Source: Candidatus Bathyarchaeota archaeon
GTDB lineage: Archaea; Thermoproteota; Bathyarchaeia; 40CM-2-53-6
Assembly: GCA_963733055.1 (NCBI GenBank)
Contig: CAVTBR010000001.1
Coordinates: 352,001 to 416,000 of the forward strand
DNA length: 64,000 nucleotides
Direction: 5' to 3'
Below are positions 1 to 64,000 of the stretch, piece after piece. The position numbers and the translations under genes were made by a program. Under the pieces are notes generated by a model, which did not search any database, was not told the origin of the DNA, and worked only from the letters and a program-made list of their open reading frames with translations. Within the stretch, counting starts at the first letter, position 1. Each line of letters opens with the position of its first letter.

Positions 1-1739
1 TAGGCGAAGCAGTTGTAGGCGGGAAAGTGGTTCCCGACAAGTTCTACGTCTGCAAGAAAAACGGAGCCATAGTCGGACGAAGGCTGGGACAGAAGGAAGT
101 ATACGCAAAATACGACACCAAAGGAACCACGTTCGCCAACACGCCAAAAGACCTGCGTACAAAATTCTCCTTGACAGAGAACCAGATCAAGGATCTGGTT
201 CAATTTGCGAAACAGATAGAGGGCCACTACAAGAAACCTATGGACATCGAATGGGCCCTCGAGGGGAGGAGCACGTACATTCTGCAAGCTAGGCCGGAAA
301 CCGTTCAGTCAGCAAAAGGCACACAGGAAGAGGTTTACCACCTCAAAGGCGACGGAAAACTGTTGGTCGAAGGAATCGCCGTTGGTGGTAAGATAGGGCA
401 AGGGAAACCCAACGTAATGAGTAGCGCAAACGAAATGAAAAATTTCGAGAGAGGACAGATTCTCGTCACGAAAGAGACGACCCCGGCATGGGAGCCCGTC
501 ATGGAAAAGTCTGCCGCGATAGTGACGGAGCAAGGTGGGACAACGTCCCACGCGGCAATCGTCTCCAGAGAATTGGGAAAACCATGTGTCGTGGGGGCGA
601 GAAGAGTGACGCAACTTCTAACCAACCACAAGGAGCCCATTACTGTCGATTGTAGCACCGGGGTTGGAAGAATCTACGAAGGACTCGTCCCATTCGAAGT
701 CGAAAACTTCGACCTTACAACTCTACCCTCTACGAAAACCAAGATAATGATGAACATGGCCGTACCCGAGGGAGCGTTGGTACACGCAAGGAAAGCCGAT
801 GGTGTCGGTCTTCTAAGGATTGAATTTGTTTACGGAAACAATGTCGGCATTCATCCTGCCGCATTGCTACAATATGAGAATCTCAAGAACAGCCCTCAAG
901 AAATTCTACGTGCACCGCCGAGAAATGAAGACGTTCAATACCTGAAGCACACACTCTCAGAAATTGAATCCAGAACGCGAGGATACGATAACAAGCCGGA
1001 ATTCCTCGTCGAGAAACTGAGAGAGGGGATCGCCATCGTTGCGGCAGCCGTGGAACCGAAGCCAGTTATCGTACGGTTCTCGGATTTCAAGTCGAACGAA
1101 TACCAAGCCCTCGTCGGCGGAAAGATCTTCGAAAAGGAAGAAAACAACCCCATGCTTGGGTGGCGGGGCGCCTCACGTTACCCGCATACGGAATTTGCTG
1201 AGGCCTTCAGGCTAGAGTGTAGGGCGTTAAGGGAAGCCAGAGAACTTGGCTTTCAAAACATCATACCCATGATACCCTTCGTACGCACCGTAGAAGAAGC
1301 AAAAGCCGTACTCGAACTGATGAAAGAGGAAGGGCTAGAGCACGGCAAAGACGGTTTGCAAGTGTACATGATGGCCGAGATCCCTTCAAACGTTTTCCTC
1401 GCCGACGAATTCGCGAAACTCTTCGATGGATTCAGTATAGGCTCAAACGACCTAGCCTCACTCGTTCTAGGCGTGGACAGGGATAATGCAAAACTCGCAA
1501 AGAGCGTATTCGACGAGAGAAACCCAGCCGTCAAAATGGCCATCGAACACCTAATCAAGACGGCCCATAAACGTGGAATCAAGATTGGGATATGCGGCCA
1601 AGCACCAAGTGATTACCCGGAGATCGTTGAATTCCTAGTAGAAAACGGCATAGACAGTATCTCCCTAAACCCCGACGTCATCGGCCGAATGAAACAAGTC
1701 GTCGCGAAAGTTGAAGAAAAATACAATAAGTCGGTCTAA
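1..1739 (+). CDS. ppsA: Phosphoenolpyruvate synthase / pyruvate,water dikinase (5'-truncated by window edge)
   Basis: Frame open from the window start (GEAVVGGKVVPD); motifs DIEWA, ILQARPETV, phospho-His GGTTSHAAI, EENNPMLGWRGASRY, SIGSNDL, ICGQAPSD. Confidence 0.95.
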   Translation, partial: GEAVVGGKVVPDKFYVCKKNGAIVGRRLGQKEVYAKYDTKGTTFANTPKDLRTKFSLTENQIKDLVQFAKQIEGHYKKPMDIEWALEGRSTYILQARPETVQSAKGTQEEVYHLKGDGKLLVEGIAVGGKIGQGKPNVMSSANEMKNFERGQILVTKETTPAWEPVMEKSAAIVTEQGGTTSHAAIVSRELGKPCVVGARRVTQLLTNHKEPITVDCSTGVGRIYEGLVPFEVENFDLTTLPSTKTKIMMNMAVPEGALVHARKADGVGLLRIEFVYGNNVGIHPAALLQYENLKNSPQEILRAPPRNEDVQYLKHTLSEIESRTRGYDNKPEFLVEKLREGIAIVAAAVEPKPVIVRFSDFKSNEYQALVGGKIFEKEENNPMLGWRGASRYPHTEFAEAFRLECRALREARELGFQNIIPMIPFVRTVEEAKAVLELMKEEGLEHGKDGLQVYMMAEIPSNVFLADEFAKLFDGFSIGSNDLASLVLGVDRDNAKLAKSVFDERNPAVKMAIEHLIKTAHKRGIKIGICGQAPSDYPEIVEFLVENGIDSISLNPDVIGRMKQVVAKVEEKYNKSV

Positions 1740-1756
1740 CCGACTAGTACGTTCCA

Positions 1757-2167
1757 CTAAGTCATACCCATCTTAGCCAATTTCTGGAAATCCGTCATAC
1801 TCTGAACCAGATCTGTTTGGCTAACTATTCCGATTATCTTGTCATGTTCCGTTACGATCAGTCTTTTCACCCTCTTCTCCACCATTCTACGGGCCGCGTC
1901 AATGAGCGGAGAGGAAGCATCAATCGTAACTAAGGGTGCGGTCATCATCTCAGCGACTGTGACTTTCGAAGGATCGCTTACGCCTGCAACGATCTTGTCC
2001 ACCAAATCTCTCTCGGTGACTATGCCGAACGGTAAACCGTCCCTATTGGCGATCAAGGAACCGATTCGTTTCTCCACCATTAATTTCGCGGCCTCTCGTG
2101 CTTTGGCCTTAGAATCTATCGAAACGATCGTGCGCATGATTTGGCGAACAGTGATTTCGGATGTCAA
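1757..2167 (-). CDS. Tandem CBS-domain protein
   Basis: Two CBS repeats (IGSL..GIVTERDL; VKRL..GIVSQTDL). Confidence 0.9.
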   Translation of the reverse strand: MTSEITVRQIMRTIVSIDSKAKAREAAKLMVEKRIGSLIANRDGLPFGIVTERDLVDKIVAGVSDPSKVTVAEMMTAPLVTIDASSPLIDAARRMVEKRVKRLIVTEHDKIIGIVSQTDLVQSMTDFQKLAKMGMT

Positions 2168-2420
2168 CTTCGTGCCCTTTTACCGTTAATTGGCTAAATC
2201 CAATTAAAGGATTCTTATCGTGCTCGCTTGTAGGCCGTGGAAGGCTGCTCCGAAGCCAGCGTCGATCAGGAAAACTGAGGTAATCCATCTAGGCAATCTA
2301 GCACTCGTCGAATCTCGTTGGCCCGTTCAGCCATAGAAGAGCTTGTCATGATGAGCAGGGAGTTCGGTCTCCGCGGATTTTTGCGTCCATTTTCTCGACA
2401 ATAAGGAAGCGTCGGGTATT

Positions 2421-2542
2421 TGGTGCCGAGGGCGGGATTTGAATCCGCGACTGGGCCCACCCGTCCGTTGCGATGGTCAACCCGGTCTTCAGCTTCACCC
2501 TTACGTTAAGTCGGGTGCTCTCCCAGGCTGAGCTACCTCGGC
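2421..2542 (-). tRNA. tRNA-Phe(GAA) with two non-canonical introns (2494-2511 at 30/31; 2451-2477 at about 46/47), CCA encoded
   Basis: Removing both introns gives GCCGAGG-TA-GCTCAGCCTGGGAGAGC-A-CCCGG-CTGAAGA-CCGGG-TTGTC-GCGGA-TTCAAAT-CCCGC-CCTCGGC-ACCA; intron 1 forms a BHB (central helix CACC/GGTG, bulges CGA and AAG, inner helix CTTA/TAAG). Confidence 0.9.
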
Positions 2543-2576
2543 GTTCCTGGGCGAAATCCGTTGTGCTGGCCGCGTT

Positions 2577-2591
2577 GAATTAAGCCTTTTT
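2577..2591 (-). promoter_or_regulatory. BRE/TATA-like promoter of tRNA-Phe
   Basis: AAAAAGG-CTTAATT about 35-49 nt upstream of the mature 5' end. Confidence 0.55.
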
Positions 2592-2813
2592 CTCATGAAA
2601 GATACTGATTCTGATATGCAAATTATTTTAGCGAATTGCTGAGAGAACAAAGCGTCGTGAACTTCCCGGACATATGACCGGCTGCGATTCTAGTGACTCC
2701 CATTGGGTCCGATAACTTAACGGGATAAGAATGGGCTAAACCACAGGTAACAGTTTCTCTCTGAAAGGCCCTCGACGCATCGAGTCTCGATTGTGTCGCA
2801 ATTCGAACGACAG

Positions 2814-2867
2814 TATTATAAGGGCGTGTGTCTAATGTGTCTAGACGTATATCGACATAGGAGACAC
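2814..2867 (+). promoter_or_regulatory. TATA box followed by repeated GTGTCTA-like sites (candidate operator)
   Basis: TATTATAA at 2814; GTGTCTA at 2828 and 2837, ATATCGA at 2849, inverted GAGACAC at 2861. Confidence 0.5.
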
Positions 2868-2872
2868 ATACA

Positions 2873-3190
2873 ATGCAGCGAATAAGCACATCCCTTCTGG
2901 CAACCGCCAGGCAACAAGTATTCACGGCCGTAGCCATGGGCGTTGAAATGGCCTTGACCTACGGCGCCATGCCAGTATTCATTAGAGAACTCTCCCCGAC
3001 CGTCTACACGACAATCGTTTTCGTCATAGGCGGCGGAGTTGGGTTCGTAGCAACACATCTCACCAAAACCATAGTGAAGTCCCAACGCGTATGCTTCCTA
3101 AACTCAATCAAAGAAGAGAAAGTTCGCGGAGCCATATACCTCAGCATCCTTACAGCAATCGCCACGGTCGCAATGTTCCTTCACCTGTAA
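2873..3190 (+). CDS. Small hypothetical membrane protein (about 3 TM)
   Basis: Three hydrophobic segments; GGAG and TATA box upstream. Confidence 0.65.
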   Translation: MQRISTSLLATARQQVFTAVAMGVEMALTYGAMPVFIRELSPTVYTTIVFVIGGGVGFVATHLTKTIVKSQRVCFLNSIKEEKVRGAIYLSILTAIATVAMFLHL

Positions 3191-3296
3191 CCAGAACGCT
3201 CCATCCGGCTCAATGGAACGACTCATTGAACCCGAAAGCATTACATTTGCGTTGAGGTCGGCTGTATGCAACTCTCGATTACACTGGCGTTACAGC

Positions 3297-4427
3297 ATGG
3301 CCCAACAGAACCCAAGGAAATGTCCGCAATGTGGCACCATCGCCCGACAAAGGCAGACGTATTGCGGAGGATGTGGCCTACGCCTCACCATATGCTCGAT
3401 CTGTAACACCATTAATCTAGCGTCCTCAGAGTTCTGTCATAGCTGTGGCAAGCCGCTTAAGCTCCGAGGGCTCGCCCCGGAGGAGGCTGAAGGCTCCTTG
3501 CCCTCCGTCGGTGTGGAGAGCAGACAGATCAAGCAACCGAGTAAGCCTGGACCAGCAATAAGTGTCCGTATGCTCGAAACGGAATCATCTGACATGGATG
3601 ATCGTGTGCTCAAGTATTTGGAGGATCACCATGGAGGGATATCGATACGTAGGACGTCTACTGATCTGAACGTAACTTCAGAGCAACTAATCGAGTCACT
3701 CACTCGGTTACAGAAGAAGGGGCTCATCCAGAAGGAAGAAACAGCCTTCGTGGAACGGATGCATAACTGCCACAAGTGTAACAAGACGATAGGAGTAGAC
3801 GAACCCTACTGCCGCTACTGCGGCGCGAAACAGGTATTGATTGAGGAGTTGGAGCCTCAGGCAATTCTTGACCCGCGCACGATGAAGGTGGCGTTGACCA
3901 TGCTCAACCGGGTGGTAGAAGCGAAAGACCATCCAGAATACTCTGTCGTAGACGAGTTGACCACGACCATCGGCGCGGTTGCCCTTGGCGGGGAGAAACC
4001 TCAGGATGCACAGGAACTGTCCTTTCAGGACCAACTCAGGCTGCTAACTCTCGTCTTCGAATATTCGCGCGACAAAGTGATCTACAAGGGCGAATCATTC
4101 GGTGAATACGTCAGGTGGCCTTGGGAAACCATGAAAACCGGCGGCGACTGCGACTGCAAAGTAGTTCTATTGGCTTCCATGCTGGCCAGCCTCGCGTTTC
4201 GAAGAATGCATTTCCTCATACTTCCACCGGGAACGTATATGGACGCGACCAAGCATGAGAACCAAAAACTGCCGGGTCATGCCTTGCTTGAGGTCGAGCT
4301 AACAGACGGCGGAAAAAGAATTCCACTGCGTCTGGATCCGTCTTGCGTGGACTGTGATGTGGATGATATTTCGCGATCGATGAAACCGTTTCTGTCGAGT
4401 TTCTATCGGATCCCAATAATCCCTTGA
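3297..4427 (+). CDS. Zinc-ribbon / winged-helix / transglutaminase-like (Cys-His-Asp) multidomain protein
   Basis: Six CxxC pairs; wH segment VLKYLEDHHGGISI..LTRLQKKGLI; GGDCDCKVVLLASML..GHALLEV..RLDPS triad pattern; start placed at MAQQ (ORF open from 3213). Confidence 0.75.
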   Translation: MAQQNPRKCPQCGTIARQRQTYCGGCGLRLTICSICNTINLASSEFCHSCGKPLKLRGLAPEEAEGSLPSVGVESRQIKQPSKPGPAISVRMLETESSDMDDRVLKYLEDHHGGISIRRTSTDLNVTSEQLIESLTRLQKKGLIQKEETAFVERMHNCHKCNKTIGVDEPYCRYCGAKQVLIEELEPQAILDPRTMKVALTMLNRVVEAKDHPEYSVVDELTTTIGAVALGGEKPQDAQELSFQDQLRLLTLVFEYSRDKVIYKGESFGEYVRWPWETMKTGGDCDCKVVLLASMLASLAFRRMHFLILPPGTYMDATKHENQKLPGHALLEVELTDGGKRIPLRLDPSCVDCDVDDISRSMKPFLSSFYRIPIIP

Positions 4428-4504
4428 AAGCAAACGGTACCGTAGGAGTAGGGGCTAGTCAAGAGCGACTTGCTCAGGGCGTAATTTGACTCTCTTACCC
4501 GTGT

Positions 4505-4861
4505 TCATTTTTTTCTGAGTCGCGACGCGATTTCTGGCGGTAGTGTTTCCCAATCGATTTGCCAGATGTAGCGCGCGGTTTCCTTTGTGTCTTCGTTGAA
4601 ATCTCGTTTTACGATGCCTTCCTCTTCCATGCGGTTGAGGTATTCGCTGATTACGCTTCGGCTTATGCCCAAGTGGTCTGCTAATTTCTCGGTTCCAGCT
4701 TTTCCTCCCAGCTCGGTCATCCCCAGTAGGGTTCTGTACCAGGCTATCCGAATTCTGGGTTGCTTACTCTCAGCGATGGTCTGTTCTAGTTTACCTATAC
4801 GTTGATCGATCTTTGAGAATCTTGATTCGAGCCATTTCTTTAGGTCATCGTCAGCGGTCAT
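4505..4861 (-). CDS. Winged-helix transcriptional regulator with N-terminal coiled coil
   Basis: TEKLADHLGISRSVISEYLNRMEEEGIV HTH plus wing (ARYIW); GGAGAGGAG precedes ATG at 4861. Confidence 0.8.
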   Translation of the reverse strand: MTADDDLKKWLESRFSKIDQRIGKLEQTIAESKQPRIRIAWYRTLLGMTELGGKAGTEKLADHLGISRSVISEYLNRMEEEGIVKRDFNEDTKETARYIWQIDWETLPPEIASRLRKK

Positions 4862-4961
4862 TGGTCTCCTCTCCATCTAGGATGCGCACTTCGAGTGCTG
4901 TGACTCGTTCGTCTATTTGCGTCATCCTTCTTCTGAGCCAGTTCGACAGTTCCTTGTTCAT
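4851..4961 (-). CDS. 36-aa micro-ORF paralogous to the N-terminus of the downstream wHTH regulator (not in ORF track)
   Basis: MNKELSNWLRRRMTQIDERVTALEVRILDGEETNDR; TTTTTAAA about 30 nt upstream; its stop overlaps the start of the wHTH gene. Confidence 0.65.
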   Translation of the reverse strand: MNKELSNWLRRRMTQIDERVTALEVRILDGEETNDR

Positions 4962-4978
4962 TCGTCGTCGGCAGTGTT

Positions 4979-5069
4979 GTGTCTAGGCGTGTTTAAAAAT
5001 GTATCGTCACTTTCGAAAGCCATATAAACTGATGTGTACATTAACGTAGATACACGTATCGACAGGTGA
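4979..5069. promoter_or_regulatory. Divergent promoter region with GTRTCKA-like repeats
   Basis: GTGTCTA 4979, GTGTTTA 4989, GTATCGT 5001, TAGATAC 5047, GTATCGA 5056; minus-strand TATA 4992-4999; plus-strand GAAAG-CCATATAAA about 5015-5028; SD AGGTGA at 5064. Confidence 0.55.
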
Positions 5070-5076
5070 AACAAAA

Positions 5077-5376
5077 ATGGACGCAGTCATTATCGTCTTC
5101 GTTATGGCCACAGGCTTCGTAGCTGTAACTGTTGTTCTACCAATCATATTCTGGTTCACACAAACCAACACCTTCAACCCAACCCCCATACGCCCAATTG
5201 AATACCCAAACAATTCCTACTTCCAAACCAAACCAATCCCAACACCGCAACCTCGACCGACCGCATACACGAGTCAAGCCAACATTCAGAACCATCAGGG
5301 CTTTCAGATCAAGGCGCTGCCTCCCTATCCCGCCGTGAAACGTTCACCGAATAGGAGAATGTTAGTAGCATCTTAA
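5077..5376 (+). CDS. Single-pass membrane protein with P/T/Q/N-rich tail
   Basis: N-terminal hydrophobic helix; good SD and promoter. Confidence 0.6.
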   Translation: MDAVIIVFVMATGFVAVTVVLPIIFWFTQTNTFNPTPIRPIEYPNNSYFQTKPIPTPQPRPTAYTSQANIQNHQGFQIKALPPYPAVKRSPNRRMLVAS

Positions 5377-5396
5377 ACCCGGATCAAGATTCTAGA

Positions 5397-5951
5397 TCAA
5401 CCAGAACCATCTTTATCATTTTGCGCCAAGGGATGCCCGCACTTAGCGCAGAAGGACCTGGCGAAGGGCGGGTTACGAAACCCGCACTCTCTACAAATCA
5501 ATCCTCTTGGAGTTGGCGAGTGCACTCTTGGAATGATGAAGCTTGCAATCGCACCTAGAAGCAGAACAACGGCCAATGATTCCCCCCAAATGTTTCCAAG
5601 CAGTGAGATTGTTTGAGTTGAAACCTGGGTGACGGCGGACGTGATGGTCTGCGTCAAAGTGCCATTAAGAGTAGTGGTGTAGCTCCCTGTGAGAGTTGTC
5701 ACTGAAATCTGTGTCAGAGTTTGAGTCCCGTAAATAGTCGAGTTCAGAGTCTGGGTAGTAGTCGAGTAGTTTACTGCCGGATTCGATATTGTCGTAAGAA
5801 TTGTATTAGTCGAGAATGCCGTTACGACCTGCGTCGAGCTCGAGAGGTAAGTCGACTGAGCCGTTGAGAAATGGATGGATGAATAGAATCCAACAGCGCA
5901 GAAGAACAGAATAAACATAATCGGCCGTAAGTATTTTGATAGTCTAACCAC
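5397..5951 (-). CDS. Membrane protein: signal peptide, S/T-rich stalk, TM helix, C-terminal zinc ribbon
   Basis: CRECG..CAKCG after the TM helix. Confidence 0.75.
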   Translation of the reverse strand: MVRLSKYLRPIMFILFFCAVGFYSSIHFSTAQSTYLSSSTQVVTAFSTNTILTTISNPAVNYSTTTQTLNSTIYGTQTLTQISVTTLTGSYTTTLNGTLTQTITSAVTQVSTQTISLLGNIWGESLAVVLLLGAIASFIIPRVHSPTPRGLICRECGFRNPPFARSFCAKCGHPLAQNDKDGSG

Positions 5952-5956
5952 TTAGA

Positions 5957-7603
5957 TCAAGTCCTCTTCAGCGGTTCGCCGCAGCCGACACAATACTTTC
6001 CTGGATAGGAATTCTTGAACCCGCAACTAGGGCATAAAACTGCTCCGCGCTTCGGAGATCGTTTTATCACATTAACCCCGATAAACAGTGAGGCGATGAG
6101 GAGAATGGCCGCGAGTCCAAGTTCAACAGTAGGGTCCACCACGACCCAGGTAATCGAAGTAGTAGTTGAAGTGACAGTCGAGAGTTGCGTGGCCGCGTAG
6201 TATTGAGACTGCGTCTCTATTGTTCCGCTTGTCGAGAACAGAACGGTCGTCGTCTGCGTATTAGGGACCTGCGTCGTTGATTCCGTGATTATAGTAGCTG
6301 TCTGTGTTGCTGTGTTTGCGATTATGGAGGTACTTGTCACAGGCGTTGTTACCACGTAAGTACTCGTGGTAGTTGTTTTGCTCGTAATCGTGGTCTCCGC
6401 GAATGTCACTTGGAAACTTACCGGAAGATTGGGCATGGTGAAGGCGCAAGTGTTGAACCCTGATTGAGGACCACAAGTGACTCCACTCGTTAGATGATAA
6501 CCCGAAACCACCCATCCCGGGGATGGGGTAGACGTGATCGTGACCATCGACCCGACAACCACTTGGCAGCCCGAGGGGCAATAGGGCGAGACTGCACCTT
6601 GCCCGGTGTAGGTCGTTGTGAGGAGCTGGGTTTCGAAGAAGTTCGCGTTCGCTGAAACCTGATTGTTGGGCATCGTGAACGTGCAAGGGTTTGAACTGAG
6701 CCCACCTGAGCAGGTAACCCCTGTCATGTTCCAGCCAGAGAACGTCCATCCGGGGCCGGGAATAGCGGTTACATTCACTGGTTCCCCTACAGATTGCACG
6801 CAGCCGGATGGGCAAGATGGAGAGACGGATCCTTGTCCGACATATGTGGTCGTGAGGATTGGCGACGCTTGAAGAATGGTTAATGAAATCCTTGAGGATT
6901 GTTGATCGTTAGTCAGATCCTTAAGGTAGAACTGTTGTTGGCCAGGCGGAACCTTTGAAGTCACAAGCATTGAACCCGAAACGTCTCCCTGGGCGTCAGC
7001 TGAGGCTTGGTTCTGGCATGTAGCCGTGCCGTCGTTGTTGGTTGTCAAGCAGGATGCTGCTATGTCGGTCGGAGGAAATCCTGATCCGCGAAACTGAATC
7101 GATTCACCTTGTGAGTAGGAGGTTTTGTCTGTCCAATCAACGTGCAGTTTCGGGCACGGACCTTGTGGGCAACTGATCGTAACGGAGAGTGAAGGAGCTT
7201 GACGCGTTAGTCCTTGAGCCGTGCCAGTAACGGTGATAGTATAGGTTTTGCCGGGTGGGGCTGCCAGGGCGTTGACGACGAGGGTTGTGATGAAGCTGGG
7301 ATTTCCTGAGGGTTGAGCGAAATATGCTGATACCTCGCCGTCTTGCGGTGAAATCTCCGAGGTTAAATTCACAGTTTGAGAGGATCCGGAAACTAATACA
7401 ACAGTTACCTGATCGTACCCTGAACGGTTCGGGGCTACCGAAAGTGAGTACCCACCTAGACTCACGCTGAAATCGAACCCCGCCTGAGCGCTAGCCGCTT
7501 CGTAGGCGTTGACCGCGACCGAAAGGATAGTGAGCGCCAGGAAAACCATCAGAAGGGTTCGGGTCGCGCGATTGATCAAATGCATTTTCCTCGGACGTTG
7601 CAT
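5957..7603 (-). CDS. Cell-surface protein: Ig-like domains, two Cys-rich InlB-B-like repeats, T-rich stalk, TM, C-terminal zinc ribbon
   Basis: Repeated LTTTYxGQGxVSPxCPSGC..VTxxPxPGW..CxFTMPN; CPSCG..CVGCG at the C-terminus. Confidence 0.75.
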   Translation of the reverse strand: MQRPRKMHLINRATRTLLMVFLALTILSVAVNAYEAASAQAGFDFSVSLGGYSLSVAPNRSGYDQVTVVLVSGSSQTVNLTSEISPQDGEVSAYFAQPSGNPSFITTLVVNALAAPPGKTYTITVTGTAQGLTRQAPSLSVTISCPQGPCPKLHVDWTDKTSYSQGESIQFRGSGFPPTDIAASCLTTNNDGTATCQNQASADAQGDVSGSMLVTSKVPPGQQQFYLKDLTNDQQSSRISLTILQASPILTTTYVGQGSVSPSCPSGCVQSVGEPVNVTAIPGPGWTFSGWNMTGVTCSGGLSSNPCTFTMPNNQVSANANFFETQLLTTTYTGQGAVSPYCPSGCQVVVGSMVTITSTPSPGWVVSGYHLTSGVTCGPQSGFNTCAFTMPNLPVSFQVTFAETTITSKTTTTSTYVVTTPVTSTSIIANTATQTATIITESTTQVPNTQTTTVLFSTSGTIETQSQYYAATQLSTVTSTTTSITWVVVDPTVELGLAAILLIASLFIGVNVIKRSPKRGAVLCPSCGFKNSYPGKYCVGCGEPLKRT

Positions 7604-7752
7604 ACATGGGATAGATAGCTCTTTGTCGCTTGATCCCCATGCTTACAAGCCTACCGCAAAGTTCCCTGCCTTCGACAGGTGCATCTTCGCGTAGTTTTCC
7701 TTCGCCCAGCTTGAAACCTCATCTCCTATTCTGTTGCGGTTTTGGACCTGCA

Positions 7753-7765
7753 CGAAGGTTTTTAG
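7753..7765 (+). promoter_or_regulatory. BRE/TATA-like promoter of tRNA-Ala
   Basis: CGAAGG-TTTTTAG about 30-42 nt upstream of the tRNA. Confidence 0.5.
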
Positions 7766-7794
7766 CCGCACGTGAAAAGCTCTCTCGGATTAGT

Positions 7795-7903
7795 GGGCCG
7801 GTAGATCAGCCTGGTATGAGCATCGTCAACTAAGAAACGATGCGATCACATCGTCCGCTTGGCATGCGGGAGGTCGCGGGTTCAAATCCCGCCCGGTCCA
7901 CCA
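7795..7903 (+). tRNA. tRNA-Ala(GGC) with 31-nt D-arm intron (about 7819-7849, position 22/23), CCA encoded
   Basis: Acceptor stem GGGCCGG/CCGGTCC with G3:U70; anticodon arm TCCGC-TTGGCAT-GCGGG; intron stem GCATCGT/ACGATGC; removal restores the GATC/GATC D-stem. Confidence 0.92.
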
Positions 7904-8069
7904 CCGCCGAACTTCACTGAGTCCGAACTGTAGATACCCCGATAATTCCGTGCATTGATTGATTGGCCTCGAAGTTTCTGGACCAAGTTGTGAACTCCTT
8001 CCGACCGATAACACACCATACTTATCTAAAATAGGTGAACGCATGTTCGCCCCTGTCGAGGTGAAACGC

Positions 8070-9035
8070 TTGCCCTCTCATGTGATTGAAGCGAATAGCC
8101 TTGTGAAGTACTATCGGAAGAAGAAGGAACCGGCTCTTGACAACTTGAATCTCGGGATAGATGAGGGCAAGATATTCACGCTTCTTGGAAGAAATGGAGC
8201 GGGAAAAACCACATTCCTTAGAATTGCCACTACTCAGTTGCTACCCACTTCTGGTTCTGTCACGGTCTTCGGACTTGATGTCACGAAAAATGCCAAAGAG
8301 ATACGCCGGAGGGTGGCCATTACTCCGCAGGAAGCCAAGCCTCTCTGGAGCTTGAACGCATACGACCATGTTTTACTCGCGTTGATGATGCGTGGCGAAA
8401 GCCTCGGAGAGGCTTCCGCAAAGGCGAAACGGGTGCTCGAGACAGTAGAGCTAGCTGAGTTCGAGAAGGTAAATTCCGAAGAGCTGTCAGGTGGGCTGAG
8501 GCAAAGAATATTGATTGCAATGACGATCGCCTGCAACGTCGACCTGATGTTCCTTGACGAACCCACAATCGGCCTTGACCCTGTTGGGAGGAGACGGGTA
8601 TGGAACGAATTGATACGACTAAAACGCGACGAAGGAAAGACCATAGTCCTCTCGACGCATTATATGGATGAGGCAGAATCACTTTCTGATGAGTTGGCGA
8701 TAATAGACCATGGTCATGTCCTCGCGCGAGGCACCCCAACTGAGGTGTGCGCGAAACATCTCAGTTCGAGGATCCGGGTCGACGTGGCGGCTGGTTTCAC
8801 AGATGATGAACTGAAATCTTATGGAAAGACGATCAAGGTCGGCAACCTCTCCAGACTTTTTGTCGACGAGAAGATGGCTGAAGAGGTTAGCAGGGAAGCG
8901 TTGAAGCGGAAAGCCACAATTTCAATCGCGCCCGTTACATTGGATGACGTTTTCGTAGAAATAGTAGGCGCGGGCATCGACGAGGAACAGAACGAGGAGA
9001 CAGAAATTCACACGAGAGGAGCATACGAAAGATGA
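8070..9035 (+). CDS. ABC-2 type exporter ATP-binding subunit (DrrA/CcmA-like)
   Basis: GRNGAGKTT, LSGGLRQR, LDEPT, STHYMDE; GAGGTGA precedes TTG at 8070. Confidence 0.92.
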   Translation: MPSHVIEANSLVKYYRKKKEPALDNLNLGIDEGKIFTLLGRNGAGKTTFLRIATTQLLPTSGSVTVFGLDVTKNAKEIRRRVAITPQEAKPLWSLNAYDHVLLALMMRGESLGEASAKAKRVLETVELAEFEKVNSEELSGGLRQRILIAMTIACNVDLMFLDEPTIGLDPVGRRRVWNELIRLKRDEGKTIVLSTHYMDEAESLSDELAIIDHGHVLARGTPTEVCAKHLSSRIRVDVAAGFTDDELKSYGKTIKVGNLSRLFVDEKMAEEVSREALKRKATISIAPVTLDDVFVEIVGAGIDEEQNEETEIHTRGAYER

Positions 9036-9796
9036 GCGAAACCATATCGCAAAGGGTTACGAAGGAATTCCGAACCATAGGGGCGCTCAGTTACTACCTG
9101 GGCATACTTCCTATGATCAGGATTCCAACACTGCTTCCTTTCGTTTTCTCAACACCATTCACAATACTCTTCATACTCTTCGTCACCGGCCATGGAGCAA
9201 CATTCCTTTATGGAATCGCGGGGGCGATAACCATGACAGTGTCCCAGCAGGGCCTCTTCCTCGGAGCGGATTTAACGAATTATAGAATCGAGCACAAATT
9301 TCAAGCAATGGTGGTGGCATCACCCGTATCATCTCTCATCTACATGTTCTCGGTCGCGATGTCAGAACTCGCGTTCGCTGCGCCCGCGCTCGTTATTCTG
9401 ATAGCAATTGTCCCGTTCTTTGCGGCTGCAATCTCTTCAGTAATGATCCTCGAGATACTTGCAGTGGTGTTTCTCACATGGATAACGACGAGTGCCATTG
9501 GTTTCTTCCTTTCGACTTACGTGCTTAACACTCGTACGGCATTTCTCACGGTCGCCTTCATCTCAATCGTGCTTTCAGTTCTACCGCCCGTCTTCTATCC
9601 GCTTCAAACAATACCAGGTCAGCTTAGGTGGCTCGCTGAACTCGTTCCAACTACACATTCCTCAGTTCTAATAGAAAACGCCGTAGGGCTACCATCCACT
9701 ACGCCGCAGGTGCTCCTGAGTTGGCTCGCCCTGCCTGTTTTTACAATTATCTTCCTCTCCCTAGCAATGTTCAAAGCCAAATGGACGGAGAACTAA
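9032..9796 (+). CDS. ABC-2 type exporter permease
   Basis: About 6 TM helices, PVFYP..P..L..LAE.VPTTH motif; ATGA overlap with the ATPase. Confidence 0.9.
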   Translation: MSETISQRVTKEFRTIGALSYYLGILPMIRIPTLLPFVFSTPFTILFILFVTGHGATFLYGIAGAITMTVSQQGLFLGADLTNYRIEHKFQAMVVASPVSSLIYMFSVAMSELAFAAPALVILIAIVPFFAAAISSVMILEILAVVFLTWITTSAIGFFLSTYVLNTRTAFLTVAFISIVLSVLPPVFYPLQTIPGQLRWLAELVPTTHSSVLIENAVGLPSTTPQVLLSWLALPVFTIIFLSLAMFKAKWTEN

Positions 9797-9905
9797 AGCA
9801 GCATACCCCGAGGAATCAACGCCGAATTCAAATCCTAAGAGAGTATAAGCCCTGACGAAAGAAACAGCAAACGATGCCGTTCGAGAATTCTGAGGGTTGA
9901 GAGAT

Positions 9906-10709
9906 ATGGTCGACGACGAAAAAGAAGTGAAACTTCTCGAGTCACTGGGCCTAGCGGCTGCTGAGTCAAAGGTGTACTTGAAATTGCTCTCACAACCCGG
10001 CGGCGAGATGGTGGAGAAGGTAGTGACCGCGTTTGGTATACCTGCGCCCATTGCTGAAGATGCGCTGAAGAGCCTCACAGACAAAGGCCTCGTCAAGATC
10101 TCCAGCAACAGAGTTGAGGTCGTACAACCGCGCCTAGTCCTGCGGAAGATACTCGATCAAAGAAAGAAAACAATGGAAGATCAGATCTCTCACGAAGCAT
10201 CGATTGCACTCGATCTTGAAAAGCTGCTAGAACCCACGTATTGGGAGAACAGGCTTGGAATAAGGCCGGAAGAGATCATCGAACCTCTGCGAGACCTACC
10301 GGACATGGAGCTTCGGACAGCACAAATCCTGAGTAATGCTACTCGGGAGGTATCAATTTTCGCAGAAACCTTCGGTTGGTACGAAAAAGTCCGAGAGTCC
10401 ATCTTCCACGCCCATGATCGCCGCGTCAGCATGAAAGTCCTGATGATGGTGAAAGACTCTTCAACTGAGTTACGGGCGAAAGAATTGCGAGGCCTCGGGA
10501 TACAAGTTCGTCACTGTGCCGAAGAATGGTACCCCGTTAGGGGAACCCTAGTGGACGACCAAGAACTCGTTTTCGTAGTCTGGGCCACAAAGAAAAGTGA
10601 CGTCCCCCGTCCTATCTACTTCCGTCCGAACTACACAAAGAATCAGGGCCTCATCAGAATCTTCCGAGACGCCTTTCAAAAAAGATGGGAAGAAGCGCAG
10701 CCAATCTGA
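9906..10709 (+). CDS. TrmB-family transcriptional regulator
   Basis: LESLGLAAAESKVYLKLL wHTH plus C-terminal effector-binding domain. Confidence 0.85.
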   Translation: MVDDEKEVKLLESLGLAAAESKVYLKLLSQPGGEMVEKVVTAFGIPAPIAEDALKSLTDKGLVKISSNRVEVVQPRLVLRKILDQRKKTMEDQISHEASIALDLEKLLEPTYWENRLGIRPEEIIEPLRDLPDMELRTAQILSNATREVSIFAETFGWYEKVRESIFHAHDRRVSMKVLMMVKDSSTELRAKELRGLGIQVRHCAEEWYPVRGTLVDDQELVFVVWATKKSDVPRPIYFRPNYTKNQGLIRIFRDAFQKRWEEAQPI

Positions 10710-10710
10710 A

Positions 10711-11169
10711 TTACAGAGTCACCGCGCACGATCGCGGCTTACCGAACTGGAAGTAGATAGACTCCAACAGACGGATCAAGTATTGGCCATTAGCGCCGTA
10801 CTTTGGTCCAAGTAGGTGACCGTTACATTTACAATCGCTTGCTCCGATTTTCAACAAGACGGGAGAAATATCCAATTCCTTTGAGATTGATCGATTGACT
10901 CTACACTCTAGATGGTCATCAGAGATAACGTATACGGCACCTGTGACGTTGCAATCGGCTTGTGAGGTGAGGTAATCTACATGCCACTTCAGTCTCTTTT
11001 GGTGCCTCATGTGTCTCTCAAGCCTCCCCTCGAGCGAAACGGCGCCGCGTCCCAACGCTGACCCTGTATAGAGATAGTGCCCCTTCCGCAATTTGGCCTG
11101 TCCCAGTTTACCGAACGTTGTAACGCCTGTGTGTTTGCAGCGTACGACGATTGTGTAGGTTCCCTTCAT
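10711..11169 (-). CDS. DUF123 / GIY-YIG (Uri) family endonuclease-like protein
   Basis: KGTY..YLYTGSA..RH..KWHVDYL..GASDCKCNGHL. Confidence 0.85.
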   Translation of the reverse strand: MKGTYTIVVRCKHTGVTTFGKLGQAKLRKGHYLYTGSALGRGAVSLEGRLERHMRHQKRLKWHVDYLTSQADCNVTGAVYVISDDHLECRVNRSISKELDISPVLLKIGASDCKCNGHLLGPKYGANGQYLIRLLESIYFQFGKPRSCAVTL

Positions 11170-11241
11170 TAGCGAATCTTCCTCCGAAGTGCAAATAGGC
11201 AGAAGTATAATCTTGGTCGAAGATAACGGTCATGGACTAAT

Positions 11242-12333
11242 TTGAAGGCATTAGTGCTTGCGGGAGGATACGCGACACGGCTCCGACCGATAAGTTACGC
11301 GTTACCAAAACTGCTCTTTCCCGTGTTTGGCAAGCCAATGATCTACTGGAGTTTAGATCTACTGAAGAGCGTTGGAACAGAGGAAGTGATACTTGGAGTG
11401 AATTATTTGGCGGAGACCCTCCAACGCCAAATCGGGTCGGAATACAGAGGAATGAACATAAAATATTCACTCGAGACCGAACCGCTAGGGACGGCTGGGC
11501 CGATCAAACTCGCCTCAACCAACACGACAATCGATGAGACATTCATCGCGATGAATGGGGACGTAATCGCCCAGATCAACCTTCAAGAGATGCTGAAACA
11601 GCACAAGGAGACGAAAGCGCTAATTACAGATGCGCTCCACGAAGTGAAAGATCCGAGTAGGTTCGGAGTTGTTCAACTGGACGCGGGTCACCTAATCCGG
11701 CGCTTCGTCGAGAAACCAAAACAGACAGACGCACCTAGCCATCTTGTTAACGCCGGAATCTACGTTATCGAGCCAGACGTGTTGCAAATGATAGCTCCCC
11801 AGCGGAGGGTTTCTCTTGAAAGGGAGATATTTCCAACGATTGCCAAAGAGGGAAAGCTCAGCGGGTTCACTTTTTCTGGACACTGGTTTGACATAGGCAA
11901 CCTGATTGATTTCCGCAAGGCTAACCTTGCAATGCTCCTGAACTCCGGACCCACTTCCGCAGAGACGACGAGACGCGCTGACCAAGAAGCGATAATTGGA
12001 AAATCGGTATTCATAGGAGAAAACTCAAGAGTGAGCGGCGGGGCCTCCGTCGGACCCAGAGTCTTATTCGGCAACAACGGTTCGATCGCAAGAGGTGCTA
12101 GAGTCTCGGAATCAATAATATTTGACAGAGTCACGATCGGGGAACGCTCAGTAGTATCCGGGGCAATCCTGGCAAACGACGTTAACGTGGGTAAACGTGC
12201 TAGGATTGGACCGAGATGCGTCATATCGCCTAGCGTAAAGATTGCAGACGGCGTGAAAATTGGGCCGGGGGCAATAATTCATCCTTACAAGGAGATCAAC
12301 AGTAACGTCAGAGCATCTGCCCATGTGATGTGA
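11242..12333 (+). CDS. Sugar-phosphate nucleotidyltransferase (mannose-1-P guanylyltransferase-like) with left-handed beta-helix tail
   Basis: LAGGYATRLRP..PK, EPLGTAG, NGD, FVEKP, WFDIG, hexapeptide repeats. Confidence 0.9.
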   Translation: MKALVLAGGYATRLRPISYALPKLLFPVFGKPMIYWSLDLLKSVGTEEVILGVNYLAETLQRQIGSEYRGMNIKYSLETEPLGTAGPIKLASTNTTIDETFIAMNGDVIAQINLQEMLKQHKETKALITDALHEVKDPSRFGVVQLDAGHLIRRFVEKPKQTDAPSHLVNAGIYVIEPDVLQMIAPQRRVSLEREIFPTIAKEGKLSGFTFSGHWFDIGNLIDFRKANLAMLLNSGPTSAETTRRADQEAIIGKSVFIGENSRVSGGASVGPRVLFGNNGSIARGARVSESIIFDRVTIGERSVVSGAILANDVNVGKRARIGPRCVISPSVKIADGVKIGPGAIIHPYKEINSNVRASAHVM

Positions 12334-12339
12334 CCTGCA

Positions 12340-13719
12340 ATGTCAGAGGGAAGAAAACTCTTCGGGACAAATGGTGTTCGGGGCGTAGTCAACAAGGAAA
12401 TGAGCTGTGAACTTGCCTTGAAATTGGCACAATCCACTGGAACCTACTTCCGCGGAGCGGATCTGACGGTGGGTTGTGATGGCCGCGTCTCAAGCCCCCT
12501 CTTCTTAGAGATTGTCTGTTCCGGGCTTGCGAGCGTGGGATGTCAGGTTTGGAATCTAGGTATGATAACCACGCCCGGTTTGCAGTTCTTGACGAAAGAT
12601 TGGGGCTTGAAAGGCGGAATCATGATCACGGCTAGCCACAACCCACCTGAATACAATGGCATGAAAGTCATGGGAAACCATGGAGTAGAACTTCCTCACG
12701 AAGAGGAATTGAAGATTGAGAAGATCTACTTCAATTCAAAACTCAACTTAGCGGCTTGGAACCGGATCAAACCACCTTTACCAGTCTCTGAAAAATTCTC
12801 AGGCTATGTCAAATCCATCCTCGAAAATGTCGGTCCAGTGCCGCGAGAAGCGGGGCTGAAGATAGTTGTTGACACAGCAAACGCGGTCAGCGTCCTCTCG
12901 ACCCCTACAATTATCGAAAAATTAGGCGGCCAAGTTTCCCTTGTCAATGGCACTATCGACGGAACGTTTCCCGGCAGACTGCCCGAACCGACACCCGAAC
13001 ACCTCCGCGAGACATCACGAATCGTGCCGAGCCTGCACGCAGATTTTGGTGTGGCACACGACGGAGATGGAGACAGAGCTGTGTTTCTGGATGAGCATGG
13101 AACTGTATGCTGGGGAGACCATACCTTCGCGTTGATAGTCGAAGATTTCCTGCAGAATTATCCCGGCCAGAAAATTGTCACTCCCATAAGTTCCTCTCAG
13201 ATGATCGAGGAAATTGCGGAGAAGTATGGCGGAGAAGTTGTGTATACTCCCGTTGGAAGCGTTTATGTTTCAAACTTGATGCTGAAGATTAACGCGAAGC
13301 TCGGAGGCGAGGAAAACGGCGGCATCTTCTATTCTCCTCACGTCGCAGCACGCGACGGAGGCATAACCACAGCGTGGATCTACAAAATACTTGCCGAGGC
13401 TAGGAAACCACTATCGAAATTGATTTCCAAGCTCCCAAAGTCATACATCGTCAAGGACAAAATCCCTTGTCCCAATTCCATAAAGGAAGGGGTCATGGAA
13501 GCAGTTCGAAACCTTCCACGTAAAGGCAAAGTGTTGGACATCGACGGCATCAAAGTTTGGATACCCCCACGATCTTGGATACTGATACGACCCAGCGGGA
13601 CTGAACCAATCTTCAGAATATTAGCGGAAGCTCCAACGAAAGGACAAGCGCTTCGGATCGTAAATGACTACAAGCTCAAAGTGTCAGGCATCATCAAGAG
13701 ATGCGGAAGAAATGCTTGA
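12340..13719 (+). CDS. Phosphohexomutase (phosphoglucosamine mutase / PMM-PGM family)
   Basis: FGTNGVRG, TASHNP, DGDGDR, GEENGG, RPSGTEP. Confidence 0.93.
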   Translation: MSEGRKLFGTNGVRGVVNKEMSCELALKLAQSTGTYFRGADLTVGCDGRVSSPLFLEIVCSGLASVGCQVWNLGMITTPGLQFLTKDWGLKGGIMITASHNPPEYNGMKVMGNHGVELPHEEELKIEKIYFNSKLNLAAWNRIKPPLPVSEKFSGYVKSILENVGPVPREAGLKIVVDTANAVSVLSTPTIIEKLGGQVSLVNGTIDGTFPGRLPEPTPEHLRETSRIVPSLHADFGVAHDGDGDRAVFLDEHGTVCWGDHTFALIVEDFLQNYPGQKIVTPISSSQMIEEIAEKYGGEVVYTPVGSVYVSNLMLKINAKLGGEENGGIFYSPHVAARDGGITTAWIYKILAEARKPLSKLISKLPKSYIVKDKIPCPNSIKEGVMEAVRNLPRKGKVLDIDGIKVWIPPRSWILIRPSGTEPIFRILAEAPTKGQALRIVNDYKLKVSGIIKRCGRNA

Positions 13720-14716
13720 CGTTCTGCAAGTCGCGACCATCGGTTTCGTGTCCATTGTCTCATTCATCGTCACCTTCGCGACAACGCCGATTGTAGCCAA
13801 AGCAATGAGAGCTCGCGGAATCACGGGTGAAGATGTTCACAAACTGAAGAAGATTGAAGTGCCCGAGATGTGCGGCCTCGCAATAATTATCGGGTTAGTC
13901 GCGGGCGTACTAGCCTCCATTCTTATGTTTCCTGCGGCAACTCGAATCTTTATCGCGTTCATTGGAACGGTGCTGGTGGCAGGAGCGATTGGGGTTTTTG
14001 ACGACCTACGCCCGCTAGGAGCGAGATCCAAGCCGGTACTCACTGCCTTAGCCGGGTTACCAATTATTGCCCTTGGAGCGTACGCTCCGTTTGTTGAGAT
14101 TCCGCTAGTCGGAATGGTCAGGCTCACCATCGTATACCCGCTTCTCATACCAATCGCTATCGCAGTCACCGCCAATTCGATCAACATGATGGACGTAATG
14201 AATGGCGCAATGCCGGGTACGGTCGCCATAATCGCAGCAACCGCTGCCGGGATTCTTCTCTTCTCAGGCAATGTTCAAGGCGGATCTCTTGCGGCCATTC
14301 TATTCGCAGCCATGCTCGCGTTCTTTTACTTCAACAGATTCCCGTCGCGAGTGTTCAGCGGGGACACCGGAAGCCTGTCCGTTGGCGCAGCACTAGGGGC
14401 CCTAGCGATTATAGGAAGGTTGGAAGCTGTAATTATCGTCGCCCTAATCCCCCACATCATGAACTCATTCTATGGGCTCGCGTCGGTACGAGGTTTACGT
14501 GAAAGGCGGGAGATTCTTCAAAGACCCACGAAGCTCCTGGATAATGGATTGTTGCAGGCGAGTACCGAGAAAGGCGCCCCTGTTACTCTCACACGCCTAA
14601 TCCTTGCTTCTGGGCCGTTAGGGGAAAGGCAAATCGTTCGATCAATGATGATTCTAACCGTGGTCTCATCTATACTCGCAATGCTGACCTACTGGATAAC
14701 GGTGGCCGTCAAATGA
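13712..14716 (+). CDS. Polyprenyl-phosphate HexNAc-1-phosphate transferase (GT4/MraY-WecA-AglH family)
   Basis: Multi-TM; VPEMCG, GVFDD, NSINMMDVMNG, FSGDTGS. Confidence 0.88.
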   Translation: MLDVLQVATIGFVSIVSFIVTFATTPIVAKAMRARGITGEDVHKLKKIEVPEMCGLAIIIGLVAGVLASILMFPAATRIFIAFIGTVLVAGAIGVFDDLRPLGARSKPVLTALAGLPIIALGAYAPFVEIPLVGMVRLTIVYPLLIPIAIAVTANSINMMDVMNGAMPGTVAIIAATAAGILLFSGNVQGGSLAAILFAAMLAFFYFNRFPSRVFSGDTGSLSVGAALGALAIIGRLEAVIIVALIPHIMNSFYGLASVRGLRERREILQRPTKLLDNGLLQASTEKGAPVTLTRLILASGPLGERQIVRSMMILTVVSSILAMLTYWITVAVK

Positions 14717-14964
14717 AGCGACTATTACCCTTAGCGGCAATAGAGATCTTCGTGTGGCTCTTCCTACTGGGGAGCACATACCTAATCTCGAAAGGGACAT
14801 TTGCCATCAACCTTGGAACAGCTACTTTGGTTGAGAGCGTGGCGACACAGACAGCCAGAGTCGTTGCGTCAGGCGGCGTTGTTCTTATCTGGTTACTTGG
14901 ATGGAAGAAGGTCACTGATTGGTATCTAGTTAGAACGCTTTCAAGGAAACGGGCTAACGTTTGA
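14713..14964 (+). CDS. Small 2-TM membrane protein
   Basis: ATGA overlap with the GT4 gene; two hydrophobic segments. Confidence 0.6.
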   Translation: MKRLLPLAAIEIFVWLFLLGSTYLISKGTFAINLGTATLVESVATQTARVVASGGVVLIWLLGWKKVTDWYLVRTLSRKRANV

Positions 14965-16021
14965 AGATTCTCTGAACTATTATCTGCAAAGGATCATCCA
15001 TGCTGCGAAGAAGCTTCGTTGATTTTTTCTGGTAGAATTCACGGAAATCAGTGCTCTTGCAGATTGCACTTGTGCGCTGGGCAATACGTCCTGGGTCAAG
15101 AATTCTCTCGACCAACCCGTGATTAATGAGGAACCTTTCGACGAAGGTTGCGTCTCCAGGATAGTATGAGATCACGGGGACGCCAAGCAAGGCTGCTTCG
15201 GCGGTCATTGTTCCACCGCCCCCGAGAAAAACTGAGGAGACACGGAGAAGAGAGATCGCGTCGACAACATGTTCGGGGACGATTACGCGGTTCCCGAATT
15301 TCTTTGTGAGCCGTTCACTTTGCATATCATATCGAGGAAGGATTACGATCTGTGAGGTGTCACCGTTCACTTCGATGATCTTTCCAATTGTCTCCGTAAC
15401 TTTACTTGCGATCGATGAGTGCCGACTTGAAAGGTATGAAGCGTACTCTTCGGGAGTCCTAATGACGATGATTGTCTTCGAAAAATCGAGCTTCAGCGAA
15501 TCTATGGCACGCATGCTACTCTTGTATTTCGAAATCCACGCTACAGGGTCCAAGGCTCGATATCTTATCACGTCTCTCGGTTTGATCCCGTAACGCGTCC
15601 ATGTGCGAATGGGGATAATCCATGGGGTAAACAATTTCTCAGACAGGGGGATTACAAGGCGGCTGACTGCGTCGGCATGTGGTGAGTCGCTGATGCAATA
15701 ATGCGGTATTCCAAGCCCAAACGCAACCCGCGCTGCTTCAGGCGATGAAAATGAAATCGCAACATCGATGCTCTGATCGTCTAAGACCTTGGCGAGTTCA
15801 GATACGCGGTTTGAACTTTCGACGAGTTTATTTTTGAGTTTTTCACCGCCGTGACGCCCAACCGGGGTAGCTTTCAGTCCCCTTAGTTGCAGGAGTTCGG
15901 TGACCTCTCGATATTCACGGGTTGTCAAGAGAATCTTGAAACCCTTAGCCTCAAGCCTGCTCTGAAGCTCCCCTAGGAAGTTTGCTTGTTTGGGTGTAAG
16001 AACGTCCAGCCAGACTTTCAT
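14954..16021 (-). CDS. DUF354 family GT-B fold protein
   Basis: MKVWLDVLTPKQ, SPEAARVAFGLG, GGGGTMTAEAALLGVP. Confidence 0.85.
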   Translation of the reverse strand: MKVWLDVLTPKQANFLGELQSRLEAKGFKILLTTREYREVTELLQLRGLKATPVGRHGGEKLKNKLVESSNRVSELAKVLDDQSIDVAISFSSPEAARVAFGLGIPHYCISDSPHADAVSRLVIPLSEKLFTPWIIPIRTWTRYGIKPRDVIRYRALDPVAWISKYKSSMRAIDSLKLDFSKTIIVIRTPEEYASYLSSRHSSIASKVTETIGKIIEVNGDTSQIVILPRYDMQSERLTKKFGNRVIVPEHVVDAISLLRVSSVFLGGGGTMTAEAALLGVPVISYYPGDATFVERFLINHGLVERILDPGRIAQRTSAICKSTDFREFYQKKSTKLLRSMDDPLQIIVQRIFKR

Positions 16022-16851
16022 TTGGTCTTTAACCCCCTTGTAAAATCACCAGACGCACTAGTCCATCTCAGGAGGAAAGACTCACGAAATATTCGGATGA
16101 ATCCGGGGTTTTTCGTGTGGTTGGGTGTGTAAACGATAGGGTTCCAGTGGCGTTCTGCCTCCTCGGCTGCCCAAATCAAAAAGACGAGATCCCTGTTATC
16201 GACCAACGTTCCTCTAACCGGGTGCCATGGATCAGGAGAATTTCTGAATTCAATCCCAATGCTGGACAACTCGTCCACTTGCTTTCCTACGGGGCTGTCT
16301 TCAAACTGCATTAGGATCTTGACTTTGACTCCTCTTTTCACGGCGCGTCTCAGCTGAACCTTAATCTTTGGCAACCATGAGAACAACGCCGTAGAAATCA
16401 ACACCTCGTTACCGGCTTTGTCAAGGTAATTATTCGTTCTATTTTCCATTGTTCGGAGATCCGCGAGCGGTTCGAGTAGTTCCTCAGCTTTCACTTGTAG
16501 GTGGCTTTCTACGTAGATTGGTTCCACCTGTCTTTGCAGATGCCTGAGGGTTTCATCGATCGCACCAAGCTCCGTTTCGAAGTTGTGCCGTAGATGTGTT
16601 ACGTATTCGCGCTTTGCCTGTTCAGGCGAGACCGCATGATATCTCTTCGGCCTTCCTTGAACAATTTTCGCGAACCCTTTCTGCATTAACTGCTCGAGAG
16701 TACCGTACACTCGTGTTATTGGAACCGACGTGCTTCTGGAGATCTCCTCCGCGGTCATCATTCTCTTGGAGAGCAAAGCGACGTAAGCCTCCGATTCATA
16801 GGTGGTGAGCCCTACCTGCCGGAGGTACTCCATAAGTCGAGATGATGACAT
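16018..16851 (-). CDS. TrmB-family transcriptional regulator (paralogue of 9906-10709)
   Basis: GLTTYESEAYVALL..VPITRVYGTLEQLMQKG; start placed at MSSSRL. Confidence 0.88.
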   Translation of the reverse strand: MSSSRLMEYLRQVGLTTYESEAYVALLSKRMMTAEEISRSTSVPITRVYGTLEQLMQKGFAKIVQGRPKRYHAVSPEQAKREYVTHLRHNFETELGAIDETLRHLQRQVEPIYVESHLQVKAEELLEPLADLRTMENRTNNYLDKAGNEVLISTALFSWLPKIKVQLRRAVKRGVKVKILMQFEDSPVGKQVDELSSIGIEFRNSPDPWHPVRGTLVDNRDLVFLIWAAEEAERHWNPIVYTPNHTKNPGFIRIFRESFLLRWTSASGDFTRGLKTK

Positions 16852-16852
16852 A

Positions 16853-16884
16853 TTAACTCCTATAGAGTTAAAAACAGTTAAATA
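16853..16884. promoter_or_regulatory. Palindrome TTAACTC-N5-GAGTTAA next to overlapping divergent TATA boxes
   Basis: Perfect 7-bp inverted repeat at 16853-16871, immediately upstream of the trmB ATG; TTAAATA at 16878. Confidence 0.6.
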
Positions 16885-16915
16885 TTTCCCTAGACGTCGT
16901 ACAAAAGATATTTCG

Positions 16916-18313
16916 ATGTCTTCTACAACTTCGCAAGGTCCACTCTCACTGGAACCCGGTGAGATAGCAGTCAGAATCCGTGACGGCGAACTCACAATCG
17001 GAGTGGTAGGCTTAGGTTGGATGGGCTTACCGACCGCATGCCTCTATGCTGAAGCTGGGGCGCGAGTCATTGCGGCTGACATGAATCCGAAGGTTGTCGA
17101 AAGGGTCTCCAAGGGGGACCCTCCGATCGATGAACCCGGCCTCCCCGCTATGTTGAAGAAAGCAATTAGGTCCAACAAGTTTTCGGCTACGACAAACACC
17201 GAGGAGGCAGCTTCCAAATCTGACATAATCTTCATCGTCGTTCCGACTATGATTGATAGGCAGAAGAGAGCCGACTATTCTGCGGTAGAAGATGCATGCG
17301 TAAGTATTGGCAAAGGTTTGAAGAACGGTAGCCTAGTTATTTTCCAAAGTACCTGTGGGCCGGGGGTCACCGAGCGTGTTGTGAAGGGAACGCTCGAGAA
17401 GTATTCGGGCCTCACCGCGGGGCAAGGGTTTGGATTAGTTTACAGTCCGATTCGAGCGATGGGCGGTAGAGCCCTTCAGGATATGCAAACCTACAGCAAA
17501 ATCGTGGGGGCGGTTGATATGAGAAGCCTTGAGGCTGGGTGCGCGGTGATTTCAGTTATCGTAAAAGGAGAACTTTTGCGTGTTCGGGACATTAGGACCG
17601 CTGAACTCTCCAAGCTCTTCGAAACGATATATCGGGACGTGAATATTGCGCTCGCCAACGAATTTGCGTTGCTCTGCGAAGAGGTAGGCGTTGACTACTC
17701 TGAAACTAGGAGAGCAGCTAACAGTCAACCATACTCCCACCTTCACTCCACAGGCGTCGGCGTTGGCGGCCATTGTTTACCCGTCTACCCATACCTCTTG
17801 CAAAGTGAAACGTACACGCTCGATGCGAAACTTAGACTCGTTCTCGATGGAAGAAAGATCAACGATCTAATGCCCCGACACGTAGTCAAGTTAGCTTCGG
17901 ATGGAATACGCGTTTGCGGGAGGTCGATTAAGAGGGCTAAGGTTGTAGTGCTGGGTATCAGTTACCGCCCTAACGTGAAAGAGACGCGCTTCTCGCCTTC
18001 GCTCGATCTAATTGCTACCTTGAAGAAACGTGGGGCCCGAGTTGTTGTATTTGACCCCTTGTTCACTGCCTCAGAGATGGAATCTTATGGCTTGACCTCG
18101 GAACCAACTCTGCGTAAGGCGGTTGAGAAGGCAGATTGTGTGATCGTTACCGTGGCGCATGACGAATTCAAGAAGATGGACACCATCGAACTTGCAGCGC
18201 ACATGTCGAAGAAGGGATTGATTGTGGACTGCACCGGGTTTCTTGATCCTGCGAGCGTGGAGAAGAGTGGCCTGGTTTATCGTGGGGTTGGCAGGGGGCT
18301 GTGGACGCGATGA
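16916..18313 (+). CDS. UDP-N-acetylhexosamine 6-dehydrogenase (WecC/WbpA family)
   Basis: GLGWMG, KLFETIYRDVNIALANE, GVGGHCLP, RFSPS. Confidence 0.9.
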   Translation: MSSTTSQGPLSLEPGEIAVRIRDGELTIGVVGLGWMGLPTACLYAEAGARVIAADMNPKVVERVSKGDPPIDEPGLPAMLKKAIRSNKFSATTNTEEAASKSDIIFIVVPTMIDRQKRADYSAVEDACVSIGKGLKNGSLVIFQSTCGPGVTERVVKGTLEKYSGLTAGQGFGLVYSPIRAMGGRALQDMQTYSKIVGAVDMRSLEAGCAVISVIVKGELLRVRDIRTAELSKLFETIYRDVNIALANEFALLCEEVGVDYSETRRAANSQPYSHLHSTGVGVGGHCLPVYPYLLQSETYTLDAKLRLVLDGRKINDLMPRHVVKLASDGIRVCGRSIKRAKVVVLGISYRPNVKETRFSPSLDLIATLKKRGARVVVFDPLFTASEMESYGLTSEPTLRKAVEKADCVIVTVAHDEFKKMDTIELAAHMSKKGLIVDCTGFLDPASVEKSGLVYRGVGRGLWTR

Positions 18314-19269
18314 AGAAACTTCGGATTGCGGTAATCGGAACTGGATTTTGGGGCAAGAATCAGGCTCGGGTGCTATCCCAACTGGACCAAACGCAGCTCA
18401 TGTCCATCTGCGATGTTGATGCGCATAGAGCGCAAGCGGTGGCCTCGGAATTTCATGTCCCGTATTCCACGAATTTAGACGAGATGCTCTCACGCAGTGA
18501 TATCGACGCGGTAACTGTCTGCACACCTACGATCACCCATAAGAAAATCGCCACTCAAGCGTTGCGCGCTGGGAAACATACCATGGTTGAAAAACCAATG
18601 ACCAACACTGTAGCCGAAGCTCGCGAGCTAGTTACTCTAGCTTCTCAGAGCGGGCTCAGGCTAATGCCTGGTCACATTGAACGATTCAATCCCCCCGTAG
18701 TCTACCTCAAATCACTCCTCAACGAACACAAACTAGGAACAGTTACGCTATTTCACGCGAGACGCGTCGGTAAGTGGCCTGAAAGAATTGGAGACGTTGG
18801 CGTCGTTCGGGACACCGCCATCCATGATATCGATTTGGCTCGGTACATTTTCGGAGACGAGGCCAGATCTGTCCACGCTAAGACCGGTAGCATAAGGCAC
18901 ACAAAAGAAGACTACGCGGAAATCATGCTCGAATTCAAGAACGGAGGGACGGCTTTCATCGACGCAAACTGGTTAACGCCAAGAAAGACACGAACGCTGA
19001 TCGTTACGGGAAGCGACGCCACAGTTCAGCTCGACTATCTATCGCAAGAGATTTCTATTGAAGATGCGGAGAGATCTATTAAGCCAAACCTGGAGAAACA
19101 AGAGCCTTTACGGATAGAGCTTGCACACTTCGCTGACTCGATCCTTAACGATAAACCATTCATGGTCAACGGGGAGGATGGACTAAGGGCGGTGGAGATC
19201 TGCGAAGTTGTTCTGAAAGCCGGATCATCCGGGCAAACGATTCCAATCGCAATATCCCCAGTCACCTAA
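18310..19269 (+). CDS. Gfo/Idh/MocA oxidoreductase (UDP-HexNAc 3-dehydrogenase-like)
   Basis: GTGFWG, VEKP, GHIERFNP, DTAIHDID. Confidence 0.88.
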   Translation: MKKLRIAVIGTGFWGKNQARVLSQLDQTQLMSICDVDAHRAQAVASEFHVPYSTNLDEMLSRSDIDAVTVCTPTITHKKIATQALRAGKHTMVEKPMTNTVAEARELVTLASQSGLRLMPGHIERFNPPVVYLKSLLNEHKLGTVTLFHARRVGKWPERIGDVGVVRDTAIHDIDLARYIFGDEARSVHAKTGSIRHTKEDYAEIMLEFKNGGTAFIDANWLTPRKTRTLIVTGSDATVQLDYLSQEISIEDAERSIKPNLEKQEPLRIELAHFADSILNDKPFMVNGEDGLRAVEICEVVLKAGSSGQTIPIAISPVT

Positions 19270-19277
19270 GATCGTTG

Positions 19278-19634
19278 TTACCGAGCTTTGAAATCTCGGA
19301 TGAAGCTCCAAGCGAACAAATCGGCCCGCTTCTCCACCTGCCTATTCTTTCCTTGGTCGGAGGATCTTAGATGATGGTAGAATTCATGCAAGATAACGAA
19401 TGGATTCGTCACGAAACTGCTGTTTGACAAGTAAATTCTACGTTCCTTCTCAACATAGCAGGCCAAAACCTTCCGGTGACGCTTGACGGTCCCCACGCGA
19501 AGTGTGGGCTCGCTCACTCCATAGTATTTGGCGAGTAACCGCAAGGCACGTTCCGGACTACCGTCGACGATTAAGTGAACTATTCTAGCTCTGAATTCCT
19601 GCATGGAATCAGGAGTAACCTGGGGTGTTTGCAT
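19278..19634 (-). CDS. Small HExxH metallopeptidase-like protein (IrrE/ImmA-like pattern)
   Basis: ILHEFYHHL followed by EKRADLFA. Confidence 0.65.
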   Translation of the reverse strand: MQTPQVTPDSMQEFRARIVHLIVDGSPERALRLLAKYYGVSEPTLRVGTVKRHRKVLACYVEKERRIYLSNSSFVTNPFVILHEFYHHLRSSDQGKNRQVEKRADLFAWSFIRDFKAR

Positions 19635-19700
19635 CTCTTTCGACCTCGAAAGTGGTATATTTCAGTGGACGGTTGACTCTAACTACAGGTTGGTTGAGTA

Positions 19701-19979
19701 TTGAAGCGGAAGTTAATGGACATACTGGCTTGCCCGATTGACAAATTCTATCCGTTAGAATTGCTCGTGTTCGAAGAAAAGGAAGAGGTCGGGTTTGGGA
19801 TTATTACCTGCCCTAAATGTAACCGATGGTACCCAATCATTGACGAAATACCACACATGCTGCCGGACGAACTGAGGGAACAGAATGAAGATGTACCGTT
19901 CCTGCAAAAATGGAAAAGCCAAATTCCTCAGAAGACGCTTGAGGAAGGTAAGCCGTTTAATCTCAAAGCCTCAACCTAA
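19701..19979 (+). CDS. trm112: Trm112-family methyltransferase activator
   Basis: LMDILACP..CPKCNRWYPIIDEIPHMLPDELR. Confidence 0.88.
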   Translation: MKRKLMDILACPIDKFYPLELLVFEEKEEVGFGIITCPKCNRWYPIIDEIPHMLPDELREQNEDVPFLQKWKSQIPQKTLEEGKPFNLKAST

Positions 19980-19987
19980 GCAACCCA

Positions 19988-20386
19988 TTGAGTGAACAAA
20001 CCGTGGACAAGCGAATCATCAGAACCCAAAATGCACCCCAACCCATAGGCCCATACTCTCAGGCAACCATGGTCGATGGATTCCTGTTTGTGTCCGGGCA
20101 GGGCGCAATAGATCCATCATCGGGCCAGGTAGTCGGAACGGACATCGAGGCTCAAACCAAACAGACGCTGAAAAATGTGCAGAGCATAATAGAAGCCTCA
20201 GGGCTATCATTGCTCGACGTGGTAAAAGTCTCAATCTTTCTGAAAAATATGGCCGACTTCAAGAACATGAACGACGTCTACAAAACATTCTTCACCCAAG
20301 ACCCACCCAGCAGAACAACAGTAGAAGTCAACTTGCCACTTCCAAACATGTTAATCGAGATCGATGCCATCGCACACCGCGCTTAA
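19988..20386 (+). CDS. ridA: RidA/YjgF reactive-intermediate deaminase
   Basis: APQPIGPYSQA, SGQ, PPSRTTVEV, IEIDAIA. Confidence 0.92.
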   Translation: MSEQTVDKRIIRTQNAPQPIGPYSQATMVDGFLFVSGQGAIDPSSGQVVGTDIEAQTKQTLKNVQSIIEASGLSLLDVVKVSIFLKNMADFKNMNDVYKTFFTQDPPSRTTVEVNLPLPNMLIEIDAIAHRA

Positions 20387-20480
20387 CCGCTGAAATCTTG
20401 AGGCAACGATTCCGACAATTCCACTGTGAAAACTTGAACCAAACAACCTTGTTCGCCGACCGCGAAGACTTCGGATAACC

Positions 20481-21719
20481 TTGACACCGATCACATTCAT
20501 CGACTCACAGACCGCCGGCATATCTGGGGATATGCTGCTCGGCGCTCTCATCGACACCGGCGCAAAACTTGACTCAATTCAACATGTACTAGATCTAATA
20601 CCGAACCATTTCCCGAGATGCAAATCGATCAAACTAGACGCGAGGGAAGTAAAGAAACACGGCTTCCGAGCGTGCCGTGCAGAACTAACGATTACTGAGC
20701 AACCCGCTGAGACCAAGGCGCAGGAACTTGTGCGAGCAACTGATGAAATTGCGAATTCCTCGAAACTAAGCAAAAACGCGGTAGCGTTCGCGAAGAATTC
20801 CATTAAAACCCTAACCGACGTTGAGAGCAAACTTCACGGCGACGAAATCTCTAAGGTACACCTACACGAAGCAGGATCAACTGACACCCTCGCCGACATA
20901 TTCGGCACGGCGGCCGCATGCGATTCGTTGAATATTTTCGAAGGAAAGATTTACTCATCCCCTGTTGCTGTCGGCGGCGGGTCGGTCACTTTCTCACACG
21001 GGACGGTCTCAGTACCAGCACCCGCCGTACTCGAAATTGTTCGCAGATATCACATCCCGATCGTGGGCGGCCCGGCGAATGAGGAATTGACCACTCCAAC
21101 TGGCATTTCGATGCTCGCCAGTTTGGCAGCAGGTTTCCTTGATCGCTCTCCTCCGATGGTTCCTGAGAGAGTAGGGTACGGTGCGGGACAAAGGGAACTA
21201 GGGTCCTCTCCGAACATGCTTCGCGTTGTAGTAGGACAAGGCGGAGAACAGAAGTTTGAATCCGACTTGGTTGAAGTACTCGAGACGAATCTGGATGATG
21301 TCTCCGGAGAAATAGTTGGCAGCACTTTGCAACGCCTTCTCGAATCCGGAGCAAAGGATGCGTGGGTCACTTCGGCCCAATACAAGAAAAACCGTCCAGG
21401 GTACGTATTACACGCACTCTGTGTGCCGAACGATTTGCAGAAGATCACTGAGATCGTCATGGCGGAAACTGGTACGCTCGGGGTCAGGCATCAGCAATGG
21501 AATCGACTCATACTAGAGAGGGAAACAGTAACCATCAAAGTACCGTTCGAGGATAAGACGTTCAGTGTGCGAATCAAGATCGCAAGAGACAAGTCCGGAG
21601 AGATTCTTGGCATGAAACCCGAGTTCGATGATTTGGATTCAATCGCGCGGACACTCTCTCTTCCGGTACGCGAAGTATCAGCTCGTGTGCTTCAAGAGGC
21701 AAGAAAGTCGCCGCCATGA
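20481..21719 (+). CDS. larC: Nickel-pincer cofactor biosynthesis protein LarC (single ORF)
   Basis: GISGDMLLGAL, VHLHEAG, SHG..PAPA, ELTTPTG, ETNLDD, KKNRPG, ETGTLGVR, KPEFDD. Confidence 0.92.
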   Translation: MTPITFIDSQTAGISGDMLLGALIDTGAKLDSIQHVLDLIPNHFPRCKSIKLDAREVKKHGFRACRAELTITEQPAETKAQELVRATDEIANSSKLSKNAVAFAKNSIKTLTDVESKLHGDEISKVHLHEAGSTDTLADIFGTAAACDSLNIFEGKIYSSPVAVGGGSVTFSHGTVSVPAPAVLEIVRRYHIPIVGGPANEELTTPTGISMLASLAAGFLDRSPPMVPERVGYGAGQRELGSSPNMLRVVVGQGGEQKFESDLVEVLETNLDDVSGEIVGSTLQRLLESGAKDAWVTSAQYKKNRPGYVLHALCVPNDLQKITEIVMAETGTLGVRHQQWNRLILERETVTIKVPFEDKTFSVRIKIARDKSGEILGMKPEFDDLDSIARTLSLPVREVSARVLQEARKSPP

Positions 21720-21800
21720 ATGGTGCGCGCACACACACTAGGTTAACGGTTCGAATTCGTACGCCCGCGGTGCTCACACGAGAGCTGACTGGCGTTTGGA

Positions 21801-22526
21801 CTATGTTAGAAGTTCCATCAATCCTTTTGAGTTAACTCTCAGTTTTCTCCAGTCAGTTGGATGCGGGTTTCCTTTCATACTCTTGACGCGTAGGACATGC
21901 TCCAACACGTCCGACTTCTCTCTGTACTCTAGCTCTATGATCCCATCCGCCAACGATTCCAGGACTGCGTATAGGGAATCGTTGTGAACGCGCTTGTTGA
22001 AGGACCAGAGCCTGACGCCTTTCATTTCTCGAATGTGGGGTACAATCTTATCCAACCATTGTGTGAAGACGCGTTCTTCGTTATATCTTAGGAACGGCGA
22101 GAAATTATCCGTAACGACGAAGTCATAATGCGGCATGCTTTTTCTCAGCCATGTCGTCCCAAAGTCTATGCTCGCCTTTGCCAGCGACAGCGAATCAGCT
22201 GTATCGGCCTCGTCAGATTTGCGTCCGATCTGCCACGTGTAAATGTCACTTATGCTAAACCTGTTAGCTACTTCGGTTTCTTTCAAATTGGGAACGGCTA
22301 AACTCATGACTCTTCTTATCTCGGTAGGAGGAGTGTTGGTTGTTGTGATGTTAACCTCGTATCCCTTTTGGAGAAGCGAAGATGCCAAGGTCACGATGAA
22401 GGAAAGCCAATGAGCCGCCGGGTCGTAGAATCCTATCAGTAGCTTTCCTCTTTCAATCTCCCGTCCCAGTACGTCCGAAATTATAGGCACCCATATGCCC
22501 TCCGAATCAAACCTTTCCGCCGTCAA
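21801..22526 (-). CDS. KaiC/RAD55-like protein with degenerate Walker A
   Basis: LADGIIEL..LRVKSMKG C-terminal signature; P-loop position reads YDPAAHWLS. Confidence 0.7.
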   Translation of the reverse strand: MTAERFDSEGIWVPIISDVLGREIERGKLLIGFYDPAAHWLSFIVTLASSLLQKGYEVNITTTNTPPTEIRRVMSLAVPNLKETEVANRFSISDIYTWQIGRKSDEADTADSLSLAKASIDFGTTWLRKSMPHYDFVVTDNFSPFLRYNEERVFTQWLDKIVPHIREMKGVRLWSFNKRVHNDSLYAVLESLADGIIELEYREKSDVLEHVLRVKSMKGNPHPTDWRKLRVNSKGLMELLT

Positions 22527-22778
22527 GGCAATCTATCCCCCACACTTTTCAAAACCGCGTCTTCCCATTAAACACGTCCAATCAAGAGCGTCATGGCTTT
22601 ATCCAATTCTCAACCAGAAAACAACTCTCGCAACTGAGAAACATGTCATCTTGATTTGATGAAAGGGAGTCGTGGGGTTACAGGATTCCAACCAGGACGA
22701 TCACGGTCGTGGCATTCCTCATGCGGCCTGTTGTTGTTCACTGTTTGTAAAGTAGCTGCACGTGAATGGTGCGAACGT

Positions 22779-25652
22779 CTAGGCTCTCCGCTTAATGTAT
22801 TCCATGGCTGCGAGAGCGGGTAAGAGGCTTCCTGTCACTAGGGCCGCAAGCACCAGGCCTGCGCTGGAAACCATCATAGAAACGGGCAACGCAAAGGCTT
22901 CGGAAACTAAGAAGGCCGCAAGCAGTATGTCAAACCCGAGCGCGATTACTCTCGTCAGTCTGCTCTTCGCTTCTGTGCTGAGTCTACGTCTTAGGAGCCA
23001 GAGTGTACAGAAAGCGGGAAATGCGAAGTACGCGAGACCGATTAGGGAACCAGCTAACAAACCAGTGACTAGGGCTGCGAATTCTGGCACGGGACCGAAT
23101 AGCCTGAACGTGGATGAGGAGATTTGCAATATTCCAATCAGTGGATAGAGTACCGTTCTCGCTAGACCCCGTGAACTTGGGCTTGTAGACTCATATCCGG
23201 CTACGGACGGGCTGAAAGAATAGTACCAGGCGTTGAAGGCGGTCATGAAGTTGGATCCCGCGAATGTGTTCATGATTTGCTGGTCGCGGAAGTCTCTGAG
23301 GAACTGTACTTGCGGTGCAAGTTCTGATCCATAGGTAGCGGTTGCGATGAGGCATGGAGAAACGCGGACTGTGATCGTTAATGAGTGCGTACGTGAGGGG
23401 GTGGAGCTTGTACCCGTTACCGTAAGCTGGTAAGTGCCTACCGTACTCTTGGGCGCGGTTATCACCATGGAGTCCTGGGCGATACCGCCATTCGGCTGTA
23501 GGAAGACGGCCGAGGGCGTGAAGGTAACAGCAAGCCCGGAGGACGGCGAGAATGTGCCGCCCAGCGTAACGTTCCCGTTGAAGTAACCAGTCGACTGCAG
23601 AGTTATGGTCGTAGCGGTTCTCGAACTCTGCACGAGAACAATTTCTGTAACGGGCGAGGAGAGGTTGAAGTCACGCGGAAGTTCACTTATTGTCAAGACT
23701 GGCGTCGGGGTCGCGGTGTGAGTAAGCCCCGCGCCTGTCGTTCCAGTGATTGTGATTGGGTAAGTTCCCCCTGGCGTGTTCACAGTCGTAAACACGTTGA
23801 TCGTTGACGTGAATAATGGAGTTCCTCCCGGGTTGGTGAAGGAGTAACTAACACCAGACGGAAAACCAGATGCAGTTAGATTCACGATCTGAGGGCTCCC
23901 GCTGAGTAGCGTGACCGTGAGTCCGAACGATGCTGACCCTCCCTGGGTCACGGTCGCGGTCGTTGGCCCCGTAACACCGACACTAAAATCAAATGACGGC
24001 GGCACAACTGTTTGAATCTTCAGCGTGATGATGGCTGCTTGCACTTGGCCCCCGCTGCTCGCTTGAACGGTCATCGGAAAAGTCCCGGTAGGAGTTGAGT
24101 TTGTGGTCGTGAATGTGAGTGTTGAGGTGAATGGCGGATTCTGTGACTGCGGATTGAAAACTGCGGTGACGCCTGTCGGGGTGTTAAGGAGGCTGAGTTG
24201 AAGTGACTGCGGGTAGCCGCTCAAGAGCGTTACGTTCAACGCGAATGTTGTAGACTGTCCAGGGTTTATGGTTTGCAGGCTTGGAGTTGTGGTGATTCGA
24301 AAGAGGTATTGAATACTAAAACGACCGATCCTGTTAGCCGTCACATTGTTCTCCGTGAACCAAACATTTCCTTGTGTATCCACGGCGACATGAGATGGCC
24401 TAGAAGTGTTCGTGGGAAGACTGTACTCTGTGACGCCGTTGATGGGACCCTGGTGAATGTTGACTGTAGTTGAAGCCGGATTTTGGATTTTGGAGACTCC
24501 AGCGACTCGATTAATCGTGCTGGTAGCATTGCTCGTCGCCGTCGTCGAAGGGGCGGAGCAAGGGGATCCTGACAATGGAGGGATGGTGCAATACGTGGGG
24601 GTGAATAGTTGTCCGGCGAGCGCAAGGGTGGTGTTCAGGTTGGCTATGTTTGCAACATTGTTCTCAGCGAACCAGGCCGCGTTGCGGGGGGAATCATACG
24701 TTATACCCATGGGACCGGAAGCGAGCGTAGGCAGAACTGTTTGTTGGTAAAGAGATCCTCCGCCGGTATCGTTCCCAAGAACAGAGATTATGTTGTTCGT
24801 GTTCGTGAATATTGCAACTGGTAGAGTTTGAAATACTCCCATAACGAGATCAGTGGGTTGATATAATCCAAAGCCCGTCAGAGTACCTAGATCCCAGAGA
24901 GTCAGAGTATTGCTTGTGACCTCTAATCGACCTATCTTGTTGCCGAGGTTCTCTGTGAACCAGACAAAACGATTGTTGTACGACGGCCGGGTTACAAGTT
25001 GAACGTATATTCCCCATGGTTGTAATGACGGCGATCCAGGAGTCGAAGTAGCTCCTGGCAGAGTCCATTCTGTTAGATGGCTGTTACTCGGGGTGAGGCG
25101 CCCTATGATGTCTCGTCCGGCCTCTGTGAACCATACGTCGTTGTTATCGTCCACGTAGATTCCTAGGGGGTTGCTTCCTGCAGGAAGAGTCCATTCGGTG
25201 AGGTTGCTCGTGGAGGTGTCGAATCGGGCAATCTTGTTCGAGGCATACTCGGTGAAGAAAACTTGGGTTACGGAGGCGTTAGGAGTCGTGACTAATTTTA
25301 CGAATACGTTGCGCGGTTGGCTGTTTGCCGTTGTGATGTTCCATTCGGTGAAGTTGTTGTTTGTGGGATCAAATCTAGCAAACTTGTTTGTCGCGTATTC
25401 CGTGAACCATACTCTGCGATTCGTATCAGTGGCTATACCGTATGGTTGAGAGGCGGATGTAGGGATGGTCCATTCATTGAGTGCGAATTTCTGAATTGGG
25501 CTTGGAGCGTCGACGTGTAGGTTGGAGGGTGATTCGGCCGCTGCTGGAGCCATCACCGTGGAAGTAATTGTTGATAGTATAATCAAGCCCGTGATGAGGA
25601 CGACTAGGCTGAGGCTCCTACTACGCAGCATTCTAGACTTGAATAACGACAT
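22779..25652 (-). CDS. Large surface protein: Vgb-like 7-bladed beta-propeller, three Ig-like repeats, CFI-box-CTERM domain and C-terminal TM helices
   Basis: Signal peptide; repeated EWTLP..P.GI.VD...VWFTE..NKI.R; CLIATATYGSELAPQVQFLRDFRD. Confidence 0.82.
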   Translation of the reverse strand: MSLFKSRMLRSRSLSLVVLITGLIILSTITSTVMAPAAAESPSNLHVDAPSPIQKFALNEWTIPTSASQPYGIATDTNRRVWFTEYATNKFARFDPTNNNFTEWNITTANSQPRNVFVKLVTTPNASVTQVFFTEYASNKIARFDTSTSNLTEWTLPAGSNPLGIYVDDNNDVWFTEAGRDIIGRLTPSNSHLTEWTLPGATSTPGSPSLQPWGIYVQLVTRPSYNNRFVWFTENLGNKIGRLEVTSNTLTLWDLGTLTGFGLYQPTDLVMGVFQTLPVAIFTNTNNIISVLGNDTGGGSLYQQTVLPTLASGPMGITYDSPRNAAWFAENNVANIANLNTTLALAGQLFTPTYCTIPPLSGSPCSAPSTTATSNATSTINRVAGVSKIQNPASTTVNIHQGPINGVTEYSLPTNTSRPSHVAVDTQGNVWFTENNVTANRIGRFSIQYLFRITTTPSLQTINPGQSTTFALNVTLLSGYPQSLQLSLLNTPTGVTAVFNPQSQNPPFTSTLTFTTTNSTPTGTFPMTVQASSGGQVQAAIITLKIQTVVPPSFDFSVGVTGPTTATVTQGGSASFGLTVTLLSGSPQIVNLTASGFPSGVSYSFTNPGGTPLFTSTINVFTTVNTPGGTYPITITGTTGAGLTHTATPTPVLTISELPRDFNLSSPVTEIVLVQSSRTATTITLQSTGYFNGNVTLGGTFSPSSGLAVTFTPSAVFLQPNGGIAQDSMVITAPKSTVGTYQLTVTGTSSTPSRTHSLTITVRVSPCLIATATYGSELAPQVQFLRDFRDQQIMNTFAGSNFMTAFNAWYYSFSPSVAGYESTSPSSRGLARTVLYPLIGILQISSSTFRLFGPVPEFAALVTGLLAGSLIGLAYFAFPAFCTLWLLRRRLSTEAKSRLTRVIALGFDILLAAFLVSEAFALPVSMMVSSAGLVLAALVTGSLLPALAAMEYIKRRA

Positions 25653-25821
25653 CTAGCGCACTCTCAGGGCATCCTACGTTCGGAATAAAAGCGGTTTTAG
25701 CTAATTATACAGCAAACCATGTCAGCTATCGAGCTTGAAGCATACTATCCTGACACAAACGATGTCAAGCCTCATCTCTTCTTCGATCCACCCAAAATGC
25801 TAGAATCTAAGCCATTTGCGC

Positions 25822-26148
25822 CTACGTGCGCTTCTTTTCCTTTACTTCCAGCGTACGACCGCACTTCGCGCAAAACTTTGCTTCCAAGAGATTCTTGTGT
25901 TTGCAGACGGGACAAATTATCGAGGGCGCCGCGGTTAATGCCGATTTGGCTTTAACAAAGACAACATCGCCGATTCTTTCGATTTCGTCGAATGACAGGA
26001 AGGACTCCTCTTCATCTCCATATTCTATCACCAACGCCATTCTTCCATCGTCAGACCAAGCGAGATCCTTGGTCACTCCTAGTTTCTTGGCATCGGCATC
26101 GATTACCTCTTTGCCAACCACTTCTTCCCTTCGCTTCCACTGCACCAA
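25822..26148 (-). CDS. PRC-barrel protein with C-terminal zinc ribbon
   Basis: VVGKEVIDADAKKLG..IERIGDVVFV; CPVC..CAKCG. Confidence 0.82.
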   Translation of the reverse strand: MVQWKRREEVVGKEVIDADAKKLGVTKDLAWSDDGRMALVIEYGDEEESFLSFDEIERIGDVVFVKAKSALTAAPSIICPVCKHKNLLEAKFCAKCGRTLEVKEKKRT

Positions 26149-26231
26149 ACCTAAAATCCCGTCCGCGTTGTGATTAGAACACCATTTGAGTATTTAGGTT
26201 TCAGCATTCGAGGACAGATGGTGACGATGGA

Positions 26232-27311
26232 ATGAATGAGAGATTGAATGCGCTCCATGGACTCATCTTGCCTATGGAAAAAACCCAGAGAACCCTCACT
26301 ATCCTGAAGGACATGGGGCTAAGACTCGAAGGATATGAACTTCGGAAAAATCAGACAATGATCATGATACCTCTAGCTGGCAAACCATCAGATCAACAAT
26401 GTGACACTTTGAGAAGAGAACTGGGTACATTTCAAATCCAGCCAGTGGCCTTTGAACGCAAAGTCTCCCGGCCAAAGAGTCTTCAGGAAGCGGTAGCTGG
26501 CCGGGTTCCGAATAACCTAATTTCAGTACTACCGCGTTCGTTCGACGTTATCGGCGATATAGCCATAATCGATCTGGCCCCCGAGCTAGGAGCCTACGCG
26601 ACGGAGGTCAGCAATGGGATCCTTCAGATCAGCCCGCACGTTCGGTTAGTTGCCAGAAAATCGGGGGAAGTGACTGGGACGTTTCGAACGCGGGACCTGC
26701 AAACGTTGGTGGGATCTGGCGGTATGGAAACGGTTCATCGAGAGTTCTCATGTAACTACCACCTCGACGTGTCTTCGGTGTATTTCAACCCGAGGCTCTC
26801 TCACGAAAGACTTCGGGTCGCGGATCAGATCAAGGAGAATGAAGATGTTGTGGACATGTTCGCGGGAGTCGGCCCATACTCAATTCTAATCGCCAAACTG
26901 CACCCGAGTTCGAGAGTGCACTCCGTTGACATCAACCCTTCAGCAGTCAAATATCTCAAGGAGAATATCTTCACAAATGGCATCGCTGACCGGGTAACAC
27001 CGCTGCTAGGAGACGTAAGAAGACTTTCAGAATCCGAATTGCATGGTATCGCTAGCAGGGTAATCATGAACCTGCCTTCTGAGGCAGAGAATTACATCGA
27101 TGCTGCGCTTCGAATCTTGAGAAAGGAGGGCGGGTTGATACATTTCTATAAGTTTGCTCAGAGGGATACCAGCGTTGACGTGATCAAAGAGTCATTCAAA
27201 TCTACTGTCGCGGCGGAGAACAGGGAAGTGAAGTCTTTTGATTTTTGTAAGCAGATCAGGGAGATTGCTCCGGGAAGAGTTCAGTTTGCGCTTGATGCTG
27301 CCGTTGCTTAA
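26232..27311 (+). CDS. trm5: tRNA m1G37 methyltransferase Trm5/Taw22 family
   Basis: SFDVIGDI, VYFNPRLSHER, DMFAGVGPY, DINP, MNLP. Confidence 0.88.
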   Translation: MNERLNALHGLILPMEKTQRTLTILKDMGLRLEGYELRKNQTMIMIPLAGKPSDQQCDTLRRELGTFQIQPVAFERKVSRPKSLQEAVAGRVPNNLISVLPRSFDVIGDIAIIDLAPELGAYATEVSNGILQISPHVRLVARKSGEVTGTFRTRDLQTLVGSGGMETVHREFSCNYHLDVSSVYFNPRLSHERLRVADQIKENEDVVDMFAGVGPYSILIAKLHPSSRVHSVDINPSAVKYLKENIFTNGIADRVTPLLGDVRRLSESELHGIASRVIMNLPSEAENYIDAALRILRKEGGLIHFYKFAQRDTSVDVIKESFKSTVAAENREVKSFDFCKQIREIAPGRVQFALDAAVA

Positions 27312-27312
27312 A

Positions 27313-27753
27313 CTAGATCTCGGCGATAATATGGATGGTTAGTTTGGCGTTTGGAGACTTCAAGGCGTCTATCAACCGCCTATCAAGGTCGCACGCGGCT
27401 TTATCGGCCCTGATCATTATCGTTCTATCGGAGGGGTACGAGGACTTCCTCCCAACCATTTCGGTTTGATGGGTGAAATTAAGCTCCGGACTTCCCTCTC
27501 CGCAGATGGCCTCAAACAGCCCCGCAACCTCAAGCTTCATGGTGATTCTAGACCCTTGTCGCATACACGCTTTCTTGAAGTCAAGGGACAATTGTCGCGG
27601 TCCCTTGGTAGCATCTACGGCGATAACGCAGTCCCCGCGTCTCGACAACTCAACATCTCGCGTGATCTCGAAGGTCATTCTATGCGTTCCTAACACGTTC
27701 GGGTGACCTCGGGCGTAGAGTTCTTCGACGAATTGCAATCCGATAATCAGCAC
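27313..27753 (-). CDS. DUF371 family protein
   Basis: ARGHPNV..H..TFEITRD..RGDC..RKS..DRT..ADKAA. Confidence 0.85.
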   Translation of the reverse strand: MLIIGLQFVEELYARGHPNVLGTHRMTFEITRDVELSRRGDCVIAVDATKGPRQLSLDFKKACMRQGSRITMKLEVAGLFEAICGEGSPELNFTHQTEMVGRKSSYPSDRTIMIRADKAACDLDRRLIDALKSPNAKLTIHIIAEI

Positions 27754-27819
27754 CCTCAGGTTAGTAATGGTCTTTTGAACGTTTATTGGCCCGTCTCCAG
27801 CGTAGGGTTCAGGTGGAAA

Positions 27820-28503
27820 TTGAAGGACTTCGCGGAATTAAGAAGGCAAGCCGTCGCCGAACTCAAGGATGAAGGGCTGCTCAAAGATCCGAACATAATT
27901 CGGGCGATGGAGAAAGTACCCCGCGAAGAGTTCCTACCCCCCGAAGCCAGGTCGTACGCTTACATCGACTCGCCGATACCGATTGGTTATGGGCAGACGA
28001 CGAGCGCGCTTCACATGACTGCGATGTTCTGTGAGTACGGTGAAATGAAGTTGGGCCAGCGAGTGCTCGAGGTGGGAGGAGGCTGCGGCTACATGAGCTG
28101 CGTATACGCGGAAGTCGTCGCACCCCTAGAACAACCAAAGGAGGCCTGGGGACACGTGTGGTCGGCTGAGATAATAGAACAATTGGCAGCGTTTGGCAAA
28201 ATGAACGTGGAACGGCTGGGATATTCTGAAAGAGTCAGTTTCATAGCGGCAGATGCATCCGACGGCCTTAACGACGTCAAAGAAACATTCGATTTGATCA
28301 TCGTTACAAGTGCCGCCCCTGAGATACCAACCGAATTAACACTTCAACTCAACTCGGGCGGCTCTCTGATCATCCCAGTTGGCGGAGCCCAATTCTACCA
28401 AGAACTCTTCCGAGTGAGAAAGAACCCTGACGGACGCTTAACGCACGAGAATCTTGGGGGTGTGGCGTTTGTGCCCATGAGAGGAAAACATGGATGGCAC
28501 TAG
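27820..28503 (+). CDS. pcm: Protein-L-isoaspartate O-methyltransferase
   Basis: VPREEF, AYIDSPIPIGYGQT, LEVGGGCGY, VAFVPM; AGGTGG precedes TTG at 27820. Confidence 0.92.
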   Translation: MKDFAELRRQAVAELKDEGLLKDPNIIRAMEKVPREEFLPPEARSYAYIDSPIPIGYGQTTSALHMTAMFCEYGEMKLGQRVLEVGGGCGYMSCVYAEVVAPLEQPKEAWGHVWSAEIIEQLAAFGKMNVERLGYSERVSFIAADASDGLNDVKETFDLIIVTSAAPEIPTELTLQLNSGGSLIIPVGGAQFYQELFRVRKNPDGRLTHENLGGVAFVPMRGKHGWH

Positions 28504-28575
28504 CCAGTCACCCAAATTGGTGAATTCGACTCTGCATCGTTAAATCCAACGAAGAGTACCCACCACCAGTGCTGG

Positions 28576-29607
28576 TTAGAAGTAGGATTCGAGCGTACTC
28601 TTCTTGTCAGATGAAAGTTTCGGAGCGAGCATCTTTGAGACCGCCTTCCGGACTCGTTCCTCGGAGAAGTCACGTTCTCCGCAGAGAAAGTCAACTACCT
28701 TCTGCTCATCCGGCGGAGACCAGTTGAGCGAGTAGTTGGGTGTCACAGGTGGGTCTAGGAAGATCTTTCGGATGCTATCCGTATCGGCCGGAAGCGCTAT
28801 CTCGGGATCACTATCCCTGAGCTTCTCAATGTTACCGTGTTCGCGGATCAGTTTCACGGCGGTCTTCGGGCCTATACCCTTAACCCCGTCGGGGTTGAAA
28901 TCCGTCCCGATCAATATCCCAACATCAATCAATTGCTCCCTACTCAACGATAACGCGTCAAGCACCCGCGACAAATCAATGATCTTTGGTTCAACTTCCA
29001 CGTACGCGTCTCGTCGGGGCAATTTTCTGCGGCCGGTGATTGCGAGGTTCTTTAGCATCCTCGGCGCGCCGAACAGCAATGAGTCATGGTCCTGTGAAGC
29101 CACACCCCAAACATCCCCTCGAGCAGCTATGAAAGCGGCCTGGGCCTCGCCTTCCGATGGTGCTTGGACCCACGCAACACCGAGAGCGTCGAGAAGCGTC
29201 TTCGCATCTTCCACCATCAAATCTTTCAATGATGAGGTAGCCTGCGCGTACACTCGAGCTTCCTCAAGCTTTCCTTCCCTGATGGCCGTTTCGTAGTGAA
29301 TCTTCGCTTCTTCTTTGACTCGGCGTCGCCTACGAATCTCCATATCCTTCATTTCAGGCGGTTTGCCATCGAAAACAAACGCAAGTTTGACTCCCCTCTC
29401 CGCAAGGTTTGCCGTTCTATACAGTAGTCCGCTCAGGTGACTTGTTACTCTCCCGCGTCTATCTTTGAGGGGGGTACCGTCGGGTTGCCTAATTATCGCT
29501 AGGAACTGATAGAGCGCGTTGTAAGCGTCCACCGCCAGAGTTCTATTCGACAGGCTATCGAGGGTGATCACCTGTTCTGGTATGATATCGGCAAGGTCAA
29601 CGCCCAA
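28576..29607 (-). CDS. fen: Flap endonuclease 1
   Basis: MGVDL, DAYNALYQFL, APSEGEAQAA, SQDHD, GTDFNPDG, C-terminal PIP-like TLESYF. Confidence 0.96.
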   Translation of the reverse strand: MGVDLADIIPEQVITLDSLSNRTLAVDAYNALYQFLAIIRQPDGTPLKDRRGRVTSHLSGLLYRTANLAERGVKLAFVFDGKPPEMKDMEIRRRRRVKEEAKIHYETAIREGKLEEARVYAQATSSLKDLMVEDAKTLLDALGVAWVQAPSEGEAQAAFIAARGDVWGVASQDHDSLLFGAPRMLKNLAITGRRKLPRRDAYVEVEPKIIDLSRVLDALSLSREQLIDVGILIGTDFNPDGVKGIGPKTAVKLIREHGNIEKLRDSDPEIALPADTDSIRKIFLDPPVTPNYSLNWSPPDEQKVVDFLCGERDFSEERVRKAVSKMLAPKLSSDKKSTLESYF

Positions 29608-29688
29608 ACTCGCTCTCGCCTTCGAGTTCAGGTTGGTGGCCGTCATTACAAAACTTGTCTGATGCAGGCGACTAACGGCGAGACGGCT

Positions 29689-29832
29689 TTAGTTGTTTGA
29701 GTAGTCTTCTCTGTGGTTCACGATTATCTCGCGAAGCTCGCCCTTTACGTAGATTTTGATTATTCTCCAATTGCCGTGCGTGTAGCGTTGCTCCAACAAG
29801 CCTTCCCTGCGGGCTTCCGATTCAAGGCGCAT
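29689..29832 (-). CDS. 47-aa hypothetical protein (not in ORF track)
   Basis: MRLESEARREGLLEQRYTHGNWRIIKIYVKGELREIIVNHREDYSNN fills an otherwise empty gap upstream of fen. Confidence 0.4.
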   Translation of the reverse strand: MRLESEARREGLLEQRYTHGNWRIIKIYVKGELREIIVNHREDYSNN

Positions 29833-30009
29833 AATCAAATCTACGCCAACCAAATACGCCCCGACTGAGCTAGATTACAGGTTTAGACTCTAAAGACGCA
29901 AACCCCGAAGAACGCTGGAATGGTGTGGAACAGCGGTGCGGCATAATATTACGTGTCGGCGAAGGCCTCATTTATCGAATCGGGCGGCTTCTCATCCTGC
30001 TGCCTAACT

Positions 30010-30396
30010 TCAGATACGCGTTTCGCGGCCTGCGATGGCATAGGATTCGGGCAGCGCTTCCGATGCGAACAGATTGACCAGCGTGTTCGGACTGGCTTCG
30101 CCACTTAACCTTCCTATCCTGCCTTTCATGTGGCGCCACTTCAGTTGAGTTCGGCCACTTTTCGAGTTGTATATTATTCCAAGAACATTCGAAACCCTAG
30201 CGAACCTAAGGTCGCGTGCTTGGTGGACGGTCTCCTTATCCTCAGCTTCAACATACATTGTTCCGTTATCTGAGGATCGTTCGGGGTAGACGGTCTCATC
30301 TTCATCGAGTTCGGGTGGGATGTAAGATTGGCAGGTGCTCATTATCATGAATCGTCTGAACCTGTCTAGATCGCAGATAGAGTCTATCTTAACCAA
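30010..30396 (-). CDS. Hypothetical protein
   Basis: Only long ORF in the interval; globular composition. Confidence 0.65.
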   Translation of the reverse strand: MVKIDSICDLDRFRRFMIMSTCQSYIPPELDEDETVYPERSSDNGTMYVEAEDKETVHQARDLRFARVSNVLGIIYNSKSGRTQLKWRHMKGRIGRLSGEASPNTLVNLFASEALPESYAIAGRETRI

Positions 30397-30563
30397 AGCT
30401 ACTTCCCCACCACTCTAGCGAGTAGTTCGAGTAAGGTTTGCAACCCACTGTTTGAATTTGCCGGTCCACATTGATCAGCCTAAGGAAACGTTGCTAGTGA
30501 ATGGCCAGCAATCAATTTATAACCTGCAGAGTCGTGGCTGTGAGAACCCGCGAGGAGCATACG

Positions 30564-30758
30564 ATGAGTACAACGACAACTGAGAAAGTCATCCGTATGC
30601 CCACCTGTACCTGGTGCGCGCGAACTATCCTCCCTGGCGAGGGAGCGGTGAAGTTTCCATGCCCAAGCTGCGGGGAAGTAATGATTTGGCGCTGTGAGAA
30701 GTGTAGAATGTTCGGCCGGCCATATCGATGCTTGAAATGTGGCTACACAGGGCCTTGA
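30564..30758 (+). CDS. Small zinc-finger protein (DUF1610/HVO_2753-like)
   Basis: CTWC..FPCPSCG..RCEKCR..YRCLKCGYTGP; usual position upstream of EF-1beta. Confidence 0.9.
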   Translation: MSTTTTEKVIRMPTCTWCARTILPGEGAVKFPCPSCGEVMIWRCEKCRMFGRPYRCLKCGYTGP

Positions 30759-30779
30759 AATCAGCTGAGTTGAATCGTT

Positions 30780-31049
30780 TTGGCGAGAGTTCTCGCGTCA
30801 ATCAAGATTTTCCCGAACGACGCGAACATAGACCTGAACGCTCTGAAATCCAGAATACAATCCTCTCTTCCGGCCGGTTCAACGGTGGCGCGATTTGACG
30901 AAGAACCAGTCGCGTTTGGCCTAGTTGCCATCATAGCCCACATCGTCCTGCCTGAAGACGCAGCCGGTCAAATGGACAGTGTCGAGGAAGCCATTCGCGG
31001 CGTAGATCAGGTAAGTCAGATCGAAGTCTTGAGGATGGGTCGAGTTTAG
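30780..31049 (+). CDS. ef1b: Archaeal translation elongation factor 1-beta
   Basis: EEPVAFGLVA; 89 aa. Confidence 0.93.
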   Translation: MARVLASIKIFPNDANIDLNALKSRIQSSLPAGSTVARFDEEPVAFGLVAIIAHIVLPEDAAGQMDSVEEAIRGVDQVSQIEVLRMGRV

Positions 31050-31094
31050 TTACGTTCGGTAACATTTATATCCGGTAATGTTACCTACAGTAAC
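31049..31094. promoter_or_regulatory. Tandem GTTAC-N5-GTAAC palindromes covering a TATA box upstream of cdc48
   Basis: Perfect copies at 31049-31063 and 31080-31094; degenerate copy TTTAT-N5-GTAAT at 31065-31079 overlapping TTTATA. Confidence 0.7.
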
Positions 31095-31252
31095 AGAATT
31101 TGAGCGGACAGAGGCATGGCAGTAGCTGAAGGCGATGTTCTGGAGGTAGAACGTATGCGAATTAAGGGCACGGAATCCGAAAGGAACTTTAATAGCACGA
31201 TTGACCGTCAAAACATCTCAACACGAAATCACCATTCGAGAGAGATTGAACC

Positions 31253-33433
31253 ATGAGTAGTCGCGAATCCTCCCTTAGAGTTGCTGATGCTAGGCAACGA
31301 GACGTTGGACACGGAAAAGTCAGAATAGATAACGATACGATGCAGAAGCTTGGTATAACTGCGGGTGACTTCGTCGAGATACACGGCAAGAAGATGACCG
31401 TCGCCGTAGCCTGGCCCGCGTACGCTGAGGACCAAGGCCAAGAGATCATAAGAATGGATGGGCTCATCCGCAGAAACGCGGGAGTAGCCCTTAACGAATT
31501 CGTAAGCGTGAGGAAAGCCGAAGTAAAGGACGCCCAAGCGATAGTTTTCGCCCCCACAGACGTTCGACTAAGTGTAGATGAGGAGTTCGTCAGCTTCGTC
31601 AAACGAAGATTCATGGATATGCCATTCATCGAAGGAGACATGACACTACTCTCGATTTTTGGAAGCGCAGTCCCATTAATCGTTACGCGAACCCGACCGC
31701 ACGGACCCGTTAAAATAAACGAAACGGCGCACGTTCAAGTGCTCAGTGAACCGACACCCGAAAAGAAAGGCATCCCAATCGTAACCTACGAGGATATCGG
31801 AGGACTCCACGAAGAGATTCAACGGATTCGTGAAATGGTTGAATTGCCATTAAGGCACCCCGAACTCTTTCAACGGTTAGGCATCGAACCCCCGAGGGGA
31901 GTATTCCTATACGGGCCTCCAGGATGCGGTAAGACCCTGCTCGCTAAAGCAGTCGCTAATGAATCCGACGCAAACTTTTACGTCATCTCCGGACCGGAGA
32001 TAATGTCAAAATTCTACGGCGAATCAGAAGCTAGGCTACGTGAGATATTTCAGAAAGCCCAGGAAACCTCTCCGAGCATCATATTCATCGACGAAATGGA
32101 CGCCATCGCACCCAAACGTGAAGAGGTAACCGGTGAAGTTGAACGCCGAGTCGTGGCCCAACTGCTCTCGCTTATGGACGGAATGGGTTCAAGAGGAAAC
32201 ATCATAGTCATCGGAGCCACAAACAGGCCAAACGCAATCGACCCCGCCCTTCGAAGGCCCGGCAGGTTTGACAGAGAAGTAGAGATCGGCGTCCCAGACA
32301 AAGCCGGACGATTCGAGGTCCTTCAGATTCACACCAGGAACATGCCGCTCGCCGAGGACATGGATCTGAAACGATTGTCCGAGGTAACTCACGGTTACAC
32401 CGGAGCCGACACCGCCTCTCTATGTCGAGAAGCTGCTATGAAAGCGCTGAGAAGGTACATCCCTGAAATCAATCTAGAAGAAGAAAGAATCCCGCCCGAA
32501 ATGTTAGAGAAGATGGTCGTCAAGATGGACGACTTCCTCTCCGCATACCGCGAAATCACCCCGACCGCAATGCGAGAGGTCTACGTGGAGGTTCCGCAAG
32601 TCCATTGGGATGAAGTCGGCGGCCTGAAACAAGTAAAGCAGGAGCTCATGGAGTCGGTTGAATGGCCTCTGAAGAAACCGGAGGTCTTCACGAAGATGGG
32701 CATCAAACCACCCCGGGGAGTGCTACTATACGGACCACCCGGATGCGGGAAGACACTTCTGGCAAGAGCAGTTGCGACCGAGAGCGAAGCCAACTTCATC
32801 TCGATAAAAGGACCGGAAATATTCTCCAAATGGGTTGGAGAATCTGAGAAAGCCATCCGTGAAGTATTCAGAAAAGGAAGAACCGCAGCCCCCGCGATTA
32901 TCTTCTTCGACGAACTTGACGCTATTGTGCCAAGACGAGGCCTGGGTTACGCTGACTCGGGTGCGAGCGAACGCGTGATCAGCCAACTCCTTACAGAGAT
33001 TGACGGAATTGAAAGCCTTCAAAACGTCCTCGTCATAGCGGCAACGAACCGGCCCGATATGCTCGACCCCGCCGTTCTGAGGCCGGGCAGGTTTGACAGA
33101 CTAATCTACGTACCATCCCCAGACCTGGACTCGTTGAAAGAAATCTTCAAAATACACTCAACCGGCATGCCACTTTCGGCCGACGTCGAACTGGAGGATT
33201 TGGCCCGAAAGGCTCAAGGATATTCGGGCGCCGACATCGAATCCGTCTGCAGAGAAGCAGCCATAACCGCCCTACGGGAAGATATCAACTCGACCGAAGT
33301 TTCAAGGCGAGACTTCAACATAGCCATGGAGAGAGTCGGCCCAAGCATAGCGACGGAGGACGACACTTTCTACCAGAAATTCTCAAAACGACTCAGAAGG
33401 GAAAGAGCGACCGCCCCAACCCCAGTAGCATAG
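31253..33433 (+). CDS. cdc48: Cdc48/VCP-like AAA+ ATPase
   Basis: N-domain plus two AAA modules (GPPGCGKT twice, [12 protein letters not shown]). Confidence 0.97.
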
Positions 33434-33437
33434 TCAA

Positions 33438-33698
33438 GTGTTCACGGAGTCAACTCGATTGGAGAAAGTGTGGGGACCACGACCCCTCCACCTTTTCGTA
33501 CTAGATGTCATAGGACGAAAGGGGCCATTAACCGACGATGAACTGCTCCGTGAAATCCGAAGCGGCAAGGAAGACCTTAGCTTTCGCGAATTGAACCGAA
33601 TACTGTTGAAGTTGGAAGTCAACGGCCTAGTAAGAGTTTCACGCCAGATGAAAGGCAAACGCCGCGTGGAGATTGCCGAAGAACGAAACATTAGATAG
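33438..33698 (+). CDS. Small winged-helix protein
   Basis: LTDDELL..ELNRILLKLEVNGLVRV; starts 4 nt after the cdc48 stop. Confidence 0.75.
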   Translation: MFTESTRLEKVWGPRPLHLFVLDVIGRKGPLTDDELLREIRSGKEDLSFRELNRILLKLEVNGLVRVSRQMKGKRRVEIAEERNIR

Positions 33699-33763
33699 AA
33701 GACGCCCCATCCCCCACGTCGCGGACGCTACACGCGCCCCAAATTGCATAGTCGAGAAACCCC

Positions 33764-34996
33764 ATGCCCAATCTGTCAGCTGATGTTATCGTCGTTGGAT
33801 GCGGAGTAAGCGGCGCCACCGCAGCGCTGGCAGTTGCCCAGAAGAATGTATCCGTCTCATTATTCGAGGAACATTCGCAGGTTGGAAAACCCTCCCACTG
33901 CTCGGGGCACGTTGGAATTCCGGCCTTCAAACATTTCAGCCCTGAAATCCCGGAGCGGATAATCGAGAATCGGATCAGAGGAGCGGTCCTGAACTCGCCT
34001 GGAGGTACCCCTCTTACGCTCCAGCGTTCGAAACCTGTAACGTGGGTTCTCAACCGGGCAGCCTACGACCAATACCTCGCCGAGTTAGCGGAAAAGAGCG
34101 GTGTCGCACTGCACATGAATTCTCGCGTTGAAAGCTACAAGCGCATGGACAACGGGGAAATCCAATTGAAAGTTAGTGGCAACAAAGAGCGGGAACCTTC
34201 TTGCAAGGTGCTTATCGACGCAAGCGGAGCCGGAGCGGCCGTCTCTAGATATGCCGGCCTTTCAAAACTTGGAAGAGGCATTGTAGTTAACTCCGCCCAG
34301 GTTAGCGTGGAAAACCTCGTAGACGTTGATGAAGACTTCGTCGAAGTATACTTCGGCCAGGGGTTTGCGCCGGGTTTCTTTGGGTGGATAATCCCTCGCC
34401 GGGACGGGACTGCAAAGGTCGGCATTGCCGCAGGCGCTCGAGCAAACGTTCGCGAATGCTTTGAACGATTCATCGGTAAACACCCTACAGTTTCAACTAA
34501 GCTGAAGCACTCGAAACAGATGACCGCGCCAAGCTACCACCCCATTCCCGTAGGAGGAGCGGTTAACCGGACATACACGGACAATATTCTCGCGGTTGGA
34601 GACGCAGCTTCGCAGGTCAAACCAACAACCGGAGGCGGGATAGTATTTGGCCTAGCCTGCGGCCAAATCGCGGGCGAAACCGCCGCAAAAGCCGTACTTG
34701 ACTTGGAGTTTTCAGCGTCGCGTCTGGAAGAGTATGAAATCCGTTGGAGGAGGATGTTCGGCTTCGACTTGCGTGCCATGTCTTGGCTAAGACGACTTCT
34801 CTACCGCCTTCCTGATCGTAATCTTGACCGAATTTTCAATATAGCCCAAGAATTAGGTGCCGATCAGATTCTCAATACGACAAACGACATCGACTTCCAA
34901 GGTCGGACACTACTATCGCTAGCACGCGACCCCCGACTATTCATTACTCTTCTATCGGCATCTATCCTCTCATTCCCATCATTGATTCATACTTAG
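33764..34996 (+). CDS. Geranylgeranyl reductase family flavoprotein
   Basis: Rossmann motif, APGFFGWIIP, VGDAASQVKPTTGGGI. Confidence 0.9.
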   Translation: MPNLSADVIVVGCGVSGATAALAVAQKNVSVSLFEEHSQVGKPSHCSGHVGIPAFKHFSPEIPERIIENRIRGAVLNSPGGTPLTLQRSKPVTWVLNRAAYDQYLAELAEKSGVALHMNSRVESYKRMDNGEIQLKVSGNKEREPSCKVLIDASGAGAAVSRYAGLSKLGRGIVVNSAQVSVENLVDVDEDFVEVYFGQGFAPGFFGWIIPRRDGTAKVGIAAGARANVRECFERFIGKHPTVSTKLKHSKQMTAPSYHPIPVGGAVNRTYTDNILAVGDAASQVKPTTGGGIVFGLACGQIAGETAAKAVLDLEFSASRLEEYEIRWRRMFGFDLRAMSWLRRLLYRLPDRNLDRIFNIAQELGADQILNTTNDIDFQGRTLLSLARDPRLFITLLSASILSFPSLIHT

Positions 34997-35114
34997 CGAA
35001 TCGTGCAAATCCTCCTCATAAGCGCGGGAGATTTGCAGTTAATGTTAATAGTTGTAGATTCTGAAGTCATCCTTGGGTGGCTCACCTGCTACAACTAGAG
35101 AATCATTTGGAGCA

Positions 35115-35318
35115 GTGGTAGAGTTTCCCTGTAAGCTCTGCAAGCTTAAGGAACGAAAACAGCTTGACAGGATGATTATAATGGGTGCACTCTATCGTGA
35201 CATTCAAAGAAAGTTCAAGATTCATAGTGTTTCTATGATCTCGTACCACAAGGGAACATGCCTCGGGTTAATCCCACCGCGAAAGAAGAGTGCTTATCCG
35301 GTGGAGAGGCCGTGGTAG
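35115..35318 (+). CDS. Small CxxC..HxxxC zinc-binding HTH-like protein
   Basis: CKLC..LDRMIIMGALYRDIQRKF..SMISYHKGTC; GGAG precedes GTG at 35115 (ORF open from 35073). Confidence 0.55.
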   Translation: MVEFPCKLCKLKERKQLDRMIIMGALYRDIQRKFKIHSVSMISYHKGTCLGLIPPRKKSAYPVERPW

Positions 35319-35320
35319 AA

Positions 35321-36293
35321 TCAGGTCTTTCCTAACTGCTTAACAGCTTCCATGAAGGCGGGCACGAATTCGTATAGGTCGGCTATGACATTGTAGTCGC
35401 TGAATTCGAATATTGGTGCCTTCGGGTCGTTGTTCACGGCGACTATCACCCTGCTGTTTCTAATTCCGGTTAAGTGCTGAATTTGTCCTGAAATTCCAAG
35501 GGCTAAGTACACTTTGGGGCTTACCTTCTGACCTGAGAGACCAACGTACTGGTCCTCCGGCAACCAACGTAGATCTTCCGCGATGGGCCTGGAGCAGGCG
35601 ACCACACCGCCGACAGTTTTGGCGAGCTCTTCGACTAACGCTATGTCCTCCTTCTTCCGAACGCCGCGCCCGAATGAAACGATGACTGGCGCGTCCCCCA
35701 AGCTTCACGCCTTTCACAGGTTTCGGTTTCGTTTCAACTATCTTTGTGCTTGGGGGTTTGAATTTCGGTTCAACCTTGATTACCTCTCCCTTTCGCGTCG
35801 CGTCTGGAGGAATGGGGGAAAAGAGTCCTTTGGCGACGGTTGCGATTTGTGGTTTAGTTTTTGAAATGTGAGTCTCAACCAAATTGCCGCCCCACGTAAC
35901 CCTGTCCATTAGTAAATACTTCTTCTCCGCGTCGAGTTCAAGTTTGGTTGCTTCGGTTACGCAACCTGTCTTTAGGCGTTCGGCTAGGCGCGGCGTGAAC
36001 TCTAACCCGTTTCGAGTCGCTCCGATTAGAAGAATGTCGGGTTTCCGTTCGGTTATGAGATTTTCGAAGGCGTCGGTGTAGGTGTCGACTTGAAACGAAC
36101 CCAACGCCGGGTTGGTTAATGTTAAGACCTTGTCAGCGCCGCTTTGGATTAATTTGTTTCCATCCTCTGTCGAAGTAATTGCGACCACTTCACTGCTAAG
36201 ACTGTCAGCCAGACCCCTGGCTTTGCCAAGCAACTCCAACGTCAGTTGTGGAGTTTCGGAGAATACCCAGACTCCTTTGTTTTCTTGTGCCAT
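35321..36293 (-). pseudogene. etfA: Electron transfer flavoprotein alpha subunit, split by one extra base at 35695-35699 (real frameshift or assembly error)
   Basis: N-part (..KGVKL) and C-part (DAPVIVSFGRG..VGLSGQ..GISGQIQH) are in different frames; span is 973 nt = 3n+1; G5 run at the junction. Confidence 0.85.
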
Positions 36294-36295
36294 AC

Positions 36296-37090
36296 TCAGG
36301 CCGCCTTCAGAACTCCTTCCTGGACTAAGGCCTTGGCAATCTTTGGCGCTATTTCTCGTGCGTCACCTTGGAGTACGATCCGTCTTCTTTCTCCGACTGT
36401 GACCGAGCTTCGGGCGATATCAATCAGCGACCCGTCGAAGCCGAGTTCTTCTGGCCCCAACGCAAGGTCGGTTGAGGCCCAGACGTTTGTTGGCTTCTTC
36501 GATGCCGCCATAATTGCCATCAGGGTTGGAAGCCGAGGTTCATTGATCTCCCTAACTACACTAACCAAACATGGCAGTTTGGCTTCCACAACCTGCCTCT
36601 CATTCTCAAGATCCCTCTCCACGATGACACGGTCGCCCTCCAAGGTCAGTTTGGCGGCATACGTTAGCTGTGGCAAATTGCACATCTCCGCGAGTCGTGG
36701 CCCAACTTGGAAAGCGTACAAATCCTCTGAATATGCTCCGCAGAGGACCAGATCGTATTCAAGAATCTTGGTGACCGCAGCCGCCAGGACATTGGCAGTT
36801 GCGTGAGCATCTGAACCCTCAAAGAGCGGGTCTGTGAGCAAGCATGCCTCGTCCGCCCCCATCGCCAGCGCCTCTCTTAGCGCCTCCTTTGCTTCGGGTG
36901 GGCCGAGGGTTATCGCGATGATCTTTCCGCCATGTTTCTCTTTAATCCTCACGGCCTCTTCGAGGGCGTTCTTGTCGACCTCGCTGATGACTCGTGGCAC
37001 GCCTTGGGTGATTATGGTTTTGGTGCTACGGTCGACTTTGAGGTCGGCTGTTTGAAGGACTTGTTTCATGAGGACTATGATGTTTACCAT
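36296..37090 (-). CDS. etfB: Electron transfer flavoprotein beta subunit
   Basis: DKNALEEA, ALAMGAD, QVGPRLAE, INEPRLP. Confidence 0.93.
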   Translation of the reverse strand: MVNIIVLMKQVLQTADLKVDRSTKTIITQGVPRVISEVDKNALEEAVRIKEKHGGKIIAITLGPPEAKEALREALAMGADEACLLTDPLFEGSDAHATANVLAAAVTKILEYDLVLCGAYSEDLYAFQVGPRLAEMCNLPQLTYAAKLTLEGDRVIVERDLENERQVVEAKLPCLVSVVREINEPRLPTLMAIMAASKKPTNVWASTDLALGPEELGFDGSLIDIARSSVTVGERRRIVLQGDAREIAPKIAKALVQEGVLKAA

Positions 37091-37140
37091 CGCCGATCAC
37101 GAAGAGGTGGGCTGCCTCAACGCGTCATTGAATTAATACG

Positions 37141-39165
37141 TTATGCAGCCGAGATTTGTTCAGCTACGAGTTCGGCGATGTCACGCACTGTAGTGGACTC
37201 CTTGGCCCCCGCCGCAACTGATGCATCTTCAAGCATGGATGTGCAAAAAGGGCAAGCAGTGGCTAGGACGTTTGCTTGCGTTTCCTGCGCTTCCTCGAAA
37301 CGGATCGCTCCCACTTTCTTCTTCTGTTCAACTTTATACCAGAAGTTTGCGCCACCCGCCCCGCAACAGAAACTTCCCTCCCTAGACCGTTTCATCTCGA
37401 CCATTGCTGTGGGTGCCAATGAAGAGATTACTTCTCTTGGGGAATCGAAGACTCCATTGTATCGGCCTAGGTAGCAGGGATCGTGGAACGTAATTGTTCG
37501 CTTGGCTTCAGGTTTGAGCTTTAACATCCCTGACTTGATGAGCTGTTCTATGAATTGTGAGTGGTGTATGACGGTGAAGGTCGTTCCGAATTCGGGGTAT
37601 TCGTTCTTGAATGTGTTAAAACAGTGTGGGCATTGTGTTAGAACGGTTTTTACGTTATACTTCTTGAAGATTTCAGCTAACTCTATCGCGCTCTGTTGAA
37701 ATCGCCCTTCCTCTCCTAACCGCCTCGCAGACTCGCAGTTGCATTTCTCCTCAGTTCCCAGTATAACGAAACGGACCTTCGCGGCGTGAAGAATCTTAAC
37801 CATTGCCCGCGATACTGATTGATTTCGTGGGTCGTACGAACCTGAACACCCGACCCAGTAGAGTACGTCAAACTCAGGCTGCTCCTTCGCCGTTTTCACG
37901 CCCAACCCTTCCGCCCATTTCATGCGGTCCGATTGCGGCAACCCGTAGGGGTTTGCGGAATTGCCCAGATTCGTTAACAGGTCCCTCTTGGGTCGATCCA
38001 GCTTTCCTTCGCCAACCAAATGTCTTCTCATGTCGACGATTGCGTCTATGTGGTCGATGAGGACTGGGCATTCGTTCACGCATGCTCGGCAGGTGGTACA
38101 CGCCCAGAGTTCCTCGGGGTTCACGATGCCCGGCATGATTGGGCTTGGGTTCCCTCCGTCAAGTGTGCTCTGGGTCAGCATCACGTTTCTGAGTTTGAGT
38201 ATGAGATGCATGGGGGAGAGGAGTGTTCCCGCGGCGGTTGCGGGGCATGCGTTTGTGCACCGGCCACATTGAGTGCACGAATCAAACGACAACCTTTGCT
38301 GCCAGGAGAAATCTGTGATCGCTGAGGCGCCCACTTTCACATCGAAACTTCCCGATACCAGAACCTGCCTCAGGTCGAAGGGACTGCTGAGTTGGCCTTT
38401 GGGCCGTAGGTGGATGAAGAGTGCGTTGAGTGGGGAGGTGAAGATGTGGAAGAGTTTTGTATACGGTATGCTGGCGACCGCGGTGAATGCGAGGAGGGCA
38501 TGGAACCACCACAAACCCTGATAGAATAGAACAATCGACGGCCCAACTAGGCCGCGGCTTGTTAGGAAGAGGGCAACTCGGTAGCCTATGAAGGACCATG
38601 GAGCCCAAGCGGGTTTGTCAACGGCGAGCCGAATTCCCTCCATCAGATAGCCCGTGAGTAGGATCACGATTAGAGTGGAATAGATGAACAAGTCATCTCG
38701 CGACGTGGGAAGGTTAGGGGGTCTAGAGACGACACGCCTGAAGATGGCGATAAGAAGCCCAATTATCGCGACGATTCCGAACGCGTCTAGGAAAGTTTCG
38801 AACGTGAGATAAAAGTAGCCTACGAGGATTTGTTTGTGGAAAAGTGGAACCCAGAGATCACTGTCTATCATCACAAGAGTGGTTCCGATCAAGAGAACGA
38901 TGATGCCACTGTAAATCAGCACGTGCATTAAGCCTGGATATCGTTTCTTTGCGACTTTCCGTTGAGCAAAGACGTTCGTGATCGTCCTGAGAATGCGTTC
39001 CGGGACGTGATCGAGTTTCGGTGCTGGGCAACCTTTGAAGTAAATGCGAACTCGTCGGTAGAAACCGTACAGAAATGCTAATGCAAAGCCTGAGAGAACC
39101 GCGTACATTACTAGATAGGTTAGCGGTGGAAGGAGGTCGTATGTTATGCGGTGCGGTTCAGTCAA
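37141..39165 (-). CDS. Membrane Fe-S oxidoreductase (NarI-like TM domain + 2x[4Fe-4S] + two CCG domains; FadF/HdrD-like, ETF-associated)
   Basis: CTQCGRCTNACP, CTTCRACVNECP, HDPCYLGR, CCGAGG, ACPFC. Confidence 0.9.
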   Translation of the reverse strand: MTEPHRITYDLLPPLTYLVMYAVLSGFALAFLYGFYRRVRIYFKGCPAPKLDHVPERILRTITNVFAQRKVAKKRYPGLMHVLIYSGIIVLLIGTTLVMIDSDLWVPLFHKQILVGYFYLTFETFLDAFGIVAIIGLLIAIFRRVVSRPPNLPTSRDDLFIYSTLIVILLTGYLMEGIRLAVDKPAWAPWSFIGYRVALFLTSRGLVGPSIVLFYQGLWWFHALLAFTAVASIPYTKLFHIFTSPLNALFIHLRPKGQLSSPFDLRQVLVSGSFDVKVGASAITDFSWQQRLSFDSCTQCGRCTNACPATAAGTLLSPMHLILKLRNVMLTQSTLDGGNPSPIMPGIVNPEELWACTTCRACVNECPVLIDHIDAIVDMRRHLVGEGKLDRPKRDLLTNLGNSANPYGLPQSDRMKWAEGLGVKTAKEQPEFDVLYWVGCSGSYDPRNQSVSRAMVKILHAAKVRFVILGTEEKCNCESARRLGEEGRFQQSAIELAEIFKKYNVKTVLTQCPHCFNTFKNEYPEFGTTFTVIHHSQFIEQLIKSGMLKLKPEAKRTITFHDPCYLGRYNGVFDSPREVISSLAPTAMVEMKRSREGSFCCGAGGANFWYKVEQKKKVGAIRFEEAQETQANVLATACPFCTSMLEDASVAAGAKESTTVRDIAELVAEQISAA

Positions 39166-39296
39166 ACCGAAACCCTGCCTTGCTGCGCCTCTCCTAAGCT
39201 AAAAGAAGTTTCGCGCTTACTGTATACGTGCCAGATGAACATCCGAAGATACGTACAATAGCCACCGAACCAAGACCCCGTCGCTGTGAAGTTGCC

Positions 39297-40418
39297 TTGA
39301 ACAAAGTCAAAGTCGTTCAGTACGGCTTGGGACCAATAGGACTGGGAATCGTTGAAGTTCTATTATCCAGACCTTGGGTCCAACTGGTAGGCGCCGTAGA
39401 TATTGACCGTGCTAAGGTTGGGAAGGATGTTGGTCAACTTCTCGCTAACCCTCGAAATACGGGCATCGTCGTAACTGACAAGGCAAAGGAATCCCTGAAG
39501 GGTGGGGGTGTGGACGTCGTTACGCACGCAACCTCGTCTTACATGAAGGCCATTCATCCTCAATTAATTGAAATTCTTGAGCATGGGACAAGCATTGTGT
39601 CAACGGCTGAAGAACTCACCTACCCCTTCGCTAAACACCCCGCGATGGCGAAGGAGTTGGATGAGCTTGCGAGAAAGAAGAATGCGGTCGTTCTTGGATC
39701 CGGGATTAACCCTGGCTTTTTGCTAGATACGTTGGCCGTGGCGTTAAGTGGTGTGTGCCAGAAGGTGAACTCTATTCGGGCGGAGCGCGTGGTCGATGCG
39801 TCACTTCGTAGGTTGCCTCTTCAGAAGAAGATCGGAGCCGGAATGTCTCCCGCAGATTTTGATAAGAAAGTTGCCGAGGGAGCAATCAAACATGTTGGCC
39901 TGCCCGAATCGGTAGGCCTCGTCTCGTTAGCCATGGGATGGAAGGTTGGCGAAATTCAAGAGAGAATTACACCGGTAATCGCCGAAAAAGAAGTTCAGAG
40001 CAAACACTTCAAGGTTAAGGCGGGTGAAGTGGCAGGGGTTCGGCAAGTCGCAAAGGGCATACTCGCCGGCCAAGAATTAGTCGTTCTTGATCTACGAATG
40101 TATCTGGGGGCTCCAAACCCGCACGACTCAGTTCTCATCGACGGTACCCCGCCGGTGGATATGACGATCCGAGGAGGTGTTCAAGGAGACAGCGCGACTC
40201 CAGCCGTAATAGTTAACGCGGTACCAAAATTGAAGAGACTGGAGCCGGGATTGAGAACGATGCTGGACCTGCCTCCTATTTCCCGCGGCTCGATTACTCG
40301 AGTGATGATCGATCTGTTATGCTCAAAACCTTCTAGCCGAGTCGCCTATGTGTTGCTTTTTACGAATCGTTCTACGGATGCAATTAGGTTGTCAATGTCC
40401 GAATCGGTGTGCGCGTAG
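39297..40418 (+). CDS. 2,4-diaminopentanoate dehydrogenase / dihydrodipicolinate reductase-like NAD(P) oxidoreductase
   Basis: QYGLGPIG, STAEEL, GSGINPGFLLD, GHV-like KHVGLPES, GDSAT..VNAVP. Confidence 0.8.
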   Translation: MNKVKVVQYGLGPIGLGIVEVLLSRPWVQLVGAVDIDRAKVGKDVGQLLANPRNTGIVVTDKAKESLKGGGVDVVTHATSSYMKAIHPQLIEILEHGTSIVSTAEELTYPFAKHPAMAKELDELARKKNAVVLGSGINPGFLLDTLAVALSGVCQKVNSIRAERVVDASLRRLPLQKKIGAGMSPADFDKKVAEGAIKHVGLPESVGLVSLAMGWKVGEIQERITPVIAEKEVQSKHFKVKAGEVAGVRQVAKGILAGQELVVLDLRMYLGAPNPHDSVLIDGTPPVDMTIRGGVQGDSATPAVIVNAVPKLKRLEPGLRTMLDLPPISRGSITRVMIDLLCSKPSSRVAYVLLFTNRSTDAIRLSMSESVCA

Positions 40419-41662
40419 CTGATTGCACCGTGCAACCTGTCCGGAACTACTACCACTATCCCGTCGTCAAGCATATGCCTGAACAGTCTCCTGGATCTAT
40501 CGTGATCACAATTCGCGTAGCTTCCGGCGTCCTTTATGGGACCCTTGTCTGTCGTGTGTATGCTGAAGACTGAACCCATACCCGTCACCTGAGCCGGGAA
40601 CGCGTTGTCCTTGAAGACCCTGTTGAGTGAAGCCCGTGCTTTTTCTCCGAGTTTGTCTACGTGCTCGTAGACGGGAGTGTGTTCTAGTACGTGGATTGTG
40701 GCGAGTCCCGCGGCTAGGGTTAGTGCGTTGCCTGCAAAGGTACCACCATGGTAAGCCAATTCTGAGCCTGAGTATTTTGTATGGTCCATTCTTTCCATTA
40801 TTTCGCGCGATCCGCAGACCGCGCCGATGGGCAGGCCGCCGCCAATTATCTTGCCCATTACCGTAACGTCCGGTTTGACGTTGAAAAATCCCTGCGCGCC
40901 ACTCAGGCTTACCCTAAACCCGGTAATCACTTCGTCGAAAATCAGCAGTGCGTCCGTATCGTCGCAGTATTCCCTTAGGCCCTTGAGAAACTCCTTCTCC
41001 GCCGGAATCATCCCCCCCGCCCCTAGGACAGGTTCGAGGATGACGCATGCCAGCCTCTCCCCTTTCGTTCGTTTCAGAAATCCGTCAAAATCGTTGTAAG
41101 GAACTACGACCGTGTCGGATTGAGATGCTATTGAGATACCACCGGAGAGAGGCTTTTCGAACGGTGGCATCATGGCAAGGTGGAGTGGATCGTAAGCGCC
41201 GTGCCACCCTCCCTCAAACTTAGCGACCTTGTACCTTTTCGTGAATGTCCTAGCCAGACGGATTGCGAAGAAGTTGGCCTCGCTTCCAGAGCTGGTATAG
41301 CGGATCATTTCCGCGCTTGGCACGTGCTTGCTTATCGTTTCGGCAAGCGTGACCTCTAGTTCATGTTCGAGCCCGAAATGCCAACCGAGTTCCGCTTGGT
41401 TCTTGATTGCTTGCATGACGATCGGGTGTGCATGGCCAAGGATCATGGCGAAATGTGTGCACCAGTAGTCGGTGTATTCGTTGCCGTCTAGGTCGATGAG
41501 TTTTGCCCCGTGGGCTTCTTTAACGAAGAACGGGTATGGTTCAAAGTACCGGTTCCGATATGAGACGCCCGCAGGTTGAACTTGCTTTGAGCGGGTGAAG
41601 AGTGCACGTGAGAGCGGAGTCCGCTTGGTGTACGCAGTTTCTTTTGAACTGAGTTCCTCCAT
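40346..41662 (-). CDS. Class III PLP aminotransferase (HemL-like paralogue)
   Basis: SGSEA, FDEVITGFR, MGKIIGGGLP, GTFAGN. Confidence 0.88.
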   Translation of the reverse strand: MEELSSKETAYTKRTPLSRALFTRSKQVQPAGVSYRNRYFEPYPFFVKEAHGAKLIDLDGNEYTDYWCTHFAMILGHAHPIVMQAIKNQAELGWHFGLEHELEVTLAETISKHVPSAEMIRYTSSGSEANFFAIRLARTFTKRYKVAKFEGGWHGAYDPLHLAMMPPFEKPLSGGISIASQSDTVVVPYNDFDGFLKRTKGERLACVILEPVLGAGGMIPAEKEFLKGLREYCDDTDALLIFDEVITGFRVSLSGAQGFFNVKPDVTVMGKIIGGGLPIGAVCGSREIMERMDHTKYSGSELAYHGGTFAGNALTLAAGLATIHVLEHTPVYEHVDKLGEKARASLNRVFKDNAFPAQVTGMGSVFSIHTTDKGPIKDAGSYANCDHDRSRRLFRHMLDDGIVVVVPDRLHGAISYAHTDSDIDNLIASVERFVKSNT

Positions 41663-41835
41663 TATTAGAACACGAAGACCCTCTACGGCTAGGAGACGAT
41701 TTCAGGTTTTCCAACTGAGCTGGTTTACGTTGATTGGAGCTTGTAATAATGCGCTGTGTGTTTGGGAGCAAGTTTGCAAGTACAGGGGTTAAATATCAAA
41801 AAGAAAATCCCTTTCACCGTAGGGTTTGATGAAAG

Positions 41836-41952
41836 TTGCAGGTTGCGTCAGCATACATCAGATGTGGTTATTGCAGCCAGACTATAGCTCGGGAAAGCCC
41901 ATACTGCCCCTACTGCCAGAAGAAATTCCTCTTCAAGGGTTTAGGCCTCTAG
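41836..41952 (+). CDS. 38-aa zinc-ribbon microprotein (not in ORF track)
   Basis: TTG start; MQVASAYIRCGYCSQTIARESPYCPYCQKKFLFKGLGL; TTAAATA at about 41789. Confidence 0.6.
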   Translation: MQVASAYIRCGYCSQTIARESPYCPYCQKKFLFKGLGL

Positions 41953-41965
41953 GTTTTCCTATCGG

Positions 41966-43213
41966 CTATGGCGACAGGCTCGAAAGCGAATATCCATCTG
42001 TTAATTCAGAGTATTTTAGTTGATTTTTGCGGGTTAAGCGATTCAACGCTTCTTCCACTTCTTGGAGTTTGAAGCCCTCGTTGAACACCCGGGCGACAAG
42101 CTCGGATCTTTCGTATGTGAATTCTGGAGTCTGAACGATTTTCAGGATGAACTCCTCGCAAGCCCCCACTCTTTCTTCGTCGAGTTTTGGTTGAGTTGGT
42201 TTGGTGCGTGGTAAGTCAGCTACGAGCGCTCGTCCCGTCATGCCGAACCGTTTGGAGACAAGTTCCGCAAGGAGCTTGCTGCCTCCTCGAAAAGTGAAAA
42301 CTGTCTTCGGCCGAGCTTCTTTCACGAAGCGAAGCAACTGCTCTAGATCAGCTTGCTCACTTAGAACGAAGACCCTGCCCGCCGCCCTCTCAGCCGCGGT
42401 TGGCCAGCCAGTTACATGAGCAATCCTGAACTCCCCATATCGACTAGCATCGAATCGCTTGGGGATTATCACCACGCACTTCGCCTCTCCCATCAGAGAC
42501 TGAGCCTCTTCAGTTCCCGCATCCACAAATTGTAACCCTACGCCGTTGTTGGCGTAGACTTGGTTGATTCGGGCTATTTGCGGGTGGACTATCACGGATA
42601 GCTCGGTCCAAGTGTTGAAAACCTTGACCAGTTCTTGCGCGTTGCCGATGGGGTCCGTAGCAAATGTTGGGACTCTATGCTCACCGACGCATTCCAACGC
42701 CCATTTGACGATGTCGGCGATGACTGATTCACGGGGTGGAAGGCTTTGGGACGAGGCTGGGAACGCCGCTTCAAGGATTAGGGTGTCGCACGGTGCTACC
42801 TCAGCCGCTTTGGAGGTCAGTGTGTCGGTGAAGTTGATGTGGCTAGCATAAACCACGTTCTCATCTTGCGTTATGATTTCATATTGAACCGACCCAAGCA
42901 CATGCCCCGCATCATGCGCCTCAACTTCAACTTCCCCTAACCTGAGGCGTCGGCCAACCCGGATCGGTTCCCAATTGCCCGTCTCCCGACGCGTGTCGGC
43001 TTCGTAGAGTTCGTTGGTTTCTTTAGTCGAGTATTTCTTTTGGATTGGAAACTGGAATCCTTTTGAATGGTCGTAATGCGCGTGGGTGATGAATAGGTTG
43101 GGAATCGTAGGGTCGTTGTCCAGCGGATCTAGGAGTAAGCTAGTTTCGCCGCATCGAATGGCTACCCCGTTTGACCATCGAATCAGAGGTTTCAGTTCGC
43201 AGTCCCAAGCCAA
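41966..43213 (-). CDS. Metallo-beta-lactamase / beta-CASP-like protein with C-terminal wH-like domain (start uncertain)
   Basis: THAHYDH, AGHVLGS, LILEAAF. Confidence 0.8.
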   Translation of the reverse strand: MAWDCELKPLIRWSNGVAIRCGETSLLLDPLDNDPTIPNLFITHAHYDHSKGFQFPIQKKYSTKETNELYEADTRRETGNWEPIRVGRRLRLGEVEVEAHDAGHVLGSVQYEIITQDENVVYASHINFTDTLTSKAAEVAPCDTLILEAAFPASSQSLPPRESVIADIVKWALECVGEHRVPTFATDPIGNAQELVKVFNTWTELSVIVHPQIARINQVYANNGVGLQFVDAGTEEAQSLMGEAKCVVIIPKRFDASRYGEFRIAHVTGWPTAAERAAGRVFVLSEQADLEQLLRFVKEARPKTVFTFRGGSKLLAELVSKRFGMTGRALVADLPRTKPTQPKLDEERVGACEEFILKIVQTPEFTYERSELVARVFNEGFKLQEVEEALNRLTRKNQLKYSELTDGYSLSSLSP

Positions 43214-43259
43214 CTCAGGGCGCGGGTTGAAAACCGCACCGGTCCGTAACGGAATTGCT

Positions 43260-44207
43260 TTACTTTTCCAGTGCAGCCACTGTGACTTCTTTCTGTTCTT
43301 CGAGATACGCGAGCGCGTCCAAGGCGGCTTTGCACCCATCACCAGCAGCCGTCACCGCCTGCCGGTACCTGTAATCATGGACGTCTCCCGCCACGAATAC
43401 GCCTTCAACGGAGGCCTTCGTCCCGTGCTCGGCGAGAACGTACCCTTTCTCATCCATTTTGATTTGGCGTGCAAATATCTTCGTGTTTGGCTCGAACCCT
43501 ATGGCTACGAATACGCCGTCACACGCTAGAATAGACCGTTCACCGGTCTTGAGGTTCCTCACCTTCACACCTTCAACCATCTTATCCCCCAGAATCTCGT
43601 CGACCACCGAATCCCAAACAGGCTTGATCTTCGTGTTGGACAGGACTCTGCTTTGCATTATCTTGCTGGCACGTAACTCATCTCGCCTGTGAACGACGAC
43701 AACCTCAGTCGCGTACTTCGTCAAATGGAGAGCCTCCTCCGCCGCAGTGTCTCCGCCACCGATAACAACAACACGTTTACCCCGAAAGAAGTAGCCATCA
43801 CAAGTTGCGCAGCTCGAAACGCCACGTCCACGTAACTTAGATTCTGAAGGTATACCGAGCCATTTTGCGGAAGACCCGGTCGCTATTATGACCGATTTCG
43901 AAGTATGAACGTCGCTACCAACCGTGACTTCGAGCGGGTTGCGAGAAAAGTCAACTGATACGACGTCATCGTCGATGATTTGGGCGCCAAACCGTTCAGC
44001 CTGCTTTCTCATCTCCTGCATAAGTTGGGGACCTTGAACTGCTTCCGAGAAACCTGGAAAATTCTCTACGCCGCTTGTTAGCATGAGCTGTCCGCCCGAT
44101 AACCTGCCGCCGACGACGAGGGTTTTCACCAAAGCGCGGCCGGCGTAGATTGCGGCGGTGAGACCTGCCGGCCCTGAACCAATCACGATAACGTCGAACT
44201 CTGCCAT
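43260..44207 (-). CDS. trxB: Thioredoxin reductase
   Basis: GSGPAG, VENFPGF, SCATCDG, GGGDTA, HRRDELRA, YRQAVTAAG. Confidence 0.96.
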   Translation of the reverse strand: MAEFDVIVIGSGPAGLTAAIYAGRALVKTLVVGGRLSGGQLMLTSGVENFPGFSEAVQGPQLMQEMRKQAERFGAQIIDDDVVSVDFSRNPLEVTVGSDVHTSKSVIIATGSSAKWLGIPSESKLRGRGVSSCATCDGYFFRGKRVVVIGGGDTAAEEALHLTKYATEVVVVHRRDELRASKIMQSRVLSNTKIKPVWDSVVDEILGDKMVEGVKVRNLKTGERSILACDGVFVAIGFEPNTKIFARQIKMDEKGYVLAEHGTKASVEGVFVAGDVHDYRYRQAVTAAGDGCKAALDALAYLEEQKEVTVAALEK

Positions 44208-44301
44208 GCTGCCTCAAACCTTCCAGTTCGACTAACGAATTATAAGTTGAACCTTTAATCTATCGAACAAATTTCTGAAGTAATTTTCCGGTGGTTTGTA
44301 T

Positions 44302-44796
44302 CTAGGCTTCTTTCGTGTATTCGTCTTGGTTAGTGGTTTGCATGGGTTTGCCGAGGTATATGACAATAGTATTAGACAGTTTGTTGAAGAGCCTCTGCCT
44401 TGATCTCCGGCATGGCCGATAGATCCATCCAATTAGACAATCCAGAGGGAGCAGCATGGATTTTCCGATGCTCTGGATTGCCGAAGCACGTAGGCTTGCG
44501 TTTTTCCCTTCAGGATTTGTTAGGCGGAGATTGAGTAGCAGCTGCCCGATTGATCTCCCGAAGTACCATTCTGAGAACGTCCAGTACAGAAAGAAGATGA
44601 ATATCGATAACGGGGACCATATGGATACGTCGAACCCGGGAAACCGGGGGAGAAGGAAGGAGGGTAGGAGTTTAGTTTCTAGATCCTCGAGGCGAAAGTA
44701 CGCGAGCATTATGTTGATGATTAGGTAGTCGATCATCCAGGCGATGAAGCGTCTTCCCCAGTTCGCAAGAACGACGGGTTCTGCTTGAAGTTTCAC
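44302..44796 (-). CDS. RDD family membrane protein
   Basis: RRFIAWMID..GRSIG..QRLFNKLSNTIV. Confidence 0.85.
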   Translation of the reverse strand: MKLQAEPVVLANWGRRFIAWMIDYLIINIMLAYFRLEDLETKLLPSFLLPRFPGFDVSIWSPLSIFIFFLYWTFSEWYFGRSIGQLLLNLRLTNPEGKNASLRASAIQSIGKSMLLPLDCLIGWIYRPCRRSRQRLFNKLSNTIVIYLGKPMQTTNQDEYTKEA

Positions 44797-44828
44797 GTTG
44801 CAGAACCTAGTCTCAGATTATGGAGTAA

Positions 44829-45899
44829 TTATTTTCGCCGTTTGGTCGGGCGCCCGCCCATCACCATGGCCATGACCGCTTTCTGGACATGCAAACGGTT
44901 TTCCGCTTCTTCGAAGTACAGTGAATACTTCATGTTGTCGATTACGTCGTCGGTGACCTCTTGTCCCCGGTCCGCGGGTCCGCAGTGCATGTACTTGCCT
45001 TTGTTTGTGAGGTCCATCATTTCTTGTGTGCATATCCAGTCCTTGAACTTGTCCTGGTAGCCTGTGGCCCCGTCCTTGTCGACTGTGGCGTTGTGAGGTG
45101 GAACGTAGTTCTTCGGAGACCAAGCCTTGGGATAGACAACATCCGCGCCCTCGAAAGCTTCCTTCATGTCGTTCACGACGCGGAAGCCACCGCCGTAGCG
45201 GTCGGCGTTCGCCTTGCAAGCCTGGGTTACTACGTCTTCTAGTTCGAAGCCTGAGGGATGTGCTAGGATGACGTCCATTCCCATCTGTGTTCCGATGAGC
45301 ACTTCGCTTTGAGGAACGGCGAGAGGTTTGAGTCCTCCCGAGTACGCGTAGGATACGACCAGTTTCTTCCCTTTGAGTTTGGGAATTGCCTGCCTCATCG
45401 CTTGTGCATCTGCTAGAGCTTGAAAGGGGTGGTACATGTCGTCCTCCATGTTTAGGACGGGGATGGTGGCGTGTTTGGCGAACTCCTGAACGACCTTGTG
45501 GCCTCTTCCAATAATCCACTTAGCCGCGTCGCCGTAGATTCGTATCGCAATCGCGTCCCCATACCGGCTTAGCACCCGGGCAACGTCGGAGATCGCTTCG
45601 GTTTGGTAAGCAACCATATCCTCTGGCAATGCCGGTGTGTAAACGTCTTGCGGGCTTAGGAAGTGGGCGTGTCCGTCGAGCTGGTACATACCCGCCTCGA
45701 ACGAGTTTCTTGTTCTGAGGGATCGGTTGTAGAACATCATGAATAGCGTCTTACCGGGCAGGTACGCGTGCTTCTTGCGTGCCCGGAAGAGTCTTCTCAG
45801 CTCGTCGGCCGCGTCAAGGATCTTCTTGACTTCCTCCTGCGAGAAATCGTTCGTGTCAAGGAAGTCTTTGCCACTCCATAACCCTACGAATGAAACCAA
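44829..45899 (-). CDS. Carbamoyltransferase, YgeW/AOTCase-like (not canonical OTCase)
   Basis: SLRTR, HPFQ, YAYSGGLKPLAVPQS, YPKAW, MHCGPADRG; no DVWxSMG. Confidence 0.85.
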   Translation of the reverse strand: MVSFVGLWSGKDFLDTNDFSQEEVKKILDAADELRRLFRARKKHAYLPGKTLFMMFYNRSLRTRNSFEAGMYQLDGHAHFLSPQDVYTPALPEDMVAYQTEAISDVARVLSRYGDAIAIRIYGDAAKWIIGRGHKVVQEFAKHATIPVLNMEDDMYHPFQALADAQAMRQAIPKLKGKKLVVSYAYSGGLKPLAVPQSEVLIGTQMGMDVILAHPSGFELEDVVTQACKANADRYGGGFRVVNDMKEAFEGADVVYPKAWSPKNYVPPHNATVDKDGATGYQDKFKDWICTQEMMDLTNKGKYMHCGPADRGQEVTDDVIDNMKYSLYFEEAENRLHVQKAVMAMVMGGRPTKRRK

Positions 45900-45937
45900 A
45901 CTTAGTACCTCGAACCCAGTCGGTTCGTGGATTCGAC

Positions 45938-46891
45938 TTAAACTTTTGGCACGGTTATCTGCGTTCCCGTCTTACCGTCTAATGCTTCGATCAGATCTCC
46001 GAGGGATGCGATTACCGCGCGTTCGCCTCCGCTTTCAACAAACCGGATCGCGGCTTCAATTTTCGGTGCCATGCTTCCTTCTTTGAATTGTCCTTCCTTC
46101 GCGTAGTTTCTCAATTTACCGGTTGTGATTTCTTTTATCTTTTCTTGGTTGGGTTTGCCGTAGTTGACGTAGGCTGCATCGACGTCGGTTAGGACAACGA
46201 ATATGTTGGCCCCGATGAGTGTGGCTAGTCTTTGGCCGGCGAGGTCTTTGTCGATAACTGCTTCAACCCCAACCGCGTGGCCGTTCTCCTCGATTATTGG
46301 TATCCCTCCTCCTCCGCATGCAACAACTATGAAGCCCGCGTCGATCAGAGCCCTTATCGCGGTGCGTTCGGCTATAATCTTAGGGTCGGGGGAAGGTACT
46401 ACTCGCCTATAGCCGCGGCCGGCGTCTTCTTTGATGACTACTTCGGGTTTCTGTTCTCGCACCGTATCCGCCTCTTCCTTCGTGTAGAACGGCCCTATGG
46501 GTTTGGTTGGGTTTTGAAAGGCTGAGTCGTGTTTGTCGACGATAACTCGTGTTATGATCGTTACGACGAACTTGTCCATTCCGCGTGACTTCAGTTCGTT
46601 TCTGAGCGCCTGTTGGATCATGTATCCGATGAAGCCCTGCGTTTCCGCGCCGCACGCGTCGAGCGGGAATGGGGGGACGATGGTCTTCGCGGCATCGTGC
46701 CTGAGGAGGGTTGCGCCGACCTGTGGCCCATTGCCATGGGTTAACACGATCTTATGTCCGCGTTCGATTAAGTCCGCGACCTTCGCCACCGTCGCTTTGA
46801 CGTTCTGGTATTGATCGTCGAAAGTTCCTTTCTGGCCTCGCTTGAGTAGAGCGTTTCCCCCAAGCGCAATCACGATAAGCTTCTCAGTCAA
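45938..46891 (-). CDS. arcC: Carbamate kinase
   Basis: ALGGNAL, THGNGPQVG, PTKPIG, RRVVPSP, EAVIDKD, GSMAPK. Confidence 0.96.
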   Translation of the reverse strand: MTEKLIVIALGGNALLKRGQKGTFDDQYQNVKATVAKVADLIERGHKIVLTHGNGPQVGATLLRHDAAKTIVPPFPLDACGAETQGFIGYMIQQALRNELKSRGMDKFVVTIITRVIVDKHDSAFQNPTKPIGPFYTKEEADTVREQKPEVVIKEDAGRGYRRVVPSPDPKIIAERTAIRALIDAGFIVVACGGGGIPIIEENGHAVGVEAVIDKDLAGQRLATLIGANIFVVLTDVDAAYVNYGKPNQEKIKEITTGKLRNYAKEGQFKEGSMAPKIEAAIRFVESGGERAVIASLGDLIEALDGKTGTQITVPKV

Positions 46892-46979
46892 ACCTGAAAC
46901 ACTTCGCATAGATCGAAGCAACGAAATGCGGCGCTATATCCTTATCAAGTTTCACGACGTTTCCCGATCAGGAACTTCA

Positions 46980-47002
46980 ATTTACCCGGCTATTTACCAG
47001 GC
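46980..47002. repeat. Direct repeat ATTTACC(C/A)GGC x2 in the divergent arcC / carbamoyltransferase intergenic region
   Basis: 46980-46990 and 46992-47002, 10/11 identical. Confidence 0.55.
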
Positions 47003-47035
47003 AGCTTGCGATTAACGAGAACGAGGTTAAGTTAG

Positions 47036-48070
47036 GTGGCAAAGGTCGATCTTGCGGGTAAGGATCTTATCACTACTCAAGATTGGTCTCTTGAAGAACT
47101 AGATGCTACGCTCAGGCTGGCAAGAGACCTTAAGCTGAAATATCATCGCGGCCGCGTCCCGTACCTTCTTGCTGACAAGACTTTCTTCATGTTATTCTAC
47201 GCGCCGTCGACTCGGACGAGGGCTGCGTTTGAAGCTGGGATGACTTACCTCGGGGGCCACGGGCAATACATTGACGTCTCCACAACCCGCTTAGGGTCGG
47301 GGGAGGCGGCGAAGGATGTTGCTAAGATGTATGATTTGTACGGGCAAGGCCTCGGCGTCCGGATTTTGGATTCAGCGATTGATTACGTGTATGGGGCGGG
47401 GGTGTCTGTTGTGCGAGAGTATGCGAAGCATGCGGAGATTCCCGTCATAAACATGGCTTGCTGCACATACCACCCGACCCAAGGCCTGGCAGACCTGATG
47501 ACCGTTCAGGAAGGGTTGGGGAGGGTGAGGAGGAAGAAGTATGTGATTATGTGGGCTTACGCGAAAAGCTTCCGAGGCAGATGCAGCATTCAGGAGGAAG
47601 CTTTGCTGATGCCACGTTTCGGGATGGATGTTGTGCTCGCTTATCCACCTGGATTCGAGATTGATTCAAAGATTGTTGAGGAAGCGAAATCGAACGCGCA
47701 AGCGTCTGGTGGAGAATTCCAAGTGAGTAACGATCTGAACTCGGCTTTGGAGGGGGCACATGGAGTGTTTCCGAGAAACTGGGCTTCCAACGAATTACTC
47801 AGAGTGGGGGCTAGCAAGTTCGGGAAAGAGCGGGAGTCTGAGTTGCATGAGAAGTATCGCGATTGGACACTAACTCAAGGACTGCTGGATAAGATGGACA
47901 AGAAAGCCATCGTCACACACGTACTACCCGTGCTTAGAGGCGAGGAGGCCACGGACGAGGTTATGGATGGACCCCACTCAATGATTTATCCGCAGGCGGA
48001 GAATGGAATGTTCACGAAGATGGCCGTTCTCGCTTTGACAATGGGTGGGAAGAGGAAGCGGACGCGGTAG
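47036..48070 (+). CDS. Second carbamoyltransferase, YgeW-like
   Basis: STRTR, NMACCTYHPTQ, MWAY, FPRNW, HVLP, QAEN. Confidence 0.85.
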   Translation: MAKVDLAGKDLITTQDWSLEELDATLRLARDLKLKYHRGRVPYLLADKTFFMLFYAPSTRTRAAFEAGMTYLGGHGQYIDVSTTRLGSGEAAKDVAKMYDLYGQGLGVRILDSAIDYVYGAGVSVVREYAKHAEIPVINMACCTYHPTQGLADLMTVQEGLGRVRRKKYVIMWAYAKSFRGRCSIQEEALLMPRFGMDVVLAYPPGFEIDSKIVEEAKSNAQASGGEFQVSNDLNSALEGAHGVFPRNWASNELLRVGASKFGKERESELHEKYRDWTLTQGLLDKMDKKAIVTHVLPVLRGEEATDEVMDGPHSMIYPQAENGMFTKMAVLALTMGGKRKRTR

Positions 48071-48092
48071 AACCGGTCTCGTTGATACCATC

Positions 48093-48935
48093 CTAGATTC
48101 TAGGCGGTCCCTTGCGGATCCGACTCACGAGCTCTTGTTTTGAGTTGCGCCAATCGCGCAAGTCCTGCATCCACCACGTGGCGCCCGCCGCGGCATACGC
48201 GCGCAGTACCTCGTTATCTTCTACCTGACAATCTGCACCTGACGTCGCAACAACGTCAAAGGGAATTTTGTGCACTCTATGTCTTCCAATGAACGAGAGC
48301 ACCTCCCGGATTTCATCCGGGCCCAACTTACTGCCTCGTGTTAAACCTAGGGGGAAGACGCCCTCCCATCTGGCGGCGCGAAGGATTGGTTTCCTTTTCG
48401 GCCACCTGCCAGCTACCCAAATGGGAATTCGCGGCGATTGGAGAGGTCTTGGTAGGAATTGCACGTTTCGCAGTTCGTAGTGTTTTCCGAGGTAGTTGAA
48501 TGGTTGACCGCTCCATAACCCTACCAGTACCTCCAAGCCTTCGTCCAGTTTCTCGGCGCGTATTCTGTCGTCGCCGTTTTCGCCGAGAGAAGTGAAGTCT
48601 AGTTCGGCGGGATCGCCTAGTCCGACACCGAGTGTTAGCCTGCCGTTGGATAGGTGGTCGATTGAGACGGTCTCCCTTGCGAGCGTCCACGGCCGACGGC
48701 GGGCGACCGGTGTAACCAGCGGCCCGATCCGCATTTGCTTAGTATTGATTGCAATGGCTGCTAGAGCAACCCAAGGGTCCGTTAAGGGTACGTGCTCGTC
48801 CTGGCTGTAGTGAATGTGGTCGAAGATGAAGAAGCCATCCCAGCCAGAGTTTTCGGCTTCGACGGCTAGTTCGGTTAGTTCTCTGGGAGACCCGCAGCAG
48901 TTACCGAAATTTGGAACGGTAAGCCCGAAACGCAA
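48093..48935 (-). CDS. LLM-class flavin/F420-dependent oxidoreductase
   Basis: AENSGWDGFFIFDH, DPWVALAAIA, DHLSNGRLTLGVG. Confidence 0.88.
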   Translation of the reverse strand: MRFGLTVPNFGNCCGSPRELTELAVEAENSGWDGFFIFDHIHYSQDEHVPLTDPWVALAAIAINTKQMRIGPLVTPVARRRPWTLARETVSIDHLSNGRLTLGVGLGDPAELDFTSLGENGDDRIRAEKLDEGLEVLVGLWSGQPFNYLGKHYELRNVQFLPRPLQSPRIPIWVAGRWPKRKPILRAARWEGVFPLGLTRGSKLGPDEIREVLSFIGRHRVHKIPFDVVATSGADCQVEDNEVLRAYAAAGATWWMQDLRDWRNSKQELVSRIRKGPPRI

Positions 48936-48958
48936 ACTCCAAACTTACCCGATTTCTG

Positions 48959-49282
48959 TTAGGAATATTCGCGCCATGTCCATCCGCATTTCGTGCATTT
49001 GAAGAACTGGGTTGAGGCTTCGTCGCCTCCGCGGGTTTGTACCATCCAGTAGAATGCTTCGCCGTGCCGGCATTTTTGGCAGATGACTTTCATTTTGGGC
49101 AGGGTTTGCAGATTCTTCTCATCCTTCCCGATTACGACGATGGCTTCCTTTGGTTTTTCGAGTTTCTGTACTACCGGTGCCGCACGTCTGGTTTCTTCTC
49201 CGCATTTGGGGCATGCGAGGACGACGAGCTTATCCTTCTTGGTTGGGATGAGTGCGAGGCTACATTTGGAGCAGAACTGCAT
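48959..49282 (-). CDS. tfs: Transcription factor S (TFS)
   Basis: Two Zn ribbons with acidic hairpin QTRGGDEAST..CTKCGWTWRE. Confidence 0.93.
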   Translation of the reverse strand: MQFCSKCSLALIPTKKDKLVVLACPKCGEETRRAAPVVQKLEKPKEAIVVIGKDEKNLQTLPKMKVICQKCRHGEAFYWMVQTRGGDEASTQFFKCTKCGWTWREYS

Positions 49283-49576
49283 GTTTGGTTACGACCGAAT
49301 TGCGGGCGTGCAACAATATACGCATTTAATCCTTACCTTCACAGGGAACCCTGCCTGAAACCTGGGGTTGAGGCATGTTTGGCCTCTTTCCTGGTCTTCC
49401 ATGCTGATTTGTCTCTGGGTGGGGGCGGAATTGGTTTTTATGGTAGGCTGCGTAGGGGGCTGGTGGTATACTGGAGATCTTACCTGCGTGGATGGGAGGA
49501 CCGTCAAGGTCATACCGATTACCGCTGCGAGTATTATCTTTCGTATAACTAAGAAAATGGGACGGTGGAAAACGAA

Positions 49577-49729
49577 ATGGGTTATGACAATAGAAGTGAT
49601 CGTGCTCCGAGAGTAATGACTGACGTCAAATGCTCCGAATGCGGCGCCGATACACAAGTACCGTTTGTGCCAACATCTGGTAAACCAGTCTACTGTAGAG
49701 ACTGTTACCAGAAGCACCGAAGATACTAG
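49577..49729 (+). CDS. CxxC-x17-CxxC domain small protein (not in ORF track)
   Basis: MGYDNRSDRAPRVMTDVKCSECGADTQVPFVPTSGKPVYCRDCYQKHRRY; GGTGG upstream. Confidence 0.9.
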   Translation: MGYDNRSDRAPRVMTDVKCSECGADTQVPFVPTSGKPVYCRDCYQKHRRY

Positions 49730-49815
49730 GCGAATAGCTTAGGAACGGTTGCGACGATAATTCCCGGTTTTTTCATTAAACTTCCGCGTGTACGTGCCCT
49801 CACGGGCTGAGGGGA

Positions 49816-49929
49816 TTAGACTTTGGGGCAGTTCTTCTTGTGTAGGGGGAAGATTTCTGGACTGTTCGTCTCGAAACCACACTTGTCGCACACGAATCGT
49901 TGTCCTTCTTTCTCGAATCTTGGGATCAT
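49816..49929 (-). CDS. 37-aa C2HC zinc-finger microprotein (not in ORF track)
   Basis: MIPRFEKEGQRFVCDKCGFETNSPEIFPLHKKNCPKV: F-x-CxxC-x12-H-xxx-C. Confidence 0.65.
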   Translation of the reverse strand: MIPRFEKEGQRFVCDKCGFETNSPEIFPLHKKNCPKV

Positions 49930-50221
49930 GGGTAAACAACTCTGTGAGTGATGAACGGTCAAGGCTTTATCCGTTCCCTATTTCGACCTCGGGAGGTTAC
50001 GGAACCGCAAGGAAGCTCGGATGACTATTTCCAATGTGTGGCGGTTTCTGCCTGCGACCCCTGGGGGGGCATAGTTTTCTATGGCACGTGGGATTTGGTG
50101 GGCGGGTTAGTCCAGTTGGCGGCTTGACGTTTGTTGGGTTAGGGTTGTTATTAGCGTCCGGTGGAGTGTTACCCGGTTTTGCTGCCCGGTTAGGATGTAC
50201 TGTTGCGTGGATTTTCAGGAA

Positions 50222-50812
50222 TCATGATCGAGGTGAATTCGTCCTTCTTCTCTCTTTCACGATCTCGAGTATCTTCCTAAATTGGTCGGTTCCCGCTTTC
50301 TCCGTCAACTCATAGATGACTGCCTCAGTGGTCCCCACCATAGCCCCGGCCCCACGCATCCTCTCTACCGCTGCCTCCCTGTCGACCGGTGCGTGCGATG
50401 AGGTACCGTCTCTCACAAGCAGAACATGGTAACCGTGTGTTAGCAGGTCGAGAACGGTTTGGAGCACGCAGATATGAGTCTCGATACCACACGCGATAAC
50501 CGTCTTCTTGCCCACTTCTTGGAGCTTCCTCATGAACACGGAGTCACCGCAACTGCTGAAGCTGAGCTTCTGAAACTTGGGAGAGTCAGATAACAGGTCT
50601 CTGAGCTCTGGAACAATCTCCCCCAAGTTTTGCTGTTGCGTTGCTATGACGGGCATACCCAGAACACGAGCGGTTCGAATCAGCGCTTTGATGTTCACCA
50701 CAGTCGGTTCGTGCTCAGCAATGGTATCTATGATGCGATCTTGCACATCAGTTACTAGGAGAACACAATCACCTAGTCTAACTTTCACATGTTCGGCCTC
50801 CATGCTTGCCAC
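50222..50812 (-). CDS. Isochorismatase-family cysteine hydrolase
   Basis: DVQ, KLSFS, GIETHICVLQT. Confidence 0.9.
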   Translation of the reverse strand: MASMEAEHVKVRLGDCVLLVTDVQDRIIDTIAEHEPTVVNIKALIRTARVLGMPVIATQQQNLGEIVPELRDLLSDSPKFQKLSFSSCGDSVFMRKLQEVGKKTVIACGIETHICVLQTVLDLLTHGYHVLLVRDGTSSHAPVDREAAVERMRGAGAMVGTTEAVIYELTEKAGTDQFRKILEIVKERRRTNSPRS

Positions 50813-50816
50813 ATTA

Positions 50817-51182
50817 TTAGGGTCCCCATTCCTCTAGGACGAGTTGCTTAAGTTCTGAAAGAAACAGACCCAAAACTGCTCCCGCAAGCACCTCCGCCTC
50901 CGTGTTTCTGTTCTCCTCAAATGCGAGCCAAGTAATCGGCATCAAAACCAAACCAAGCACAAAGTGATGGACGTGAATCCGATCATGCCTCACGAACAGT
51001 CGAAGATGAAGGAAGTCGGCGAAGAAACGGGCAGCAACGTATGATACAAGTGTTGAGATTGCGAAGCGAAACAGGCTAGGGTGGGATAACTTTCGCCCTT
51101 GGCTATGTTGATTGGTCCCTCGGGACGCGGATCGTGACTCAACATGATCTTCCCCGATGTGTTTCAAACTAGATGACAACAC
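50817..51182 (-). CDS. Small membrane protein with HVHH motif
   Basis: About 3 TM; RIHVHHFVLG..GLFLSE. Confidence 0.65.
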   Translation of the reverse strand: MLSSSLKHIGEDHVESRSASRGTNQHSQGRKLSHPSLFRFAISTLVSYVAARFFADFLHLRLFVRHDRIHVHHFVLGLVLMPITWLAFEENRNTEAEVLAGAVLGLFLSELKQLVLEEWGP

Positions 51183-51280
51183 CGTTTATGGAACCGTCGA
51201 CCAATCACATAATGATAGCGATGCATGGACACCAAATTTACTGTGGCGTTCTTCGGGTCCGAACCCGGCTCATCGAGCCC

Positions 51281-51610
51281 TCAAGATTCCTGAAGAATGG
51301 GCGGAACCTCCATCCGAAGTATGCTTTCGAGTTCTGGGTCGTCCCGGGTGTACTTGTCGGCGATGTTGAGGGTTCGTATCTTGTCTGGGCTACATTGGAA
51401 ATGTGAGAGTATGAACTCGCGGTAAACTGGTTCCATTACAATGATAAGATCGGCCCAATCGACAAGTTCCTGTGTCAAGAGCCTTCCCCGTGGGTCCGGC
51501 GTGATTCCAGCGGATTTTGCTTCCCAAACCTTCTTCCAACCCTGAAACAGTTCCTCAGCTGTTGGGCTACGCGATACGTTGGCTTTACAAACAAAGAGGA
51601 CTTTCCGCAT
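51281..51610 (-). CDS. Low-molecular-weight protein tyrosine phosphatase-like protein
   Basis: VLFVCKANVSRS (CX5R), SAG, WADLIIVME. Confidence 0.88.
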   Translation of the reverse strand: MRKVLFVCKANVSRSPTAEELFQGWKKVWEAKSAGITPDPRGRLLTQELVDWADLIIVMEPVYREFILSHFQCSPDKIRTLNIADKYTRDDPELESILRMEVPPILQES

Positions 51611-51747
51611 GGTTAACCCCGGGGCGTTTTGTGCTATGAGATAAACTTGGTAAGCATCAAGAAAAATCTCGTGTATCTAATAACGAGAAAAGAGAATACG
51701 TGATGAGAGTTGGGCAGCGAAATATTGTTCAGCATACAGGAGAATAG

Positions 51748-52731
51748 GTGAACAGCGTGTCATTCGCTCTTGATCCGGATGAAGAAATTTTTATCAAGAA
51801 CCGGGGCGGCAGGCAATGGCTTAAGCACCTGATTCATGAAAAGATGAATGAATGGTCAACAGCTTACTCCGAAATGCTACCGAAAGGTTACCGAGTTGAC
51901 TTTGATGACGAGCTCGCGACGGCCCATCTTCCACAAGTAACGGGTTCTGAAGAATCAACAGATCCGACCGAACTGGAGTCGATATATTACCGAATTGTCA
52001 GAAGCCCAGACGAATCATGTATCGAGTACATCTACTATTGGAATTTTCAATTAATCCCGACCCATTCTTACGATTACGAACCAATCTACGTGTACTTGAA
52101 GGATGGCTTGGTAAAGCGCGTTGCGTTTGATCTCTGGCATTACAAAACCAGGGTCATGCTAAACGCATCTCGTTTCATGATCTGTGGACCCTGGCACAGT
52201 TTTCTATCGATAGATCAATCACATTCCCATATCGAAAGACCCCTAACTCGATTAGATGAGGCAGTTTTGGGTAAGTGGTACGGTCGAGACCCTAAAGCTA
52301 GGTTTGTGATCAAACACAAACTAACCGATCCTTGGCTACTTCATGATTGGGCTTCGTTCAGAGATGAACGCGTTCTGCCTCGCACTCAAGGCCTTTTCGT
52401 GATAACGGCTAACGATAGGGAAGCGATAGAGAACGATGAGAGGCTACAGAGCGCCATAAACAGGGAGTTGCTAAGCCTATTCGTCAAAGACATCAAGGAA
52501 TTCTGCCAAATGGGACCCCACCTGGATCAAATCATAGAATCAATCCCGGCCACAGAGAGAACGGATGATACCATTCAGATGGTTCTCACGAGCATTAGCC
52601 TGACACGGCGAGAGCTTCTCAATCAATTTGAGGCGGCCGGATACATCAAAATAGTTGATAGAAATGCGGTTTGGACTCCGACGGGCGAAACGATTAGGGC
52701 ATTGCTTAGCTCCAATCTGAAGTCGTGCTAA
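51748..52731 (+). CDS. Hypothetical protein with NPP1/Vps62-like HxxDYE core
   Basis: IEYIYYW..THSYDYEPIYVYL..WH..WHSF. Confidence 0.6.
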   Translation: MNSVSFALDPDEEIFIKNRGGRQWLKHLIHEKMNEWSTAYSEMLPKGYRVDFDDELATAHLPQVTGSEESTDPTELESIYYRIVRSPDESCIEYIYYWNFQLIPTHSYDYEPIYVYLKDGLVKRVAFDLWHYKTRVMLNASRFMICGPWHSFLSIDQSHSHIERPLTRLDEAVLGKWYGRDPKARFVIKHKLTDPWLLHDWASFRDERVLPRTQGLFVITANDREAIENDERLQSAINRELLSLFVKDIKEFCQMGPHLDQIIESIPATERTDDTIQMVLTSISLTRRELLNQFEAAGYIKIVDRNAVWTPTGETIRALLSSNLKSC

Positions 52732-52802
52732 CCCCACTTGCTTCATATGATGTCCACAAATGAGATGGGTAGTGAAGGCCATAGATTGGAGGGGGTTCTT
52801 TC

Positions 52803-53906
52803 TTGAGGATCAAGAAAATCTCGGTATGGCGAGTGGATCTCCCCTTACGAGAGGGAGCATACAAGTGGTCCGGTGGAAAATTTGTCACAGTATTTGACAG
52901 CACAATTGTAGGAGTCGAGACGGAAAGTGGCGCAGTTGGCTACGGGGAGGTATGCCCTCTTGGTCCGTCCTACTTGCCTGCCTACGCTAATGGCGTCCGC
53001 GCAGGCATCAGGGAATTGGGACCCCACTTACTGGGCGAAGACCCGTTAGAACTCGCACGCCTCAACCTCCGCATGGACCTCGCACTCAAAGGACACCCGT
53101 ACGTTAAATCAGGAATCGACATCGCTTGTTGGGACATTCTTGGCCAAACCGCTGGCCAACCACTATGCGTTCTAATGGGAGGGCGTTACGGCAAAGACTT
53201 CGGCCTCTACCGAGCCATCTCACAGGAGTCTCCTCAAGAAATGGCTCGCAGCGTGGAAAACTACCGCGCGCAAGGCTATCGGCGTTTCCAACTCAAAGTC
53301 GGCGGAGATCCGGAGACCGACATTGAACGCATCCGCGCAACTTCATCCAAGCTTCAACCCGGTGACCGCCTGGTGGCTGACGCGAACACTGGGTGGGTGA
53401 TGCATGACGCTATCCGCGTCATACGCGCAGTGAATGACTTGGATGTGTATATCGAGCAACCATGTTTGACTTACGAGGAATGCCTCTCCGTACGCCGCCG
53501 AACCACCCACCCTTTCATTCTGGACGAAGTGATTGACAGCATAGCGACCATAGTACGTGGTCAAGTCGACCTCGCAATGGATGTTGTGAACATCAAAATT
53601 AGCAAATTCGGAGGCCTGACGAAAGCGCGACAGGCACGTGACCTCTGCGCGTCACTGGGTATAGCTATGACGATCGAAGACAGTTGGGGAGGCGACATCA
53701 CCACCGCTGCCATCGCACACCTGGCGCACAGTACACCGCCCGACTTCTTGTTCACCACCACGGATTTCAACAGCTATGTCACCGTCCAGACGGCGGACGG
53801 CGCACCACGACGCGTCAATGGACGAATGGCGGCAAGCACTCGACCCGGACTTGGTATCACACCGAAGATGGAGGTACTGGGCGAACCAGTAATGATCGTC
53901 GAATAA
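52803..53906 (+). CDS. Enolase-superfamily enzyme, cis-3-hydroxy-L-proline dehydratase / hydroxyproline-betaine epimerase-like
   Basis: [42 protein letters not shown]. Confidence 0.82.
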
Positions 53907-53955
53907 GACTAAGATGCCTCTAAAGCTACGCACCGAGTACCTTTCGAGAGCTACT

Positions 53956-54450
53956 TCATTTGTTCGTGCGTCCAATCGTTCTCTTGGAGGCAAGTATGAC
54001 TGCTTGAAGTTGTTGTTGATATCCGGTACATCTGCAAAGATTCCCTGAAAGGTAACGTTTGAGTTCGGGCTCTGTAATGTTAGGTTTCTCTTTCAATAAT
54101 GCCGAAGCGGTCATTATCATGCCGGGTATGCAGTATCCGCATTGGGCCGCGTCAAGTTCAATGAAAGCCTCCTGAACTGGATGAAGGGCCGTTTCACTTC
54201 CTAACCCTTCGATAGTTGTGATCTCATGCCCATCTAATTGCGGAGCAAGAACGAGGCATGAGGTGACAGGCTTTCCGTCCATTAGGACGGTACAGGCCCC
54301 ACATTCCCCCGTGTCGCAACCTTTCTTCACACCAGTAGTTCCCACTTCGTCATGAAGGAAATCACAGAGCGTAAGGTTCGGCGAAATCTTCCTGTGGAGG
54401 GGCGCTCCGTTGATCGTACATGTTACTTCGACTAGTGGTTCTGGCTTCAT
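53956..54450 (-). CDS. Molybdenum hydroxylase small 2x[2Fe-2S] subunit (CoxS/XdhC-like)
   Basis: GCDTGECGACTV, QCGYCIPG, NLCRCTGY. Confidence 0.93.
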   Translation of the reverse strand: MKPEPLVEVTCTINGAPLHRKISPNLTLCDFLHDEVGTTGVKKGCDTGECGACTVLMDGKPVTSCLVLAPQLDGHEITTIEGLGSETALHPVQEAFIELDAAQCGYCIPGMIMTASALLKEKPNITEPELKRYLSGNLCRCTGYQQQLQAVILASKRTIGRTNK

Positions 54451-55346
54451 CGCTCGATTCCCCTCGCTATGTTCACCACTTTCTTGATGGACCTCTTCGT
54501 GAGAACTCGGACTAGTTGTCTTCTGTATTCGGCGCTCGCTCTCACATCGGTTATTGGCCTGCTTTCATCGCCAGCGGTCTTAGCTACAGCGTCGATTGCC
54601 TCCTCAGTGACCGGGCTTCCAGTAAGTTTCTCAGAACTTTTCTGTGCTAGGATTGGAGTGGGCGCAACGGCTCCGAGAGCAATTCTGCTAGTTCCGAACG
54701 CGTTGCCTTTCACTTCGGAGGCGACCGCGACTGATACTACGGATATTACGTTTTCATTGCGTTTTGCGGCTCGCATCCAGTAGCTAGAAACACCCTGGGC
54801 TTGTGGGATTTCGATGGAGGTGATCACCTCATCGGGATGGATTGCTGTCTTCTTTACGCCCGTGAAGAAATCTTCCACATGCATTGTTCTTTCCCCGCTT
54901 TTGGCTAGTAGGTTTACTTTCGCTGAGAGGGTAATGAGAGGGGGCGCGGTATCGGCGGCCGGTGAACCGTTGGCGAGATTCGCTCCGATGGTTCCGAGAT
55001 TTCTGATTTGGTAAGTTCCGACTTGTGATGCCGCCTCACTCAAAGCTCTAGCAAAACGTTTGACATGTGGGTTCAGTTCAAGTTCGGTGTAGGTTGTCAT
55101 TGCGCCGATTCGGAGACTGTTCTTGGTTAGGGTTATTCCGGATAATGCGGGCCGAAGGCGGTTGAGGTCGATTATTGTGTCGGGGTGGATTGAGCGGTGT
55201 TTTAGGGCTATTGTTAGGTCGGTTCCGCCCGCGATCAACCTTGCCTTTGAACCATACTGGGTTAGCGCCTCGAGTAGTTCGCCCATGTCGTTTGGTCTTA
55301 GGTAGTTGAATGGGGCGATTGGTGCTAGGTATTGGAACGATTTCAT
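54447..55346 (-). CDS. Molybdenum hydroxylase FAD subunit (CoxM/XdhB-like)
   Basis: AGGTDL, QIRNLGTIGANL..SPAAD, DVRASAEYR. Confidence 0.92.
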   Translation of the reverse strand: MKSFQYLAPIAPFNYLRPNDMGELLEALTQYGSKARLIAGGTDLTIALKHRSIHPDTIIDLNRLRPALSGITLTKNSLRIGAMTTYTELELNPHVKRFARALSEAASQVGTYQIRNLGTIGANLANGSPAADTAPPLITLSAKVNLLAKSGERTMHVEDFFTGVKKTAIHPDEVITSIEIPQAQGVSSYWMRAAKRNENVISVVSVAVASEVKGNAFGTSRIALGAVAPTPILAQKSSEKLTGSPVTEEAIDAVAKTAGDESRPITDVRASAEYRRQLVRVLTKRSIKKVVNIARGIER

Positions 55347-57634
55347 GGGTTATCTCTTGCCGCTAGAGCCGTCTGAACTCGTTCTGGTGTGTAAGGGAAT
55401 GTTCGAATTGGAAATCCGAGGGCGTTGTAGACGGCGTTCCCGACCGCGGCTGCGACGGGCTCGATCGGCGGTTCGCCTATACCCTTCGCCCCAAACGGAC
55501 CGTTTTCTAAGTCAGGAGCTTCGACCGCGATTGGTTTGATTGTTGAAATGTCCGCAAAGGTTGGGATGTAGTAGTCGAGGAATCCTGGATTCATAATTTG
55601 CCCCTTATCGCCGATCAGAAGTTCCTCCATCAGTGCGTATCCGAGTCCTTGAACGACACCGCCGTAAATCTGGCTCTTGAATTGAGTTGGAAGGATTACA
55701 GTGCCAGAATCGTGAGCGGCGACATAGTTCAGCAAGTCGACCTTTCCAGTTTCTACGTCAACTTGAACTTCCGCGACGTGAACAGCCCATGAATACGACT
55801 TCCAAGGCGAACCTTCTCCCTTTGCTTTATCCCAGTTGATGCCCGTTGCACGGTTCCACGCTTCTTCCCTGAGGTCAAGTCCTCTGCGTCTGCATTCACG
55901 CACGAGTTCAGCGAAGGCCAACACTTTGCCGGACCCGCGCTTTATCGTATCGTCTTCCCAGACTAGGTCTTCTGGCTTGCAAGATAGGGACTCCGCGGCT
56001 ACTCGTGCCATTTTGTCTTTAAGCTGATTCGCCGCGAGATAGAGGGCCTTACCTCCCATGACCGTGCTTCGGGAAGCGACTGTGGGGCCCGAATCCAACG
56101 CAAGATTCGTATCCGTCATTTCGACGTTGATCTTCGTTTTCTTCAGACCCAGTACCTTGGCGACGATCTTCACGAAACCCGTGTAGATCCCTTGGCCATA
56201 CTCAGTCATGCCCGTGAATACTTGTACGGTCCCATCTTGGATCACTTGAACAGTGCCAGATCCAACATCTACGCCAAGCGGTCCTAGGCTGGTGGGATGA
56301 ATCATGCAGGCCATGCCTATACCACGACGCAGCTCGCCAACCTGTGGTCTCGAGTACAACTGCCTCTTGTTCTTCCATCCGGACTCCTCAGTAGCTTTTA
56401 GCAAACATTCTTCGAGCCCAACACTGCTGGACAGTAGTTGTCCGGTGGCGGTTTTTGATCCAACCCGCAGGATGTTATTGCGTCTGAATTCAAAGGGGTC
56501 CACGTTCAGTTGCTCAGCCGCCTCATCCATCTGGAGTTCTGCGGCGAAGAGGGCTTGAGGTTTACCGAAACCTCTGAATGCGCCCATCGGAACCTTATTC
56601 GTGTAAGCAACCGCCCCATCTACCTTCACGTTGGGGACATCGTACGCGCCCGAGACCAAGCACACCGACTGGAAAAGCACGCGTGAGCTTAGTGATGCGT
56701 AGGCTCCTCCGTCAAGCAAGACGTTCGCTTCAACCGCCGTAATCTTCCCCTTACGAGTAACTCCCATCTTTCTCTCAATTCTGATGGGGTGCCGTTTGGG
56801 GTGGAAAATTGTGGATTCTTCTCGCGAAAAGGCAAGAAGCGCAGGTTTCTTCGTGAGGTAAGTGGCCAGAGCAGCTCTGGCGCAAACCTCGTCCGGCGCG
56901 TCCTCCTTCCCGCCAAATGCTCCGCCCGTGGGCGCCAAGATAATTTGGACATTAGGAACAGCCTTTCCAAGAACAACCTTTACTGCTTTTTCTACGGCAA
57001 ATGGACATTGCATCGAGCCCAGGACAGCGACACCATCAGGTATCGGATAGGCTAGAGCGGCCTCAGTCTCAAGATATGCCTGCTCTTGGATAGGGGTCTG
57101 ATAGGTGCCATTAACCACAACGTCGGCTTCGCGAAATCCCTTCTCCACGTCCCCCTTTCTAACCAAGAAACTATCAAGAAAATTTCCTTGCTCGTGAATT
57201 TTCACTGCGCTTCTCTTCAGAGCTTCCTGAGGATCGTAGACTGCCGGGAGCGGTTCGTAATCCACTTTGACGGCTTCGACGCCGGTTTCAGCAGCTTCGG
57301 GAGTGGTAGCAATCACCATGGCTACGGTGTCGCCGACGAACCTCACCTTCTGATCGCAGAACAAGGGTTGGTCTTGAATGAAGAAACCTACCTCGTTAGC
57401 TCCCGGGACATCCTTACCAGTTACAACCCTGACCACGCCGCTAATCTTCTCAGCAGCCGAAAAGTCAATCCTCTTGACAATGGCGTGCGCGAGGGGTGAA
57501 CGAACAAGCCTCAGATAAAGAGCAGATTGATCAATCATGTCAGTAGTATACCTAGTCTTGCCGAGCACCTTCTGTAAAGCGTCAACACGTTTCTCCTCGT
57601 CAATTGGTCGTTCAACGCGCTCGAGAGTTTGCAT
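55343..57634 (-). CDS. Xanthine-oxidase-family molybdopterin-binding subunit
   Basis: GGAFGGKE, AFRGFG, EYGQG, TVASRS, AKGIGEP; GGTGA precedes ATG at 57634. Confidence 0.93.
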   Translation of the reverse strand: MQTLERVERPIDEEKRVDALQKVLGKTRYTTDMIDQSALYLRLVRSPLAHAIVKRIDFSAAEKISGVVRVVTGKDVPGANEVGFFIQDQPLFCDQKVRFVGDTVAMVIATTPEAAETGVEAVKVDYEPLPAVYDPQEALKRSAVKIHEQGNFLDSFLVRKGDVEKGFREADVVVNGTYQTPIQEQAYLETEAALAYPIPDGVAVLGSMQCPFAVEKAVKVVLGKAVPNVQIILAPTGGAFGGKEDAPDEVCARAALATYLTKKPALLAFSREESTIFHPKRHPIRIERKMGVTRKGKITAVEANVLLDGGAYASLSSRVLFQSVCLVSGAYDVPNVKVDGAVAYTNKVPMGAFRGFGKPQALFAAELQMDEAAEQLNVDPFEFRRNNILRVGSKTATGQLLSSSVGLEECLLKATEESGWKNKRQLYSRPQVGELRRGIGMACMIHPTSLGPLGVDVGSGTVQVIQDGTVQVFTGMTEYGQGIYTGFVKIVAKVLGLKKTKINVEMTDTNLALDSGPTVASRSTVMGGKALYLAANQLKDKMARVAAESLSCKPEDLVWEDDTIKRGSGKVLAFAELVRECRRRGLDLREEAWNRATGINWDKAKGEGSPWKSYSWAVHVAEVQVDVETGKVDLLNYVAAHDSGTVILPTQFKSQIYGGVVQGLGYALMEELLIGDKGQIMNPGFLDYYIPTFADISTIKPIAVEAPDLENGPFGAKGIGEPPIEPVAAAVGNAVYNALGFPIRTFPYTPERVQTALAARDNP

Positions 57635-57686
57635 GACTTCTTCACCGAATTTGAAACGCTCTATCAAATTGTGTTCTAATTAACGT

Positions 57687-57710
57687 AACTCTAGAATATC
57701 TTCCAGAGTT
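57687..57710. promoter_or_regulatory. Inverted repeat AACTCTAGAA-N4-TTCCAGAGTT (candidate operator)
   Basis: Arms match 9/10; lies between the divergent Mo-enzyme and MoaD genes, beside a minus-strand TTAATTA box. Confidence 0.5.
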
Positions 57711-57853
57711 GTTTGTTGTAACGCGCACATAATCGCATTCGAATGCCCGATGAAAAGAGGTGAAAGGTAAATGGCTCACCCCAACATCTAGAAGTCAACT
57801 AGTCATGAAGATGCATTAGACAGCAGCGTGCATTTGTGAAGGAGTCGGCGAGA

Positions 57854-58135
57854 TTGAGTTCCATATCTGTCAACGTGACCGCGTTTGGTTTGTGGCAAAT
57901 GGTGTTAGGAGCCAAGAGGCAGCAAGTTGAGACGAATGGACGCACAGTTGGTGATCTTATTACGACTTTGAATGAGATGGCTTCAGGGAAATTGAAGGAG
58001 GAAATTATCGGCGACGACGGCAGATTGGATCCTAAATTCAAGATATTCGTAAACGGAAAGGAAAGCGCCACTCTGACGACCCAGTTGACTGATGGGGACG
58101 ATGTTGTTCTATTCGGTGTAATCGACGGTGGCTAA
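57854..58135 (+). CDS. MoaD/ThiS/SAMP ubiquitin-like protein
   Basis: IFVNG..L.DGD.V..F..IDGG with C-terminal di-glycine. Confidence 0.9.
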   Translation: MSSISVNVTAFGLWQMVLGAKRQQVETNGRTVGDLITTLNEMASGKLKEEIIGDDGRLDPKFKIFVNGKESATLTTQLTDGDDVVLFGVIDGG

Positions 58136-58136
58136 C

Positions 58137-59093
58137 TTACGAGAAGGACGGTAGCAGCACCTTGCCACATTCTTCTATCTGCTCGTCTATCTCCGAGAGT
58201 TTGTTTACGGAGGGCATCAATACGAGTTCTTGCACGCCCGCCTTCGCGAATGATTCTACCGTGCTCGCGCAGTCTTTGGCTGTACCAATTATTGCGCTGC
58301 TCGGGGTGGCTTCGCTCCATTTGGGCAAATCGCAGTGTCCAGTGATGAATTCGTTCGTTACACGTTCGGCTTCCGCTCGACTTCGATCGATTCTTATGGG
58401 AACCATGTCACAGTTTCCAAATTTGCCCGCGTCCTTGCCTGATGATTTCGCGCTCTCAAGTACCTTTAACCAACTCTTCTCGAAGCTTTGCGGTGTGTAG
58501 AAGTACGATATCCATCCGTCGGCAAGCTTACCCACTCGACGCAACACCGAGTCAACGTATCCTCCCATCCAAAGGGGCGGATGAGGCTTCTGGACCGGCT
58601 TGGGTTCCATTGTTACATTTTTGAATGAATATTGGCCGTACTCGCCAGTCACCGCACTCTCCGTCCACAACCGCTTCATGATCTCAATATTCGTTTGAAG
58701 AGTTCGGCCGCGAGTGTCAAACGGGTACCCGCAAGCTTGGAACTCTCGTTCGTACCAACCAGCTGCAACTCCAAGAGTTATTCGTCCATCGCTCAGGTTG
58801 TCCAGTGTTGCTACTTGTTTGGTTAGGACCACTGGGTTTCTGATCGATAGAACCAATATGCCCGTTCCTAGCCTGACTCGTTCTGTTCTCGCCGCAACGG
58901 CGGATAGTATCGTCAACGAGTCGTGAACGGGAAAGACGCTCTTCGATCCAAGTAATATGTGGTCCCAAACCCAGACCGAAGAAAATCCTAATTCCTCGGC
59001 TCTCGTTGCGTGCTTAATTAGCGTCTTAGGGCTAATCCATTCTCCAGGTGCAACGTAGTTCTGTAACGTTAATCCGAACTTGACCGGTGGCAT
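58137..59093 (-). CDS. LLM-class (probably F420-dependent) oxidoreductase
   Basis: AEELGFSSVWVWDH, LDNLSDGRITLGV, PKPVQKPHPPLWMGG. Confidence 0.88.
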   Translation of the reverse strand: MPPVKFGLTLQNYVAPGEWISPKTLIKHATRAEELGFSSVWVWDHILLGSKSVFPVHDSLTILSAVAARTERVRLGTGILVLSIRNPVVLTKQVATLDNLSDGRITLGVAAGWYEREFQACGYPFDTRGRTLQTNIEIMKRLWTESAVTGEYGQYSFKNVTMEPKPVQKPHPPLWMGGYVDSVLRRVGKLADGWISYFYTPQSFEKSWLKVLESAKSSGKDAGKFGNCDMVPIRIDRSRAEAERVTNEFITGHCDLPKWSEATPSSAIIGTAKDCASTVESFAKAGVQELVLMPSVNKLSEIDEQIEECGKVLLPSFS

Positions 59094-59109
59094 TTAATCG
59101 CCAAGCTCT

Positions 59110-60381
59110 TCAGGCGACTACTCCACACCAGTCCAGTATAGCCAGCGCATAGACTTTCGTTGCCGCTATCAGATCCTCTACTCTCACATATTCGTTGGTG
59201 GCATGCATTTGATCGGTGGGGCCGGGTCCGAATATTACGCTGGGTGTTTCACCATATTTGTTGAGGAACCTGATGTCTGCGGCGCCAGTCCTTCCGCTTA
59301 CGTTGGCGTCTTTACCCAAAATTTCGTTGTACGCTGATCTTACGCATTTCACAATCTCATGGTCAGTTGGTATCTCGGATGGCTCGGCGAAATATCCGGT
59401 GTACTTGACAGTTGGAGGATGCTCCTTCAACCAAGCGTCGCCCATTGCGGCCGCCTTCAAATGCTCAATGAACTGCTTCTTGACTACGTCAGAATCTTCC
59501 CCAGGGACAGTCGCCATGCTCCCCTTGAGGAGACATGAGTCTGGGAAAGCACTGGGGTAGGAACCGGACTGGAAGACTCCTACCAGACAAGGAATGGTTT
59601 CTCTAATATTCGGGTAAAGAGGGTGTCTGACCTTTCCCATGCGAATTTCTTGGAAGTTTGAAACGGCTTTCGTAACGGCGTAGCCCTTATCGATCGCATT
59701 AATTCCTTCCCATTGCGTTTGAATGCCTGCTGGTTTCCCTTTCACGTGGATCTCATACCATATCCGACCAATGGAGGCCGGTTGAACGCACATACTGCTA
59801 GTCTCGCCACTGATCCCCGCATCAGCCTTGTAGCCCCTTGTAACGCAGGCTAAGGTTCCGTTTCCGCTGAGTTCCTCATCTACCGTGTACTCTAGAATTA
59901 CATCCCCCTTCAACTTCACTCCGGACTCGATAATTGCGCTCATTGCCATACTATAACCAGCAACACCCGCCTTCATGTCGGAAGCCCCACGGCCGTGAAG
60001 TTTTCCATCCCGGATCGTAGCAATCCAGGGGTCGGTATTCCATGCGTCACTCGCTCCCGCAGGTATGACGTCGACGTGACCGTTGAAGAGCAATGAACGA
60101 CCTGACCCAGCCCCCTTGTACACGCCAACCACGTTCGGCCTATCCTTGTAATCCCTATCCACGGCGACAAAACCCGGATGTTTGCCAAGCTCTTCGATGT
60201 TGGGCTCCCAAACGTCAACCTTAACGCGCAAAGAATCCTTCAACCAGTTCGAGATGAAACTTTGAATGTCCTTCTCGTTTCCCGTCACACTGGGGAATGA
60301 GACCAGTTTGCGCAGGAAATTCACAACTTCCTCGCGGTTCTTCTCTATATACGAAGAGACCGTTTGCCGCGGATTGTTCAT
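59110..60381 (-). CDS. M20 metallo-deacylase (ArgE/DapE family)
   Basis: NGHVDV, GRGASDMKAG, DEE, HATNE. Confidence 0.9.
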   Translation of the reverse strand: MNNPRQTVSSYIEKNREEVVNFLRKLVSFPSVTGNEKDIQSFISNWLKDSLRVKVDVWEPNIEELGKHPGFVAVDRDYKDRPNVVGVYKGAGSGRSLLFNGHVDVIPAGASDAWNTDPWIATIRDGKLHGRGASDMKAGVAGYSMAMSAIIESGVKLKGDVILEYTVDEELSGNGTLACVTRGYKADAGISGETSSMCVQPASIGRIWYEIHVKGKPAGIQTQWEGINAIDKGYAVTKAVSNFQEIRMGKVRHPLYPNIRETIPCLVGVFQSGSYPSAFPDSCLLKGSMATVPGEDSDVVKKQFIEHLKAAAMGDAWLKEHPPTVKYTGYFAEPSEIPTDHEIVKCVRSAYNEILGKDANVSGRTGAADIRFLNKYGETPSVIFGPGPTDQMHATNEYVRVEDLIAATKVYALAILDWCGVVA

Positions 60382-60385
60382 CAAC

Positions 60386-61168
60386 TCATCCTCCACGCAA
60401 CATGATTTTCTCAGGATCAATTGCTCTCAGAATTTTAAGTTCATGCTTACTTGGAGGAGTTATTCGTTGAAGCTGACTCGCTACCGAAAGGTGAAATCCT
60501 GTGTTCTCTAGGACATTATTGGGTTCAACGCCTTCTTGGAGAGCTTCCAACCTCAACGCTTTCGTGGTTGAATCGAACCCTAAGATGCCCAAGTCGGTTA
60601 CAACCTTGTAAGGTCCCCCGAAAATTAGCCCTGCTTCACGCCTCGAATCTCCACCGTCTAAGAATCCGGGACTCGTTACGAAATCGACCTTATCTACGAA
60701 CCTGCGTTTCTCGTGCATCACACAGATAATTACGCGGGTTGCTGAGGCCGCAATATCATTTGCCCCTCCACTTCCGGGCAACCTAACCTTGGGTGCTTCG
60801 AAATCTCCGATTACGGATGTGTTGAGGTTTCCGAATTTATCTATCTGAGCGGCTCCAAGCAACCCGTAATCCAAGAAACCCCGTTGCTGATACAGGAACA
60901 TGTCCGTGATGCTGCAAAACGCCATTGCCTTCCTACCTGCGCGTGCCTCATTGGTTGACAACGGCATTTTACCCGGCTTCAACTGGGGGGCAATCACCCC
61001 GCCTTCGAACATAATCGATAGATTCGGGCTTTGTGTGAATTGCGCAAGCAAGGCGGCGGCCATCGGTAGACCGATTCCGACAAAGATGGTCTTCCTGTCT
61101 TCCAGTAACCTTGCCGTCGTTACGGCGATCAATTCTGACTTCGAATATTCGAGCTTACGTGATGACAT
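60386..61168 (-). CDS. Family I CoA-transferase beta subunit (GctB/PcaJ-like)
   Basis: FVGIGLP, catalytic FEGG, AQIDKFGNLN, RLPGSGGANDI. Confidence 0.9.
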   Translation of the reverse strand: MSSRKLEYSKSELIAVTTARLLEDRKTIFVGIGLPMAAALLAQFTQSPNLSIMFEGGVIAPQLKPGKMPLSTNEARAGRKAMAFCSITDMFLYQQRGFLDYGLLGAAQIDKFGNLNTSVIGDFEAPKVRLPGSGGANDIAASATRVIICVMHEKRRFVDKVDFVTSPGFLDGGDSRREAGLIFGGPYKVVTDLGILGFDSTTKALRLEALQEGVEPNNVLENTGFHLSVASQLQRITPPSKHELKILRAIDPEKIMLRGG

Positions 61169-62129
61169 TTTGCATGTTCCTCTTCAATTTCTTCAACCTA
61201 CTTGAGCCGATCTTCCTCAGAAATTCCTGAAAAGTTTCCGTGCCGTAAACAAATTCCTTAAGATATTCTGAGGCCCCATCTATGCCGTTTTTGTTGGTTC
61301 GTTCGGCGAATTGAGCAAAGTGGTCGAAGTCCGCCTCATACAAATCCCAGCATTCGCTCGGGTAGGCCCCAAAGGGTACTTTTACGATCGCATCCACGCA
61401 GAAGAATGGAATGGTCGTCCTGTCGGGATGCCTCCTGATCTCTTTCGAATTAACGATTTTTTCTACGGTTACTATGACTCGTTCTGAGGATCGAGCGATG
61501 TCTTGGTCCATGAACTCGTATCCGCCAATCTGCACATTGCCGGCTTCGTCGGCTACTTGCGCGTGAATGATTCCTACGTCGGGGTAGAGTGCAGGTACAG
61601 CCAAGATTTTCTCTCCGGAATATGGACAAGTAATTGTTTGAACGGCGTTGACTCTCTGAAGGTCGGTGCCGATCATTGAGAAGGTCGGCAAGAAGGTTAC
61701 CCCCATAGCCGCGGCTCTATACCTGAGGCCGAGTGAAAGATGGCTCCACTCCTCGAAAGCGACACGTTGTTCTTCCACCGCCTTACGCATCACGCGAGAA
61801 ATTCCCCAAGCGTAACCCACACTCCACCAACTCGTTATCGCCCTTCTCAACAATGATGCGCCGACCAGCAAGTCGCCCTCCATTCCAAGAAGGCTTCGCG
61901 AGACTGTAAGGCCACTGACTTTCTGTCTAATGATTTCATGGATGATCGCTGTTGGAGTTCGAGAGTATAGGCATCCTCCGATCGCAACGTGAGAACCCTC
62001 GTGTACGAACCTTCTAACCGCTTCGTTAGCCGACGTTAGCTTTGATTGTGGCGACTTCGTTTTTTCTTCGATCTTTCTTCTCTTCTCTTTAACATCTAAA
62101 GCGTAACGCGAAATCTGTTGATTCAACAT
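61155..62129 (-). CDS. Family I CoA-transferase alpha subunit (GctA/PcaI-like)
   Basis: EEWSH..RYRAAAMG..FLP, CPYSGE, HAQVADEAGN, PFGAYPS. Confidence 0.9.
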   Translation of the reverse strand: MLNQQISRYALDVKEKRRKIEEKTKSPQSKLTSANEAVRRFVHEGSHVAIGGCLYSRTPTAIIHEIIRQKVSGLTVSRSLLGMEGDLLVGASLLRRAITSWWSVGYAWGISRVMRKAVEEQRVAFEEWSHLSLGLRYRAAAMGVTFLPTFSMIGTDLQRVNAVQTITCPYSGEKILAVPALYPDVGIIHAQVADEAGNVQIGGYEFMDQDIARSSERVIVTVEKIVNSKEIRRHPDRTTIPFFCVDAIVKVPFGAYPSECWDLYEADFDHFAQFAERTNKNGIDGASEYLKEFVYGTETFQEFLRKIGSSRLKKLKRNMQNVIT

Positions 62130-62236
62130 CGTGATCCTCCGGTTGCTTGCGAGTTATTCGAGTGGAAATATCCTTATCGGTATTTCATCGGCACCGTTAT
62201 ATCCTAATTGCAAATAACGCAAATCTGGAAATCTTC

Positions 62237-63544
62237 TTGTCAAACAAAAGTGGAACTAAGAAAACTCTAGCTATAGTTGTCGCTGTAATCGTGCTTCTAG
62301 CGATTGTAGGAGGCGCGTACTATTACACTACCTCAACATCAGCACCTATGACATCAACAACGATGATGACGACACAAGGCGCATCCATGACGAGTGCATC
62401 CGCGCCAGGTGTCATCAAGATCGGTTTGATCACTCCGCTCAGCGGAATCTATGCCCCTGACGGGACGCAAGTACAACAGGGTGCACAGATGGCAGCCGAC
62501 CAGCTCAATGCCGCCGGTGGAGTCATGGGCCAACAAATCCAGATACTTCCGCAAGACGAAGGCGCAACGACCGCCGATACAGTAAACGCAGCCCAGATCC
62601 TCGTCAACCAACAGAATGTAAACTTCATGATGGGCCCATATTTCAGCGGAGACGTCAGGGCAACTCTCCCTATCACCACAGCCGCTAAGATGGTCCAAAT
62701 ACTAACCGTCTCAAGCCTCGACGCATTAATGGTACCCCCACAGAACAATTACCTATTTCGTGTAACACTACCAGACAGCGGTTACGCAACCATGACGATT
62801 TCATGGCTCGGCCTAGTACACGCAAAATCTTTCGTGTATGAAGCAGAGGACTACGGATACGCGCATGAAATCGGCAGCTTCTTGACCAATCAAAGTGCAA
62901 GTGCAGGCGTCACAATGCTTTCCGCAGACTATTTCCCAGACACTGCCACAGACTACTCATCTGCAATAAACCACATTGCTTCACTCAAACCTGACGGCGT
63001 CGTCGTGGTAATGGAAGGAACAAACGGCATCGACTTCCAAAAACAGTTCGGAGCCAACCCGGCCGTTAACAAGATACCAATCTTCCACCTCGAAACGTTG
63101 TTGATATTGCCGACGAATGCGCAAGCCATCAACACTGCAGTTCCAGGTGGAGTAAATGATGTCTTTGTTGGACCGATCAGCACCATCACGAACCAGACAG
63201 CAGCCTTCCAGCAATCATTTCAGCAGAAATACGCACAAACCGCGAGCCACTACGCCATGGACGGATACGACGGAGTAATGGTACTCGCAAACGCAGTCAC
63301 CAAAGCAGGCAGCACAAACTCGGACGCTGTAGCCACAGCATTGTCCTCGACAGATTACACTGGCCCCGGTGGGCATGTGGTCTTTCTAGGCAACCATAAC
63401 CCAACACTAGGCCCGGGATTCCTCACAGGAACAATCTATCAAATCACAGTGACAAACAACGATATTCACTATCAAATCGTCTGGCCCTCAATGTGGGCAA
63501 ATGCCACCGCAGTGAACCCCTCGACTGGGCAACCATATTCCTGA
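62237..63544 (+). CDS. Branched-chain amino acid (LivJ-type) ABC substrate-binding protein, membrane anchored
   Basis: N-terminal TM and T-rich linker; IKIGLITPLSG, NAAGGVMG, YDG..LANA. Confidence 0.88.
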   Translation: MSNKSGTKKTLAIVVAVIVLLAIVGGAYYYTTSTSAPMTSTTMMTTQGASMTSASAPGVIKIGLITPLSGIYAPDGTQVQQGAQMAADQLNAAGGVMGQQIQILPQDEGATTADTVNAAQILVNQQNVNFMMGPYFSGDVRATLPITTAAKMVQILTVSSLDALMVPPQNNYLFRVTLPDSGYATMTISWLGLVHAKSFVYEAEDYGYAHEIGSFLTNQSASAGVTMLSADYFPDTATDYSSAINHIASLKPDGVVVVMEGTNGIDFQKQFGANPAVNKIPIFHLETLLILPTNAQAINTAVPGGVNDVFVGPISTITNQTAAFQQSFQQKYAQTASHYAMDGYDGVMVLANAVTKAGSTNSDAVATALSSTDYTGPGGHVVFLGNHNPTLGPGFLTGTIYQITVTNNDIHYQIVWPSMWANATAVNPSTGQPYS

Positions 63545-63567
63545 GAAACGCTAACTACACATATAGC

Positions 63568-63591
63568 TTACCTCCCTTCTTCCTTTTTTTT
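63568..63591 (+). terminator. Pyrimidine-rich / oligo-T archaeal terminator-like tract
   Basis: CCTCCCTTCTTCC-T8 between the binding-protein and permease genes. Confidence 0.6.
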
Positions 63592-63603
63592 CGTGTGTGT
63601 GAC

Positions 63604-64000
63604 GTGCCAGCCTCCGCGTTCCAAGGGCTCTATCTCTCGATTGTTTCAGGAATCAGCTACGGACTCATAATCAGTCTGCTGGCGGGCGGGCTTTCACTCA
63701 TCTACGGAGTGATGAACAACGTTAACACCTCGCACGGGGCTTTTTACATGCTGGGCGGATTTCTCACATTTTTTGCTGTAAGTTCTCTTCACCTACCCAT
63801 CGTGCTCAGCATAATTTTCGCTTTCACGGCTGCTTTCGGATTGGGACTAGTATTTCTCTTCACTTTAGTTCCGAGAAGAATGTGGGTGTCGAGCGACCCT
63901 GATTCTCAAAATATCGTAATGATTTTGTTCTTGGCCCTTGCGCAGGTTCTACAACGAGGAGCCTTCATTGTGTATGGTGGAGGATCCGTGGCTGTTCCAA
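63604..64000 (+). CDS. LivH-type ABC permease (3'-truncated by window edge)
   Basis: GLSLIYGVMNNVNTSHGAFYMLG. Confidence 0.88.
   Translation, partial: MPASAFQGLYLSIVSGISYGLIISLLAGGLSLIYGVMNNVNTSHGAFYMLGGFLTFFAVSSLHLPIVLSIIFAFTAAFGLGLVFLFTLVPRRMWVSSDPDSQNIVMILFLALAQVLQRGAFIVYGGGSVAVP

Follow-up and report, generated by a model that had tools for sequence, protein, structure and literature searches.

Does a 36-codon ORF that overlaps the start of a small archaeal regulator gene encode a partner of that regulator? The question arises from a Candidatus Bathyarchaeota contig, of which a continuous stretch of 64,000 nucleotides, referred to below as the window, was analyzed. Small proteins of less than 50 aa are mostly missed by annotation, and few archaeal small proteins have a proposed target. 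The sequence-only reading of this locus described a microProtein-like module, i.e., a short ORF that copies only the coiled coil of the adjacent winged helix-turn-helix (wHTH) regulator. Here, we combine homology searches, codon models, structure prediction, and comparison of orthologous loci to assess that proposal and its alternatives.

Organization of the locus

The recomputed coordinates and translations of the small ORF and the regulator agreed with those given earlier (Table 1); the small ORF translates as MNKELSNWLRRRMTQIDERVTALEVRILDGEETNDR. Its ATG is the first one past a conserved TATA box, and the reported spacing of about 30 nt from this box, TTTTTAAA, was reproduced. The TGA of the small ORF (4853–4851) lies 11 nt into the regulator reading frame, which starts at 4861; the overlap between the stop of the first gene and the start of the second was thus correctly described.

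Table 1. Features of the small-ORF/regulator locus, in positions of the window.
Feature	Position	Strand	Description
Regulator	4505..4861	minus	118 aa + stop; N-terminal helix, wHTH, short C-terminal helix
Small ORF	4851..4961	minus	36 codons + TGA; single predicted helix; paralogue, by alignment, of regulator residues 4–31
Overlap	4851..4861	minus	11 nt; small ORF 3' end and stop over the regulator start codon, in different frames
Shine-Dalgarno-like element, purine-rich GGAGAGGAG	4866..4874	minus	4 nt ahead of the regulator ATG, within the tail codons of the small ORF
Conserved CTAGACAC box	4979..4986	minus	Just downstream of the TATA box; from aligned upstream regions
TATA box TTTTTAAA	4992..4999	minus	Predicted small-ORF/regulator operon; 30 nt from the small ORF ATG
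Half-site-like TGACGATAC	5001..5009	minus	Abuts the TATA box upstream (BRE position); direct repeat of a palindrome arm
Near-perfect 18-bp palindrome GTCGATAC-GT-GTATCTAC	5046..5063		Presumed operator
Divergent ORF	5077..5376	plus	99 aa; hydrophobic N-terminus; no family match

The upstream motif GATACAyTTTTAAAC (two mismatches at most) was found in 87 of 91 orthologous loci. In 33 of the 48 loci that have both a full helix motif in the small ORF and a match to the TATA motif, the first ATG lies 29–33 nt past the latter. No internal promoter is visible within the 108-nt small ORF. The single conserved TATA box suggests that the small ORF and the regulator form a two-cistron operon and are co-transcribed.

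Among orthologues, the overlap ranges between +1 and +17 nt, lineages differ in whether the small ORF is in frame +1 or +2 relative to the regulator, and the small ORF stop overlaps or abuts the regulator start in all full-length copies. The conserved start of the regulator is the ATG at 4861 with GGAGAGGAG ahead of it; an in-frame ATG at 4876 is not conserved among orthologues. A GGAG/GAGG core precedes the regulator in 63 of 91 loci. Programmed frameshifting or fusion of the two ORFs was rejected, as the small ORF frame is +1 in some lineages and +2 in others. Moreover, among 72 homologues of 64–207 aa, the only two fusion-like ones (153 and 155 aa) are upstream miscalls that have no second helix.

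The 18-bp palindrome, presumably the operator of the regulator, sits between the TATA-like ATATAAA of the divergent gene (5022–5028, plus strand) and the ATG of the latter. The number of palindrome matches expected by chance in the window is 0.05, and at up to one mismatch this is the only site in the 2.88-Mb genome. Allowing up to four mismatches, the palindrome is present in 58 of the 81 loci with enough upstream DNA. A repeat search further identified GTATCGTCA (5001–5009) and GTATCGACA (5056–5064) as a direct repeat, which is conserved in orthologues. In basal clades, the box downstream of the TATA box reads TATCGAC and forms, with the upstream half-site, an inverted repeat around the TATA box.

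The 99-aa divergent ORF, which has no Pfam, PHROG, or NCBIfam match, is by its position a likely co-regulated target. The upstream neighbors of the module differ between clades, and no possible third partner beside it is conserved. Comparison of the small ORF and its neighbors with PHROGs and NCBIfam revealed no mobile or viral context beyond weak generic HTH matches.

The small ORF as a paralogue of the regulator helix

An ungapped alignment with 10 identities in 24 positions to the N-terminus of the regulator had been reported, and our own count on the two translations gave the same result. BLASTP, run as a single comparison, aligned the two proteins without gaps at 11/33 identities (E 8e-6). 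Profile alignment by hhalign of 42 distinct small-ORF sequences against 14 regulators yielded a probability of 94.8% and an E-value of 5.1e-8 over 28 columns, matching small-ORF residues 2–29 to regulator residues 4–31. The profile is also specific: a search of 59 whole related genomes in six frames returned 25 places, namely nine small ORFs adjoining the regulator, 14 regulator N-terminal helices, one decayed small-ORF copy, and one marginal match at E 0.0097. In the source genome, the small-ORF peptide matches only itself and the regulator N-terminus, and no small ORF apart from the regulator was found either there or, by the profile search, in the 59 related genomes. By sequence comparison, the small ORF is hence a true paralogue of the N-terminal helix only, without the DNA-binding part, in agreement with the original description.

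The accompanying statement that the DNA has diverged stood in part, since the small ORF and the DNA of the regulator helix still share a nucleotide identity of 0.50, compared to 0.27 for a control segment. Gene conversion or a recent duplication was rejected, as the small ORF is as similar to the regulators of other loci (0.494) as to its own (0.499). The alignments indicate a single old duplication without gene conversion.

Seven positions of the small protein (W8, L9, R12, M13, I16, R19, and L23) are invariant or at least 90% conserved, and they coincide with the invariant W, L, R, F, I, R, and L of the regulator. The hydrophobic core of the helix is retained together with conserved Arg and Asp/Glu positions, while surface residues are class-specific. 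The class-specific substitutions include charge reversals, e.g., K/R in the small protein versus E/D in the regulator at position 10; position 15 is Q/E versus K, and position 22 is E/D versus K/E/R. A simple reading of the e/g charges, made by thought only, does not clearly favor hetero- over homo-pairing.

AF2 models the small protein as one helix at residues 3–34 (pLDDT 88.1), i.e., as a small single-domain protein. Against Pfam (E<=1), the small ORF had a single weak match, to PspB (E 0.15), and neither PHROG nor NCBIfam yielded a match. Its ESM Atlas features (best score 0.88, below the useful range) fell in unnamed clusters and gave no lead.

The regulator

The regulator exceeds the curated Pfam thresholds for HTH_24 (28.9 bits, cut-off 21.9) and HTH_5 (28.1 bits, cut-off 22), and thereby belongs to the wHTH (MarR/ArsR-like) superfamily. 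Its AF2 model (pLDDT 84.2) has a long helix at residues 3–50 running into the wHTH, which spans residues ~41–100. Foldseek matches are MarR, ArsR, and TFE-alpha wHTH proteins at E ~4e-4 to 3e-3, all of them generic fold matches. Like Lrs14/Sta1, the regulator is a small archaeal wHTH protein with terminal helices, and the AbfR2 structure (6cmv) is among the fold matches; proteins of the Lrs14/Sta1 type have ~100–125 aa. However, the NCBIfam scores for Sta1 (27.4 bits, cut-off 80) and Lrs14 (24.8 bits, cut-off 90) are far under the curated cut-offs, and hence the regulator is not a member of either family by NCBI criteria.

In the model, the helix protrudes, suggesting that residues 4–31 are an interaction domain, and by analogy the regulator probably dimerizes via this N-terminal helix. 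The prediction of a complex between the regulator and the small protein, with alignments of both, scored 0.02, below the mark, and carries no weight for or against pairing.

Selection on the small ORF

A codon model of 39 distinct full-length copies (25 codons, regulator tree fixed) estimated omega at 0.183 with lnL -1521.64. Setting omega to 1 gave lnL -1614.76 at the best of five kappa values (2dlnL 186), and neutral evolution was thus rejected. The shifted sense frames had omega of 1.49 and 2.79, and the antisense frames 1.09, 0.37, and 3.67, with 47, 6, and 46 stop codons masked, respectively. An antisense value such as 0.37 is the usual mirror of selection in the sense frame. We rejected selection on the antisense ORF (4813..4986, plus strand), the antisense frames having 6–47 stops at omega of 0.37–3.67.

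No stop occurs in the small ORF frame in the 39 distinct copies, compared to 6 to 111 in the other five frames. Synonymous and non-synonymous changes between close pairs of loci number 6:4 (L001/L005), 4:1 (L005/L006), 4:0 (L012/L013), and 7:4 (L018/L019), and the motif is kept at 36–40% identity between lineages in which synonymous sites are saturated. The purifying selection acting on the peptide in lineages that keep it marks the small ORF as a real gene, not duplication debris. At the same time, the regulator helix is the slower-evolving of the two (omega 0.05 vs. 0.18 for the small protein).

Distribution and loss of the module

Of 401 genomes of the class, 13 carry the module, as do 80 loci from metagenomes, peat and wetland samples among them; the small ORF is conserved across two genera and many metagenome lineages. 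The narrow family that carries it is named Bathyarchaeia by one source. Outgroup regulators (58–61% identity, P0063–P0066) were found in no genome of the class. In public data, gene callers have recorded 21 single-stretch representatives (at 50% identity) of 30–106 aa, and the exact peptide of the window is absent among about 15 billion predicted proteins.

The helix motif is full in 50, partial in 8, and gone in 33 of the 91 classifiable loci. Every deep clade of the regulator tree includes full-motif copies, and the module, as judged from these sequences, is ancestral to its narrow family. On this tree, the motif switched between full and not-full at least 11 times independently, and in relatives the small ORF may be lost, truncated, frameshifted, or stopped. 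The check proposed earlier, comparing relatives and estimating dN/dS, thus had a divided outcome: neutrality was rejected, but 41 of 91 orthologous loci have a truncated ORF or none, so that the ORF is dispensable. Many helix-less lineages retain a short ORF with the ATG and stop unchanged, e.g., MISGEEDEW and MNGELRDWLRKRMTQIDERVNILDGEGGQW, both read from the first ATG. A further one, MNPQLARGLNGERAQW, comes from the ORF list, as the first ATG there begins an earlier 5-codon ORF.

The regulator helix has an omega of 0.054 where the small ORF is lost and 0.050 elsewhere. Being equally constrained without the small gene, the regulator evidently works without the small protein, and the small gene is an accessory. 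The palindrome is found in 38 of 42 full-motif loci and in 15 of 32 no-motif loci; in phylogenetically independent pairs, the association of small-ORF loss with loss of the palindrome or of the divergent gene was not significant (median p of 1 for the palindrome). The hypothesis that gain of a Shine-Dalgarno element permitted small-ORF loss was not supported, the core being present in 37 of 50 full-motif and 20 of 33 no-motif loci.

Proposed mechanism and alternative explanations

Since the small gene is an ancient copy of the regulator helix that selection has preserved, its product probably pairs with the regulator, on the pattern of SinI and SinR in Bacillus. The sequences document the homology, the reality of the gene through selection, the layout of the operon, its ancestry, and the dispensability of the small ORF, while we infer the pairing, the dimer interface, the identity of the operator, and the sign of the effect alike. 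The reading that we tentatively prefer, as a serious possibility falling somewhat short of probable, is an operon in which the small helix protein pairs with the regulator helix as a SinI-like accessory antagonist. The first cistron would be a translated 36-aa helix protein, derived from the second cistron when its 5' end was anciently duplicated in part, and this second cistron would encode a small wHTH regulator whose long amphipathic N-terminal helix protrudes from the DNA-binding domain. The regulator would bind the 18-bp palindrome and the half-sites bracketing its own TATA box, and would control its own expression along with the divergent gene for a small membrane protein. The small protein, translated from the mRNA that also encodes the regulator, would take the place of the second regulator subunit on the regulator helix and so titrate or retune dimer-dependent DNA binding.

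A doubtful further possibility is that the locus forms a self-contained archaeal titration circuit on an autoregulated mRNA. Here, the dimerization helix, copied through partial tandem duplication and encoded by the first, near-leaderless cistron, would capture the helix of the nascent regulator as it emerges, and the ratio of leaderless to Shine-Dalgarno-led initiation, or faster decay of the peptide, would set the amount of DNA-binding dimer. As a separate observation, which speaks against an antagonist, co-transcription and overlapping translation leave an inhibitor hard to regulate separately from its target.

The homology, selection, and linkage would be the same if the small helix bound the regulator as an auxiliary subunit rather than as an antagonist, which we regard as unlikely. 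Such a subunit could, for instance, stabilize the dimer in a 2:2 four-helix bundle, shift the preferred operator spacing, or recruit another factor, and the coupled 1:1 production of both proteins from a single mRNA fits a stoichiometric partner more readily than an inhibitor. An obligate subunit, however, is difficult to reconcile with the repeated changes of state (at least 11), given that the regulator helix remained unchanged and equally constrained; an optional enhancer is possible.

It seems improbable that the small ORF is mainly a leader cistron, in which termination-reinitiation on a near-leaderless mRNA would feed ribosomes to the overlapping regulator start, while the peptide may act only in cis, through translational arrest or as a nascent chain. 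In its position, the ORF does resemble a leader. The ORF begins at the first ATG about 30 nt past the TATA box, so that the 5' UTR is presumably shorter than 10 nt by archaeal promoter geometry; stop and start overlap in all full-length copies, and the short ORFs kept in helix-less lineages suggest in-frame shrinkage that preserves coupling. Yet coupling requires no conserved amino acids, and an omega of 0.183 found in this frame only does not fit a sequence-independent leader or uORF. Further, the conserved positions coincide exactly with those of the regulator helix, a match that would not be expected of an arrest peptide acting in cis. As a purine-rich Shine-Dalgarno-like motif precedes the regulator in most loci, the regulator can probably initiate on its own. 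The leader and peptide roles are compatible.

Action on a third party appears quite improbable. The small helix would then compete for a partner of the regulator helix or form an independent homo-oligomeric coiled coil, and the regulator helix itself may bind another protein or form a signal-sensing assembly. Consistent with this, the class-specific residues are systematically unlike those of the regulator, and the helix is assigned as a dimer interface by analogy only, from generic wHTH fold matches and terminal helices. On the other hand, the small ORF was never found away from the regulator in 59 genomes, and no candidate partner is conserved beside the module, where upstream neighbors vary by clade. 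Finally, a non-functional tandem remnant, to which the many lost or broken copies and the absence of the exact peptide from predicted proteins might point, is very hard to credit at this locus given the rejected neutrality, the stop-free frame, the motif preserved across saturated lineages, and the representatives recorded in public data.

Comparison with known systems

The preferred reading, a SinI-like accessory antagonist, has its closest architectural counterpart in Bacillus. The sinI gene directly precedes sinR, in part on a bicistronic mRNA, and its product shares the helical hooks of SinR, forming a 1:1 complex that blocks tetramerization and DNA binding (PMC3917956). Likewise, the small ORF is a helix-only paralogue located directly upstream of the regulator on the same strand, with an overlap of 1–17 nt, a presumably shared transcript, and a predicted role of the helix in oligomerization. 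The two systems nevertheless have no sequence relation: Pfam detected no SinI/SinR hook homology, and the regulator matches wHTH rather than Xre-type HTH plus SinI families. SinR, a tetramer of the HTH_3/Xre type, has its helical hooks at the C-terminus; the regulator of this locus is instead a wHTH protein with an N-terminal helix, its pairing is predicted, and the host is an archaeon. sinI has its own regulated promoter, in contrast to the one promoter and overlapping cistrons of this locus.

MicroProteins are defined as small single-domain proteins related to the interaction domain of a larger transcription factor and lacking its DNA-binding part (PMC4807768, PMC7584889). The small protein corresponds to this definition in being one helix of 36 aa with homology confined to residues 4–31 of a larger DNA-binding protein. 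Eukaryotic microProteins such as LITTLE ZIPPER, ID, and miP1a/b come from separate plant and animal loci or arise as splice forms, and their sequestration of targets has been shown; here, an overlapping upstream archaeal cistron is involved and sequestration is predicted. The microProtein-like interpretation thus retains paralogy, conservation, and purifying selection in its favor, while the gene is dispensable in many lineages and the concept has an archaeal precedent.

That precedent corrects the earlier statement that no archaeal example had been described: archaeal demi-FFRPs are regulator paralogues consisting of the assembly domain only, without a DNA-binding domain (PMC8143865). In this respect, the small protein resembles demi-FFRPs, e.g., DM1 of Pyrococcus sp. 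OT3. The latter are ~75-aa proteins with ligand-binding alpha/beta RAM-type domains of the Lrp/AsnC family, usually encoded by unlinked genes, whereas the small protein is a 36-aa single helix from an unrelated wHTH family and is physically joined to the operon of its proposed target. No AsnC/Lrp family is among the Pfam matches of either protein.

H-NST of pathogenic E. coli is a coiled-coil-only H-NS derivative that counteracts H-NS, with interference in oligomerization being the mechanism proposed (PMC6936261). The small protein is similarly a helix-only derivative of a DNA-binding protein; H-NST, however, acts in trans on a nucleoid protein with which it shares no operon, and has no sequence relationship to the small protein. 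H-NST is encoded on horizontally acquired islands. In our literature search, no paper applied the term microProtein to an archaeal protein, and none dealt with this regulator/small-ORF family. The concept is already known from SinI/SinR, H-NST, and archaeal demi-FFRPs.

Implications

Comparative genomics alone yielded a new and well-supported small-protein family (42 distinct sequences and 21 public representatives at 50% identity) with a specific proposed target, the helix of the neighboring regulator, and a predicted operator, the 18-bp palindrome, which recurs nowhere else in the genome. The fourth element is a natural series of lineages, in which the copy is complete, shortened, or missing. 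With these four elements, the hypothesis can be tested directly in vitro using a synthetic peptide, although the organisms are uncultured. The titration circuit, if true, would provide both Bathyarchaeia and wHTH proteins with an N-terminal coiled coil with their first described antagonist of the microProtein/SinI type, and the repeated, graded in-frame erosion across lineages would constitute a natural dose series. If the proposed pairing is confirmed, the tuning of transcription factors by interaction-domain-only paralogues, known from plants, animals, and Bacillus, would also have arisen in Bathyarchaeia, and the locus would illustrate how a modulator is born by partial duplication into a leader position.

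Organization of the small ORF and its neighborhood

The small ORF, which encodes a helix-only paralog of the regulator, and the overlapping gene of the regulator, a winged-helix (wHTH) protein, form the module studied here. Both the TATA box approximately 30 nt upstream of the small ORF and the overlap of its stop codon with the wHTH start, as proposed in the sequence-only reading, proved correct. On inspection of the sequence, no other ATG, GTG, or TTG was seen between the TATA box and the small-ORF ATG. The in-frame ATG at 4876, chosen as the regulator start in the ORF listing, was rejected, as it is not conserved in orthologs.

Positions of the module, its promoter elements, and neighboring features in the window
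Feature	Position	Strand	Remarks
Small ORF, 36 codons	4961-4851	-	upstream of and overlapping the wHTH gene
Small-ORF stop	4853-4851	-	11 nt within the regulator's reading frame
Regulator start ATG	4861	-	conserved; 4 nt past GGAGAGGAG
TATA box TTTTTAAA	4999-4992	-	30 nt before the small-ORF ATG
Half-sites related to the palindrome	4979-5009		on both sides of the operon TATA box
Palindrome GTCGATAC-GT-GTATCTAC	5046-5063		18 bp, near-perfect; 46 nt upstream of the TATA box
Divergent ORF, 99 aa	5077-5376	+	palindrome lies between TATA-like ATATAAA and its ATG
Zinc-ribbon protein cluster	3213-4427	+	around the module
Zinc-ribbon protein cluster	5397-5951	-	around the module
Zinc-ribbon protein cluster	5957-7603	-	around the module
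DUF123 protein	10711-11169	-	Pfam E 2.8e-24; unrelated to the module

One member of the zinc-ribbon cluster (404 aa) combines a double zinc ribbon with a weak HTH and, at its C-terminus, a domain containing Cys and His that is transglutaminase-like by eye. Two others are Thr-rich surface-type proteins with a C-terminal membrane helix and a zinc ribbon on the cytoplasmic side; InlB B-repeat-like domains are present in one of the two. The DUF123 gene is adjacent to a TrmB-family regulator and an ABC transporter.

Homology of the small protein to the regulator helix

The regulator exceeds the Pfam cut-offs for HTH_24 and HTH_5 and matches Sta1 and Lrs14 of NCBIfam below threshold; its public copies are titled [quoted passage not shown]. 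In its AF2 model (pLDDT 84.2), a long helix (residues 3-50) leads into a winged helix-turn-helix, and there is a short C-terminal helix. Foldseek retrieved only generic wHTH proteins (e.g., MarR family, ArsR/CzrA, TFE-alpha, AbfR2; E from 4e-4, TM ≤0.55). The small protein, to which Pfam, PHROGs, and NCBIfam assign no family, is modeled as one helix (residues 3-34, pLDDT 88.1), and in these predicted structures it matches exactly that portion of the regulator helix that protrudes from the globular domain.

The ungapped alignment of the sequence-only reading was reproduced on the translations (10/24 identities). BLASTP aligned the two proteins with 11/33 identities (E 8e-6), and the profiles of 42 distinct small-ORF sequences and 14 regulators matched with a probability of 94.8% (E 5.1e-8) over 28 columns, residues 2-29 of the small protein corresponding to residues 4-31 of the regulator. 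The small-ORF profile was searched against the six-frame translations of 59 entire genomes from the taxonomic family and yielded 25 places. Nine of these were small ORFs that immediately precede the regulator gene (E 1e-20 to 3e-12), and 14 were N-termini of regulators (E 1e-7 to 6e-4); the other two were a decayed small-ORF copy and a marginal match (E 0.0097). Hence, the relationship is specific and is not a generic coiled-coil likeness. A search of the window's own genome (2.88 Mb) with the peptide recovered nothing beyond the peptide itself and the regulator N-terminus.

Positions conserved in both classes (D/E4, L5, W8, L9, R12, I16, D/E17, R19, [VIL]20, L23, and [ILV]27) make up a hydrophobic stripe of the a/d type, with Arg and acidic residues on its flanks. 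The classes differ at positions 10 (K/R in the small protein vs. E/D in the regulator), 13 (M vs. F), 15 (Q/E vs. K), 22 (E/D vs. K/E/R), and 26 (R vs. S/T/A). At the nucleotide level, the small ORF is as similar to the helix of its own regulator (identity 0.499) as to regulators of other loci (0.494), with 0.27 for a control segment, which indicates origin by one old duplication with no gene conversion.

Selection

The codon analysis spanned 25 ungapped codons (W-4 to W+20) of 39 of the 41 distinct full-length copies (L040 and L056/L058 were excluded due to internal deletions), with the pruned tree of the regulators as the phylogeny. In its own frame the small ORF has zero stop codons and ω of 0.183 (lnL -1521.64), compared with 1.49 and 2.79 in sense frames +1 and +2 (111 and 27 stops masked) and 1.09, 0.37, and 3.67 in the antisense frames (47, 6, and 46 stops masked). 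With ω fixed at 1, the best lnL is -1614.76 (kappa 1.5-4), so that 2ΔlnL relative to free ω is 186. Shallow pairs with unsaturated synonymous sites are consistent with the own-frame ω (synonymous to non-synonymous changes 6:4, 4:1, 4:0, and 7:4). Thus, the peptide is selected as a protein, approximately 3.5-fold less stringently than the parent helix (ω 0.050; 0.032 for the rest of the regulator at the same loci). The helix-like ORF overlapping a wHTH gene is a real, ancient gene under selection, and the neutral evolution that the sequence-only reading had named as counter-evidence is rejected.

Distribution, loss, and decay

Among 59 genomes of the family, 13 contain the regulator (9/22 in the window's genus, 3/10 in a second, 0/22 in a third); a sample of 401 genomes from the class likewise gave 13. 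With the best 80 of 129 relatives from a metagenome scan, 94 loci with 82 distinct regulator sequences were obtained, and the 91 with at least 110 nt upstream were classified. Absence or disruption of the ORF in relatives, also named as counter-evidence, holds in part: the helix motif is full in 50 loci, and in the other 41 it is limited to the N-terminal half (8) or missing (33). Re-inspection amended three of these assignments, revealing a full copy with a lost stop (L085), a two-codon in-frame deletion (L024), and a premature stop after 13 codons (L071).

The regulator tree has full copies in each of its deep clades, which places the module, on this tree, as ancestral to the sampled family. 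The tree requires at least 14 changes among the three states, or at least 11 between full and not full (81 rows). One 16-row clade has exclusively degenerate versions; a 21-row clade has many independent shortenings, e.g., MISGEEDEW and MNPQLARGLNGERAQW. This repeated loss has no effect on regulator constraint: ω is 0.054 (helix) and 0.019 (rest) where the small gene is lost, and 0.050 and 0.030 where it is kept (L053 was omitted from the run for the rest of the regulator, owing to an in-frame TGA).

One genome, G078, carries two module copies, L018 (C16) and L020 (C9); the second has a frameshift in the small ORF just past the ATG, a degenerate TATA box and palindrome, and an intact regulator (75% identity). 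In the metagenomic locus L053, with the TGA in its regulator (..EEGIVK*DFNED..), a long branch, and no small ORF, either the whole module is decaying or there is a sequencing error. Public gene calls at the 50% identity level gave 35 matches: 21 single-stretch representatives of 30-106 aa, all motif-bearing, and 14 long proteins with several matching stretches each, taken to be repetitive coiled coils.

Promoter region

The promoter core GATACAyTTTTAAAC occurs in 87 of 91 loci. Of the 48 full-motif loci that match it, 33 have their first ATG 29-33 nt past the core, and this ATG is the small-ORF start. The usual archaeal TATA-to-start distance would presumably leave the mRNA a 5' UTR shorter than 10 nt. 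The palindrome (chance expectation in the window 0.05) is the sole such site in the whole 2.88-Mb genome, and a copy of its half-site abuts the TATA box. A conserved box downstream of the TATA box completes, in basal clades, an inverted repeat GTCGATA...TATCGAC around it. The palindrome and the TATA-flanking half-sites are probably the operator set of the regulator, and we infer that the region may be laid out for a dimeric autoregulator whose target is local and divergent.

The divergent gene encodes a small hydrophobic protein in all cases, but its identity varies, and no family match was found for any of these proteins. In basal clades (upstream regions of L011/L012), its N-terminus resembles by eye the window ORF at 2873-3190 (+), not that at 5077-5376. 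Six loci without the small ORF (L007, L045, L053, L054, L062, L066) also lack the divergent gene and palindrome, and there the regulator lies directly 3' of a zinc-ribbon membrane-protein gene; the association between these absences is not significant after phylogenetic correction.

Possible function and related systems

The small protein would fit best as an accessory, trans-acting partner of the regulator helix, because it is never found apart from the regulator, copies only the protruding helix, keeps core and salt-bridge positions, and is selected at the protein level. We tentatively favor antagonism of the SinI type, in which it would hetero-pair with the regulator helix, over a stabilizing auxiliary subunit, an unlikely though plausible role. 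A leader or translation-coupling element as the main function is rather improbable: retention of the same ATG and stop in many shortened versions suggests selection for translation running through to the regulator start, but coupling alone cannot account for the amino-acid conservation, and it likely co-exists with a peptide role. Action of the helix on a third partner is less probable still, and duplication debris is most improbable for an ORF with this ω.

The closest architecture is SinI/SinR, upstream, bicistronic, and with an oligomerization element in common, which form a 1:1 complex (PMC3917956). H-NST is a coiled-coil-only antagonist of H-NS (PMC6936261), and demi-FFRPs are archaeal regulator paralogs with the assembly domain only (PMC8143865); eukaryotic microProteins supply the definition of the concept. 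The present pair has no sequence kinship with any of these and is set apart by its fold (one helix, from the N-terminus of a wHTH protein), its overlapping first cistron, and its host. A full-text literature search found neither a description of this family nor an archaeal protein termed a microProtein. The interaction-domain-only concept is not new to prokaryotes or archaea. The microProtein-like interpretation of the sequence-only reading is a reasonable hypothesis, cleanly testable with a synthetic peptide.
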